Part shown: positions 1 through 64,000 of the stretch, piece after piece
Numbering within the stretch: position 1 is the first letter of the stretch
Layout: every line of letters begins with the position of its first letter
Assembly: GCF_964213995.1 (NCBI RefSeq)
Contig: NC_135819.1
Location: 50,096,001 to 50,160,000 of the forward strand
Source of the DNA: Mustelus asterias
Taxonomy: Eukaryota
Direction: 5' to 3'
DNA length: 64,000 nt
Translations under genes and position numbers: made by a program
Notes under the pieces: generated by a model
Seen by the model: the letters and a program-made list of their open reading frames with translations, nothing else
The model's database searches: none
Told to the model about the DNA's origin: nothing

Positions 1-75
1 TATGCTTTGTCTGTATAGCGCGCAAGAAACAATAATTTTCACTGTATACTAACACGTGACAATAAATCAAATCAA
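1..75 (+). mobile_element. Rex1/Babar-type LINE 3' terminus
   Basis: Matches the 3' UTR of the copies at 3166-3892 and 47905-49450 (gtctgtatagcgcgcaagaaacaata...tgacaataaatcaaatcaa tail). Confidence 0.8.
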
Positions 76-148
76 GTAATTACCTATCACCACGGGAACA
101 CATATTCTATGAGTCCCACTGAGGGGTCAACCAGGAATTCCCCATGTA

Positions 149-439
149 GGGCGGCATGGTGGCACTGTGGTTAACACTGCTGCCTCACAGTGCCAGGGAC
201 CCGGGTTCAATTCCAGCCTCAGGTGACTGTCTGCGTAGAGTTTGCACGTTCTCCCCGTGTCTGCGTGGGTTTCTCCAGTTTCCTCCTACAGTCCAAAGAT
301 GTGTGGGTTAGATTGATTGGCCATGCTAAATTGCCCTTTAGTGTCAGGAGCATTAGCAGGATAAATATGTGAGGTTACTGGTTGTCGGGGAAGGCTGGAT
401 GGCCTCCTTCTGCACTGTAGGGCTTCTATGACTCTATGA
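149..439 (+). mobile_element. HE1/V-type tRNA-derived SINE, CR1-type tail
   Basis: A-box-like TGGCACTGTGG, B-box GGTTCAATTCC, V-core (gtttgcacgttctccccgtgtctgcgtgggttt), tail tggcctccttctgcactgtagg-(ttctatga)n. Confidence 0.85.
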
Positions 440-895
440 AGTCCTGGGGGTTATCGCACATGCCTACTGGTGATAAGTAAACGCATGTTTAATATGTAAA
501 TTGTAGGTCATATATACTTCGGTGAAAACAAGCATGACACACAAGGTTTTAAATGTTCAGGTATTGTTGATGTTGGTTCAGTCATTTAGTATTCTGGAAA
601 CTCACGTACATGTATGACTTTACATTTTAATGCACAAGTTTTTTGAATGAAATGCCGAGGGAGTGTCGTATACTTCAATTTCTGAGCAGTTTGTTATATT
701 GCCTCTCTGCTGCCACCTCTGTTGGGAAATTGTAAATATTGTTTGTTCAATAATGGCTGCCGACAGCGGAGCACATGTATATAGGCTTACTCAGTGCAAC
801 TCACAGCGTAAGTAGTAGTTGGATTATGTGACACCATCCAGCTGTTCTGGCTCATCTGGCGGATGAAACTTGGACTGCATGAGTCCAGGGAGAAC

Positions 896-2170
896 TGTGT
901 TAATCAGTCATAGCTATACAAGAAATAAAGATAATTTTAAGGAAGTTATATTTGTGTTGTGGGTGTTAGGAATAAGATATAGCTTTAAGTTTAATTTATG
1001 TTTTTTATTTGTGTGTTAAAACCTGGGTTTTGGTTTCACTTTCGAGTGACGCCCGCACTTCTGTGTGTTTATTTGTCTATATACATTTTAATGAGGTTTT
1101 ATGACCCTTCAAGTGGAAAACTGCGTCATCAAGGTGAGTAGTGGTAGTTTAGGGAATTTAAAGCAAAGGAGGAAAATTTGGGTTGTTGCCGAGCAATAGG
1201 AGACCCACAGAGGCACAGAAAGCAGTCTTAGTTCAGTTGGGAGGAGGTGCCAGGAGAAGCTGGACAGGAGAGAGAGCTGAGGAAAACAGATTTCTCAAAA
1301 GAATGGGAGAAGGTCCCAGAAATTATGGGTTGGGACAAAAAAAAAGAAAGGCCCAAGCAGACACTGAAGTTAAGGAAAAAGAGCAAGAATCTAAACAGGG
1401 TTCTTCTCAATGAACTTAAAGTAAGGAGCAGTGGAAAAAGCAGTGAATTAAATTGAGAAAGTGACAGGGAGCAGAATATAGGCGAAGTAGGCTTGCAAGA
1501 AGCCAGAAGATCAGAGAAAGAAGCCACAGGTTAGTGACTCCTTACCATGGGCCTGTGAAACAGTAGTGTTTATTAGGATGGCTGAGTATCTGAGAATGTG
1601 CGTGGAAGGCGAAGCTTGAATGTGCTTGGCGATGCAGGAGAGAGGAATATCAAAAGAAGAGGTTAAAACCCTGGAGGTAGATCCTTATTGAAGATGTCCA
1701 TATGAAAGCTTAATTTGGGAGGGAATTTTTTTTGCGCGTGGAAATTGGAAACTCTCGTGTGAAAGACATAATTTCTGTAAGACCAGTTGACTCACAGTGT
1801 GTCAAGTGTCTGGGGAGAGTTGATTTGAAATCTGTAGAAGTTGCTTTGGGTGGCATCCATCAAGTGTGGTTGTCTGACAAAAGCTAGCCAATTAGTACAT
1901 GGACAGTATGCTTATTATGAATGTTAGAATATAAGATAGATTTTGTAACTTGTGTTATCGTTAACAAATTTATGTATCTGTAAAGTGTAATGGGGTAATA
2001 TTTTTTATCTCTCTTGCTTAATAAATCTTTATTCTTTTGTTAAAAATTAATTAGCAGACTCCTGTGACTCTGTTTGGTAGCTAACCTCCACAAAAACTAA
2101 AAGTTAGTATCTATCAGGCCAGGTTCCACCCTGGGATCTGGCTCGTCCAGTGGGTAACATCAGCTGGAAT
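896..2170 (+). mobile_element. Probable solo LTR (Gypsy-like), degraded
   Basis: Starts TGT, has a purine-rich non-coding body, an AATAAA near 2020 and ends near ...gtaaca; architecture resembles the LTRs at 61166-63225; no TSD found. Confidence 0.45.
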
Positions 2171-2214
2171 TGGAGCAGTGTTCAGCGGCAGGAGGGAACA
2201 CCAACTCCCTCCCC

Positions 2215-2322
2215 GCTCCTTCGTCAGATGAAGAGTCATCCAGACTTGAAACGTTAACTCCGTTCTCTCTCCACCGATGCTGTCAGACCCACTGAGATTT
2301 TCCAGCATTTTTGTTTTGCATA
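2215..2322 (+). mobile_element. Penelope-like element terminal fragment (family B) with degenerate hammerhead motif
   Basis: CAGATGA-A-GAGTC-atcca-GACTT-GAAA-CGTT followed by ctctctccaccgatgctgtcagacccactgagattttccagc; related pieces at 31425-31530 (+) and 51312-51441 (-). Confidence 0.6.
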
Positions 2323-2384
2323 CTTTGATTGTTGCTCTTTAAAGATGAGCTTGTGGACTGGTGGAGGGAAGACTGGATCGGTGC

Positions 2385-2467
2385 GGGGGGGGGGGGGGGG
2401 GGGGTGGGGGGGGGGGGGGGGGGGGGGGGGTGGGGGGGGGGGGTGGGGGGGGGGGGGGGGTGGGGGG
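2385..2467 (+). repeat. Poly-G / G-rich tract
   Basis: About 80 nt of G interrupted by single T; explains the spurious poly-Gly and poly-Pro ORFs. Confidence 0.95.
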
Positions 2468-3165
2468 AGCAGCTGGCTTGGGAATGCTTGGGAGGGCCAG
2501 TGATTAGGCCGTGGGGTCTAATCTTACAATGTGCCCAGGTCAACTATTAATGGGAACTCACTCCTGCATGTTAGATCATTTTTAGTAGTACAGTTGGAGT
2601 GTTTCAATACCAGCAACCTTAGGTCTGAGTTCGTGCCAGATTTTGAATCTTGTTAGTGTTAGGAAAATGGTCCGGAGGCGTTTCACAGAACTTGCAGTGT
2701 AATTAAATAAAGATTGACAGTGATTAAAGCTAAAGCAGCCACACTGAAGTTAGATGGTGCTCTGGTTAGGCTACAACTTTGAAACTGTGTTCACTTTGGG
2801 TTCTTGGAACACGAGAGAAACGCTCAAGATGGATGTTTTGCAGAGAAATGTAAATCCACAAACTTTTCCAAGCTGGGTCAAGAGGGGTCAAAGCTCTCTC
2901 CAACCACTTGGAGCATAGGGATAAATTACTCGGATAACTACCCAGCACGCCACCACGCTGGGGCAGCAACTTCGTGAGCAAACCAGTCAGTTTTTCACTC
3001 ATTTAATAGCACTTAAAATTCTTGCATGGCTTGCTTTAAAAATGTTTTTCAGACACCCCTGGTTTTTGGATAGCCGGTTTTGAGGCACTATGTAACTGTG
3101 TCATTTTATGCCACACATGTATACTAGGAGCGGATTTTACTTGCAGTAGTATAATAATTGTAATA

Positions 3166-3892
3166 ATTGGAGATTGTCATTGACTTCAGGAAGCGTAAAG
3201 GAGAACATGCCCCTGTCTACATCAATGGGGCCGAAGTAGAAAGGGTCGAGAGCTTCAAGTTTTTAGGTGTCCAGATCACCAACAACCTGTCCTGGTCCCC
3301 CCATGCTGACACTATAGTTAAGAAAGCCCACCAATGCCTCTACTTTCTCAGACGACTAAGGAAATTTGGTATGTCAGCTACGACTCTCACCAACTTTTAG
3401 AGATGCACCATAGAAAGCATTCTTTCTGGTTGTATCACAGTTTGGTATGGCTCCTGCTCTGCCCAAGACCGTAAGGAACTACAAAAGGATGTGAATGTAG
3501 CCCAAGGATCACGCAAACCAGCCTCCCATCCATTGCCTCTGTCTGCACTTCCCGCTGCCTCAGCAAAGCAGCCAGCATAATTAAGGACTCCACGCACCCT
3601 GGACATTCTCTCTTCCACCTTCTTCCTTCGGGAAAAAGATACAAAAGTCCGAGGTCACATACCAACCAACTCAAGAACAACTTCTTCCCTGCTGCTGTCA
3701 GACTTTTGAATGGACTTACCTTACATTAAGTTGATGTTTCTTGTCACCCCAGCTATGACTGTAACACTACATTCTGCACTCTCTTGTTTCCTTCTCTATA
3801 AATGGTATGTTTTGTCTGTATAGCGCGCAAGAAACAATACTTTTCATTGTATGTTAATACATATGACAATAATAAATCAAATTAATTCAAAT
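3166..3892 (+). mobile_element. Rex1/Babar LINE, 5'-truncated
   Basis: RT C-terminus EIVIDFRK...VESFKFLGVQITNNLSW...KKAHQCLYFLRRLRKF, then 3' UTR and aataaatcaa tail. Confidence 0.88.
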
Positions 3893-4242
3893 AACAGAAA
3901 TGCAGGATTAGCCATTGAGTCGCTACTTTTCCAGTATTCAAAATGGGTATTCTGGTCTGGAATAAGATTTTGAAGAATTTTTAAATGTTAGTCAGATCCC
4001 AGATTCTGCTTTGTTCACTAGATGTTCATTATTGTCCATCTTGCTCCTACGTTTTATGTCACAGAGACAGTAATTATTAGGATTGCCTTTAGGTTTACAG
4101 CCATTTTTCATCAGCTGCAGAGCAAACATCAGAATTCAAGCCATGATCCTCTCGGTGAACACTTTCCTGATCACCATCAGATTTAGGAAATGGTGGGAGC
4201 ACCTAACATGCCTGTATGTAGGGATGGAGGAAAGGGAGCAAC

Positions 4243-4575
4243 TAGAATCATTGAATAGAATCCCCACAGTGCAGAAGAAGGCCATTCGGCCCATCAAGTC
4301 TGCACCGGGTCTCTGAAACAATATCTGACCAAGGCCCACCTGGCGAACTATCTCCATAACCTCACACATTTACCCTGCTTATCCCTCTACTCAGCACATC
4401 TTGGGACACCAAGGGGCAACTTAGCATGGCCAATCCACCTAACACACATATCTTTGGAGTGTGGATGGAAACTGGAGCACTGGGAAGAAATCCACATAGA
4501 CACAGGAAGAACGCGCAAATTCCACACAGACAGTCACCCAAGCTGGGAATCGGAGAGACAGCAGTGCTAACCATC
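4243..4575 (-). mobile_element. HE1/V-type SINE
   Basis: Reverse complement of the V-core and CR1-type tail (tagaatccccacagtgcagaagaaggccattcggcc). Confidence 0.8.
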
Positions 4576-5604
4576 ACAGTTAACTTTTTATATTGCTATT
4601 CTGTGATAGCAGTTAAAAGAATGGCCCATTGGCTGAAGTACTGGAGCACTTTTGATGCAAAACCCCATCACTGCTCATTGCCTGCAGGAAGAGTAGGAGT
4701 GATGAGAAACTGGAGGAAACATGGCAATCTTTTCATCTAAAGAAGCTGTGATCTTTGCAAAACTATCGTCGAATTAACAAACCAGGGCTCTGCAGAAGAA
4801 GCTGCAGGAAGTTACAAGAGGATGTTTCGATATTGATTTTCTCATATTTATTTAATGGGGGCTGCTTTAACTTGCAAACGACTTGTTAGGGAACCACGGA
4901 GAAAATGCTTTTCGGAAATGACACGACTGCTGCTTTTGCCCTTTCTTCGTGTTCTTTACACAATGAACAATTCTGGATTCTGAAATTTTGAAAGCACAAT
5001 TGCTGGTTTTAGAAACTACGCCAGATCACAATGTAAACGCATTGAAATTGTTAACTGCCAAGATGTCAATGAAATTATGCTATAAGCATTGTGACACAAG
5101 GAAATGTGCGGTACCTGTTCAAGTGATGAATAGTTCTTGTAATATGACTAAGCCATTCTCCAAATAGAAAGTCAAATATTCTAATGCGTGCTGTTCCTTT
5201 GTATTCAGCGTGTGAAATTTACACTCCAGTTCATTCAGGCTTCTTCCTCCATGGCCTTAGTTACTTAAATGTCATGTTCTTTTTCTGTCTTATTTTTTTA
5301 CTCTGCTGTACATAATCTAACCTTTTCTTGAGTAGCAAATCTAATCTTGAAGAAAGGATTTTCTCCGAGTTCTGAACAGGAACATTTTTAGAGACCAATT
5401 TCACAGTCAGTGAGAAGGCTACTTTTGAAAAGTTGAGCAAGCTGCAGCACTGATGAAATAAGGGTTATCTATAATAGCCATGTTCTGGCTTAGAAAAAAA
5501 TTCAGTCTGACATTACCCACATGGACAACTTTGGTAGGTTAACCCTATTAACTTAGAAACTCATATTTACAACAAAACTTCATTTTCTAGATATAGGTGT
5601 TACT

Positions 5605-6320
5605 TGCATTTATTGCTGGTTGTCCTTCAAGGTGATGGTGTAGTGGTTCCTTCTTTAATCACTGCAGTGCATGCGGTGAAGATATTTTCATTACACTGTT
5701 AGGTGCAGGGTTTCCAGGATTTTGACTGAGTAACGATGATGGAAAGGTGATGTATCTTCCAGGTTGGGTGCTGCCGGATATGTTGGGAGCTTAGAGATCA
5801 TGGCATTCCCCTCTAGGTAATGGAAGTCCTTGGTTTGAAAGCTGCTGTTCCAGAAGCCGTGGTGAGTTACTGAAGTACAACTGTAGATTGGCATTGAAGC
5901 TGGTGCACCAATGATGGATGAAGTAGTAGTTTAAGATGGTGGATGGGCTGCTAATCAAGTGGACTACTTTGCCCTGAATGGTGTTGAGCTTCTAGGGTGT
6001 CGTACCAACTGGAATTCCAATATCCAGGCAAGAGTCAAGTGTATACTTAAGGCTGAGATAGATACATTTTTGATCAGTAAGGGAATCAAAGATTACGGGG
6101 AAAGGGCAGGAAAATGGATGTGAGGAATGTTGTTGGATCAGGTATGATCCTCTTGCATGGAGGAACAGGCTTGAGGGGCCAGATGGCCTACTCCTGTTCC
6201 TATTTCTTACTGTCTTCTGGTCTAAATATTCCATCACACTCCTGACTTGTGTCAAAGAGGCTTTGGAGAGTTTAAAGGTCGGGCCGCACTGCAGATTATC
6301 CAGATTTTGTTGACACAGGA
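5605..6320 (-). mobile_element. Old LINE 3' fragment (partner of the tRNA-headed SINE), split by a CR1 tail at about 6036-6217
   Basis: gcatttattgc...caaggtgatggtg...ctgcag matches the extended 3' end of the SINE at 59791-60202; degraded RT-end coding on the minus strand. Confidence 0.55.
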
Positions 6321-6748
6321 ATATATTTATTTGTTCACTCTCCCCAAATAGATGTTAATCCTATTCAGCCACATCTCTGAGACAGAAAAAAAGACTTGGT
6401 GTTGGTTGTCATGGAAATGCAGACAAACATGATGAAATGCATTAGAGCAAAAGCATACTTTGTCCATTAGCTGACAATTGCCCCAGAGATGTGTGAACTG
6501 TGCTTAGCAATATGTCGTTCTACAAAATTTAATCAAAAATGTTTCAAAAGTTTTTTCCAGTTCCATATTTTAAAATGAAAATTAGGTTGAGAATTGCATT
6601 TATTTATAATTTTAGGTATTTTTCTAAAGTTGAAAATTGAATTAAGGTGATTGTTGGTCATGATATTTGCATTTTAGGACACCTTAATCCAGGAACTGTA
6701 CTTCAATAGAAATCAACTTTGCTGTAATAGTGTGGATTGTGGATTGAA

Positions 6749-6969
6749 TTTTTTTTATTTTTTAACTCCATCCTTAAAGTTACAAAGTCAATGCTCAGAA
6801 TGGACCGGGCAAATCCAAATTCATTGCTTGCTTGCTCCATAAACCAAATTAAAATTCCAATTGAATCCAATTCATGGTTCCCCAGAGAGACAAACAAGAT
6901 CCTAGCTGACAAGATAACCACACTTGGGCTTGATCTGTTGCTTGATCTTAGCCAAAAGGGCGACAAGAT
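6749..6969 (-). ncRNA. U2 snRNA-derived element (diverged U2 retrocopy or SINEU-like) with A-rich tail
   Basis: 19-nt exact U2 match CCTTTTGGCTAAGATCAAG (6941-6959, minus); collinear similarity to the U2 middle and 3' stem region (tttgcccggtccattctgagcattgactttgta vs CTTGCTCCGTCCACTCCACGCATCGACCTGGTA); tail aaaaaataaaaaaaa. Confidence 0.75.
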
Positions 6970-7224
6970 CATAATTTAAACTTAGCAGTCGTCCTTGTGT
7001 CAGAGTGTAGCTGTGTAGTACAATAGCTTTGTCCCCAGCTAGGTGAAAGGTATTGGGATAGTGAAATTAGACACTAGTCACACTACAGGCAGCCTGTGTC
7101 AGTGTCAACAAGTTTCATTCCAGGTAGGGGATCAGTTAGATGTAGACTAGAGTAAAATCATCTTCACTTTGCAACATCAATGGAGTTAAAATTCTTGTCT
7201 TTATTAATTATAGCAAAAAAAAAC

Positions 7225-7385
7225 AGTCTTTAAAAAGTACCTGGATGAGTACCTGGCACGTCATAACATTCAAGGCTATGGGCCAATTGCTGGTAAGTGG
7301 GATTAGGCGGGAGTTCAGGTGTACCTCGCATGCTGGTGCAGACTCGATGGGCTGAAGGGCCTCTTCTGCACTGTATAATCCTGTC
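7225..7385 (+). mobile_element. CR1 LINE 3' end fragment
   Basis: tttaaaaagtacctggatgag...ggctatgggccaa...ggtgcagactcgatgggctgaagggcctcttctgcactgta. Confidence 0.75.
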
Positions 7386-7664
7386 ATTCGAAGTAAAATG
7401 TAATATTTCTTCTTTTGTTTTACTGGCATTTCTCTCTCACCGCCCCCCCACCCCAAATATACTTTATAACATTTGTGAAAGTACATCACAAGACGTTTCA
7501 ACTTGAAAATTGCAAAAAATCAAGAACCATCCAACAGGATCTGCCATCTCCTTTTCCCATAGGGGCTGTGGGACATTATGTGCAGACGATTGCCTGATGG
7601 ACTTGGGGGTCATCTGTTTTTCCCCTAATTAACAAAGGCAGAATTCTCAGTATCAACCTCAACT

Positions 7665-7956
7665 TAAAGTTGAAGTTAAAGTTTATTTATTAGTGTCACA
7701 AATAGGCTTACATTATCACTGCAATGAAGCTACTGTGAAAATCCCCTAGTCGCCACACTCCGGTGCCTGTTTGGGTACAGTGAGGGAGAATTTAGCAGGG
7801 CTAATGCACCTAACCAGCAAAGCTTTTGGACTGTGGGAGGAAACCCACGCAGACATGGAGAAAAGTGCAGACTCAGCATAGACAGTGACCCAAGCTGGGA
7901 ATTGAACCCGGATCCCTGGCGCTGAGAGGCAGCAGTGCTCACCACTATGCAACCAT
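7665..7956 (-). mobile_element. V-type SINE with alternative tail (tail B)
   Basis: Same head and V-core as the HE1 copies, but the 3' part is aacaggcaccggagtgtggcgactaggggattttcacag...tgtgacactaataaataaactt. Confidence 0.8.
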
Positions 7957-8619
7957 GCTCAAGTCAAGCCACCATTATATTTCATCCGAGTTGGGTTGGG
8001 TGACAAACTGGTACAGAATTGTTCTCTGTGATGCCCTGCTCAATTGAAAATGAGTTGAGAAAGCCTAAACTCATTGTATATTGAACTGTTACAGCCTTTA
8101 ACCCTTCCTGTCTATTCTGGATTTCAGTCCAGAGGGTAAAGGGACTTGTACCCAGTTTTGTACTTTGTGTGCCATTTCCACTCAATTGCCAGTATTTCCG
8201 CTACAGTTTGTACTTGTAATAATACAGGGAACAGAGTGAGGCACTGGGTTCTCCAGCCATTTACATCAAGTCTTCTATTCCACTTTTCACTTTGACAGTC
8301 TAATTCCTTAGCAGTTGATTGCGAGAGAGATTGTGCAGCCTCTATTAATGCAGTGCCTGAGGTACAAAGGTATTATGCATTGGGATATTTTGTGTGTGCA
8401 ATTCAGATGTTGCAGCATATAATAGAGCAACACTGAGGTTTACGGCTTTGATCACCAACCTATAGTATGCCACCATTAAATGAGCAGAAAGTCAGACTGA
8501 TGAACACAGGCAGCATCTCCATTGGATTCCAACAAGAGTTCTAAAGGCGCTTGATTATGTCCCACTAGTCTGAATTTGCCAAGAGAATATACATCCAATG
8601 TCAAATAATACATGGAACT

Positions 8620-9520
8620 CCATCCCGCAATGCTTGTAGACCTAAACAGCCAAGCAAAATTAGAATAAGCAGAATAAAAGAGAAATCATTCACCATCTGG
8701 GAGTGAACTACAACAGAGTTCTTTACGAAATAGATGTGCTATGCCCTGGAGTGTTGAGAGATATGATCAAATAGAAAACTTCAACATATGAACCTCCTTG
8801 AACTCTCAAACATCGAACTCTGCAACTGCACAATCCAGGTCCATGGGATTGTGATGTAATTATTAGCTGCCCAGTGAAACAGCTGGCTACAAATGGATAC
8901 CATTCCAGGAACACTAGTACCCAATTGTCTTCAGAACCTGTTGCTGGAAAGGGATTACAGAATTAGCCCCAAAGCCTGCATGAGAATGAACTTCATATCC
9001 TTACATCAGCAAGTTGTTAAATTCCACCTCATCCGTTACCTGATTCATTACTTTCCCCAGAATCCAGTAATAAATCATAGGCAGCAGTGTGAGCTGACCT
9101 CCCTCCCACTCCCTCATTTCCTTTGCTGCAAAAAAAAATGCCTCCTCAGACGCATCTCCATTCTGTGCACTATACTCACCTCTATACCAATGGAGCACTT
9201 GGATAATCTGAAAAGACCCTGTGAATAAGAATTAAGTGCTATTGAAGAGGCATAGCAAGAAGTCTGAAGAAAGGACTTCAGCAATATCATCTACAGCTAA
9301 CCATCCAAAAACTAATTAAAGATTGTGCACCACATATTGCCTTCCAATGAAAGCCCATACAAATCACCCCTCTATATCAAAATACTGTTGGGGAGTTACT
9401 AACTATCGGGCTCCAAACGAATATTCTGGAAATATGTACTCTCATCCATTTTGGATAGCTGTCCATGAGACCACAAGGACTATGTTTAGAATGGTGCCAG
9501 TATTGTGCTGGCTGAGCATA
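8620..9520 (+). mobile_element. Highly decayed RNase H-bearing LINE (I/Nimb/Ingi group) remnant
   Basis: Motifs in the expected order across frameshifts: HLGVNYNRVL (YLGV.FD..L), LQNLLL..IT, YTHLYTNG (YTDGS), ELSAIEEA, IIYS, FWIAVH (WIPSH). Confidence 0.45.
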
Positions 9521-9587
9521 TTCACTGGAGGGGGCAGGATCTCAAAAGTATGTAGATTAACACTCTTGGTATATGATCTCAAACTTT

Positions 9588-10058
9588 TGTGTTCTTTCTT
9601 CTGACAGAAGAAGGTGGAAAAGAGTATGTCTGGAATGTGTGGGGTCCTTGATTATGCAGGCTGCTTTTCCGAGGCAGCAGGAAACGTAGACAGAGTCAAT
9701 GGATGGAAAGCTGGTTTGCGTGACAGACTGGGCTACGTTCACAACTCTTTATAATTTCTTGCAGTCTTGGGTAGAGCAGGAGCCATACCAAGCTGTGATA
9801 CAACCAGAAATGATGCTTTCTATGGTGCATCTGTAAAAGTTGGTGGAAGTCGTAGTGGACATGCCGAATTTCCTTAGCCTCCTGACAAAATAGAGGCATT
9901 GGTGGGTTTTCTTAACTATAGCGTCGGCTTGGAGTGATCAGAACAGGTTGTTAGATGTCTAGAAACTTGAAGCTCTCGTTCATTTCCACTTCATCCCTGT
10001 CGATGTAGACAGCCGCATGTCCTGTTTACGCTTCCTGAAGACTATCTCCTTCATTTCA
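9588..10058 (-). mobile_element. Rex1/Babar LINE internal fragment
   Basis: Minus-strand VAQSVTQTSFPSIDSVY...IIKDPTH; homologous to 3166-3892. Confidence 0.8.
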
Positions 10059-10069
10059 CTGAAGATATT

Positions 10070-10312
10070 GAAGAGTTGCGGAATATATTGAGCACTTCCC
10101 ATACCTTGGCAGCGACCTCTCTCAAAATGTCACCTTTGACAAGAAGATCCAATACTGGGTCAGCTGTGCCGTCTCAGCCTTCTACAAACTACAGCAGCGA
10201 GTGCTTGACAACAAAACCTCGGCAAGTCAATAGAAACCTCAGTATTCAGAGCATTTATCGTCTCCTTTTGTATTGCAGTGATACCTGGACTGTGTATCAT
10301 CGACACAAAACC
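10070..10312 (+). mobile_element. RTE-clade (BovB-like) LINE fragment
   Basis: EHFPYLGSDLS...AVSAFYKLQQRV...LLYCSDTWTVYHRH, typical of the RTE RT C-terminal region. Confidence 0.7.
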
Positions 10313-11129
10313 TGAACCAAACCCGAGCTGAGGACAGAGAGGTGACTGGGCTTTGGCCGTGTTTAGCTTCCTCAGGATTTCCGAGTATGTCAGCAATCAG
10401 AAGGCTCTATCTCAGTGACCCAACATAGAGCTGCAGATCTGTTCATATTCTGTAGGTGAGAGGTGCAGTCAGGGCTCAAGCCTGTGCCTAGAGTTGCCCC
10501 ACATCATTCAAATGGCCCTGGAGTGTGATGCACCAACCAAGTACTCACTGGATAGCCAAGAGAGGGAAATTGACACTTCTTTGACACTACAGTCGTAATG
10601 CTAAAGCTGTGCGGTGGTTGACTTCACATGATTACCATGTCAGGGGATGGTGATGAAGATAGAACTTTGAACCAGATCAAGGAGTTGCTAGTTATCATTT
10701 TCTGTACTTTGATATGAACCACTTTGTTCAGTCCCTCTGATCAAGTAATTCCATTTGGTGTATCAGCGGGACATTCAGTCGAAAGGGGAATTATATTTTG
10801 CCTTGCAAACTTTTTCACAACAGCGATTAGCTGGTATAAAAAAAATCATATATGTTTGAGGGCAGACAAATTATAAAGCAACTGAGAATATGAGACTCTG
10901 TGGTATCCCGAATGTAGTTTAGAAATTACTTTAGCTCCTAGTATCTCCCAGGACAATCTTTGAAAACTAGATTAAAGCAGGATTACAACACTTTTAAGAT
11001 CATTGATTAATTTTAGGGTTGGTTGTACAGTTTATGACACCACATATTTTCCATGTTGAAAACTAAATGTGCAAGCTGTAAACGCCATTGATTTCATTCA
11101 ACTCTCCCCCAAAATTCAGGCTTATTAGT

Positions 11130-11480
11130 GTGAAAGATGATGGATAAAAAAAACCATATTTGCCTGTGTCACTTACTGCCTCATACTTTATATTTGATGA
11201 AAGTGTGCAATTTGATGGATGAGACAGGCAGTAAGATTGAGATAATGTATCTCAAGAGGTCACTGCAACAAGCTTGTCTGTTATCCGTGTCTCCACATCA
11301 TGGTTATCCTTGTTGGCAGAGGATATTTGGAGGTCATCAACTGTGAAAAGACAACTATAATAGTGAAGGAAAGAAGTGAAGAAAATCATCAAAGAGTAGC
11401 GAACTTCACATTTAAAGTTATCTTGGCTCCAGTGACATGTATCACTGTCAGTTCTCATATTGGATGCGAGTCTGGTTTAG
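11130..11480 (+). mobile_element. Possible RTE LINE 3' coding remnant
   Basis: Decayed YLKRSLQ, LAEDIWR and SHIG motifs in the order seen at RTE C-termini. Confidence 0.35.
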
Positions 11481-11739
11481 AACAGAAGGTTTCACTGGAA
11501 TGACAGCAGTTATTGATTGGAATTCAGATAATAAAATATTCAATGACCTTACCAGTGTTTTGAAGCAACCATCAGTTATTTATGTGAAGGAAATAATACA
11601 ACACAACCGCAGGACCAATAAATGTGTGTGTTCTTTTCAGTGTTTTGCTTTTGACTAAGAAAAATGGGTTGCGACAGCGAAAGAAGCGAGTGTATGTTTT
11701 TCCGACTTGGAAGGGAATATGTGTCATGATGGGCCCTAC

Positions 11740-12100
11740 ATTCCATGGGGCCTCTTTTGCTTTCCATTCATATAAGCAATTTGGACATGAATACAAGAGG
11801 AATGATGTTGAAGTTTATTGATAAGATATCAAAAGACACAGCCAACTGGAAGGAAATATACAGTATAAGGGGAAGACATAAGCAGGTTAGTGAAGTGGGA
11901 AGAAAGATGCAGTCTAATGTGCCAAAATGTGAAACGGTACAATTTGGGGAAAAAATAGTAAAAGGACAAATATGTCCTGAATGGTAAGATTCTTAACAAA
12001 ATTAAGGAACAGAGAATCACCAAGCTGTATGTTTATTTGCTTTTAAGTATGAGAGTACAAGTAGGAATATCTCTAAAATGTAAGTGGAATTCTAGGTCAT
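11740..12100 (+). mobile_element. Old CR1 RT fragment
   Basis: GPLLLSIHISNLD...KF.D...QSNVPKCETVQFG, decayed CR1 RT motifs. Confidence 0.65.
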
Positions 12101-12416
12101 AGCATATTTATATTGAATATAAAATAGATATTAGCTAAACACAACTGAAAGCAGATTTTTCACCCACCATAGTGAAAAGATTGGGAGGGGAACGCTGTTA
12201 AGCTATCTTGGGAATACTTATCACTGTTTCCACTGTCCTTCTACCACTTTCCATTTTATCCATGAACTTTATCAGGCAGACGTTCCTCACTATATGTAAG
12301 AGGCCGTAGCCAGCACAGAGGATCTGGAAAACCAAGAATCACATTTCTGGATCTACCTGAGAAGCATTGTTCAGTAGGTTGCACTTCTCCAACCAAGTTG
12401 TTATTACAAGCATCTG

Positions 12417-12678
12417 AGTTTTAAGTTAATTTATTAGTGTCACAAGTAGGCTTACATTAACACTGCAATGAACACTCTGGCACCTATTTTGGTACACTGT
12501 GGGAGAATTTAGCATGGCCAATGTATCTAACCAGCACGCCTTTCAGACTGTGGGAGGAAACCGGTGCACCCGGAGGAAACTCACGCAGACATGGGGAGAT
12601 CACAGACAGTCATCAAAACTGGGAATTGAACCCAGGTCCTTGGTGCTGTGAGGTAGCAGTGCTAACCACTGTGCCACT
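12417..12678 (-). mobile_element. V-type SINE, tail B
   Basis: tttattagtgtcacaagtaggcttacattaacactgc plus V-core and head on the minus strand. Confidence 0.8.
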
Positions 12679-12879
12679 GTACTGCTCCCTAAATAGGCCT
12701 GCCCTCTCTGCGGAACATGATGCTATAACATACTGGACCAGGTGGCCACATCTTGCCAGTGGTTCCCAAAGTCACCATCCCCAGTTTCCAAACTGCCGCA
12801 GAGATATTTCCCACATCTCCCAGTCAGTAGTGCACAGATGCAGCAAGGTTACCGTTGTACTCGAGGCCATCCCGTACAT

Positions 12880-13020
12880 TGGCCAAAATTTTCCGTCCTC
12901 GCTTGCGGCTGGGATATTCCAGCGCTGCTGAAAGTGAATGGAGTTTTGGCTAGAATGCCAAATGTTCTATTCCCGCTCTCAATGGGTCCCACCATGGACG
13001 AGACTGGAGAATCCCACCCA
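12880..13020. mobile_element. Short MITE-like element (GGGCGG(G/A)ATTTT-type termini, probably Harbinger-related)
   Basis: tggccaaaattttcc...ggagaatcccaccca imperfect TIRs; similar units at 37848-37964, 40733-40861, 45581-45697, 62598-62724. Confidence 0.55.
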
Positions 13021-13834
13021 TTATATCCCCAAAGATTGCCAGAGTTCACAAGGGTTTGCAGTAGTGACTAGCCACTCTCAAATGCACAGTTATAGATTGT
13101 ACACATGTTGTCGTTGAGGTGCCAAAAGAGCAGCCGTCAACTTTCGGAAACTGGAAGGGCTCAATTAATGGCCAGAAGTCTCTGATTGCCAAAACAGGAT
13201 AATGCAATCATGTGCCAGGCTCTGGGTGACTGTTACTATTTTATCCTGTGGTATTTAACCATCTCCTGACTTGTCATGGCACTGCTCTGTACTCCCATGA
13301 AGCCTGAATAGCAGAGGAGGTATAATTACAGTCTTGCACCCATTGGAAGTGTAATTTCAGATGTGGGTGTGATGGGAAATGTTGTTGGAAAATTAGGCAG
13401 CCCATTGACCACCATGGCTGTTTCACAGGAGTCTTGTGGGGGGTCGGAGGTGGAGGGAGCGGGGGGGGGGGGAGGTGGAGGGGGGGGGGACGATGATGCT
13501 GGCTCTGTGTTTTCCCTGTGTGTCACAGAGAAGCATTCTTTCTTCTCCTCCTGGTGCTATAAGTAAAGTTGAAAAAGTTCTCTTTGATTCTCTTCTTGTA
13601 CAATTCTCCTCTTCCAGGAGATTGACCTGGCATGCAACGCACTTCAAATTTAATATTTTTCTTAGGAGGAAAAGTACCATTGAATTTTTCCGAGATTAAT
13701 CAGCTTCATTTCTTTCCTCCGAGGCACTGCTCCAGACACTTGATAAGTGTCACTTTTTGTGAATGTTAATTGAAACTGCTTTGAAAGTTTGCCATGCAAA
13801 CATTGTAATGAAGACTAAAGACAGCCCCACCTAT

Positions 13835-14173
13835 TAGAGTCATAGAATCCCTACTGCATTGATGAAGGCCATTCGGCCCATCGAGTCTGCACCCATCTCT
13901 CCAACAGAGTATCTTATCCAGGCTCAGCCCCCTGCCCTATCCCCGTAACCCTCTAACTTAGACATTTTGAGACGTTAAGGGGCAATTTAGCATGGCCAAA
14001 TCACCCAACCTGCACATCTTTAGATTGTGGGAGGAAACCAGAGCACTTGGAGGAAACTCACACAGACACGGGGAGAACGTGCAAACTCCACACCGACAGT
14101 CACCTGAGGCTGGAATTGAACCTGGATCCCTGGCATTGTGAGGCAGCAGTGCTAACCACTGTGCTACTGTGTC
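13835..14173 (-). mobile_element. HE1/V-type SINE
   Basis: Complete head, V-core and CR1-type tail on the minus strand. Confidence 0.85.
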
Positions 14174-15200
14174 ACTACTTCCGTTCTTTACTCGGATTAT
14201 AAGCACTGTACTTCAACTTCAGTCACTTAGAGAGAGGAAACTGGCAGAATGACAGGTTCTGGACAACTGAATCCATAAATAATCAGATTTGAAAGTAAGG
14301 TGTCCCGAGCTGAGAGTGGCCGTGTGTTTCTGGGCTTTTACTCTGATACCAGTAGTACATTTTCATGCCGTTAACTCTCTTATAATCTAATAGCTTCTAT
14401 ATATTTCATATATAGCACAGTGACCATTCCTGAATACCTGCTAGTTTAAAAAAAACATTAAGGTTAGAGACAGCCAACTGTTCACAATACATTCAATCGA
14501 CACTTTTGCCCATGATACAATTGTCACAGCAAAATGTCCTCTGGTATTTCATATGCACTATCACTGCTGGAGAGGCGATGAGAAGCTGATACACCAAGCG
14601 ATCAGATCAAGATCCTATAGTTCAGATTCTTCTTTAAAGTAGCTTGTGTTTGCTCTTACTGTGCCTGGGATTTGGGCTCTTCCACATTTGTAGCTATCTG
14701 TTCTTCACACGCTGCAAGAATAAACATAAGCTTGTCAATTTAGATAATATTGTTAGTCATGGATATCTCTCCCATAATGATATCCATAATAGTGATTCTA
14801 TATTACTCTCCGCTTTATCACAAATTAACTAGCTACACCTCCAAATGGCCTAGAACTTCTGGACCTTGTGAGATAATTACCAGCCAAAATCATCTTTAAA
14901 GTGTACATCCCAGGACTTCCTCTCCCACACCCAAAATTACTAAGAACCAAAGCCAAAAAGGAAAACATTCTTGAGCATTTCCATGCTTAATTTATATGAA
15001 ACTTCTGAGCAAGTTTAAGCACAGAGCCTCGGGCTGGAACATTACCACTGTTCATGCCCGTTGCAGTGAGCGGAGATTTGGCCGGGTGCCAAATTCTCTG
15101 ACCTTGCTGCAGCGGGAAAGAACATAGAACATAGAACAGTACAGCACAGAACAGGCCCTTTGGCCCACGATGTTGTGCCGAGCTTTATCTGAAACCAAGA

Positions 15201-18030
15201 TCAAGCTATCCCACTCCCTATCATCCTGGTGTGCTCCATGTGCCCATCCAATAACCGCTTAAAAGTTCCTAAAGTGTCTGACTCCACTATCACTGCAGGC
15301 AGTCCATTCCACACCCCAACCACTCTCTGCGTAAAGAACCTACCTCTGATATCCTTCCTGTATCTCCCACCACGAACCCTATAGTTATGCCCCCTTGTAA
15401 TACCTCCATCCACCCGAGGAAATAGTCTTTGAACGTTCAATCTATCTATCCCCTTCATCATTTTATAAACCTCTATTAAGTCTCCCCTCAGCCTCCTCCG
15501 CTCCAGAGAGAACAGCCCTAGCTCCCTCAACCTTTCCTCATAAGACCTACCCTCCAAACCAGGCATCCTGGTAAATCTCCTCTGCACTCTTTCCAGCGCT
15601 TCCACATCCTTCTTATAGTGAGGTGACCAGAACTGCACACAACATTCCAAATGTGGTCTCACCAAGGTCCTGTACAGTTGCAGTATAATCCCACGGCTCT
15701 TAAACTCCAACCCCCTGTTAATAAAAGCTAACACACTATAGGCCTTCTTCACAGCTCTATCCACTTGAGTGGCAACCTTTAGAGATCTGTGGATATGGAC
15801 CCCAAGATCTCTCTGTTCCTCCACAGTCTTCAGAACCCTACCTTTGACCCTGTAATCCACATTTAAATTAGTCTACCAAAATGAATCACCTCGCATTTAT
15901 CAGGGTTAAACTCCATTTGCAATTTTTCAGCCCAGCTTTGCATCCTATCTATGTCTCTTTGCAGCCTACAACAGCCCTCCACCTCATCCACTACTCCACC
16001 AATCTTGGTGTCATCAGCAAATTTACTGATCCACCCTTCAGCCCCCTCTTCTAAGTCATTAATAAAAATCACAAAGAGCAGAGGACCAAGCACCGATCCC
16101 TGTGGCACTCCGCTAGCAACCTGCCTCCAATCCGAAAATTTTCCATCCAACACCACCCTCTGTCTTCGATCAGATAGCCAGTTACCTATCCAATCGGCCA
16201 ACTTTCCCTCTATCCCACACCTCCTCACTTTCATCATAAGCCGACCATGGGGGACTTATCAAACGCCTTACTAAAATCCATGTATATGACATCAACTGCC
16301 CTACCTTCATCAACACACTTAGTTACCTCCTCAAAAAATTCAATCAAATTTGTGAGGCACGACTTGCCCTTCACGAATCCGTGCTGACTATCCCGGATTA
16401 ATTCGCATCTTTCTAAATGGTCGTAAATCCCATCCCTCAAGACCTTTTCCATCAATTTACCAACCACCGAAGTAAGACTAACCGGTCTATAATTACCAGG
16501 GTCAATTCTATTCCCTTTCTTAAACAGAGGAACAACATTCGCCATTCTCCAGTCCTCTGGCACCATCCCCGTGGACAGCGAGGACCCAAAGATCAAAGCC
16601 AAAGGCTCTACAATCTCATCCCTTGCCTCCCAAAGAATCCTAGGATATATTTCATCAGGCCCAGGGGACTTATCGACCTTCAGTTTATTCAAAACTGCCA
16701 GGCCATCCTCCCTCCGAACATCTATTTCCTCCAGCCTATTAGCCTGTAACATCTTCTCTTCCTCAAAAACGTGGCCCCTCTCCTTGGTGAACACTGAAGA
16801 AAAGTATTCATTCATCACCTTGCCTATCTCGACTGACTCCATACACAAGTTCCCACCACTGTCCTTGACCGGCCCTAACCTCACCCTGGTCATTCTTTTA
16901 TTCCTCACATAAGAGTAAAAAGCCTTGGGGGTTTTCCTTGATCCGACCCGCCAAGGACTTCTCATGTCCCCTCCTAGCTCTCCTAAGCCCCTTTTTCAGC
17001 TCGTTCCTTGCTAACTTGTAACCCTCAGTCGAGCCATCTGAACCTTGTTTCCTCATCCCTACATAAGCTTCCCTCTTCCTTTTCACAAGACATTCCACCT
17101 CTTTCGTGAACCATGGTTCCCTCACTCAGCCATTTCCTCCCTGCCTGACAGGGACATACCTATCAAGGACACCCAGTATTTGTTCCTTGAAAAAGTTCCA
17201 CTTTTCATTAGTGCCTTTCCCTGACAGTTTCTGTTCCCAACTTATGCCCCCTAATTTTTGCCTAATTGCATCATAATTACCTCTCCCCCAATTGTAAACC
17301 TTGCCCTGCCGTACGGCCCTATCCCTCTCCATTGCAATAACAAAAGACACCGAATTGTGGTCACTATCTCCAAAGTGCTCTCCCACAACCAAATCTAACA
17401 CTTGGCCCGGTTCATTTCCCAGTACCAAATCCAATGTGGCCTCACCTCTTGTCGGCCTATCCACATATTGTGCCAGGAAACCCTCCTGCAACACTGCACA
17501 AAAACTGCCCCATCCGAACTATTTGACCTACAAAGGTTCCAATCAATATTTGGAAAGTTAAAGTCCCCCATGACAACTACCCTGTGACCCCCACACATAT
17601 CCATAATCTGCTTAGCAATTTCTTCCTCCACATCTCTATTACTATTTGGGGGCCTATAGTAAACTCCTAACAACATGACCCCTCCTTTCCTATTTCTAAC
17701 CTCAGCCCATATTACCTCAGTGTGCAGATCCCCCTCGAAGTGCCTTTCCGCAGCCGTTAGACTATCCTTGATTAACAACGCCACTCCTCCACCTCTTTTA
17801 CCAGCTTCCCTACACTTACTGAAACATCTATACCCCGGAACGTCCAACAACCATTCCTGTCCTTGTTCTACCCACGTCTCCGAAATGGCCACAACATCGT
17901 AGTCGCAAGTACCAATCCACGCCCCAAGTTCATCTACCTTGTTCCGGATGCTCCTTGCATTGAAGTAGACACACTTCAACCCACCTTCCTGTCTACCGGT
18001 ACCCACCCTTGACCCGAATACCTTCCCCAA
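15201..18030 (-). pseudogene. CR1 ORF2 (APE endonuclease + reverse transcriptase), several frameshifts
   Basis: Consecutive ORF pieces 17395-18030, 17126-17494, 16898-17125, 16234-16965, 15863-16237 and 15201-15860 tile a CR1 ORF2. Confidence 0.93.
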
Positions 18031-18092
18031 TACCTCACCACCCTCAACACTGACTTCTGGACTACAACTCCTTTTCCCACTCCCCTGACAAA

Positions 18093-18863
18093 TTAGTTTA
18101 AACCTCCCTTAAGAGCCGTATCAAATTTCCCTCCCAGGATATTGGTGCCCCTCTGGTTCAGGTGCACCCCGTCCTGTTTGTACAGGTCCCACCTTCCCCA
18201 GAATGTGTTCCAATTATCCACGTATCTGAAACCCTCCCTCCTACACCATCCCTGCAACCACATGTTTAACTGCACTCTCTCCCTGTTCCTCAACTCACTA
18301 TCACGTGGCACTGGCAACGTACCAGAGATGACCACATGTTTTGTCTTGGCTCTCAGCTTCCAGCCCAGCTCCAGAAATTCCTGTTTTAAATCCCCGTCCC
18401 TTCTCTTACCTATGTTGTTGGTACCAATGTGTACCACGACTTGTGACTGTTTCCCCTCCCCCTTAAGAATCCAGAAAACACGGTCTGAGACGTCACGGAC
18501 CTTGGCATCCGGTAGGCAACATACCATCCGTGAGTCTCTTTTGCTGCCACAGAACCTCCTATCTATCCCGCTAACTAACGAGTCCCCAATAACTATTGCC
18601 CTCCCGCTCTGCCCCTTACCCTCCCGAGCCACAGAGACGGACACAGTGCTGGAGATCCTCTCACTGCGGCTCACCACTGGTATGTCGTCCCCCTCAACCG
18701 CATCCAAAGCGGAATACTTGTTGCTAAGGGGAACGACCAGAGGGGATCCCTGCACGGACTGCTTCCTCCCAGCCCCTCTCACCGTCACCCATCTGTTTTC
18801 ATTCCTCTGAGTAACTGTATCCCTAAAGCTTCTGTCTATGGCCACCTCTGCGTCCCTAATGAT
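18093..18863 (-). pseudogene. CR1 ORF1, SGNH/GDSL esterase domain (5'-truncated)
   Basis: VIGDSLV, VVVHIGTNN and DGVHLN blocks in ORF 18093..18989; the ORF part above 18863 is flanking DNA. Confidence 0.9.
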
Positions 18864-19020
18864 ATAAAAGTAGCATGAATAGCTGGTAAGATTGTGCCCA
18901 TAGTCTTTCTCTGAAGTAAATTTGAAAACAAAAATATACTCTATAACTCCAGTTGATGAGTTGCTAGATTGCTTTGAAATCTGTTCCATTTAGCAATGTT
19001 GTGGAGGTCAGATATGAGCA

Positions 19021-19123
19021 GATATCCACTCCATCTGACGAAGGAGCAGGGCACCGAAAGCAAATGGCATTTGCTACCAAATAAACCTGTTGGACTTTAA
19101 CCTGGTGTTGTTAAAACTCTTAC
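19021..19123 (+). mobile_element. Penelope-derived short repeat (family A), single arm with mutated hammerhead
   Basis: ccat-CTGACGA-A-GGAGC-agg-GCACC-GAAA-GC-AA-atgg followed by aaataaacctgttggactttaacctggtgttg. Confidence 0.8.
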
Positions 19124-19125
19124 CG

Positions 19126-20157
19126 CCATTTAGCATTGTCAATGTGAAGAGAGGACTTCATCTTCACAAGGACTGGTCGGTACTGCCAGTACCGATACTG
19201 TCATGGACAGATGTAGGTATGAGAGGTAGGTAATGAGGATGAGGTTAAGTATGATTTCCTCCTTGGTTCCCTCACCACAGATCCAGCAGCTATGACCTTT
19301 AGGACTTGACCAGCTCAGTCTGTGGTAGTACTACTGAGCTTCTCTTGGTGATGGACATTGAAGTCCCCCACCCAGATACATTCTGCATGCTTGCCACTCT
19401 CAGTGCTTCCTCCAAATGGAGGAGTACTGATTCATCAGCTGAGGCGGGTGGGTACATGGTCATCAGCAGGAGGCTTCCTTGCCTAGGTTGACCTCAATGC
19501 CATGACACTTTATGGGGTCCAGTATCGATTTTGGGCAATTTCCCTGGGCAATTTCTTCCCAACTGTATACCACTGTGCTGCCGCCACCTCTGCTGGGTCT
19601 GGTCTGCTGGTGGGACAGGAAAGGTGATGGTGGTGTCTGCGACATTATCTGTAAGGTATGATTCTGTGAGTATGACTATATCAGGCTGTTGCTTGGTTAG
19701 TCTGTGAAACAGCTCTCCCAATTTTGGCACAAACTCCCAGATGTTGGTAAGAAGGACTTTGCAGAGTCGACAAGGCTGGGTTTGCCATTGTTGTTCCCCG
19801 TGCCTCGGTCGATGCCGGGTGGTCAGTTCGGTTTTGCGTGGTTTGATACAACTGAATGGTTCACTCGGCTATTTCAGAGGACATTTAAGAGTCAACCACA
19901 TGCTGTGGACCTGGGGTCACTTATAGGCCAGATCAGATAAGGATGGCAGATTTTCTTCCCTAAAAGATATTAGAGAACCAGGTGGGTTTCTTTTTTTTAA
20001 CCACAATTGACAATTGTTTTCTGGTTATTGTTATTTGATTCCAGATTTTTTTTATTGAATTCAATTTCCACCACCTGCCGTGGTAGGAATTGAACTGGGC
20101 TTCCAGGGTCTTTGGATTACTAATGCAGCGACAATACACTTTATGCCACCCCCTCCC
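19126..20157 (-). mobile_element. LINE 5' portion: tRNA-like head, 5' UTR and APE endonuclease
   Basis: Minus strand begins gggaggggGTGGCATAAAGTG...cAGTTCAATTCC, continues with a body homologous to the SINE at 43886-44248, then NIWEFVPKLGELFHRLTKQQPDIVILTESYL. Confidence 0.75.
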
Positions 20158-20179
20158 ATTTTACATACTTCTAAATGCT

Positions 20180-20720
20180 CTTGGCAATCTGTTTTTATAT
20201 TCCTAGCTAATTTACTCTCGTGTTCTACTTACCTTTCAAGATCTTTTTTGATGGCTCTTTGCTGGTATTGTAATCAATTCCCAAACGCATTACTATTTGT
20301 CATAACATTATGAGCCTCTTCTTTTAATCTAATACTATCCTTAATTCCCTTAGTAAGCCACGCACGCAACTTCTTGCAAAGTTTTGTTCATTTTAATAGA
20401 ATGTGCTTTGAACTGTTTCTTTGAATGGTTTCCACTGTTTATTTACCGCGTTAACTTTTAGTCTATTTACTCAATCAACCTGAGCCAGCTCTCCCCTCCT
20501 TACTATGCAATTGGCTTTGATTTGTTTACGATTGGGGTATTTTGCTTTCATAATTAATATGGAATTGAATTATATTCTGACCACTATTTCCCAACAGATA
20601 TGTCACCATGAGATGAATAATTGACCCTGCCTCATTGCACAATGCTAAATGTAAAACAGCTTTTCACTAATTGGTTATATAATGCATTGTTTCCAGGAAA
20701 CTAGCATAAAACCTTTCTGT
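20180..20720 (-). mobile_element. Old CR1 ORF2 fragment
   Basis: Decayed endonuclease-to-linker sequence (SDHN/FQENF/PWLT-like) on the minus strand. Confidence 0.55.
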
Positions 20721-20869
20721 AAACTGGTATAAATATCGTACTTTCTTAGCTGCTCTGAGGAACTCTATATTCACTCCCAGATTCTATCAAAGATGAATTC
20801 TACCCTCGTGTTGTCACTGTTTTCCATTACCAATTGATTGGGTTCTCTCTCCTGCTTTTGTCTTCACTC

Positions 20870-21500
20870 GGCAAGCAGTTGCAACATGGTCTATCTGGGC
20901 AATTAAAGCACTTGGCATTTCTGTACTGGCATGCTTGTGCCATGCTGTTGCCATTACATTGCAAACAAGTCACTATCCTTCTATCACCCCAGCGTCCTTC
21001 TGACCAGGCGTCCCCACTTTAGGCTTTACAGAGGCCATCTGATTGTGGACAGAAGCTGTATTCGTCACTTGCACCAGGCAAACCTTCTGAGCATTCTTTA
21101 ATGTGATCTCCAAAGAAAAAGCAATCTTGCATACTTGCTCAACTGTAAGACTGTGTGTGTTCATTAACTTTGATTGGATTAGATTTGATTGGATGTCCAC
21201 CAATTCACACACAAATCTGTCTCATAATGCACACTCCAAAAATGTGCCAACATTTGCAATATAACGATAAATTCTTCAATGCCACAATGTACTCAGCTAC
21301 TTATATACTTCGACGCTGGAGGAAGGGGCACATTGCACTGCTTGTATCTCACCCAGCCTGAGAAAGGAAGAGCGGGCAGGACAGGCCCTTGAGAAGTTTA
21401 GCACGGGTAAGTTGGTATAAAGTGGCAATCTGTCACTGATTGGCACTTCGAGGAAGTTATGACTCATTAATTGTCTGTTTTCAGATGCCAAATTTGTAAC
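20870..21500 (-). mobile_element. Gypsy LTR-retrotransposon gag remnant with PBS-like site
   Basis: Minus strand: ...gttaca|aatttggcatc (LTR end and PBS-like), then IQSKL, LTVEQVCKIAFSLE and zinc knuckle CLQCNG...CQYRNAKCFNC...HVANC. Confidence 0.65.
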
Positions 21501-21782
21501 TTTTTGCTATTTTTGGTGACTTAGGGTTGGGTGGTTCCAACTTGTTGACGATTGTTTTGAATGGCAAATCTTTTGCTTTGTTAGAAGCAGGAAGATTAGC
21601 CTGTCATCACATACTGGGCCAAATTCTGTTTGCAAAATTGCTTTCTTGCAGTCAAGAATTGCCTTATTCTGAGTCGCGACCTTTTCATTTTCACCTACAA
21701 GTACTAAAATGAATTTGGCTCTTAAAAAAACATGTCAATTCTTTCAATATACAAACTGGCTCTCAAGCCTCTCATAATCACT

Positions 21783-22103
21783 GGCACGGTGGCACAGTGG
21801 TTAGCACTGCTGCCTCACAGCACCAGGGACCCGGGTTCGATTCCCGGCTTGGATCACTGTCTGTGTGGAGTTTGCACATTCTCCCCGTGTCTGCGTGGGT
21901 TTCCTCCGGGTGCTCCTGTTTTCTCCCACAATTCAAAGATGTGCAGGATCGATAGATTGACCATGCTAGAATTGCCCTTTAGTATCAGGGGAACTAGCTA
22001 GGGTAAATGCATGGGGTCATGGGGATAGGACCTGGGTGAGATTGTGGTCAGTGCAGACTCGATGGGCTGAATGGCCTCCTTCTGCATTGTTGGGATTCTA
22101 TGA
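21783..22103 (+). mobile_element. HE1/V-type SINE
   Basis: TGGCACAGTGG A-box, GGTTCGATTCC B-box, V-core, CR1-type tail. Confidence 0.9.
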
Positions 22104-22213
22104 TAATTTCCGAACTTTCCAATGTATCTCGTGCAGTCATATTATTCCATTTCCAAATTCAAGTGGCACAGTGAACATTTCTCTGCAGCTGTCCATAACA
22201 ACAGGGGCATATG

Positions 22214-22526
22214 CATAGAATTATAGAATCCCTACAGTGCAGAAGGAGGCCATTTGGCCCATGGAGCCTGCACCGACAACAATCCCATCCAGGCCTTATC
22301 CCCGTAACCCCAGGTATTAACCCTGTGAATTCCCCTGACACCAAGGGGCAATTTAGCATGGCCAATCCACCTAACCCGTGCATCTTTGGACTGTGAGAGG
22401 AAACCGGACCACCCACAGGAAACCCATGCAGACACGGGGAGAACATGCAAACTACACGCAGTCACCCAAGACTGAACATGGGTCTCTGGCGCCGTGAGGC
22501 AGCAGTGCTAACCACCGTGCCACCAT
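22214..22526 (-). mobile_element. HE1/V-type SINE
   Basis: Complete copy on the minus strand. Confidence 0.88.
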
Positions 22527-22895
22527 GTTAGCACACCAGAGAAGGGAGGCAGATGAAAACCAACGCAAGCGTTCGCATCAAAGCACCCCTGTAGTCAGTC
22601 CAGGCCAAACAAACTCACCCAAAACCAGTGCAATCAGTGGTGGAAAATGTCCAGGGATCTCAGCTCTGAGAGATCAGTGACGGGGCTTCGTTGGCTATGC
22701 AACGTCATGTGGGAGCGTGGCTGTGTGATGGCGGGAATGGTGATGACCACACAGTTCGGTTCAAACTTCCACTATCTGGGTGCCCAGGTCACCAGTAGCC
22801 AGCTGGTCCTGTACACTGTGGTCCCTGATGCAATTCACTATAAGCATTTGTGGATTTTTTACCCATTCATGTGAACCTTGTCCCCGATTTTATTA

Positions 22896-23203
22896 CATAG
22901 AATCATAGAACCCTACAGTGCAGAAGGAGGCCATTCAGCCCATCGAGTCTGCACCGACCATAATCCGACCCAGGCCCTACCCCCATAAACCCATACATTT
23001 ACTCCAGCTAGTCCTAGGGTCAATTTAGCATGGTCAATCCACCTAACTCGCATATCTTTGGACTGTGGGAGGAAACCAGAGCACCCGGAGGAAACCCAAG
23101 CAGACACGGAGAGAACATGCAAACTCTAGAGATGGTGACCCGAGCTGGGAAGCGAACCCGGGTCCCTAGCGCTGTGAGGCAGCAGTGCTAACCACTGTGC
23201 CAC
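22896..23203 (-). mobile_element. HE1/V-type SINE
   Basis: Complete copy on the minus strand. Confidence 0.88.
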
Positions 23204-24896
23204 CCAGTGCCACATTGTGTGACATCAGCAAAGACGAGATGGAAAATTGCCGTGAGACTTTATTGCGTCATTGCAGGTGCTCTGACATCTCACCTCTTTA
23301 ACATAATGGATGAATACGTTGGATTATTTTAATTTAAATTAGTGGGGTTATTAATTCCCAGTCATGCTTTATTACCATTTTTGAACATTGACAATACATG
23401 GGCTTTCCTTCAGTGCAGAGTTTTTCACATCTTACAATGCTCTATGAATGTTTACAGCAGCCACTGTTTTGCCATTCTAAGTATTAATAGTAGCAATTCT
23501 CCGGAGGACTATACCATTCTGCGACGTGAAAGGAGATATTGAATATCATGCTGAATTCATGTTTCTTCAAAAGGTCCTGCTTAAATAAGTAGTCATTTGG
23601 GGAAAAAAAAAAGAGTAGGGCTAAACTCAAGTTTTATTTATTTCATGGCACTGGTTATAAAGAAATTGACACCTTCACTACTTTACATGCTGGTCTGATA
23701 CCTTGGTTTGAGCAGAGCAATCTGATTTCTATTTTGTTCCCCATTGCTCAAGAAAGCTATTTTGGGGGCTTCATGTTGCTATAGTTTTGACACTGCGACT
23801 TGATTTTCCCCTCCCTCTTCCTCTCATTCTTTCTGCACCTCTCATCATTTCAATGGACCAACACGGTTGAAGGAATTCCTTTGAAGCTATAGTTTGTGCA
23901 GCACCCCTGTGTTGACGAACAGTAATCTGAAATCAGGCACTTGCTGTTGTTCACTAGAACAGAACCACGAGCAACGCAATCAGAAGAACTCATTATGAAT
24001 TCTTATCTCCCTTTCCATCTGCGCTGCAGCTGTATTATTAATTTAGATGAATCGGGTTTGTTGACAGCGAGGTTATGGTCTTGGGGAAACTCCGGAAAAT
24101 AATCAGCTGCTAAAATTCAAATGTTCCTGACTGGAGGTGGGCTGTTGGCTGCCTTATTCAGGGGGGCTACTAAAATAATTGAAGTCTATTAATCCTGCCT
24201 TTGCATTTTTACATCGCTCTTCATTCTTTCATGTAAAGTATTAGGCATCACGTTTAGAAACTCTAGGGCTTGATGGGGCCACTAATGATAGTTGTTGGGG
24301 TTTTAAACAACTGTACGTACTTCTTTGTTCAAGCAGCGGGCAACTTTATAATGACATGGAATGTGACGTGCTGTGACATTCTTCAGCATTATCCGCTATT
24401 ATTTTGTGGAATTGACAGTTGGAGATGGTAAAACCTGATTCCTGAAGGAACCTTGTGTACTATCTGCCGACTTTTGGTGGAAATCTTCACTTAAATTAGC
24501 CAGTGTCAGTGTGACACTGCTTCGGCATGTCCGCACTCTCAATACTGCAATAAAAAGCTCTGAAGATCATATTGGACAGGATGAAATTACGGTGAAGAAA
24601 TACTGAGCAATCATCTCAGTTGAGTCTCCTTTGCTGGTGTTATTTTATTACTGGGATGTGAAGGAAAGATAAAAGCCTTTAGTTTTGTAATTTAGCATCT
24701 GGCCCCACCAGGAAATGTTGACTTCATTTTTGCATTTGGATATGCTCAGAAACAATAAGTAATCATTCAGCATCATTTGCCATCAAAAGGTCTAATTTGG
24801 AACGTCAGCGGTGCCTTTGCTATCTTTGACACAAAATGTGATCAAAAGCACATAAAGCTATCAAAAGCGATTATTAGACCTCCCCTACCCCCACCG

Positions 24897-25032
24897 CACA
24901 CTCACACACACTCACACACACACTCACACACACTCACACACACATTTACACTCACACACGCACTCACACATGCATTCACACTCTCTCTCTCTCTCTCTCT
25001 CACACACACATTCACACTCACTAACACACATT
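24897..25032. repeat. Compound (CA)n/(CT)n microsatellite
   Basis: cacactcacacaca... and ctctctct runs, abutting the gap. Confidence 0.95.
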
Positions 25033-25321
25033 NNNNNNNNNNNNNNNNNNNNNNNNNNNNNNNNNNNNNNNNNNNNNNNNNNNNNNNNNNNNNNNNNNNN
25101 NNNNNNNNNNNNNNNNNNNNNNNNNNNNNNNNNNNNNNNNNNNNNNNNNNNNNNNNNNNNNNNNNNNNNNNNNNNNNNNNNNNNNNNNNNNNNNNNNNNN
25201 NNNNNNNNNNNNNNNNNNNNNNNNNNNNNNNNNNNNNNNNNNNNNNNNNNNNNNNNNNNNNNNNNNNNNNNNNNNNNNNNNNNNNNNNNNNNNNNNNNNN
25301 NNNNNNNNNNNNNNNNNNNNN
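25033..25321. other. Assembly gap (N run)
   Basis: Run of N. Confidence 1.
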
Positions 25322-25699
25322 ATGCCCCCCTCTCCCATCCATTTAGCCCTCACTACTCACCCCCTCCTCCTCCTCCACTTTCCCCCTGGATTTCATCACG
25401 TGCTCTGGATGTGGGAGAGAGATCCCACACCTCCTGCACCTCCGGCTTGGACATACCACCAGCTGCCGGACCCTGGCTGGACCTAACCCCATGAGCCCTC
25501 ACTGCCAACTTGGGTCTAGCACCAGCTGCCTGACCCGTGCCCCTGGCTTCACCTCCCGATGCTCGCACATGCCCCCATTGCTGAAACTGGGCTGGACTTT
25601 CAATCCCACCCCCTGTTGACTCAGGCTTGTGTGGACCCCAGCCCCACTCCAATCCTACATCCCTACCTGCTTTGTCCTCCTGTCCTGGTGGCACCTGAA

Positions 25700-26330
25700 C
25701 ACCAGTGTCTGTGGAATCCGTACCCCAGTGAGAGTCAGTGTGTATGGGACTAATACCTAAGTGATGGTCAGTGCACGTTAGACCTGTACTCCAGTGAAAG
25801 ACAATGCATGTGGAACATACAATTCTATGAATGCCAGTATGCGTGGATTGCAAACCCCAATGGGTCAGTGGCTGTAGAAACTGAACTTCAACGAAAGTCA
25901 GCGCATGTATAACCCAGTTAGAGTCAATGTGTGTGCAGCCCATATCACATTGAGATCAGCTTGTGTGTAGAATCTCTACCCTTGTGAGAGTTAATTCTCA
26001 TGGAATCCATATATCAGTGAGCATTAGTGTGTTTGGGATCCATACCTCAGTGAGAGCCAGTGCCTGTAGTACACCAGTGAGAGTCATTATCTGTGGAATC
26101 CATATCCCAATGAGAATCAGTATGTGGGTTCCATATCCCAGTGAGAGTCAGTGTATGAGGGACCTGTAACCCAGTGAATGTGTATGTGTATCAAATCCAT
26201 ACTCCAGCAAGAGCCAGTGCATGTGGAACCCATACCCCAGTGAGAATCAGTGTCTATGGAACCCATACCCCAGTGAGAGTCAATATGTGTGGGACTCATA
26301 TCCCAGTTCAAATCAGTATATATGGGACCT
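25700..26330. repeat. Degenerate ~30-bp minisatellite
   Basis: About 20 diverged units resembling tggaacccataccccagtgagagtcagtgt(g/a). Confidence 0.85.
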
Positions 26331-26731
26331 ATTTTATTCTCTCTCTCTCACACACACATGCACATACATTTTCACAGGCAGACAACAGGAGGGTGGAGAG
26401 AAAGAGGGGAGAAATACAAATTCAGATTAAAAGCTACAGTCCCCGCAGGACACATTGTACAGGCAGGAAGCAACAGTTTGTTGAGTAGCCATGGGGTCAG
26501 GGGAAACATTTCCTGCAGATGCTGCACAGACTTGTGGGAACTTGAGTTCTCTGCCTGAAAACCTGTTGCTGAATTTTCCAGAACTTTCTGGGGGGCTGTT
26601 TTGAACGCTGAACAAAACTGCTTATGACAAAAAAAGCTAAAAACACGGAACACGTACTTGTGACTCCAAGTGTGTAACTATTTCACTTCCAATTTGGAAT
26701 GGAATGAGGTACTATAAGCTGCATTTAAAAA

Positions 26732-26947
26732 AAGTTAAAAGTTTATTTATTAGTGTCACAAGTAGGCTTACATTAACACTGCAGTGACTGTGAAATTCCC
26801 CTAGTCGCCACACTCCGACGCCTGTTCAGGTCAATGCACCTAACCAGCGTGTTTTTTAGACTGTGGGAGGAAACCGGAGCACCCGGAGGAAACCCACGCA
26901 GAAACCCCCGGGTCCCTGGCGCTGTGAGGCAGCAGTGCTAACCACTA
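26732..26947 (-). mobile_element. V-type SINE, tail B, internally deleted
   Basis: Tail B sequence plus partial core and head. Confidence 0.8.
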
Positions 26948-27534
26948 ATTTCCTTGTATGGTCAATCATACACAGGAATTGGAAGGATGACTTCACACAA
27001 CAAGCCATAGATTTATTTCAAGTCAGTAGAGGTATTAATAGGTTCGATATCAATGACTTCATGATAGTTTGAAAAAAAAAAGCGTTGATTATGCACAATA
27101 TCCCTCCATTAATTATGCCTATCAAGAATATGCTGACGTGTATGTTAGACGCAGTGGAACCAGTAGGATCCTGAAAAGGAGGGATATGAAATGGCCTCTT
27201 AGTGGGTGTGGGGTGGTCTAATCGACATGGGGAGATGAAACAAAACTTTAATTGTAGGAAAGGAGTTTCTTAAAATCACAGATGCAGGGGAAAGGATGTG
27301 TTTGCACCCCCACTAGTGATTTGTGCATGTAGAACCTGTAACCCTCTGTAAAACCATCTACACAATGCACATATAAAATACTGCATCAGCTGGGACTTAG
27401 AACAATCCACAGCATGATATTGTTGATTTCACCTAAAATCTGAAACATAGTCAAATTCTGTTGTGATAGCTAGAACTTAGAACTTCTGATTGCTTTTGAT
27501 GTCAGCTGAATGTTTCTGAGTACTTTGAAGACAC

Positions 27535-27790
27535 TTAAATGATGCTAAATAATCGCAAATAATGTTGTTGGAGCACATTGATGTCCATTGATGACTAATG
27601 ATGTCACTTGACACTGTTTGTGATGTCAATTGAGAGCTAAATAATTGCTTTTGAGCACAAATGGTGTCAAATCATGGTTAAATGCTGCCTTTTGGGTGTA
27701 AATTATGTCAAACAATGGCTAAATGATCTGACCAAATGATCACAAATGAGTACAAAGGAATGCTGTTGAACGTAAATGATGTCAAAACAT
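27535..27790. repeat. Degenerate tandem repeat (~10-bp subunit, ~40-bp higher-order period)
   Basis: Recurrent aaatgatg(t/g)c and (g)ctaaatgatg units. Confidence 0.6.
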
Positions 27791-28194
27791 TCTAGTGAGG
27801 CCGGGAGTTATAGTTCCTGCAGTATCTTCTACAAAGGGTTAAGGGTCAGAGCAATTAAACTCCTCATAGACCTGTGTCAGACAAGCAGAATGCCCTATAA
27901 TGGTTGCTTTTGGTCTATTTTATGGTGACACATGAGTCACCGAGCTGCAACCAATATAAAGGAACATGTTCTGTAATATATGGAGATGAAGCCTAAAAAC
28001 AAAAGTTGGTAGATTCTAATTGTAAACATGCTTTTCTGTGTTTCCACTGTTTTGTCAAATTATCCAATTGCTGGATAAAATACTGGATGAGCAGAAATTT
28101 CCTCCAATTAGATATTGGGAAGACTGATGCCACTGTTTTCAGTCCCTGCTGTGCACTCTGATCCTTAGCTGCTGACTCCATCCTTCTTCCCGGC

Positions 28195-28935
28195 AACTGT
28201 CAGAGGTTAAACCAGACCATATGCAACTTTGGTGTTATATTTGACTTCCAAGGTGAGCTTTGTCCCACATATTTGCGTCATCACTAAGGCCGTTGATTTC
28301 CACCTCCTTAACATCTCCCAAATTTGCCTCTATCTCTTCTCTTCTGCCGCTGAAACCATCTTTCATGCTTTTGTTACCTCTGAACTCAGCTATTCAGTGC
28401 ACTCCTGGCTGGCCCACTATATTCCACCCTCTGTAAACTTGAGAACATCCTAAACTCTGCTGCCCCTGTTTAAACTTGCACTACATCCCACTCACTGTAA
28501 TCTCTGTGCTTGCTGACCTCCACTGACTCCTTATCAAGCAAACTCTCGATTTTAAGCTCATTATCCTTGTTTTCAAATTCCTCTGTGACCTTGCCACTTA
28601 CTATGTGTATAATTTCCTCCAGCCCCACAACCCTCCAAGAGATCTGCGCTCATCTAACTCTGGCCTCTTTAGCATTCCTGATTTTAATCGCTCCATAATT
28701 GTTGTCCATGCCTTCAAATTCCTCAGAACCAAGCTTTGATATTCCTCCCCCAACACAACTCCATGTCTCTACCTTACTTTCCTCCGATAACACAGTCTTT
28801 CACTCGTACATGCTTGACCCAGTTTGGGGTTATCTGACTTAATTTGTTCTTATTTGGCTTGGTATAGTACTGTGTTTTATAATGCTGCTTGGGCTATTTT
28901 TATTTTATTAAAGGCGCAATATAAATATTGCTTGT
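28195..28935 (+). mobile_element. L2-clade LINE 3' fragment
   Basis: AETIFHAFVTSELSYS (L2 RT-end motif) and 3' end aaaggcgcaatataaat; similar pieces at 45770-46085 and 57270-57650. Confidence 0.75.
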
Positions 28936-29056
28936 TATTGTTCGAGTGGATTTTATATCAAATTGTAAAGTTAATGTGCATCAGGACCTGAATTTCTTGC
29001 CTGTTGGGCACCCACACTCGGCAGGCCTGGTGGCGAGTACAAAATGCGTTCCCGGG

Positions 29057-30410
29057 CATGGTCAAGCCATGGTTTACCAGGCTGATTCCTGGAATGGCAA
29101 GTTTTGATTTGATTTCTTATTGTCACATGGATTAGTACACAATGAAAAGTATTGTTTCTTGTGCGCTATACAGACAAAGCATACCGTTCATAGAGAAGGA
29201 GAGAGTGCAGAATGTAGTGTTACAGTCATAGCTAGGGTGTAGAGAACGATCAACTTAATGCAAGGTAGGTCCATTCAAAAGTCTGACAGCAGGAGGGAAG
29301 AAGCTGTTCTTGAGTCAGTTGGTACGTGACCTCAGACTTTTGTATCTTTTTCCCGACAAAAGAAGGTGGAAGAGAGAATGTCCGGGGTGCGTGGGGTCCT
29401 TAATTATGCTGACTGCTTTGCTGAGGCAGCGGGAAGTGTAGACAGGGTCAATTGATGGGAGGCTGGTTTGCGTGATGGATTGGGCTACATTCACAACCTT
29501 TTGTAGTTCCTTGCGGTCTTGGGCAGAGTAAGAGCCATACCAAGCTGTGCTACAACCAGAAAGAATGCTTTCTATGGTGCATCTGTAAAGGTTGTTGAGA
29601 GTCGTAGCTGACATGCCAAAGTTCCTTAATCTTCTGAGAAAGTAGAGGCGTTGGTGGGCTTTCTTAACGGCTTGCTTAACTATAGTGTTGGCATGGGGGG
29701 ACCAGGACACGTTGTTGGTGATCTGGTCACCTAAAACTTGAAGCTCTCGACCCTTTCTACTTCGTCCCCATTGATGTAGAAAGGGACATGTTCTCCTTTA
29801 CGCTTCCTGAAGTCGATGACAATCTCCATCGTTTTGTTGAAATTGAGAGAGAGATTATTGTTGCCACACCAATTCACCAGATTCTCTATCTCATTCCTGT
29901 ACTCTGTCTCGTCATTGTTTGAGATCCAACCCACTATGGTGGTGTCGTCAGCAAACTTGAAAATCTGTGATATGAGGAGAGACTAACTTGGTTAGGATTA
30001 TATTCGCTGAAGTTTAGAAGAGTGAGAGGGGATCGCATAAGAACTTATAAAATTCTGACAGGGTAGATTCAGAAAGAATGTTCCTGATGGCGCGCAAGTA
30101 AAGAACTAGGAGTCATATTTTGGGGATAAGGAGCAAATGTTTTAGGACTGAGGTGGGGAGAAATTTTTTGACCCAGAGGGTAGTGAATGCGTAGAATTAC
30201 CTACCAGAGAATGTAGTTATTGCTAAAATGTTGCGTGATTTCAAGAAGGAATTAGATATAGCTCTTCGGGCTAAAGGGATCAAGGGATTATGGGGGGAAG
30301 GTGGGATCAGGATATTGAATTTGATGATCAGGCATGATCAAAATGAATGGCGGAGCAGACTCGAAGGGCCGAATGGCCTACACCTGCTTCTATTTTCTAT
30401 GTTTCTATGA
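29057..30410 (+). mobile_element. CR1 LINE 3' fragment (split by Rex1/Babar)
   Basis: ggtttaccaggctgattcctggaatggcaagt|ctgtgatatgaggaga rejoins across the insert; ends ttctatgtttctatga. Confidence 0.85.
29102..29964 (-). mobile_element. Rex1/Babar LINE, 5'-truncated
   Basis: KFADD at the 5' break, ORFs 29731-29934 and 29315-29710, tail tttgatttgatt. Confidence 0.9.
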
Positions 30411-30550
30411 CTCCAGAGCCCAATTTCACGTTGCCTGGCCCATTAATGGCTATCCAGCATGAAACACACTCTGTGAAAGGCTGAATGTTGCTGGCGAGGG
30501 CAGGAAGAGGGAGGGTGCAGGTTGGCCTTTCCAATGTGTTCCCTCAGAGG

Positions 30551-30682
30551 AAGAAGTCTCACAACACCAGGTTAAAGTCCAACAGGTTTATTTGGTAATA
30601 AACCTGTTGGACTTTAACCTGGTGTTGTGAGACTTCTTACTGTGTTCACCCCAGTCCAACGCCGGCATCTCCACATCATGAC
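30551..30682 (+). mobile_element. Penelope-derived palindromic insertion (family A) with 12-bp TSD
   Basis: About 42-bp inverted arms around tggt; TSD ttccctcagagg at 30539-30550 and 30683-30694. Confidence 0.85.
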
Positions 30683-32205
30683 TTCCCTCAGAGGGACAGC
30701 CACTGCAGAGCTGTCTCAGGGAGCTGAAGAATAAACATTGATGTTAAACCTCAGGCACGAGTCTCTGGGCAGCACAGATCTCAGTCCCCAGGCACATTTG
30801 TTAATTTTATTTGAACCCTGACCTTTCATCCCACCCTGGATCGAGGTTGCAGCTTAAAATAAAGGCCACCTTGCCAATTGGTCTGTCTGCCTGCCAACCA
30901 TAAAAACAGACGGGCAATGTAAAGTCTCGGTCAATTGCTGTTCACTGAATCTAAATTGGCTTCTTGATTGTCAGCGGGCACGCTTCCAATCAAGCCTGCC
31001 GACCGAACCATCACATGAGGGCACAATGATGCCAGGACATGAGCTCCATATCATCCTGTGTGAATTTACGCATTTCTGGGTTGGGTGCGCACCCAAAATG
31101 TAACACGTAAATTCAGGCCCAGGAATTCTCAGCCCGTTTGCTTTTGAAGCTTCTGTCACGTGTAATAAAAGATTCACAGACTCCCTTCTGCGTAAACATT
31201 AGTTATATAATTAAACATATTACTTTGTTTTTATTCTTGTGTTAGATGTTTAATGTGACGAGAAGGCTAATTATATAAGTATCCAGTGTAGTATTAAGGG
31301 AGTGCTGAGAGAGTTTGGAAACTAAGGTTAGGAAGTGAATAGCAAGTTTGTGTGACCGACCAGCAGGAGGGAGAAGTCTTTTTAAAGTCTTCCTTAATAT
31401 GCATTGTAAAGCTTCCACCCATTCACTCTGATTCTCTGCCCAAAGTTGTTGCCAGAACTGCTGAGTGTTTCCCAGCACTTCCTGTTTTTATTTCAGGTTC
31501 CCAGCAGCTGCAGTATTTTGCTTTTATTTTGCTGTTGTTTACGGTCTGATTAATTTGAGATGGGGGAAATTTGGGAAACAAAAATTGAGAGAATAATTCA
31601 TCAGTATTGGACATTCAACAGGCTATTTCTCTCAGTGTGAAATGTGACATTTATTTTCTTGAATTAACCAAACTACCCCTCCTATAAACAGTTATTAAGG
31701 CTACTTCTTACAGACATTTAAAGCCCGAACATAAATTTACCCCACCCCCCCTTAATTGGGAACTGGAATTTCGATGTAATTTAATTTTCCATGACAATCC
31801 CAATTTAGAGATAAGCTAAGACAATGTATATGACCTGAACCAGGCATTAAACCCCAATATTACTGGCAGCTAGCAGAGTAAGTGGGTATCAAAATGAAAG
31901 GTCTCCTTTAGTGACTGTTGCTACCGCTTGTTATATATTATTCAGTGTTTACTGCTCTTTACCAAACGATCTGAGGAAATCTGCTATTGTTTGCACGCTG
32001 CTGGTCCAAACCAGCCCCTGCACTGGAATTCCCTGCATTGGCTTGTCTAAGGCACAGCACCATCCCCCAATCCCACCTCACCTATATTTGCTGAACTTTG
32101 CATTCCCCATCCAAAGCATCAAATAAACTGAACAACTGGATTGGCCACATCTAACCCCAGAAGTATGAAGTGGGCAAAAATTATCGTTCGGGGTGCAGGG
32201 GAGGG

Positions 32206-32574
32206 TTTTTTTATTCATTCATGGGATGTAGACGTCGCTGGCTGGGAAAGCATCTGTTGCCCATCCCTCATTTCCCTCGAGTTTCTGAAGCATTTAACAG
32301 TCAACCACATTACTGTGGATCTGGAGTCACAGGCAGGCCAGACCGGGCAAGGACAGCAGATTTGCCTCCCTAAAGGGATGTTCGTGAACCGGATGGGTTT
32401 TTACAATAATCGACAATGGTTTAATGGTCACCATCAGACTGTTAATTCCAGATTGTTATTGAATTCAAATGTCACTGTCTGCTGTGATGGAATTTGAACC
32501 GGGATCCCTAGATCATTACTCTGGGTCTCTGGATTACTAGTCCAGTGACAATACCATTATGCCACTGCCTCCCC
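32206..32574 (-). mobile_element. tRNA-headed SINE (family 2)
   Basis: Reverse complement of the 43886-44248 element. Confidence 0.8.
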
Positions 32575-32899
32575 TGGTGGATTGTGACAATGGATGAAAT
32601 TAGAGTTTCTATTGGTTGCATTAGTTTTAGTGGATCCCACAATGAGCTCTCTTGGACCGAGATACTGGGTTGAGGACACCTGATGTGCCTAACTCAAAAC
32701 TGGGATAACAAAAAAATAAAGAGTTCTGTTCTTTTAAATGAACTTCTCCTTCTCCCCATTCTTGTTTTATTGTTGGAATAAAATGTTGATGCTTCGGGTG
32801 GGAGAAGGATAAAAATGGATTGACAGAAAGATATTCTCACACAAGATAAACTGTATTACATTCATTTGGTGCCATCAGCATTGCTGCCATCGTCAGACA

Positions 32900-33320
32900 C
32901 AAGGTTGTAAGGAAAGACTGGATAGACTGGGACTTTTTTTTCCTGAAGCGTAGTAGGCTTAGGGGTGATCTTACAGAGGTCTGTAAAATAATGAGGGGAT
33001 CAGCTAGATAGTCAATATCTTTTCCCAAAGGTAGGGGAGTCTAAAACTAGAGGGTATAGGTTTAAGGTGAGAGGGCAGAGATGCAAAAGGTGCAGAAGGG
33101 CAATTTTTTTCACACAGAGGGTGATGAGTGTCTGGAACAAGCTGCCAGAGGTAGTAGTAGATGGGTACAATTTTGTCTTTTAAAAAGCCTTTAGACAGTT
33201 ACATGGGTAGGATGGGTATAGAGGGATATGGGCCAAACGTGGGTAATTGGGATTAGCTTAGTGGTTTAAAATGAAGGCGGCATGGACAAGTAGGGCCAAA
33301 AGACCTGATTACATGCTGTA
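32900..33320 (+). mobile_element. CR1 3' fragment
   Basis: Same subfamily as 41513-43617 (ttcccaaaggtaggggagtctaaaactagaggg). Confidence 0.85.
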
Positions 33321-33634
33321 AAAAAAAAAGTAATTCTCTATTTTGCACAATACAAAGAAGTCTTTCAAATTGAAATTTTCAATAATATTTACTGAATTTT
33401 ACCTAATTCAATGTAGCACAGCCACCTCCACCATTGTTCCCAATTATAATTTACCTTTTTGATTTCAGTGTGGCTTTAAAGTGTGGAATCAATCTGGTGT
33501 TTGTTTTTATCTAGTATATCAAGATGTTGCATGCTACTATAATGACAGTCTTAATTTTCCAGCAAAAGTGAGCAGTTTTGGAAAACTAACTATTTTTAAT
33601 AATTAGCACTTCAGTGACAGAGTGATTGAAATGC

Positions 33635-33921
33635 AGGCAGCACAGTGGTTAGCACTGTTTCCTCACAGCACCAGGGACCCGGGTTCGATTGCAGCCTTGG
33701 GTCACTGTCTGTGTAGAGTTTGCACGTTCTCCCCTGTGTCTGTGTGTGTTTCCTCCGGGTGCTCCGGTTTCCTTTCACGGTCCAAATATGTATGGGTTAG
33801 GTTGATTGACCATGCTAAATTGCCTCTTAATGACGGGCGGACTAGCAGGTCCTGGGTGGGATTGTTATCGGTGCAGGCTCGATGGGCCAAGTGGCCTCCT
33901 CCTATACTGTAGGGATTCTAT
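33635..33921 (+). mobile_element. HE1/V-type SINE
   Basis: Head, V-core and CR1-type tail. Confidence 0.85.
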
Positions 33922-33924
33922 TAA

Positions 33925-34495
33925 TCTGTAGAAAACGCTGGTCAGGCCACAGTTAGGATTTTGTATATATTTCTGGTCACCATGTTACAGGAAGGACATA
34001 ATTTCTCTGGAGAGAGTGCAGAGGAGATTTACAAGAATATTGCGAGGGCTTGAAAATTGTAGCTATGGGGAGAGATAGGATAGGCTAGGGTTATTTTCCT
34101 AAAATAGAGAAGGCTATGGGGCGACTTAACTGAGGTGTGTAAAATTATGAGGAGTCTGAACAGGATAGACAAGGAAAAACTTGTTTCCCCTAACTGAAGG
34201 TCAAATATCAGGGGACATAGAATTAAGGTAATTGGTAGAATGATTAAAGGGGGCATGAGGAAAGAACTTTTCATCTAGAGTGAGTTTCTTTAATTCACTG
34301 CCTAAGTTACTGGTAGAGGCTGAAACGCTCAACTCATTTAGAAGGTACCTGGATCTGCATCTGAAGTGCTGTAACCTGCAAGGCTACAGATAAGGTTCTC
34401 GCAAGTGGAATTAAGATGAGTGGCTAGTTTTGGTGCACAGACAATGGGCTGAATAGCCTCTTTCTGCACTGTAACCTTTCTATGGTTCCATAGTT
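33925..34495 (+). mobile_element. CR1 3' fragment
   Basis: LERVQRRFTR-type coding decay, ends ttctatggttccatag. Confidence 0.8.
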
Positions 34496-35319
34496 CTAAA
34501 TTATTAAATATTTCAGTTCATTTGATAAGTATGAATATTGAATAAATGAATCCATAAACACAGATGTTGGGTACTTAGTGGATTTAAATATTATGCAAAT
34601 CTCTTGACTGTTCAGAGAATGCACCACATCCACTTCCTCTTGCTTGAAGATATCACTTGAAAAAAAATAATTACAGCCAGTGTATTTATCCAGGATCAAA
34701 TTGTCCTTTTGACTGGTTGTTCGCCACATCAAATGAATTGCATTTTATTTATGCATAAACCACCACTAACAAATTATTTAAATGATATATGCCACATTTT
34801 GTGTGGTAGTTAAGGTTAAACTGTTAAACATTGAGTAGGTTTTCCACGTACACGTGCAACATTTAGCAAAATCGCTATTTGGAGAAACATGAGGCACTGA
34901 ATGTTGCAGGCCAGATGTCGGAGAAGTGCAGTCATCCTTGTCATCAAGGCTCAGTTTATAACTGACAGTTAAGCTAAGCAGGTGAGAAACTTTGATTCTA
35001 TTGCTGACTCTCTCTCTGGGGAGGAGGTAGAAAAGAAGGTCTAGTGAATCAGGAGCAATCGAGAGGCTAGGACAGTCGTTCTCAAAATGTGGTCCTCCGG
35101 ATAGTCTGCAGGCTGATCCAAAACACCAGTCACTGATGCTAAACACCACGGCCAAGGCCAAACAAGAGAACCAGGCCAGAACCCTTACCACTCGCACGAT
35201 GTCACACAACATGTTGTCATAACCAAGGGCAGCAACAAAGTCATTTCCACAGCAAAGTTTATTTTATTGTTTCAGTGTACGACCGAGAGGTCAAATTGTC
35301 AACATTTGTCAACAGGCTG

Positions 35320-36000
35320 AAAACCAAGAACAATACAGCACAGGAACAGGCCCTAAATAATTCCAAAAAGGATTCCAAATCCTTATTTAGACGCACTGCT
35401 TATTGTCCATATGCGGTAACTATGCCTCTTGTTTGCCTCACATTCATGTGTCTATCACGATATGCCTTGAACATGCCTGCTTCCACCACCTCCATTGGCA
35501 ATGTGTTCCCGTCACCCACCACCCTGTGTGCGAAAAGCTTTCCCCTCACATCACCCCTAACTTTCCCCCTCTCACCTTGAACCTGTGATCTCTGTCGTTG
35601 ACCTTTCTACACTGGGAGAAAGCCCCTGACTATCCACCCTATCAATGTCTCTCATAATTTTGTAGACCTCTATCGGGTCGCCCCGCAGCCTCTGTCTTTC
35701 CAGTGAAAATAATCCGAGTTATCCAACCTCTCCTCATACCTAGAGACCTCTAGACCAGGCATCATCCTGGTAATCCTTCTCTGCACTCTCTCCAAAGCAT
35801 CCACGTCCTTCTGGTAGTGTGGCGACCAGAACTGCACGCAATATTCCAAGTATGGCCTAACCAAAGTTCCATTCAGCTGCAACATAACTTGCCAACTTTT
35901 CTACTCAATGCCACAGCCGATAAAGGCAAGCATGCTGTATGCCTTCTTGACCACTTTATTCACTTGAGTTGCCACTTTCAGGGATCTGTGGACCTGTACG
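35320..36000 (-). mobile_element. CR1 3' fragment
   Basis: LVRPYLEYCVQFWSPHYQKDVDALERVQRRITRM. Confidence 0.85.
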
Positions 36001-36339
36001 CTCTCAAGGAAGAGGCACTAGCTGAATGTGGACCCCATATGAGTCTGAAACTCTTTAACTTGGAACCAGTCTTGTGTCACATGGAAAGCCATACCGTTGT
36101 TCTTGTTAATTTGGATGAGTTTCTTTTAGTGATGGCAAGCAAAGGAGGGGAGGGTAGATGAGTCTTTGGTCTGTGGAGTCTTTTTATCCTGCTTAAATGT
36201 CCAGGATGAAAAAGTTTTGAGAGCTACTGGCTCAAAGATATGAGAGAGAAATGAGAAGGGGTCGGTGGAAAGGCAAGTGATATACGTATCCAGAAAAATA
36301 TAGAGAGAGGAAACAAGGAGGATAATGCAGGCTATACAA

Positions 36340-36575
36340 AGTGCTTTACATCCAATGATAAGGAATTACTGTTCTAATGTAGGAAAGGTGGCAGACAATT
36401 TGTGCACTGCAAGCTCCCACAAACAGCGGTGTGATGATGACAAGATAATCTGTTCTTGTGATGTGGATTGAGGGATAAATATTGAGCATGACATCAGGAG
36501 TGCGCCTCCCCTCCGCCCCCCCCAACACTGCCTATAAATTCAGAGGCAACAGTGCTACTGACTGAGCTACCACAG
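36340..36575 (-). mobile_element. Deu-domain SINE fragment
   Basis: Reverse complement of part of the 58583-59010 element. Confidence 0.6.
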
Positions 36576-37279
36576 ACAACATTGCTATGGAAAGGAATAA
36601 TGCATCATCCACACAGGATCAACCTTCGCATGTACTGCTGACATTCAGCTCCAGCTGTCAATCTCCATCACTGACTCCACTGCTGCCACAGCACTTTTTG
36701 TCTGACATTGTCTTGAATGAGTTGAAACATCCATCACACTCAGTGTCTACAAGTGCAAAGCCAACCTGTATTTTCCAGTTCCCAGCAGCCTCTGCTCAGG
36801 CTGGATAACATGGTCACAACTGTGTTCCCCCAAACCTTAAACTAAGCTTTAATGACATTTAACCACAATTTAATATTCCAGCTTATCTGTGTATACCTTT
36901 CCCTCCACAGCTGAAATCCCAATTCATCCTGCTATCTGGTCTTTGCCATTCGGTAACTTCCAAATAATCGAACCTTTCTCCTGTGTAGCCATTCGACCTG
37001 TCTTTCATTAACTCCATTTTATTCAAAGATTTCAAGATCTTTGTTTCATATTCAGACTCCTTCATGGTTGTATTTCTCACTGCCTCAGCGCTTTCCTTCG
37101 TCATCCATTGAAGTGTACTTTACAGTCCTTCAACTCACCAGTTCCTTGTCATGCTTCAAAGGTGCGCTCCTTACGTCTAGAACAGCGTCCCTAAATTATT
37201 CTACTTCACCATTTCTTTCATTCTCACAACTCTTAAAAAAATCAACCTTTGACAATGCTTTCGGCTCCCCCATCAACCA

Positions 37280-37591
37280 TTGAGTGTAACGTGGGAAAAT
37301 GTGAGGTTGTTCATTTTGGAAGGAAGAACAAAAGAATAGAGTATTATTTAAATGGAGAAAAGCTGCAGAAAGCTGCAACGGAAGGGCCTTTGGGGTACTT
37401 GTGGACAAAGCACAGAATGCTGGCACACAGGTGCAGCAGGTAATCAGGAAGGCTAATGGAATATTGGCCCTTATTTCAAGGGGCTTGGAGTAGAAGAATA
37501 GGGGAGCCTGCTGTAACTGTACAAGGTACTGATGAGGCCACATCTGGAGTGCAGTGAGCAGTTTTGGTTCCCTTATTTAAGGAAAGATATT
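37280..37591 (+). mobile_element. CR1 RT fragment
   Basis: NVGKCEVVHFGRKN...LMRPHLE. Confidence 0.75.
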
Positions 37592-38112
37592 GGGTGGAAT
37601 TTTACGAGAATTATTCCGAGTGTCCAACTAGCATGAAAATGGGAGAGTTCCCGATGTGTTTTTGGGGCGAGTTTTCACGCCCAATCTTATTCACTTAGTC
37701 ATTGAAAAAATGGTCTAGACTATTTCTAGCTGCTGCAGGCAGCGGGCTGGGCTTAATTCAGCAGCCAGTTTGATGCCCCTTTCAGTCCATTTTATTATAA
37801 CCACTTCATCAGAACTTTTTCAGACCCTAGCTATTATATTTTGACCTTGGCTGGGACTTTCTGTTGTGGTGGGACTCTTCGCAGGAAATTCTATGCCCAG
37901 CCAAAAGCCCATTGATTTCCAGCAGGACTGGATGATCCCTGTGGTGGGCCAGAAAATCACACCCTCTATTTTCCCTTGTCTTTATGGTTCTCATTGAAGC
38001 TGCCACTGGCAGTACAGTGCCCAGAACCCTTTCCATTGTTCAGTCTGACGCGTCAAGCACCTAAACCGTTGGTTATGTGCTGTGGTTTCGGCTGACAAAC
38101 GGACATTGACAC

Positions 38113-38366
38113 TCTGTTTCACAATGATCGGAAGAGCCGACATTGAAGGATCAAAAAGTGTCGTCGCTATGAACACTTGGCCGTCACAAGCCAGTTATCC
38201 CTGTGGCAACTTTTCTGACACCTCCTGCTTAAAACCCAGAAGATCAGAAGGATCGTGAAGCCCAGCTTTCACAGTCTGTATTTGTACTGAAAATCAAGAT
38301 CAAGTGAGCTTTAGCCCTTCTGCTCCATGGGAGGTTTCTGTCCTCTCTGAGCTCGCCTTAGGACAC
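38113..38366 (-). pseudogene. 28S rRNA fragment (domain V region), pseudogene
   Basis: Reverse complement matches vertebrate 28S (cacaatgat.ggaagagccgacat.gaaggatcaaaaag...ccagttatccctgtgg.aacttttctgacacctc...gagctcgccttaggacac) with many CpG-decay substitutions. Confidence 0.92.
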
Positions 38367-38370
38367 GTTA

Positions 38371-38690
38371 GGGCGGCACGATGGCACAGTGGTTAGCACT
38401 GCTGCCTCACAGCGCCAGGGACCTGGGTTCAATTCCCGGCTTGGGTCATTGTGTGAAGTTTGCACATTCTCCCCATGTCTGCGTGGGTTTCCTTTGGGTG
38501 CTCTGGTTTCCTCCCACAGTCCAAAGATATGCGGGTTAGGTTGATTGAACATGCTAAAATTGCCACTCCGTGTCAGGGGGACTAAATATGTGAGGTTTTG
38601 GGGATAGGGGCTAGGTGGGATTGTGGTCGGTGCAGACCCAATGGGCCAAATGGCCTCCTTCTGCACTGTGGGGATTCTATGATTCTGTGA
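38371..38690 (+). mobile_element. HE1/V-type SINE
   Basis: Complete head, V-core and CR1-type tail. Confidence 0.9.
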
Positions 38691-39783
38691 CATTAAAAAG
38701 CCTCAGAACTGGCACAAAACATCTTTCGTCTCAGCATGAAATTAGTCCTTCTCTGACAACACAAAAATGCAGCTCATTCTGAACAACATAATTTGCATGA
38801 ACATTTTATTTATCAGCTTAACATGCCAAAGGTGAAATCTTTTTATTTTTATCTTCAATTTGCTCTTCAGTTATGTTCTATTTTGTCACAGCACACATCC
38901 AGGTGGCGTAGCTCCACAGACCTTTAATTATAGACTCTCGAATAACTTTTCCTCCTCCCACTCCCATCAAACTGATCTCTACCTGGCCTAGCTGATATAC
39001 AATTCAGCCTTTCATTCTGTTACTTCCTTCCCATTCAACTGCATTTGTGTGAGGACTGGTATTAGAGAAGACCAGCAAATATCCATAGATCAACAATAAT
39101 TTGTGTTTTCTGGCACACTTTACCTACTGAGAAATTATCATAAATTGGTGGATAGTGAGTGGATACTAAGCTAAAAAGTATGCATTGTTGAAGGTGAGAG
39201 GGCAGCCTGAGAAACTGGTTCATAAGGCATATGGGGTCCTGAGCTTTATAAATAGAACAAAGAATAAGAACAGAAAAGTACAGCACAGGAACAGGCCCTT
39301 CAGCCCTCTAAGCCTGTGCCGATCATGATGTCATAACTAAACTTTTAAAAAAAACCTTCTGGCCTTACTCTGTCCGTATCCCTCTCCATTCATGTAGAGG
39401 CATGAGAGTATAAAATCAAGGGAGGTTTGATGAGCCTTCATAAAACATTGGTTTGGCAACAATTTAATTAATGTGGCCAATTCTTTAGGAAGGCTGTGAA
39501 GGTTTCAGAGTGGATGCAGAAAAAGATTCACAGGAATGGTTCCAGGGATTCGGGACTTTTGTTATGTAGATAGATGGGAGAACTGCAATTGTTCTCCTTA
39601 GAGAAGAGAAAGTTGAGAGGAGATTTGAAAGAGGTGTTCAAAATCATGAGGGGTCCGGAGAGAGTCAATAGAGAGAAATTTTTCTCATTTGTGCAAGACA
39701 GAGGACCAGAGGGCCTTGATTTAAGGTGATTGGCAAAGGAACCGAAGACGATACGTAGAATTTTTTTTAAGCAGTGATTGGGG

Positions 39784-40014
39784 TAACAACACCAGGTTAA
39801 AGTCCAACAGGTTTATTTGGTCGCAAATGCCATTAACTTTCGAAGCACTGCTCCTTCGTCAGATGGAGTGAGATTTCCACTCCATCTGACGAAGGAGCAG
39901 CGCTCCGAAAGCTAATGGCATTTGCTACCAAATAAACCTGTTGGACTTTAACCTGGTGTTGTTAAAACTCTTACTGTGTTTACCCCAGTCCAACGCCCGC
40001 ATCTCCACATCATG
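39784..40014 (+). mobile_element. Penelope-derived palindrome (family A): 87-bp inverted arms plus 3' extension
   Basis: Arms 39784-39870 and 39878-39964, 7-nt spacer, few mismatches. Confidence 0.9.
39882..39918 (+). ncRNA. Minimal type-I hammerhead ribozyme motif
   Basis: stem I ccat/atgg; core CTGACGA(A); stem II GGAGC-agc-GCTCC; GAAA; palindromic AGCT stem III; UH site TA at 39913-39914; mirror copy on the minus strand at 39830-39866. Confidence 0.7.
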
Positions 40015-41512
40015 ATTTGTTGACGGCCAGTTATGTTTGCCAAAGCTGATTGAATGTTTTGATAAGGTAACAGAGAGATTTGTAAAGGGTAATGCAGTTG
40101 GTGCGGTGCACACAAACTTCTAAAAGGCATTTGATACAGTGCCACATAAGTGACTTGATGCAAAGTTCACTGAATAAAAGGGGCAGTAGCAGCATGGATG
40201 CAACTTTGGCTTAGTGACAGGATTTGTAGTGAATGGTTGTTTTTTGGACTGGAGGATGGTACAGAGTGGGGTTTGCCAGGGGCCGGTACAAGGACCACTG
40301 TTTCTTTTGATTTTTTTTAATGATTTAAAACTTGGATACACAGGGCACAGTCTCAAATTTTGCAGATGACACAAAATTTGTAAGTGTTGTGAACTATGAG
40401 AAGGACAGAGAGAGATTTCAATAGCATACAGACAGGCTGATGGAGTGAGCGGATAAATGGCAGATTAAGTTGAATGCAAGCAGATATGAAGCAATGCATT
40501 TTTGGAGGAAGAAAAATGAGAGGCAATACAAAATAAATGGTACAATTCTACAAGGGAACAGCGGGACCAGGGGGTACATCTGCACAAATCATTGCAGGTG
40601 GCAGAGCAGATAGAGAAAGTGGTTAAAAAGTCATACAGAATCCTGGGCTTTATAAATAGAAGTGCAGAGTAGGAAGGCAAGCATGTTGTGAAGACCCTTT
40701 GTAACATATTAGTTTGCTCTCGACTGGGATGATGGTTGGGATTTTACAACCTTGCTTGTCCCAAAACCGTAAAATCCCACCTGAGGTCAACGGACCTTCC
40801 TATTGTCCACCCCTCGCCCTCTCTGATTCCCATGGCAGGCACTGCGGTAAAATCCCGGCCACTGTTTTTGAATTTTGGGCATTGCATTTTCAGCAAGATG
40901 TGAAAAATTTAGTGAGGTTTTAGAAAAGATTTATGAGCATGCTTCCAGGAATGAGGGGTTTTAGTGACATGGATAAATTGGAGAAGCTGGGGATGTTTAC
41001 CTGAGGCAGGAGAAGGTCGAGGAGAGATTTGACAGCAGTACTCAAAACAATTAGAGGTCTGGACAGAGCAGAAACTGTTCCCCTGGGTGAACAGGTCAAG
41101 AGTTCACTGATTTCAGATGATAAGAAAGCCAATTGCAATATGAAGAAAAACCACTTATATAGCGAGTGGTTAAGATCCAACTGTACTCCCTCAGAGCATT
41201 GTGGGGGAAGATTCAATTGCGGCTTTCAAAAGGCAATTGGATAAGCACTCGGAAGAGAAATGATTTGAAGGGATAAGGGGAAAGAGCGGGAGAATGGGAC
41301 GAGCTGAGTTGCTTTTGTAGAGAACTGGCAGCTCACAATAGGCTGATTGGCCTCCTTCTGTGCTGTAATCATTGAGTGATTCTATGTGACATCTTCAAGA
41401 AACGTGTTATTATCAACACATGAGGGACATCCTACTTCTTAATTTATTTTTTAGAGGTTAGATTTTTCTAATTGGCTGAAATATTAAAGTGATACTCGCA
41501 CTGTTTTTGTTT

Positions 41513-43617
41513 CTTATAGAGCCATAGAGGTTTACAGCATGGAAACAGGCCCTTCAGCCCAACATGTCCATGCCACCCTTTGTTTTAACCCCGAAGCTAA
41601 TCCCAATTGCCCGCATTTGGCCCATATCCCTCTGTACTCATCTTATCCATGTAACTATCTAAATGCTTTTTAAAAGACAAAATTGTACCCGCTTCTATTA
41701 CTACCTCTGGCAGCTTGTTCCAGACATTCACCACCCTCTGTGTGAAAAAATTGCCCCTCTGGACACTTTTGTGTCTCTCCCCTCTCACCTTAAACCTATG
41801 CCCTCTAGTTTTAGATTCCCCTACCTTTGGGAAAAAATATTGACTATCTAGTTGATCTGTGCCCCTCATCATTTTATAGACCTCTATAAGATCACCCCTC
41901 AGCCTCCTACGCGCCAGGGAAAAAAGTCCCAGTCTATCCAGCCTCTCCTTATAACTCAAACCATCAAGTCCCGATAGCATCCTAGTAAATCTTTTCTGCA
42001 CTCTTTCTAGTTTAATAATATCCTTTCTACAATAGGGTGACCAGAACTGCACACAGTATTCCAAGTGTGGCCTTATCAATGTCTTGTACAACTTCAACAA
42101 GACTTCCCAACTCCTGTATTCAATGTTCTGACCGATGAAACCAAGCATGCTGGATGCCTTCTTCACCACTCTGTCCACCTGTGACTCCACTTTCAAGGAG
42201 CTATGAACATGTACCCCTAGATCTCTTTGTTCTGTAACTCTCCCCAACGCCCTACCATTAACTGAGTAAGTCCTGCCCTGGTTCAATCCACCAAAATGCA
42301 TCACCTTGCATTTGTCTAAATTAAACTCCATCTGCCATTCGTCAGCCCACTGGCCCAATTGATCAAGATCCCGTTGTAATTGGAGATAACTTTCTTCACT
42401 GTCCACTATGCCACCAATCTTGGTGTCATCTGCAAACTTACTAACTATGCCTCCTATATTCTCATCCAAATCATTAATATAAATGACAAATAACAGTGGA
42501 CCCAGCACTGATCCCTGAGGCACACCGCTGGTCACAGGCCTCCAGATTGAAAAACAACCCTGTACAACCACCCTCTGACTTCTGTCAAGAAGCCAATTTT
42601 GTATCCATTGAGATACCTCACCCTGGATCCCGTGAGATTTAACCTTATGCAACAACCTACCATGTGGTACCTTGTCAAAGGCCTTGCTAAAGTCCATGTA
42701 GACAACATCAACTGCACTACCCTCATCGACCCTCTTGGTTACCCCTTCAAAAAACTCAATCAAATTTGTGAGACATGATTTTCCACTCACAAAGCCATGC
42801 TGACTGTCCCTAATCAGTGCTTGCATCTCTAAATGCCTGTAGATCCTGTCTCTCAAAATACCTTCCAACAACTTATAAACCACAGATGTGAGGCTCACTG
42901 GCCTGTAGTTCCCAGGCTTTTCCCTGCAGCCCTTTTTAAACAAAGGCACAACATTTGCCTCTCTCCAGTCTTCAGGCACCTCACCCGTGACTATCAATGA
43001 TGATTCAAATATCTCGGCTGGGGGACCCGCAATTTCTTCCCTAGCCTCCCACAATGTCCTGGGATACACTTCATCAGGTCCCGGGGATTTATCTACCTTG
43101 ATGCGCTTTAAGACTTCCAGCACCTCCTTCTCTGTAACATGTACACTCCTCAAGACATCACTATTTATTTCCCCGAGTTCCCTAACATCCATGCTTTTCT
43201 CAATAGTAAATACTGATGAGAAATATTCATTTAGGATCTCACCCATCTCTTGTGGATCCACACATAGATGACCTTTTTGATCCTTAAGAGGCCCTACTCT
43301 CTCCCTTGTTACTCTTTTGCCCTTTATGTATTTGTAGAAGCTCTTTGGATTCTCCTTTGCCTTATCTGCCAAAACAATCTCGTGTCCCCTTTTTGCCCTC
43401 CTGATTTCTCTCTTAACTTTACTCCTATACCCTCTATACTCTTCAAGGGATTCACTTGATCCCAGCTGCCTATGCATGTCATGTGCCTCCTCCTCCTCCT
43501 TGACCAGGGCCTCAATATCCCGAGTCATCCAGGGTTCCCTACTTCTGCCAGCCTTGCCCTTCACTCTAAGAGGAATGTGTTTACCCCTGAACCCTGGTTA
43601 ACACACTTTTGAAAGCC
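41513..43617 (-). mobile_element. CR1 LINE, 5'-truncated, young
   Basis: Uninterrupted ORF, 3' UTR and (ctctatg)-type tail. Confidence 0.95.
41597..43564 (-). CDS. CR1 ORF2 C-terminal 655 aa (reverse transcriptase); TE-derived, lacks the endonuclease
   Basis: [38 protein letters not shown] and RDLGV in one open frame. Confidence 0.85.
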   Translation of the reverse strand: MKGKAGRSREPWMTRDIEALVKEEEEAHDMHRQLGSSESLEEYRGYRSKVKREIRRAKRGHEIVLADKAKENPKSFYKYIKGKRVTRERVGPLKDQKGHLCVDPQEMGEILNEYFSSVFTIEKSMDVRELGEINSDVLRSVHVTEKEVLEVLKRIKVDKSPGPDEVYPRTLWEAREEIAGPPAEIFESSLIVTGEVPEDWREANVVPLFKKGCREKPGNYRPVSLTSVVYKLLEGILRDRIYRHLEMQALIRDSQHGFVSGKSCLTNLIEFFEGVTKRVDEGSAVDVVYMDFSKAFDKVPHGRLLHKVKSHGIQGEVSQWIQNWLLDRSQRVVVQGCFSIWRPVTSGVPQGSVLGPLLFVIYINDLDENIGGIVSKFADDTKIGGIVDSEESYLQLQRDLDQLGQWADEWQMEFNLDKCKVMHFGGLNQGRTYSVNGRALGRVTEQRDLGVHVHSSLKVESQVDRVVKKASSMLGFIGQNIEYRSWEVLLKLYKTLIRPHLEYCVQFWSPYCRKDIIKLERVQKRFTRMLSGLDGLSYKERLDRLGLFSLARRRLRGDLIEVYKMMRGTDQLDSQYFFPKVGESKTRGHRFKVRGERHKSVQRGNFFTQRVVNVWNKLPEVVIEAGTILSFKKHLDSYMDKMSTEGYGPNAGNWD

Positions 43618-43885
43618 AGTAAATGTTTGTAGGAAAAAAAATGTTTGTGGAATCTAGCAAATAATCTGTACCCGGTGTACACTTGAGCTGTCAAAAGGGC
43701 AGCAAAGTCCAGAATACTTTTCTCTGTGCTGTCCATTTTTGTCAGGATGAAAACGAAGGCACTTCAGGGCTAGACTTCACATTCTGGGATTTGCTTGTTT
43801 CTGAATGTTGCCATTCTCCTGGAGAGTGGTCAACATGTTTGACAAAGTGATTAACGTTATTTGACATGTTTAGCACTGCAGATGT

Positions 43886-44248
43886 GGAGGTGATGGCCTT
43901 TTGGTATTATCGCTAGAATATTAGTGCAGAAACTCAGCTAATGTTCTGAGGACCCGGGGTTTGAATCCCACCACAGCAGATGGTGGAATTTGAATTCAAT
44001 TCAAAAAAATCTGGACTTAAGGATCTACTGATGACCATGAAACCATTGTCGATTGTCGGAAAAACCCGTCAGGTTCACTAATGTCCTTTGGGGAAGGAAA
44101 TCTGCTGTCCTTACTCGGTCTGACCTACATGTGACTCCAGAGCCACAGCAATGTGGTTGACTCTCAGCTGTCCTTGGGTAACTAGGGATGGCCAATAAAT
44201 GCTGGCCAGCCAGCGACACCCATGTCCCATGAATGAATGCAAAGAAAA
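43886..44248 (+). mobile_element. tRNA-headed SINE (family 2)
   Basis: A-box-like tggccttttgg, B-box-like gtttgaatcc, body, LINE-type 3' end aataaatgctggccagccagcgacacccatgtcccatgaatgaat. Confidence 0.85.
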
Positions 44249-44559
44249 TTCTGAAAGATGATTTCACCATCTCAGTTATTTCACCAAATGTGTTTGAAGG
44301 AATGGAAAAATGAGGCACCAGTGTCAACGTCTTCTATGTCTCCTTTACTTAGTGACTGTAGCTTTATTCTGACAAACTGCTGTAAACAAGTTCTCTTAGG
44401 AAACGTTTTTGGTTTTGTTTTGCTTAGGAGTCTTAACGACATTTATTTTTGCTGCTTGTAAGTTATGACCCTGAGACTGTACAAAACCCATTTTCCAAAG
44501 AAAGTCCATGTGCAGAATGGGATAATAAATAACAGCAGAGCAATGCTGAAGGCATATGT

Positions 44560-44848
44560 TGGCACAGGGGTTAGCACTGCTGTCTTACAGCGCCAGGGAC
44601 CTCGATTCAATTCCCGGTTTGAGTCACTGTTTGTGCGAAGTCTGCATGTTCTCCCCGTGTCTGCGTGGGATTCCTCCGGTTTCCTCCCACAGTCCGAAAG
44701 ATGTGTTGGTTAGGTGCATTGGCCATGTTAAATTCTCCCTCAGTGTGTACCTGAACAGGCACCGGAGTGTGGCGACTGGGGGATTTTCACAGTAACTTCA
44801 TTGCAGTGTTAATGTAAGCCTACTTGTGAGACTAATAAACAAACTTTA
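44560..44848 (+). mobile_element. V-type SINE, tail B
   Basis: Head, V-core, then aacaggcaccggagtgtggcgact...gtgagactaataaacaaacttt. Confidence 0.85.
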
Positions 44849-47800
44849 AAAATGTTAAAGATGTCAGTCAAAAGTAAGCAACTTTCCACAATAGAGTGCA
44901 AATTTTAAGTGCTAACATAGGCTAATTCTCTCATTTCATTCATTGCACAGTGTCTGTTGAAGGTGTGACTCTGCATAAATCTCTAATTGGCCTTATTCCC
45001 TGAATAGGAAGCCACCAGCTCAAATAACGTTTCTGCACTTAAGGAGCTGTTTGGAATGATGATATGCTATCTATATATCAACTTTTCACAGATTCCAGCA
45101 ATGTGTTCTCCTTGGATTTCTGGGTGTTGTCCTGTAGTTTGCATTTAAGAAAGAAGAGATTTGAGAGTACTGCTCCTGTTGGTTGTACTGAATGATGAAT
45201 TGTATTGACCATTTGGAATAAGCCTGGACTATAATTTGAAGAGCTTCATTGTGAATTAAATATGGTCCTTGTTTTGCTAAAATACAAATACCTTCTTAAG
45301 TGACATGTCTTTTTCCCAGAAGCTTCATGCAGTACATGCCATACGTGAATTAGTTAATGCATTAAATCTCACTCCATATTAAAGCCGTCTTCTCTGGGTG
45401 TATTATTAATCCACGCCACATTGTTCAGTTAGGTCTTAGCTGCTCAAAACTTTTCAATAAATGAGTGTCTTTTATGGTGCATCCAGAAACTCCATCCAAG
45501 TATTTCAAAAACAATATGGGGTTCCACGTGTATGGCCAATGACACTCATCTCCATGACACCCCACTTCCTTGGGAGTCCTTGGTCGGGATATTTCAGCTG
45601 TGCTTGCACCAAGACTGGAAAATCCTGCCTTGAGTCAACGGAACTTTGCATGGTCCACCCCGCCCACTATGATCCCCAGGATGGGAAAATTCCACCCTTT
45701 GCATTTCCTGATATTTAGTGGTGAATATTGGGAAGGCTGAAGCCAATGTCATTGGGTCCTGGCCACAAACTCAGTTCCCTGTCCATCATTTCCATCCCTG
45801 GTAACTGTCTTAAGCTGAACAAGACCACAACTTTGGACTTGAATGTCCAACGCCATCACCAAAATCACCTCCTTCCACCTCCATAATGTTGTTCCACTCC
45901 AAACCTCCCTCTGACTTTTTTGTTGCTTTTGTTACCCTCATTTTTGCCCATTTCTGAGTTCCCCTGACCAGCCTCCCATCTCCCACCCGACATAAACCTC
46001 TCTTTATGTTTCAGTGTTAAAAATGTTTTAATTCATTGAGCTCTTGTGAAGTGGCTTGGGATGTTTTACCATGTCAAATATGGAAGATATGTAAATCAAG
46101 TTGTCGTTGATGTTGAGGCACATTGGGAGCATTTTCCCCTATATTTCTAAGACTTGAGTTTCTTTGGGAAATACGTTGATGACCCCTGTCCATTTCAGCA
46201 GTATCAGGATTGGAAGCAGGCATGAAGTGACTTGAAATGAGCAAAACCAGAATGGGGGATGGTGCTGAAATTGAAACAGTTGTGCAGAGTGGCAAACACA
46301 GCACAGAAAACACCAGGTTTTCATGAACTCTACAAAGCAGTACTATTGATCCCAAGCCCAACTGTACTTCAGAAGCCAGAGCTGAAGAGGGAAAGCACAG
46401 TGTCCTGAAGGAAAGTTGTATAAAATTATAAATTCATTATACATGTTGCGAAATGAAATCTACTCCACTCGTGCACATCCAACATGTTTTTATTTTTTCC
46501 ATACAGTATAGTCATTGAAACCAGAGTTCATAACAAAGATAACTGAGGTTTGTTATATTAGTAGGAGGGCTTGTGGCATAGTGACAGCCACACTATTTCT
46601 GGTCCAGAAACACTCGGTTGGAATCCCATGCCAATACTTGTTGGCCACGGAAGGGGCATTCATGACGGTGATAAACAGTCTCAAAAAATCCTTCAACTAT
46701 CTCCCCACTATACCCAAAAGAATAAAAATGCATGTGTGAAGATATACTAAAAATGTGGATTGTAATGTGTCAAAAAGGTTCTTTATCAATTGAGCCTCGC
46801 TATTGCTGGGGAGGCAATGGCCTAGTGGCATTATCGCTCGATTATTTTCACTAAACTATTAATCCAGTGGTTTGTGGGGGAGGCGCCTAAGGCAGGACCA
46901 GCAGGAAGGAACAGGCAGGACTACCGGCAGGAAGGGCAGGAAAATCCCACCCTTTGAACCACTGTGAATTTCCAAAGGAAACACAAAGGAAGTTGGTTTA
47001 AATCTGGAGTTGGGGGCGGTGCAAGGAGAGAGTTGTAAACAATAATAATTTTAATGGAAGAATATGAAGGGAGTGAGTGAGGTGCTCAAATACGAGGATG
47101 GCATCAGAGGTGTGGAAGATAAGATCAAGGTGTGACTTGGAAACAGTTTGAAAGTGAAACATGAACCCTAACATTTGTAGGGAATGGGAGGGGTGTGTTT
47201 GTTGCAGAATTCCCAGTCATGTGGAGGTCCCACTCAATTTAATACTAGAACCTCATTATCAATTTTTATTCCTTTTCTTGCCCATTAGTATGGCAAATTA
47301 AGAGGCTAACCCTGTGGAAAATCCAGCGATGGAAGGTCACAGCTGGGCACAATTGGGTGTGGTATGCAGCAACAGATAAAGTACCAAAGCGTAAAGCTTG
47401 AGATGATTTGTTTAGAGGATAGTTGCAGCAGATCATTTGTTTGAGGGGCTGGAGAAGCACTTTTGCTCCTCCTAGCCCACAAGCCTTTCTATAAAAAACA
47501 TTCACGTGCCTGTTCCGACAGCTATTGTTTATATTTAGCTGTTGAGTTTCAGGAGATCCTGGGAAACGAGGCAGCCTGCTTCAAATTGAAATTAGGCTTC
47601 CAACTGCATTGCTCGAGAATGATTAGAACATTGTAATTCCGTCTCTCCAGAACAGGACAGAGACATCCCATACAACACATCACTGTTAAACAGTGATTTC
47701 CAATTTTTCATCATCTCACGTACTTTGCCAGATGGTGTTGTACAATTGGCCCCTGATGAAAGTTGCACCATATTAGGGTGACTTCTGTAAGGGAAAGGGT

Positions 47801-47904
47801 AGGGGTTAAGAAGAATGTGGGGTGACCTTATTAAGACGCATAGGATTCTCGAGGGGCTTGACAGGGTAGATGCTGAGAGATTGTTTCCCCCTTGTGGCAG
47901 AGTC

Positions 47905-49450
47905 CATCCCCCTTGTGGATGAATCTGTATCTGGGGTCACCACTGCAGATGATAAAGCAGCTTTCTTGAAGGTCAACCCACGGAAAGCAACTGGCCCGGA
48001 TGGGGTACCCGGACGTGCACTCAGATCCTGTGTGGATCAGCTGGCGGAGGTATTCACAGACATCTTCAACCTCTCTTTACAACAATCTGAGGTCCCTTTC
48101 TGCTTCAAGAAGACAACCATCGTCCCGGTAGCTAAGAAAAACCAAGCAGCGTGCCTTAATGACTATTGGCCGATGGCTCTGACATCCATCATTATGAAGT
48201 GCTTCGAAAGGTTAATCATGGCACAAATCAATTCCAGCCTCCCGGACTACCTGGATCCAGTACAGTTCGCCTTCCGCCGCAACAAGCCATTTCCCTGGCC
48301 CTGCACTCAACCTTGGAACACCTAGATAACAAGGACACCTATGTCAGACTCCTATTTATTGACTACAGCTCAGCCTTCAACACCATTATTCCCACAAAAC
48401 TCATCCCCAAACTCCGTGGCCTGGGCCTTGGCACCTCCCTCTGTGACTTCCTAACTCACAGACCACAATCAGTAAGGATAGGCAACAACACCTCCATGAT
48501 CATCCTCAACACCGGTACCCCACAAGGCTGTGTTCTCAGCCCCCTACTATACTTCTTATACACCTATGACTGTGTGGCCAAATTTCCCTCCAATTCGATT
48601 TTCAAGTTTGCTGATGACACCACCATAATGGATCGGATCTCAAACAATGACGAGACAGAATACAGGAATGAGATAGAGAATCTGGTGAACTGGTGTGGCA
48701 ACAATGATCTCTCCCTCAATGTCAACAAAATGAAGGAAATTGTCATTGACTTCAGGAAGCGTAAAGTAGAACATGCCTGTCTGCATCCATTGGGATGAAG
48801 TAGAAAGGGACGAGAGCTTCAAATGTTTAGGTATCCAGATCACCAACAACCTGTCCTGGTCCCCTCATGCTGACACTATAGTTAAGAAAGCCCACCAACG
48901 CCTCTACTTTCTCAAAAGACGAAGGAAATTTGGCATGTCAGCTACAACTCTCACCAACTTTTACAGATGCACCATAGAAAGCATTCTTTCTGGTTGTATC
49001 ACAGCTTGGTATGGCTCCTGCTCTGCCCAAGACCGCAAGGAACTACAAAAGGTGGTGAATGTAGCCCAATCCATCATGCAAACCAGCCTTCCATCCATTG
49101 ACTGTCTACACTTCCCGCTGCCTCGGCAAAGCAGCCAGCATAATTAAGGACCCCACGCACCCCGGACATTCTCTCTTCCACTTTCTTCCTTTGGGGAAAA
49201 AGATACAAAAGTCTGAGGTCACGTACTAACCGACTCAAGAACAGCTTCTTCTCTGCTGCTGTCAGACTTTTGAATAGACTTACTTTGCATTAAGTTGATC
49301 TTTCTCTACACCCTAGCTATGACTGTAACACTACACTCTGCACTCTCTCGTTTCCTTCTCTATGAATGGTATGTTTTATCTGTTTAGCATGCAGGAAATA
49401 ATAATTTTCACTATGTTAATACATGACAATAATAAATCAAATCAAATCAA
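47905..49450 (+). mobile_element. Rex1/Babar LINE, 5'-truncated, RT frameshifted
   Basis: [51 protein letters not shown]; tail (aatca)n; flanked by agtc on both sides. Confidence 0.93.
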
Positions 49451-49501
49451 AGTCGAGGACCAGAGGGCATAATCTCAGAGTAATGGGTTGCCTATTTAAG
49501 A

Positions 49502-49613
49502 TGTGGAGATGCCGGCGTTGGACTGGGGTAAACAAAGTAAGAGTTTTAACAACACCAGGTTGGACTAAAACCTGTTGGACTTTAACCTGGTGTTGTTAAA
49601 ACTCTTACTGTGT
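49502..49613 (-). mobile_element. Penelope-derived palindromic insertion (family A) with 14-bp TSD
   Basis: Inverted arms agtaagagttttaacaacaccaggtt / aacctggtgttgttaaaactcttact; TSD ttgcctatttaaga at 49488-49501 and 49614-49627. Confidence 0.85.
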
Positions 49614-50199
49614 TTGCCTATTTAAGACAGAGATGAGGAAGAATTTCTTCTCCCTGAAGGTAGGGAATCTGCGGAATTCTTTATCGCAGACATCTGTAGG
49701 GGCTGGGTCGTTAAGTATGTTCAAGGCTGAGATAGACAGATTTTTAATCAGTAAGGGGATCAAGGTTTATGAGGATAAGGAGGATAAGGCGGCAAAGTAG
49801 AGTTGAGGATTACCATAGCAGATGATCTCATTGAATGGCGGAGCGGACTTGATGGGCCAAATGGTCTATTTCTGCTCCTATGCCTTATGGAAAAGGCTTT
49901 CTGAATCTGAGCCATATTTCTGCCACTGCTCGGATGCTGATAGAACCATCTACAATGATGATTTGGGCAAATAAGCAATTATTCTGGAGGAAAGTTCTGG
50001 AGGAGAATCTTTGTACCTCAGTGGGATCTGGGGGAATGGTGATGTGGCATGAGGAAGAGCTTGCCCTGAGCGTTTGACTTCCAAAGAGCATGCAGAACAA
50101 GATATTCCGAAGATGGAAGGATGGGTCAATCAGAACTCCTGTTTTTCTGAAAGAAAGTGCAGAGCGTGAAGTTATGATGACCTAACGATGCTCTTAAAT

Positions 50200-50970
50200 T
50201 GATAGCAATAATAGGAAGACAGATTATTACTAGAATGGGTGTAAATTGAGAGAGGTGGACACTCAGCAAGACCTTAGAGACCTCGTGAATCAGTTGCTGA
50301 AAGTAAGCGCGGAGGTACAGCAGGCAATAAAGAAGGCAAATGGTTTGTTGGCCTTCATAGCAAGAGGATTTGAGTACAGGGATAGGAATGTTTGGCTGCA
50401 ATTGTATAGGGCATTGGTGAGGCCACACCTGGTGTATTATGTGCAGTTTTGGTGTCATTATCTGAGGAAAGATGTCCTTGCTATAGAGGGAATACAGCGA
50501 AGGTTTACCAGGCTGATTCCTGGGATGGCAGGTCAGTTGGTTAGGATTATATTCACTGGGGTTTAAAAGAGTAAGAGGGGATCTCATAGAAACTTATAAA
50601 ATTCTAACAGGGTTAGACAGTGTAGATTCAGAAAGAATGTTCCCAATGGTAGGGAAGTCTAGAACTAGGGATCATAGTTTGAGAATAAGGGGCAAATCTT
50701 TTAGAACTGAGGTGAGGAGAAATTTATTCACCCAGAGGGTGGTGAATGTGTGGAATTCACTACCACAGAATGTAATTGAGGCCAAAACGCTGTCTGATTT
50801 CAGGAAGAACTTAGATATAGCTCTTGGGTTTAAAGGGATCAAGGGATATGGGGGGGGGGGGAAGGGAGGTATCAGGATATTGAATTTGATGATCAGCCAT
50901 GATCAAGGTGAATGGTGGAGCAGGCTTGAAGAGCCGAATGGCCTCCTCCTGCTTCTAGTTTCTATGTTGC
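50200..50970 (+). mobile_element. CR1 3' fragment
   Basis: LYRALVRPHL..VQFW...IQRRFTRLIPG; FTQRVVNVWNSLP; 3' UTR. Confidence 0.88.
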
Positions 50971-52179
50971 TACTAAATAAAAAAGCAAAAATGAACTCTC
51001 ATATACCCTAAGAGGAAGCAGCATGCCAAGTGTACTCCATAGTATTGCCAAGAATTCAGCATTACACACTGCAAAGACAAATCAATGAACAGAAAATTGT
51101 GGGTTGTGTGCATCTGAATTCCCAACACTCCTGGAGTGTTAGCATCAAAAAATTGTTGTTTTCTCTTTTTTCTGGCTATCTGCTCCTTCCAGTTGCAAGG
51201 ATTTCTAGCTAACAACATAGTCCAAATTCTTTTCATTCAATTTAACGGTATATTTAGAACAGGAGTACATCACTTTACATATGTGACTTCCTGACTTTTG
51301 TAATAACTATTAGAAAAGCAAAACACTGCGGATGCTTGAAATCTGAAAATAATACCCGAAAATTTTGGGAATACTCAGCATGTCAGGCAGTATCTGTGGA
51401 AGGAGAAGCAATTAAGATCAATTACCTTTCATCAGAACTGGAAAAGTTTAGAACTGTGTTAACCAGGTACAGAGACAGTGAAAGTTGGTGGCCTGGGGGG
51501 GAATGGGGGAAGAGCAAAAGGGAATTGCTCAATGGAAGCTGAGAACAGCACCTCATCTTTTGATTAGGCGCTTGCCAGTCTTTCCCACTCAATGTTAACT
51601 TCACTCAAATCATAGCCACTGCTATGTAGTGATCCTGCTGTCTTTACATCTTCATTCAGTGCTTCTTTGGTTATTTTACTTATCCATATAACGGTCCCCT
51701 TTTCAATTTCACCATCATTCCTTTATCCATATTCTGCCAACGTGAATAGGGATAATGCTAGCTAAACCAGGCATGACCTGCGGAAAGGATAGACCAGCAG
51801 TTCACCTGTTGCATTTCAAACATTTTTTTCAGTTCTGATTGAAGGCCGTTGGTGGAAAAGCTGGGAGATCTTATAACCTGATAAAATAGGAGGGAGGATG
51901 GGTGGTCCGGCTGGAGAAGGTTGAGGAGTTGGGGCATTGGTGGTGTTGCAATTGTCGCAAAGCTAGTGGCAAACCCACCAACTTCCACCTTGAACTTCAG
52001 CATGATCTGTGGTAAATGGAAAACCCCTGTGGGACAAGGGGATTGCCGATTTAAATACTCAAACTGCTGATTATCAGCTTCTTTCTAATTTGTTTGCTGG
52101 GCTCTCTGCGATTCCCAAGGGAGTGATGGTGGGATTTGAGGGATTGAATATGCTTCCAGCAGTGTAGGCTTCAGATGCT

Positions 52180-52390
52180 GAAACGCATTCCCACAGAGGG
52201 CTGTGGAGACCAGGTAATTGAGTGTCCTTAAGAGAGAGATGGATACGTTCTTGATCAATAAGGGGATCAAGAGTTACGGGGAGAAGGCACGAGAATGGGG
52301 ATGAGAATCGCATCCGCCATGATTGAATGTCAGAGCAGACTTGATGGGCCGAATGGACTATTTCTGCTCCTATATCTTATGGTCTTCCTC
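52180..52390 (+). mobile_element. CR1 3' end
   Basis: cccacagagggctgtggag...gatgggccgaatgg...tcttatggtctt. Confidence 0.75.
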
Positions 52391-52510
52391 GCCTAAGTGA
52401 AAGGTTTTTGCTCCGAGGACTTTTCCTGCTAGTGTGCTTGCATTGCAATCGAGGTGATCCCCAGTACTTTGGAGGGCAATTCGATCACTTTGGAATCTAA
52501 ATGATTTTAT

Positions 52511-52826
52511 AGGCGGCATGGTGGCACAGTGGTTAGCACTGCTGCCCCACAGCGCCAGGGACCCAGGTTCAATTCCGGCCTCAGGTGACTGTGTGGAGTC
52601 TTCTCCCCGTGTCTGTGTGGGTTTCCTCTGGGTGCTCCGGCTTCCCCTCTCAATCCAGAGATGTGCAAGTTAGTTTGATTGGCCATGCTAAATTGCCCTT
52701 TAGTGTCAGGGGGATTATCAGGGTAAACATGTAGAGTTACGGGGCTAGGGCCTAGGTGGGATTGTCTTGTATGCAGGCTCAAAGGGCCAAATGGCCTCCT
52801 TCTGTGCTGTAGCGATTCTATGATTT
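52511..52826 (+). mobile_element. HE1/V-type SINE
   Basis: Head, V-core and CR1-type tail. Confidence 0.88.
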
Positions 52827-52994
52827 GATGAACACATTGTAACTGCCAACCTTCAGTACAGGATGCAGTTCTATTTACCTTGGACCTCAGATGAGGAACA
52901 AGATGAGCAACACCAGCAGGGGTGGTATCTGTCTTTTCCTCAACCACGTACCACCCCATGGGACTGAAATGACAAACACAGAACTCCAGATAGC

Positions 52995-53780
52995 AGGAGG
53001 CAATACCTACAGCACAGGGGAAGCAGGCAGAGGATAAGCTTCCTGGACATGAGCAAACCCTAGTGCCTCAGGAGGCTCAGAGATTTGCTTCAGATTGTCA
53101 CTGACATTTTCAGCCTCCTTGCAAGTGAACCAGGCGGGAATGCATTGCCAGTCAAAGATAGCACAGCTCTTAACTTATTTACCTTTAAGTCTTTCCAGGC
53201 TTCTACTGGTGAGATTTGTAGAATTCAGCAAGCTGCTGCCCACAAGGGCTAGTGCCAGGGTTGGCACTCCTAAACTGATGAGACCAGTCAGACTTTCTGC
53301 TCAGATTAGATTTCCACAAGTCCAGGGAGTCATTGCAGGCATGTGAGAATAGAGATGTTCCCCTGGTGTCTTCATAAACTGAAAGGAATTCCACTCCATC
53401 ACTGTTCAGCTCATCTGCAACCACCAAAAGATCACTATGCAAGTCTGTGCAAGATTTTTAGGGATGCTTCCATCCTGTGCCAGTCAAGCTTCCCTGAGCT
53501 TCAGACATCTTCACAGTATAGTTAGGAAATGTCTCCTTGGATACAGGGGCTACACTCTGACGGGGATGACGACACCCGTGAGGATTCCAGACGATGATGC
53601 CCAGAGAAGGTGCAATAGCACTCACCTGTCTACCACTGTTGTGATAGAGCAAGCGATCGAGATGCTGAAGATACATGTTACGTGTCTCAACAGATCAGCA
53701 TGTGCCTGCCTAGGTATCCAGGAAGTTAATGGTCTGCTGCACCTTGTACAACATAGCATAGCAATAGAAATTGGAGTTTA
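52995..53780 (+). pseudogene. PIF/Harbinger DDE transposase remnant
   Basis: SFLDMS..CLRRLR, SFQASTGEIC, FPQVQGVI, FIN*KEFHSITVQLICNH, VCARF, LLGYRGY (LGD.GY), TPVRIP...RCNSTH.ST.VVIEQAI..LK, with stops and frameshifts. Confidence 0.85.
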
Positions 53781-55434
53781 GATGCGGAGGAAGGTCTGAA
53801 TACTCTGTCTCTTCAGATGAAAGAGTGGGAGCTGACAAGTGCACCAGCAGCGTCATATGTAGATGCCAGAGATGCCCAGAATTCAAGCATGGTTCAGTCT
53901 GATGGAGCCATCCAGCAGCCAAACTCTAAACCCACACAACCGCTCCCAGCAGAAAGCAGTCCCTCAATCAACAACCCATTGCTTTCACAGATACAGATAC
54001 ATGTCTTTCCTCTTGCAATTCTTCTCAAGGCAGAAGGCCACTTTCCAGTCAGCAGACAAAACTGAGGAAGCGGAGCAATCAAGAGATTTTATGGTGCAGA
54101 AGAACGAAACAAAAAAGATAATATATAACTCTTGTGCTGGACACCCACGTGCATCCCCTTGTGCAACTAGATTCATTTATTTTCTTGGCTACTTATAAAC
54201 ATTCTGCTTTATGAAGGAGCACGAAAATGACTTGTGGTGATACCTGACCGATTATTACTTTTCCTACAGAAGTGGATTGCCAGGTTAGGCTAGCAGCTTA
54301 TCGCAGTCACATAAGATGGCTCAAAACATTAGTCTGCAATATCTCATTAGTTTCTTGTAAAACATCTAATTTATTTTATCAACCTCTCACACAGGCTTGT
54401 AATTTAGCAGATTTTTAAGGGTTTACCAGAAGTTGATGTAATTAACTTTTAATCTGTCATTCCTCTGATCAGTTGCTATCAGCTTGTCTGGCGAAGGGAT
54501 TTGATTAATCTATTCTTGCAACACAGAAAGCTTCTATGTGCTGCAGTTCATACACTTTGCTCTATCCTTGCTGCTGCAGCTCATGTTTGCACGTTTAGAT
54601 AAAGCACTGCAAAGTTATTTGCATTATTGATATTGTTGATAGTTGGCATGGAAACAGTGGCCAAAGCAGTCTTTTTTACATAGGTATGAGGCTTAACTGA
54701 AGGCAGGGACAACATTCCATTGAGAAATAGCAACAATTTACATTTATCCAGCAACCGATAGTCAAATCTCTTAAGATACTTTGGAGGAGCATTTTCAAAC
54801 ACATTTGTGACCCCGTTAATATTGACATTAAAGGAAAACCTTAAGGAGCATCACCCTTTTTAATATTAAATTATAATATCATTGGGAAGCAGTGCGGAAA
54901 CTGCTTAATGATGTGTTTTGAAAAATCGTGCAATGAACCCTGGCCAAAGACATCCATTTTTTATGCTGGAATAAATTACAATCATGGCTGCAAGCTGATG
55001 TGCTCAGAGTACATTTTTCACAGGGGTTTAAATGGACTATCATCAACTTCTTCAAGATTATTGGCATGAAGCCTTTTTGCTTTTATTTCAATTTGCAATT
55101 TATGGATTTTGTAAAGAGTATGTCGGAATTGGCAAAGAAAGAATGAATTGAACTTCCAAGCGTGATCCTATCTGAAAGCTGTGGGATGCATGTGTTGATT
55201 GACATAAATACTACAGTCCACGCAGGTAAACTAATGGCCAGTGGAATTAATCGCCACACTCAGTGTCTGTACGATCAGATAAACAGGAGCAGAATAAAAG
55301 AAAACTAAACATATTTTAAAACCTATTTATGGATTAACTTTAGCATTCATTTGACTCAGCAGTATCACTGTTCCATTCTGGTGAAAAAACTGTGGATTCT
55401 AACTCCAATCCTGTCTCGTGCACATAACAGTAGA

Positions 55435-56070
55435 TTCATAAAATAGAATCCCCACAGCACAGAAGGAAGCCATTTGGCCTATCAAGCCTGCACCCACAAT
55501 AATCCCACCGAGCTCTTATTCTTGTAATCTGGGGAGGCAATGGCCTAGTGGGATTATTGCTAGACTATTAATCCAGAAACTCAACTCATGTTCTGGCGAC
55601 CCGGGTTCAAATCCCACCACAACAGATAGTGGAATTTGAATTCAATGAACAAAATATCTGGAATTAAGAATCTACTGGTGACCTTGAAGCCATTGTCAAT
55701 TGCTGTAAAAACCCATCTGGTTCACTAATGTCCTTTAGGGAAGGAAATCTTTACCATCCTTATCCGGTCTGACCTACATGTGACTCCAGAGCCACAGCAA
55801 TGTGGTTGGCTCTTAACTGCCCTCTGAAATGTCCGAGCAAGACATTCAGTTCAAGGGCAGCTAGGGATGAGCAACAAATGCTGGCCAGCCAGTGACACCT
55901 ATGTCTCACGAATAATTTAAAAAAGAACCACTTATTTAGCCTGTTTAATCCCTGATACCCAGAGCAATTTAGCATGGTCAGTCAACCTAATCTGCACATT
56001 TTCGGACTGTGGGAGGCACCCGGACGAAATCCACACAGACACGGGGAGAATGTGCAAACCCCACACAGAC
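55435..56070 (-). mobile_element. HE1/V-type SINE interrupted by a family-2 SINE
   Basis: Tail at 55435-55530, core at 55930-56070. Confidence 0.75.
55531..55927 (+). mobile_element. tRNA-headed SINE (family 2)
   Basis: ggggaggcaaTGGCCTAGTGG A-box, GGTTCAAATCC B-box, body, LINE-type 3' end. Confidence 0.88.
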
Positions 56071-56795
56071 CCCCCCGGATGTGTCTGGACAAGCCTTAAC
56101 CCCGCCCCCCCCACCCCACCGACAGCCCTGATACCCTCCCACAAGCAGCCTTGACCTCCCCCCCCCCCCCCCCCCCCCTCCACACCCCCACCCCACTGGC
56201 AGCCTTGACCAGCCCCCCACCGGCAGACAGACCCCCACCCCCCCCAACCCTTATGTTCAACCCTAATCGCTGGCCTCCCTCTGTCGCCACTGAGTGCAGC
56301 GGGACTCCCCAGCGATCTCCCCCCAGGTGGCCTGCCCCCACTCTGGCCCCACCCGCATGGCACTTCCCAATGCCCGGTGGGCAGTGCCAAGTTGCCCCCT
56401 TGGTCATTGCCACTTTGCTGTTTGGGCAGTGCCAAGGGCCAGGCTGGCACTGCCAAGCTGGCAATGGCCAGGGTGCACCCCCCCCCCCTTACCCTTAACC
56501 TCCTAAAGGGCCTCCATGCCCCCCCTTCACTCTAGCAGAGTTGGGCCACCAGCTCCCCGCAAGTGGAGAGCTATTGTAAACCCAGCTGGAGTAAAACACT
56601 CCTGGCGGGAGGGGGAGACTCTAATGAGACGAAAATTCTATTTTAAATAATTTATACAACTCCGCACTGATTTCTGGCCTGGAGCTAACAGCACTGGAAA
56701 TCCAGTGGCTGGAGACTCATGGAGGACGTGGTGCCTATTAAATGGCCTTTGTTCGAGTCTCACTGCTAAAGCAGCACAGCGGGCTGGGAGAATCT
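56071..56795. mobile_element. GC-rich non-autonomous DNA-transposon-like repeat with poly-C tracts
   Basis: GC-rich block with ggcactgcc/ggcagtgcc motifs, ending ...gggctgggagaatc like the MITE termini. Confidence 0.45.
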
Positions 56796-58582
56796 CTTTC
56801 TCCATTCCATCTCCAGTGATGGCTTTTCTTCCTGTACCCGCTGGAGACCAACTACCCTCCCCCGTTCCATGGATCCACCCTTGGCTTTCCCGCTCTTCCT
56901 CTTTCCTGTTGGTTCTACCTCTCCGCCACCTTGCTCTTAACCCATGCACTACCTTTGCATTCTCATCCTGCTTGTCTGACATCCCAATCCTCGAAGAGTC
57001 ACAATTTCCTCCTATTAAACATCCAAGAGGCCAAAGTTACTGCAGCATCACTGATTGCATTCACCTCCTCATCCGCAATCTCAAGTTGAAGATGACAACT
57101 CATGACCCAAAATCCTTCGGTTCTAATACTAACCTGCATCATATTTTTGGTCTCCCACTGCCACAGTACTTACTGCCCTGCATTGTCTACCAGTCACCTG
57201 AATCTGGTACTTTAAACACAGAACTTGAGTACTGCTGAAAAAAAAGACATTGTCAAAGCTTTGACAACATGTGTTGCTTATTCTCATGTTCTAATCCCTT
57301 GATGGGATGAGATTCCCTATCTTTTTAATTTCCTCCATGCTTCCAACCCTTCCAGAATCCTGCATTCTCCAACTCCAGTTTATTGTGCATTCCCTCCTCC
57401 CTTTATTCCACCATTGGTGACCGTATCTTCAAGTGTTCAGGCTGCAACTTTTGGAAATCCCTCCCAAAATTACGATACAACTCCACATCTGTCTCCTCTT
57501 TTAAGACCCTCCTTAAAATCTCTTTGATTAAGCTTTTGGTCACCCTTTCCAATGCCAGCTCCTTTGATTCAGCATGGGTTTGCCTGATTACACTCCCGTG
57601 AAGCATCTTGGGATGTTGTTTTTCTCTGTAAGCACTACATAAATGTAAGGCATTGTATATGCTTGAAGCCAAGACCCTGCCACACTTTCTGGAGGCCATA
57701 CCCTTCCCTCCCTCCCCCCTCCAAAAAGGACACACTACACCCATTATTCTAATGTTTCTGTTAGATTTTAGCACTCTTCACAGAACAGATTTTCTGTTGA
57801 TTATGAAGACATCAATTTAGCAAAAAATTACACGTTAATATCACCCCGGTAAAAGGGAATGAAATCATGATTTGTCTTTGGATTAGGTTATTACGGAGAG
57901 GATTGTTGAATTTACTATTTATTAAAATTTCAATTTCAGTTGTTGATTTAAATTGCCTTTTGATGAGCCTGTAATGAAGTGAAATTGAACTAGTAAATGT
58001 AAGAATGTGTCTCTTATTTTGCATACTATCTTTGGCAGGATTTTTGCGTGTTTATAAAAACTGTTTATGATGCATTGAGAGGGAAGAGCTAATTAAAAAA
58101 TAAATCACAAACGTACTTCTGTGAGGCGACTGAGCTATTTTCACACTCGTGACGTGTTAATTAACTAATTTGTTTCCCTTGTTTTCTACCTATTAGGCCT
58201 TTTAAAAAGGATTTAAAAATTTCAATTGGTGTTTATCTATTTCATGCTTCACTGGTTATTAATGTTAATGGCACCAGAACGTCTATAACGTGTGGCGGTG
58301 ATTCACAGCTGAGAGCCTGCAGAGCAGATTGTGATGAGCAGATGAGTTGTGACATTACTGCAGGTCTCTTCTGATTGTGCTGACACTGGTAAGGATGCCG
58401 AGAATATAGCGCAATCAAATTTAATTTGACATCCATCGGCTTTTTCCTCACTAGGTACTTTTATACCTCATCACAAATGTGACGTATGACTTATCTTTCT
58501 CTAGTGACCATTAGTTCTTGGAAACTTGAGAGCTAATTCTGACGAATGTTCTCTACATTCAAGAGTACGTCTTAACATTAGT

Positions 58583-59010
58583 GCCAGCCGTGACTCAGTT
58601 GTTAACACCTTCACCTGAGTCACAAGGTTATGGGTTTAGGGCTTAAGCACAAAAATCAAGACTGGCACTCCGATGCAGTACTGAGGGAGTGCTGTTGGAT
58701 GGAGGTTGCATCTTTCAGTTAAGGTGTTAAACCGAGGCCCCTTATGTTCTCTTGAGTTGGTATAAAAGAACCTATGGCAATGTTTTGAAGAAGAGTAGGG
58801 GGTTATCACCACTGTCACAGCCTATATTTATCCCTCAGTCAACATCATCAGAACAGATTACCTGGTCAACATGCACATTGCTGTTTGTCGGAGCTTGCTG
58901 CTGACAAATTGGCCACCACCTGTTCCACATTACTAAAGTGACTAGACTTCCAAAATACTTCACTGGCTAACTCTGGGATGCTCAATGGGCATGAAAGATG
59001 CTATATAAAT
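58583..59010 (+). mobile_element. Deu-domain SINE (SacSINE1/AmnSINE1-like)
   Basis: tRNA-like head, Deu core (taaaccgaggccc...aaaagaacctatggca...gaagaagagtagggg), L2-type tail atgctatataaat. Confidence 0.75.
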
Positions 59011-59125
59011 AAAAATCTTATAGCTTCCGTACTATCAGAAAATTTTTAAGTCTTATGATCCCCATTGCAGGAGGGAAGTAATAACCTGGGAGAAAGTGCA
59101 GTATAGATTTCGAAGAAAATATTGT

Positions 59126-59362
59126 GGAATCATAGAATCCCTTCAGTGCAGAAGGATGCTATTTAGCCTATTGAGTCTGCACCCACTCTCTCTGACAGAA
59201 TACCTTATCCAGGCCCTTTCCCCCCACCCTATCCCCTGTAAACCCACACATTTACTATGACACGAGGAGAATGTGCAAACTCCACACAGTCACCCAAGGC
59301 CGGGAATCGAACCCGGGTCCCTGACGTTGTGAGGCAGCAGTACTAACCACTGTGCCACCGTG
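59126..59362 (-). mobile_element. HE1/V-type SINE, internally deleted
   Basis: Tail and head present, core missing. Confidence 0.8.
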
Positions 59363-59379
59363 ACACCCCATGGCTGAGT

Positions 59380-59714
59380 TCATAGAAGATCATAGAAACC
59401 CTACAGTGCAGAAGGAGGCCATTTGGCCCATCGAGTCTGCACCGACCACAATCCCACCCAGGCCCTACCCCCACATATTTACCCGCTAATCCCTCTAACC
59501 TACACACCTTAGGATTCTAAGGGGCAATTTTTAATCTGGCCAATCAACCTAACCCGCACATCTTTGGACTGTGGGAGGAAACCGGAGCACCCGGAGGAAA
59601 CCCACGCAGACACGAGGAGAATGTGCAAACTCCACACAGACAGTGACCCGAGCCGGGAATCGAGCCCGGGACCCTGGAGCTGTGAAGCAGCAGTGCTAAC
59701 CACTGTGCTACCGT
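59380..59714 (-). mobile_element. HE1/V-type SINE, young subfamily
   Basis: Near-identical to 61495-61823 (diagnostic cttcacagctccaggg and ttaaaaattg). Confidence 0.92.
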
Positions 59715-59790
59715 TATGAAGAAAGAGTAGAGCAACTAGGTCTGCATTTTTTAAAATTGAGAAAGTTGACCGGGAATTGTTCAAAATATT

Positions 59791-60202
59791 GTTCATTGGA
59801 CATGGGCGTCACTGGCTGACCAGCATTTATTGCCCATCCCTATTTGCCTTTGAGAAGGTGATGATGAGCTGCCTTCTTGAAATGCTGCAGTTACGTTTAC
59901 TACAACTGAGTGACTTGCTCAGAGGGCAGTTGAGAGTCAACCACATTGTTGTGGTTCTGGAGTCACATGTAGGCCAGACCAGGTAAGGTAAAAATTCTTT
60001 CCCTAAATTATATTAGTGAACCAGATGGGGTTTTATGACAATCAACAGTGGTTTCATGGCTATCATTAGATTCTTAACTTTAGATATTTTTTATTGAATT
60101 CACATTCTACCGTCATGACAGGATTCGAACCCTGGTCCTCAGAACATTGGCTGAATGTCTGGATTAATAGTCTCGCAATAATACCACTAGGCCATCACCT
60201 TC
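59791..60202 (-). mobile_element. tRNA-headed SINE (family 2), long-tail variant
   Basis: Retains LINE C-terminal coding LQHFKKAAHHHLLKGK* before the 3' UTR. Confidence 0.8.
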
Positions 60203-61270
60203 GCATGATGAATGGAATAAACATGACAAGATAAAGGCAGTTAGGCTATTTTTATTGCCAAGTAAAACAGCCATTAACTCACAATAAGCACTTGCTATAT
60301 AAAATGAAAATTCGAAGAAACTTTTCTCATGCAAGCAGTTAGGATGTGGAATGCTTCACCACGAGTATGGATTGATGCTTATTTGATTGCAGCATTCAAA
60401 AGCTACTAGATAATAATTACTTTATGAAGAAAGGCACAAATGTTTATGAGGAGAAAGCAATAAATTAGATCCCTCTGAGTGCTTAGGTTTAGCAAAAGCA
60501 AAGAGAGTCACCCAAAGTTTCAGTTTGTATGTTCCAATGTTTGTGATCTGATTAGTAGAGTGGATGAAGGAGACTTCCTTCCCTCCCCGTCTCCCGCACT
60601 TCTGAATTCAACTTTTCAGCCAGACTGTTCGGGCAGATACCAGGAGGAGGCAGGAAAATCAGAGAAAAAGGAGCACTGAACACATATATTCTCAGGCAGG
60701 TTAGAGCAGTTGGTTTGTGAGGAAATTTGTATTGATAAAGGTTCAGTGAGTGTGAATAGAGGAGCCTTCGGCTGAGCAGATAATTGCAGAATTTGAAGGG
60801 AAATAGTGTTTATTTTCTTGAGCGCCAATTTGAAATTAGACAAGTGTAACAATTGAGGACATGCACCCTTGTGTTTAGTCATTGTCTCCATGATCGCAGC
60901 AGATCATGTTTCAGAATCATTATTGTGTAAGCTATTTTTGTGGATTACTCATAATCTATTATTACAGCTACCTGAGATAATCTTCATGTGAAAACAGAAG
61001 CAGACGATCTACAATTAAACTGCCATTGTTATGTCAAGGCAAAGTGGTTTCTGGGTGCACAGTGGGAAGAAAGTAGCAATAACAACTTGGATATCAGACT
61101 GCACCAAGTGTTGTGAGGTTCTTATTCATTACCTGCGACCATTAAAAACAACTAACTGCCCAAGCTGTTAGGGACCAGATCAGAGACTCCAAGGTATGTT
61201 ATGAAGTTGGCCCAGACACCAATTTTTACAATTTTGGCATTGGGGTGCACACAAGGCGTTTCGCTCCAGG

Positions 61271-62277
61271 TTTTAAGGGAGTGTACCTTTAAGAAAGGTT
61301 TTGTTTAAAAATCATGCAGTTTACAGCTTCAGTGATGTCACTGGAGGTGGAGCTAAGCTGTGGCAGTCAGGTGATCGGGGTTTTTTCCTTTGGGCTTTCA
61401 GTTTTGTTTTTGGGAGCAGTTTAGCAGCAAGCTAAGAAGCAGTCTCTTTCTCTCCCTGTTTTTTTCCCTCTTTGTTTGGTTCTGCCTTAAAGAAGCGGCA
61501 CGGTAGCACAGTGGTTAGCACTGCTGCTTCACAGCTCCAGGGTCCCGGGTTCGATTCCCGGCTCGGGTCACTGTCTGTGTGGAGTTTGCACATTCTCCTC
61601 GTGTCTGCGTGGGTTTCCTCCGGGTGCTCCGGTTTCCTCCCACAGTCCAAAGATGTGCGGGTTAGGTTGATTGGCCAGGTTAAAAATTGTCCCTTAGAAT
61701 CCTGGGATGTGTGGGTTAGAGGGATTGGCGGGTGAATGTGTGGGGGTGGGGCCTGGGTGGGATTGTGGTCGGTGCGGACTCGGTGGGCCGAGTGGCCTCC
61801 TTCTGCACTGTAGGGTTTCTATGAAGCTGTGTTTTGGGAAACAGATTTGACTACAACCTCTTTGAGTTTCTTCACAATGGATTTTATGATTTCTATGATT
61901 TTCAGCATTCAATCCAGGAGGCTGGATGCCTGTAATAAGTGGGCATTAACCTGTGCTGTACTGTGTTTATTTGGAGGGTTTTGTGTATTGGATGTTAGCT
62001 TTGGTTGGAACACATTGGAGATATTTTAAGAGTTATACATTATCGTGGTTGTTGTGTTTTTTGTTTGTAATTGTTAAAAATTCTTGCGAATTGTCTTACT
62101 ATACGTGTCAACCATATTCTTAATTAAACTTTGTTTTGATAAAAGCTCCTTGTGGGTCTGTTGAGTCAAACCTGAAGTGAAACCTCTCATGCTTATCCTC
62201 GCCAAATTCAACGTAAAACATTACAGGTCAGGCAAGCTTCATAGAACACCTTGAAATATCCAATCTGACTTGTAACA
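61271..62277 (+). mobile_element. Second solo LTR nested in the first, 4-bp TSD
   Basis: Starts ttttaagggagtgtacctttaaga (TG eroded), ends tgtaaca; TSD cagg at 61267-61270 and 62278-62281. Confidence 0.75.
61495..61823 (+). mobile_element. HE1/V-type SINE, young, nested in LTR
   Basis: CpG-rich intact head, V-core and tail. Confidence 0.92.
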
Positions 62278-63755
62278 CAGGTATGATTCAATTGACCCAC
62301 TCGGAAGCTTTTATCCAAACAAACTTCATTCCAGAACACAATTAGATTATAACAAAAGGATTAGCATAAGTTCTACCAATTAAAATACTTAAGCATGACA
62401 AAGCATAATTCTTAACAGCTATCTCTCTCTATTGTTCCAATTTAGCAGTATCCCCCATAGACATAAATCCCTTCTTTAGAACCAGTTAGTGTAAAAAGCA
62501 GATACGCTTATGTGGATACTAGCTTTCCAGCCTTTTAACAGCAGTGTCCGGAGAAGGATATATCCTAAAACAGCAGAACTTAAGAGAAGTAAACCTATGC
62601 CAGAACTCTACCGCTTCGCCCGCCACAGATTTGGAGCAGGCGAGGGACGGACAACGGAAATGTCCGTTGACCCCGGGCAGGAATTTCCGGTCTCACTCAA
62701 GCGAGGCCATAAAATCCCGCCCCTAGTCTCTGGCAGCTCCCTGCCTCCAGACTTCAAAGGCAGAAAGGGATACCTCTCTCTGCAGCTTCCAAAACAGCAA
62801 CATCTCAGAGAAAGATCCACTCCGAAACAGCAGTCTCAGAGAAAAAGACTTATTTTCTGGCAGATTCCAGTCCCGAACATCAGAGAGGAGAAAAGAGGTG
62901 CACTGTTCTCTAACAACTCAAAGCACCATCTAACTTGCTTCTTCTGTGTAAGCCCAGCTCCACTCAGTTATATGACCTTACCTGTCAATCAACCTAATCA
63001 AGTCCTACTCTACAAAACCCCAGGAAAACCAATAAAAATGGCAGAACAGCATTAGTCCAGATTACAACAAACATTCTAGCAATTAGAAGCAACTATGCTG
63101 CTGCAGTAACAATACAGCGCTGCTGGATAGAGACAAAGTGGCATCAGTAATTTTAAAAACTGCCAAAACAGAACCTGCACAAGAAAAGTGACAAATACAT
63201 TTCTTAAAGGCACAGTATTGTCACAAAGCAATGAAGCAATTCACATGCTCAAGAATTTATTTTGTGACAGATCTTACCTGGTTGGATTCATAGCAATCAG
63301 TATAGCTCCAGTCCAGTTGCTGCATGTTATAGAGCCCTGTGGCTGTACATTGGTCTAATACCATTAACTACTGTATCTATGCAGACCATATCTGTTAGCA
63401 TCATGGTTAGAGTGTCTCATGCTATTCAATAATCAGTAAGATCCTCTTCAAGGAACAAAACCCAGCTTTAAAAGTAACTACTGCAACACCAAGATTAACA
63501 GAGTAAAAGACCACAGTTGAAGCACCAGAGAACAGAATAAGAGTATATGGTGGCAGCACAGTGGCTAGAACTGCTGCCTCACAGCGCTAAGGGCCCGGAT
63601 TCAATTCCAACCTTGGGGGGCACACACACACACCAGTAATCCTGGTAAATGCAAATGTCAGCAATATTTGAGACCAGTTCAGAGAGAGGGTTAAAACCAT
63701 GTTTTACAATTGCTGGAATGTCAACAAGTTTGCTCAGCCAATTTAGCCTGTACAT

Positions 63756-64000
63756 GGCAGCACGGTGGCACAGTGATTAGCACTGCTCCCTCACAACGCT
63801 ATGGGCCCGGGTTCAATTCCAGCCTTGAGTGACTGTATGTGTGGAGTCTGCACATTCTCCCTGTGCCTGCGTGGGTTTCTTCTGGGTCCTCCGATTGCCT
63901 CCCACACTCCAAAGATGTGCAGATTAGGTTGATTGGCCATGATAAATTGCCCATTAGTGCCAGGGGGATTAGCAGGGTAAATATGTGGGGTATGGGGATA
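63756..64000 (+). mobile_element. HE1/V-type SINE (runs off the window end)
   Basis: Head and V-core; a head-only fragment also lies at 63549-63617. Confidence 0.88.

Follow-up and report, generated by a model that had tools for sequence, protein, structure and literature searches.

SINEs headed by snRNA sequences, termed SINEU, have been reported solely from crocodilians, and the account given by Kojima 2015 (PMC4494074) leaves their transcription open. U2 is also a target of retrotransposons, Keno and Utopia inserting at U2 nt 39 according to the description in PMC4640811. No report of snRNA-headed SINEs in sharks was found in the literature that lies outside subscription journals, Repbase Reports and Dfam. 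Here we analyze an insertion at positions 6749..6969 (minus strand) of a 64,000-nt stretch of Mustelus asterias DNA, referred to as the window, together with the dispersed family A to which it belongs and the related families B and C.

When compared by description with the published account of SINEU (PMC4494074), family A works like the crocodilian elements. It has a U2 head, is shorter than 500 bp, is non-coding, ends in a poly-A tail and occurs as dispersed copies of shared structure with TSDs and 5' truncation. As to a Tx1 partner, the 5' end of such a LINE is shared with A and its nt 38 insertion site with B, and only 3/150 A tails lie at that site, a number indistinguishable from background. 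As described in PMC4494074, SINEU-3 resembles A in being a nearly all-U2 monomer with a structural change in all copies, a poly-A tail, tandem insertions, no evident internal promoter and an inferred Tx1 partner. However, SINEU-3 is an internally deleted U2, whereas A comprises nearly the whole of U2 plus two insertions, and SINEU-3 inserts into Mariner-N4_AMi, while family A shows no such target. SINEU-1 and SINEU-2 of the same account recall A, C and B in the repeated addition of 5' U1/U2 pieces to an older core and in partial duplications. Family C has a U4 piece, which the parts of PMC4494074 drawn on here do not describe for SINEU-1 and SINEU-2, and in contrast to these elements, whose transcription that paper leaves open, the present genome contains one copy joined to a U2 promoter.

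Keno, Tx1-11_Crp and Utopia, as portrayed in PMC4494074 and PMC4640811, share with a LINE found here the AP-type endonuclease, the U2 head and a tail at U2 nt 38/39. Family B uses the same site as Keno/Utopia (PMC4640811); family A differs from these retrotransposons in being non-coding, 220 nt long and mostly located outside U2 genes. Conventional U2 retrocopies, tailless or with poly-A, are likewise reverse-transcribed U2 with TSDs, but in the account of PMC4494074 they are independent copies of normal U2, whereas A copies share insertions and a divergence of about 25%. R2 in rDNA is likewise promoter-less and is co-transcribed with the multicopy RNA gene it enters (outlined in PMC4494074), a dependence that would apply to A and B as well. 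It differs in target gene, polymerase and enzyme, and most copies in the present genome are dispersed. Short non-autonomous derivatives of R2 exist in rDNA.

The U2-like insertion in the window

Rfam U2 is not matched by the window copy, with no hit at E ≤ 1 in positions 5000-9000 around it and none at the gathering score in the whole window, and comparisons were therefore made against U2 genes of the same genome. With one of these (L031), the longest exact match comprises 19 nt, window positions 6959-6941 corresponding to U2 nt 13-31. The features of the copy, in the order of its own 5' to 3' direction, are as follows:

6941..6969, minus strand: U2-derived head (U2 nt 1-31, stem-loop I) with the exact 19-nt match
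6918..6940, minus strand: insertion 1, family-wide, 24 nt in the majority, partly repeating U2 nt 24-31 and predicted to supply the 5' arm of a newly formed hairpin
6897..6917, minus strand: U2 nt ~41-63 in remodelled form (region of stem IIa), which in intact copies is predicted to supply the 3' arm of that hairpin
6877..6891, minus strand: equivalent of stem-loop IIb, with pairing preserved and letters altered in U2, A and B; the window copy lacks 2 bases
6851..6868, minus strand: insertion 2, family-wide, 18 nt, AT-rich; predicted small hairpin
6836..6845, minus strand: Sm-site equivalent, with G in the family versus A in the genome's own U2 before the U-run, which is broken here
6796..6827, minus strand: equivalent of stem-loop III; predicted fold in the majority -20.2 kcal/mol versus -15.1 in U2
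6765..6795, minus strand: eroded stem-loop IV region; U2 fold lost (-4.2 versus -16.5)
6749..6764, minus strand: A-rich tail; the family pattern is A-run, short T-run, A-run

The minus-strand sequence of 6969-6749 reads as the original prediction had described it, and the 19-nt match, the A-rich tail (6764-6749) and the lack of a TSD, searched for at 6749-6969, are confirmed. Its claim of collinearity with the whole of U2 also stands. The family A majority agrees with U2 at 130/173 aligned bases, and beyond the head, against U2 nt 32-191, the local score is 106 for the majority (shuffles: mean 47, SD 6.0, maximum 76) and 86 for the window copy, above each of 1000 dinucleotide shuffles (mean 45, SD 5.8, maximum 79). 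A halt of the U2 alignment at the first 30 nt, which the prediction had named as a point against itself, is thereby contradicted. The proposed alignment of the branch-point region, on the other hand, proved to be an artefact, namely the junction left by a 10-base loss private to the window copy. The central hairpin lacks one family base at 6923/6922 and nine at 6918/6917, and the U2-homologous bases of the branch-point region lie further 3' in family A, in the loop and the 3' arm of the new hairpin.

Leaving gaps aside, the window copy is 93.6% identical to the family A majority. Its predicted fold is no better than that of shuffled sequences (z = +0.9 versus -3.8 for the majority and -4.0 for U2). 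Upstream of it, the best similarity to the stretch at -62..-43 of the U2 gene is 10/20, which is the background level. A variant U2 gene at this locus, the second possibility raised by the original prediction in the form of a divergent snRNA, is not supported, because TSD, promoter match and predicted fold are all absent, and the interrupted U-run of the Sm-like site likewise speaks against it. Contigs from two of four other sequencing runs span both junctions of the insertion under a 31-base bridging rule, with ~2-7% different letters; a third run falls one base short at the 5' junction and the fourth provides flanks only, and neither was counted. The bridging contigs show the insertion to be old and shared. 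In itself, the window copy represents an ordinary decayed insertion.

Further repeats occur in the window. A LINE 3' part is present in four copies, 79-90% alike (3168-3891, 9566-10056, 29104-29828 and 48728-49451), a SINE of ~300 bp has many copies across the window, and a large-subunit rRNA fragment (38222-38388, minus strand; Rfam RF02543, 120 bits) adjoins a copy of an abundant SINE.

Copies and anatomy of family A

A first look at the genome (3.68 Gb) yielded 3417-4789 candidates for family A, and all 40 that were scored proved to be dispersed near-full-length copies. In the alignment, the copies agree in carrying the two insertions, in their differences from U2 and in ending with an A/T tail, and their flanks are unrelated. 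An A-specific 22-mer gave 396 exact hits genome-wide versus none for a control. The sample studied consisted of 90 of these hits, taken from 100 listed among the 396, and contained 80 copies of A, 4 of C and 6 interrupted or truncated ones. The 80 A copies are on average 90.8% identical to the majority. Corrected for decay (retention 4/30; 0.908 per base), the 22-mer points to roughly 2,600-4,500 copies; a census of U2 heads (5462 exact heads, A-type in 6/30, head retained in 14/90) gives about 7,000 with a wide error.

The element is 219 nt long plus the A/T tail. TSDs of at least 10 bp were found for 11/80 copies, compared with 0.4% of shuffled pairs, and were not seen in the other 69. The 5' ends of 35/80 copies fall within U2 nt 1-8 and the remainder are 5'-truncated. 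A-tails, TSDs and 5' truncation are the marks of LINE-driven retroposition. The genome search for copies with the same insertions, A-tails and TSDs, put forward in the original prediction, thus returned them in thousands and bears out its reading as a U2-derived retroposon family instead of one decayed pseudogene. Its Rfam check (RF00004) was answered in part: it is negative at the window copy, and better-kept copies reach 31-45 bits (best other A-type copy 44.9), still below the cut-off of 46. The missing Rfam match and TSD at the window copy would suit a U2 pseudogene standing alone, or similarity by chance past the first 30 bases. The thousands of copies that agree in the two insertions and in their diverged letters exclude the isolated pseudogene and contradict the single copy without shared insertions that the prediction had allowed for; together with the score above all shuffles past the head, they reduce the probability of either explanation to next to nothing.

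With regard to layout, the majority sequence opens with the U2 head, its first 30 nt being those of U2 (30/30); 24 inserted nt separate the head from U2 nt 31-92, and another 18 separate these from the U2 part that resumes at nt 93. The bases of insertion 1 are predicted to pair with the U2-derived ones that follow, and the long hairpin formed in this way takes the place of the branch-point sequence and of stem IIa. Of the features of functional U2, the branch-point-pairing sequence and stem IIa are thus replaced and refolded. In the predicted folds of family A stems I, IIb and III persist, and stem IV does not. Most copies retain the Sm-site U-run, with a G in front of it in place of the A of U2 (most frequent form, 50/101). 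The U2-type 5' arm of stem III is kept in 6/98 copies, which represent an older state. Since A copies share the insertions as well as a divergence from U2 of about 25%, they stem from a changed source.

Apart from neighbouring repeats, the 63 near-full A copies have no upstream flank or 5' extension in common, nor was any promoter similarity detected upstream of them. Diagnostic sites are mixed among copies, as if these came from several sources. No cluster of identical copies was seen, the best match to a near-majority copy being 94%. A same-strand relative lies within 120 nt of 7/80 copies, immediately 5' and of family B in four of the seven, and none lies on the other strand, a pattern that speaks for homing to U2 heads. 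Family A is present in sequencing runs labelled as at least seven organisms, and no RNA run appears among the runs listed as containing it. Contigs of three runs guessed as RNA contain A-like pieces, several of them within contigs of 1.9-3.7 kb, and no stand-alone RNA of family A was found in these contigs. An Rfam match to mir-365, above the cut-off, lies at L233:2095-2174, ~370 bases from an old A-type copy.

A search for a LINE carrying the 3' domain of A fetched 30 of 40 scored hits, all of them A copies. Rfam tRNA, 5S and SRP models find no match in A copies, and the head is that of U2 including its T-run. A T-run inside the head argues against Pol III transcription. A classical Pol III SINE was accordingly rejected, the head coming from U2 with its T-run and no Pol III gene being matched.

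Families B and C, U2 arrays and a Tx1 LINE

The loci relevant to the relatives of family A are these:

L085-L114, L205-L232: family B, young and with strong predicted folding (z -8.0)
L257-L286: family C, e.g. L184:1286-1550
L306, L307, L308, L313, L315, L317 (3), L318 (1): nine U2 genes with normal promoter and duplications of head bases replacing nt ~38-49
L319:351-870, 3891-4358 (G000:C24:43,060,350-43,064,357): a single U2 gene that nt 38 insertions have entered three times
L051:2510-8157: Keno-like Tx1 LINE, amplified with an 8035-bp U2 array unit

Family B is ~325 nt long and its best copies are 98-99% alike. It accounts for 23 of 30 sampled U2-head hits, and TSDs were found for 27/83 copies. 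The element has two U2 heads and two copies of the hairpin and stem IIb of A, and often occurs in same-strand tandem runs of several subfamilies with repeated target sequence between them. In a young B copy the 10-bp upper stem is paired at 10/10 positions in both hairpins, with four and one double changes relative to A; in an older copy the stems are paired at 9/10 and 9/9 positions. Double changes with pairing kept in the predicted stems of this one young copy suggest that the fold was under selection in the source lineage.

In family C (~270 nt), U1 nt 1-61 and a partial repeat are combined with a U4 piece, which agrees with the genome's U4 at 26/26 positions, and with A nt 7-145. The middle piece of B matches the 5' part of C with a score of 45.5 (shuffle maximum 33.5). 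A direct origin of this piece from U4 or U1 was rejected, the scores being 28 and 21 versus shuffle maxima of 40.5 and 32. From structure and the higher identity of B copies we infer the order A, then C, then B. Sampled C copies are 87% identical and, by identity, not younger than those of A.

At least 48 U2 genes of the genome's own were identified, all on contig C24 among the matches listed. The motif taken from the U2 upstream region occurs 58 times, exclusively in two arrays on C24, and is followed by normal U2 in 48 cases, by a head-duplicated U2 in nine and by a B variant in one; an A copy lies behind none of the 58. The duplications in the nine genes are situated at the nt 38 cut site and resemble the first insertion of A. 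They are possibly repair scars or expressed U2 variants.

The single B variant resides in L319, where an intact U2 promoter is followed by a B sequence whose first base is exactly +1 and whose end lies on U2 nt 38-53 (351-841). The three insertions in this gene are the promoter-fused variant, a Tx1 truncated at its 5' end and another B copy, which leads into U2 nt 38-191. Besides the fused copy, three B tails at two loci continue into U2 nt 38 onward. Judged from its position in the sequence, a B copy behind a U2 promoter would likely explain how such promoter-less elements are transcribed. The fused copy carries a deletion present in no other fetched copy and is therefore not shown to be a source. 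Note that promoter capture was seen for family B only and not for family A.

The LINE in the 8035-bp U2 array unit contains a zinc-knuckle ORF1 along with AP-type endonuclease, RT and zf-RVT pieces. Its reading frames are broken and a tRNA-type SINE sits within ORF2; the RT match stays below the Pfam cut-off because of the broken frame. The tail is followed by U2 nt 38-191, i.e., it lies at the Keno/Utopia site, and the LINE carries its own U2 head, at dispersed sites too. A nt 5-50 match the LINE 5' end at 87%. Beyond the shared U2 bases, 14/19 bases of insertion 1 agree with it, an agreement that could also result if one stretch of U2 had been duplicated independently in each. At the 3' side there is no common body, merely a loosely similar A/T tail. 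An internally deleted Tx1 was rejected as an explanation for family A, since only nt 5-50 are LINE-like and the 3' body is derived from U2. According to the folds predicted for A, for B and for the head of the LINE, the U2 bases that follow stem I are tied up in pairing or have been replaced. The Tx1 copies observed belong to a young family (95-100%) and family A is older, so that the actual partner of A would be an older relative; of older Tx1 relatives only fragments were seen.

Three further occurrences of Tx1 sequence are recorded. A 75-bp fragment, 80% like Tx1 ORF2, lies at window positions 7524-7598 (minus strand), ~550 bases upstream of the window copy and on the same strand. A Tx1 copy resides among U4 genes on contig C1418 (L239; G000:C1418:81787-82026). 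At L322:3637-3910, a U1 head like that of C and a U2 head are joined to 5' and 3' Tx1 pieces in a short older element, possibly a non-autonomous Tx1.

Origin of the U2-built families

The window insertion is a decayed copy of a U2-built retroposon. We consider it probable that this family goes back to a scarred U2 gene transcribed from the U2 promoter and that a Keno-type Tx1 copied the RNA into new places. In favour are the Tx1 LINE of the U2 arrays with its U2 head and A-like 5' end, the B copies ending on U2 nt 38, the promoter-fused B copy and the head duplications in U2 genes. Repair of a cut at nt 38 would have left a duplication, and the resulting U2 gene would have lost the branch-point sequence but retained its promoter. 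The RNA of this gene would retain stems I, IIb and III and the U-run, acquire the long hairpin and become polyadenylated. Tx1 proteins would then reverse-transcribe it at mostly unrelated sites, where the promoter-less copies would decay. New sources could arise through rare re-insertion into U2 genes or through fresh snRNA 5' pieces, leading to C and B. Several observations weigh against this reading. The source gene of A was not found, as no A copy lies behind any of the U2 promoter motifs and no identical cluster was seen; A tails show no clear preference for the Keno site (3/150), 69/80 copies are devoid of a TSD of at least 10 bp, A and the LINE have no 3' body in common, and the promoter-fused B copy has no progeny among the copies fetched.

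Transcription could also proceed independently of a U2 promoter, by an internal promoter or by read-through from neighbouring genes or repeats, with snRNA heads added or refreshed via template switching in reverse transcription. Extra pieces of true U2 or U1 located 5' of single copies (L066, L183, L093, L168) are in line with such a process, as are the U1 and U4 pieces in family C and the dispersal of the young Tx1 together with its own U2 head. There is also the precedent of SINEU, for which flanking transcription and template switching are proposed in the account of Kojima 2015 (PMC4494074). We nevertheless regard this explanation as unlikely: the 63 near-full A copies lack a shared 5' extension, 5' ends cluster at U2 +1 to +8, a promoter-fused B copy exists, and the T-run in the head speaks against Pol III, an argument that also appears in PMC4494074.

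Still less credible, in our judgement, is a source in the form of a variant snRNA selected by the host for a job other than branch-point recognition, the dispersed copies being its processed pseudogenes. Such an RNA would account for the near-full U2 layout, for the survival of stems I, IIb and III and the U-run through many changes, and for the occurrence of family A in runs labelled as at least seven organisms. However, no conserved gene was found, neither among the 58 promoter motifs nor as an identical cluster, and the mixed diagnostic sites look as if several sources had contributed. Stem IV and the branch-point bases are gone. In B and C the core has been cut, duplicated and re-headed, behaviour that appears parasite-like and would be rare for host RNAs.

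The scarred U2 gene copied by Tx1 remains our preferred source. A wider picture can be sketched tentatively, and we hold it to be somewhat less probable than its opposite: U2 arrays may act as a nursery of snRNP-mimicking parasites. Family A would have arisen, independently of SINEU, from a Keno-scarred gene; its fold would have been selected and its splicing end neutralised, with fusion to U1 and U4 following later and the promoter being renewed by re-insertion. Family B may have been active recently or may still be so.

A single genome holds the whole series, i.e., normal U2, promoter-bearing scarred U2, family A, U1+U4+U2 composites, young B, a candidate partner LINE and a promoter fusion, and the promoter-capture model is therefore directly testable. 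Beyond this, insertions common to several species are usable as phylogenetic markers.

Follow-up and report, generated by a model that had tools for sequence, protein, structure and literature searches.

Head-to-head ends of a Penelope-like element with an inherited hammerhead that probably cuts a minority of templates

Results

Structure of the palindromic locus

The window, by which the whole stretch of 64,000 nucleotides is meant, contains at 39784-40014 a palindrome in which 83 of the 87 positions of the left arm (39784-39870) pair with the right arm (39878-39964) across a 7-nt spacer, in agreement with the inverted 87-bp arms of the preliminary description. Past 39964 the right arm continues as an unpaired extension up to 40014. 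The features of this locus, and of the other members of its family in the window, are as follows.

39784-39870, minus strand: left arm, a tailless pLTR end
39830-39866, minus strand: second copy of the minimal hammerhead, predicted cut after 39834
39871-40014, plus strand: right arm, a tailed pLTR end
39882-39918, plus strand: minimal type-I hammerhead, predicted cut between 39914 and 39915
39931-39936, plus strand: AATAAA hexamer, 17-22 nt past the predicted cut
39975-40014, plus strand: the 'tail' of ~38 nt, on one arm only
19016-19123, plus strand: family member, a solo tailless arm with a damaged hammerhead
30545-30680: family member, a short head-to-head pair that lacks the hammerhead and has a 12-bp target duplication
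49500-49618: family member, a short head-to-head pair that lacks the hammerhead and has a 14-bp target duplication

The hairpin loop (39871-39877) is family sequence of the right arm, which forms a blunt joint with the left arm. The left arm is ~10-14 nt below the typical length of a tailless arm and carries all four of the arm-to-arm differences, three of them inside or beside the hammerhead motif. The last three bases of the tail, to 40014, are the ORF start codon in full-length copies and also overlap the flanking LINE sequence. In contrast to 22 of the 27 pairs sampled from the genome (see below), the locus has no target-site duplication; its flanks match separate parts of one LINE, in reversed order, and it is likely that the left duplication was lost through a later deletion. 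Contigs of one DNA run span each flank junction, with 27 letters inside the element only, fewer than the threshold for bridging. No promoter part of the pLTR is kept. The AATAAA hexamer, a putative poly(A) signal, is positioned between the predicted cut and both arm ends, so templates would need to read through it.

Four family members had been counted in the window, and all four are present, although only 39784-40014 passes the hammerhead descriptor used here. Stem II and U16.1 are broken in the copy at 19016-19123, while those at 30545-30680 and 49500-49618 are truncated downstream of the motif. Elsewhere in the window, a eukaryotic 28S rRNA fragment (38047-38388, minus strand; Rfam, 120 bits) adjoins a tRNA-like SINE at 38375, a degenerate 33/66-bp tandem array occupies 26070-26329 with looser copies from ~25688, and an inverted pair of 325-bp SINEs, 95% complementary and with 1,785 bases between them, is found at 59390-59714 and 61500-61824. 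A poly-G run of 83 bases (2385-2467) may be a sequencing artefact.

The parent element

The palindrome is a 5'-truncated head-to-head insertion of a Penelope-like element with reverse transcriptase (RT) and GIY-YIG domains. In its relatives the upstream sequence is the end of an ORF and matches GIY-YIG weakly (E 5.5e-4), and a natural ORF of 892 amino acids matches RVT_1 at E 1.3e-9. The ATG of this ORF is the end of the tail, and the protein has the motifs DKG, YIDD, CX4CXXC (residue 754) and VVY..YIG. In Pfam the GIY-YIG match on the C-terminal piece scored 20.6 bits, under the cut-off of 22.6, and was not reported for the full 892-aa protein; a search of solved structures with the ORF gave no matches. 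The pLTR follows the ORF in long copies, and its partial-tandem arrangement is seen in one of these (L067) and in other long copies. An RT with a C-terminal GIY-YIG in one ORF, the pLTR arrangement and a tail at one end are together those of an endonuclease-bearing (EN+) Penelope-like element. The Penelope origin proposed in the preliminary description, and the linkage to an RT and GIY-YIG ORF that it named as a check, are supported by the RVT_1 match, the weak GIY-YIG match and the motifs. A CX2-5CXXC linker between RT and EN, here in the form CX4CXXC, is shared by Neptune and Nematis and defines their type of layout (PMC8557442); judged by this motif, the layout of the present element would be of the Neptune/Nematis type.

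The hammerhead motif

The plus-strand motif consists of a 4-bp stem I, the core, an extra A, a 5-bp stem II and a self-complementary 4-nt helix III, and the minus-strand motif has G-U changes in stem II and helix III. Both strings read as they had been quoted, with cuts predicted after 39914 (plus) and 39834 (minus). A hammerhead descriptor of our own gave 28 matches when run on 599,600 bases sampled at even spacing from the genome, 27 of them in the family of the palindrome and one unrelated, and none in any of five dinucleotide shuffles; its two matches in the 64-kb window are the two arms of 39784-40014. An Rfam scan of the window at E<=1 returned no hammerhead family.

Stem statistics were taken from 95 arms gathered by homology, in which conservation of the core is partly built in by the anchor. 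The core CUGANGA / GAAA / UH is present with stems I and II, as in a minimal type-I hammerhead. At position H17, 91 of the 95 arms have U, A or C, and G never follows U16.1. The first pair of stem I is C-G in 64 arms and U-A in 29, and the fourth is kept in 46 only; pairs 1-5 of stem II are kept in 89-95. For covariation, 40 of 56 distinct motifs were used, the 16 with a longer stem II being left out. Paired cells made up 95.0% as against 91.7% after shuffling, and the test gave 24 cells vs 8.1 shuffled, with two of nine pairs changed on both sides, a figure equalled in 132 of 500 shuffles. Across these aligned motifs any support from stem covariation would be modest, with few events behind it. 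The assignment as a minimal type-I hammerhead is supported by the descriptor and by the arms collected through homology, and perhaps modestly by covariation.

The extra A had been said, along with the 4-bp stem I, to make monomer activity doubtful; it is a known trait of minimal hammerheads (PMC4209133) and no defect. A modelled double hammerhead brought no gain in energy (-20.1 vs 2 x -10.1 for two monomers), and a dimer on the same strand is impossible at 39784-40014.

Abundance and layout of the family

Layout was surveyed in 100 evenly spaced 10-kb stretches (999,400 bases). Abundances throughout are based on such samples and on exact patterns, DNA searches of the genome itself having favoured near-identical copies. 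The sampled bases contain 94 pLTR ends, or ~94 per Mb and by extrapolation ~350,000 genome-wide, and 31,924 bases of family sequence; an exact 33-mer of one subfamily, B, that reads through the cut site occurs 42,808 times. The high genomic abundance suggested in the preliminary description is borne out by these numbers, and its statement that insertion with inverted terminal copies is common by the 27 inverted pairs found in ~1 Mb. These pairs are head to head and account for 54 of the 94 ends. Exactly one arm is tailed in 26 of them, both arms in none and neither in one (by our own score), and 22 have a target duplication of 9-17 bp, mostly 11-14 bp. Of the 94 sampled arms, 53 extend through the hammerhead motif.

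Arm lengths within pairs are correlated (rho 0.53, permutation p 0.003). A subfamily tag is common to both arms in 85 of 92 typed pairs, from a set of 98, six of which could not be typed, in sets enriched by subfamily. An origin of each insertion from two different RNAs is not supported, given these shared tags.

The same head-to-head layout with one tail is found at the kilobase scale, with pieces of the ORF in both arms (L080-L084, L069, L073, L075), and in some inverted partners there is nothing but the tail or a part of it (L261, L272, L278, L305, L221). Eleven small contigs (L009-L014, L018, L019, L027-L029) carry one palindromic insertion of the family with the same flanking sequence, so that it lies inside a larger multiplied unit.

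Copy 5' ends at the predicted scissile bond

Positions are numbered from the first base past the predicted cut, +1, which is 39915 in the window copy. In subfamily B, whose cut-site sequence is TT followed by G, exact counts over the whole genome gave 1,160 starts at +1 vs 125 at -2, with filters at the two positions that each pass 0.41 on sampled DNA and 0.35-0.48 on partner sequence. This corresponds to ~2,900 copies starting at +1, about 6% of the copies that reach the site. With an open pattern, the first 100 of 871 listed matches, read by eye, had 33 starts at +1 vs 10 over -5..0, followed by 16, 11, 8, 3, 10 and 4 at +2..+7, with five from a shorter subfamily; a check by script placed 10 of the first 30 listed matches at +1.

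For the subfamily of the window copy, exact patterns with four upstream mismatches counted 253 starts at +1, 205 at -1 and 52 at +3, the filters differing in strictness. An open pattern listed 2,624 matches; scoring the first 100 by eye placed 65 starts between -7 and +4, and 36 of these at -1..+1 (p 1.7e-7). This test leaves out 16 rows on an internal repeat and another 19 that form a separate heap at +5, away from the cut.

Individual loci were drawn from the first 47 listed +1 matches of B, giving 40, and comparison was with the first 20 control loci. An inverted partner is present at 35 of the 40 +1 loci. This partner runs more than 1 nt past the cut in one of the 35, as against 7 of 11 partners at the control loci (p 4.5e-5), and that a shift of three bases decides whether the partner crosses points to a physical RNA end at the cut site. 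The +1 arm is the tailed one at 25 of the 35 partnered loci. Cutting would nevertheless be a minor event, since 53 of 94 arms pass the motif, only 2 of 74 anchored arms in an unbiased sample were called at 0/+1 and 42,808 B copies extend across the site. Calls of 5' ends further upstream in that random sample are confounded by subfamily divergence and were set aside.

A heap of ends could also arise if +1 were a hot spot for joining or deletion, through short palindromes, microhomology or stable mini-hairpins, with no cutting involved. The shared joint type with a 0-1 nt spacer at 14 of the 35 partnered B joints may itself be such a sequence hot spot, and 44 of the 100 listed window-type rows at +1 are symmetric joints on self-complementary AT. 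Others exist, as in the 16 listed window-type rows on the internal repeat, and estimates from solo copies only overlap, at 145 (49-311) vs 56 (29-86). Set against this, subfamily B has no palindrome at +1, its copies starting at the G after TT, while its 6-nt palindrome at -5..0 holds few ends; the filter that excludes the symmetric joint still yields the 1,160 starts, and removing the 44 listed B rows whose partner arm passes the filter leaves 15 at +1 vs 8 across the six positions before the cut. None of the 40 loci proved to be an internal deletion within an intact motif, which had been considered as the source of the heap. It would seem unlikely that a hot spot accounts for the heap.

If instead +1 were where the element's transcription starts, with the promoter firing there and the ribozyme making no cut, the discrete 5' end of the RNA would produce an identical cliff and would limit both arms alike, and Penelope does have an internal promoter (PMC2377424). 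The base before +1 is G in 39 and C in 13 of the 100 listed B rows (by eye), which could reflect a cap-derived G. In the same rows, however, it is A in 48, and C is depleted there by the filter and by CpG decay; in the window-type subfamily the 56 non-symmetric listed rows (by eye) have 23 G vs 33 C. The start would moreover have to fall exactly on the scissile bond in both subfamilies, whose bases there differ. In D. virilis transcription starts 46 nt before an intron (PMC2377424) whose end meets helix I (PMC4209133), which places the start upstream of the cut. This explanation has a low probability.

Stalling of the reverse transcriptase at +1 on a ribozyme that is folded and uncut would fit with the predicted ability of the motif to fold alone (stem II pair probability 0.995) and with the ends raised at +2..+7 as well. 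A stall would however be expected at the entry to stem I (+5) or at stem II (-7) and not at the scissile bond, and -7 has 5 of the 65 ends among the window-type matches listed, making stalling very unlikely.

The excess of copy 5' ends at the scissile bond is likely, from the junctions in the genome, to be a fossil of self-cleavage in vivo, in ~6% of templates, and there is a good probability that self-cleavage lies behind the +1 heap. At one further site, G000:C4:98883971-98884220, three head-to-tail matches 111 bases apart each start at the predicted cut, and it is possible that they represent a tandem of cut-product units.

Hairpin and ribozyme at the palindrome

RNA of the palindrome is predicted to fold at -150.2 kcal/mol (z -26), with none of 200 shuffles equally stable. 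The modelled probability of the first pair of stem II falls from 0.995 in the bare motif to 0.41 in the right arm alone and 9e-15 in the palindrome, suggesting that the long hairpin masks the ribozyme at 39784-40014. The head-to-head geometry provides one ribozyme per strand, each transcribed after its own antisense arm.

A structural switch between cleavage and hairpin had been proposed for this locus, and the near-intact state of both motifs and the great stability of the hairpin are in its favour. A selected source of dsRNA might likewise be considered, small RNAs from Penelope copies being known in a rotifer (PMC3846280). The proposed switch is not supported, on two counts: the antisense arm is made first in either direction, and the ribozyme fold has a predicted probability of ~1e-14 in the palindrome. 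In addition, the layout is the default of the family, three of the four changes private to the left arm lie in or next to the motif and the promoter part of the pLTR has gone. A functional switch, or a dsRNA source under selection, is highly improbable at this locus. The palindrome is a routine insertion product and not a selected device, since there are 27 pairs per Mb and many end before the ribozyme. Were the locus read through, hairpin RNA would form, with dsRNA or siRNA as a possible output. The locus is likely to be an ordinary, dead stub of a very abundant transposable element.

Discussion

The combination of a one-sided tail with an inverted copy is already known and common; the point of interest is the footprint left at the cut site across the family. 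EN-bearing Penelope-like elements are described as having an inverted 5'-truncated copy and a 30-40-bp tail at one end (PMC8557442, PMC3846280). The present family resembles them in its RT and C-terminal GIY-YIG, partial tandems, head-to-head copy, one-end tail, target duplications and pLTR hammerhead, and shares its CX2-5CXXC linker with Neptune and Nematis (PMC8557442). It differs from what is described for EN+ elements in a tail rule that is nearly strict (26 of 27), in target duplications that mostly span 11-14 bp and in a tail whose last bases are the ORF start codon.

The hammerhead, in turn, is similar to the minimal hammerheads of metazoan Penelope-like elements (PMC4209133) in its short stem I, the extra base between 9 and 10.1, G10.1-C11.1, the palindromic 15.2-16.2 and the presence of several sequence families per genome, but its stem II is of 5-6 bp, as against 7-8 in Schistosoma. 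In vivo evidence for minimal hammerheads is stated in PMC4209133 to be absent; the junction counts presented here are indirect evidence of that kind.

Closest in mechanism is PAc, the Poseidon element of Anolis carolinensis, for which the tail was attributed to a pair of internal RT start sites and both strands were found to be nicked and extended (PMC11167929). By analogy the tail here would be set by two internal starts, with both strands nicked and mainly uncut RNA as the substrate. The ORF of PAc, in contrast, starts inside the ribozyme, where the ATG here is ~97 nt past the cut; and according to the same account no PAc RNA-seq read ended at the cut and cleavage was dispensable and protein-assisted, whereas the genomic 5' ends here heap at the cut. 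As with the HDV-like ribozyme of R2 (PMC3774820), genomic 5' junctions would reflect the position of cleavage, but R2 cleavage sets the 5' end of functional full-length copies and the cut here is just upstream of the RT start sites, with short stubs as the result. The animal non-LTR retrozymes (bioRxiv 10.64898/2026.07.22.740005) are also pLTR-derived and non-coding with a type-I hammerhead, but form head-to-tail tandems in which one strand carries two ribozymes; such an identity was rejected for 39784-40014, an inverted pair with one motif per strand and no head-to-tail tandem. A search of the literature, mostly of papers open without subscription and of their main texts, found no description of Penelope 5' ends heaping at a hammerhead cut.

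A route of insertion may be proposed on this basis. The endonuclease of the element would nick both strands ~12 bp apart, and reverse transcription of sense RNA would begin at either of two internal sites ~38 nt apart, as for the anole element in vitro. Self-priming on an antisense template was proposed in PMC3846280, whereas the heap of 5' ends at the cut site implies a sense template. Both arms would be limited by one 5' end, either because the same template was primed a second time or through snap-back of the first cDNA, the two being compatible with the +1 arm carrying the tail at 25 of 35 loci, and the arms would then be joined head to head. On a template that had already been cut, synthesis would run 60-100 nt from its start site to the cut and give a stub. 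Uncut templates would yield the longer copies, including 39784-40014, both arms of which run through the motif.

That the locus is a pair of head-to-head Penelope ends, likely dead, whose inherited hammerhead likely cuts a minority of templates and is masked by the hairpin here, is held with considerable confidence. The wider reading, that the genome keeps a record of germline hammerhead cleavage in which ~6% of templates were cut, both arms share the cut end as their limit, the template is sense, the stubs are dead and an uncapped ORF RNA is freed, seems on balance the better supposition. If so, cutting would sever the RT start sites from the upstream ORF, and the ribozyme would sort RNAs between the roles of template and messenger.

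Earlier papers describe the role of the Penelope hammerhead as unclear, in vivo evidence as lacking and cleavage as dispensable in vitro. With hundreds of thousands of family ends in one genome, junction counts can take the place of an in vivo assay, and here they indicate cutting that is probably real but infrequent, a sense template and a common 5' limit for both arms. The same count names the exact bond and may be applied to any Penelope family in any assembly.
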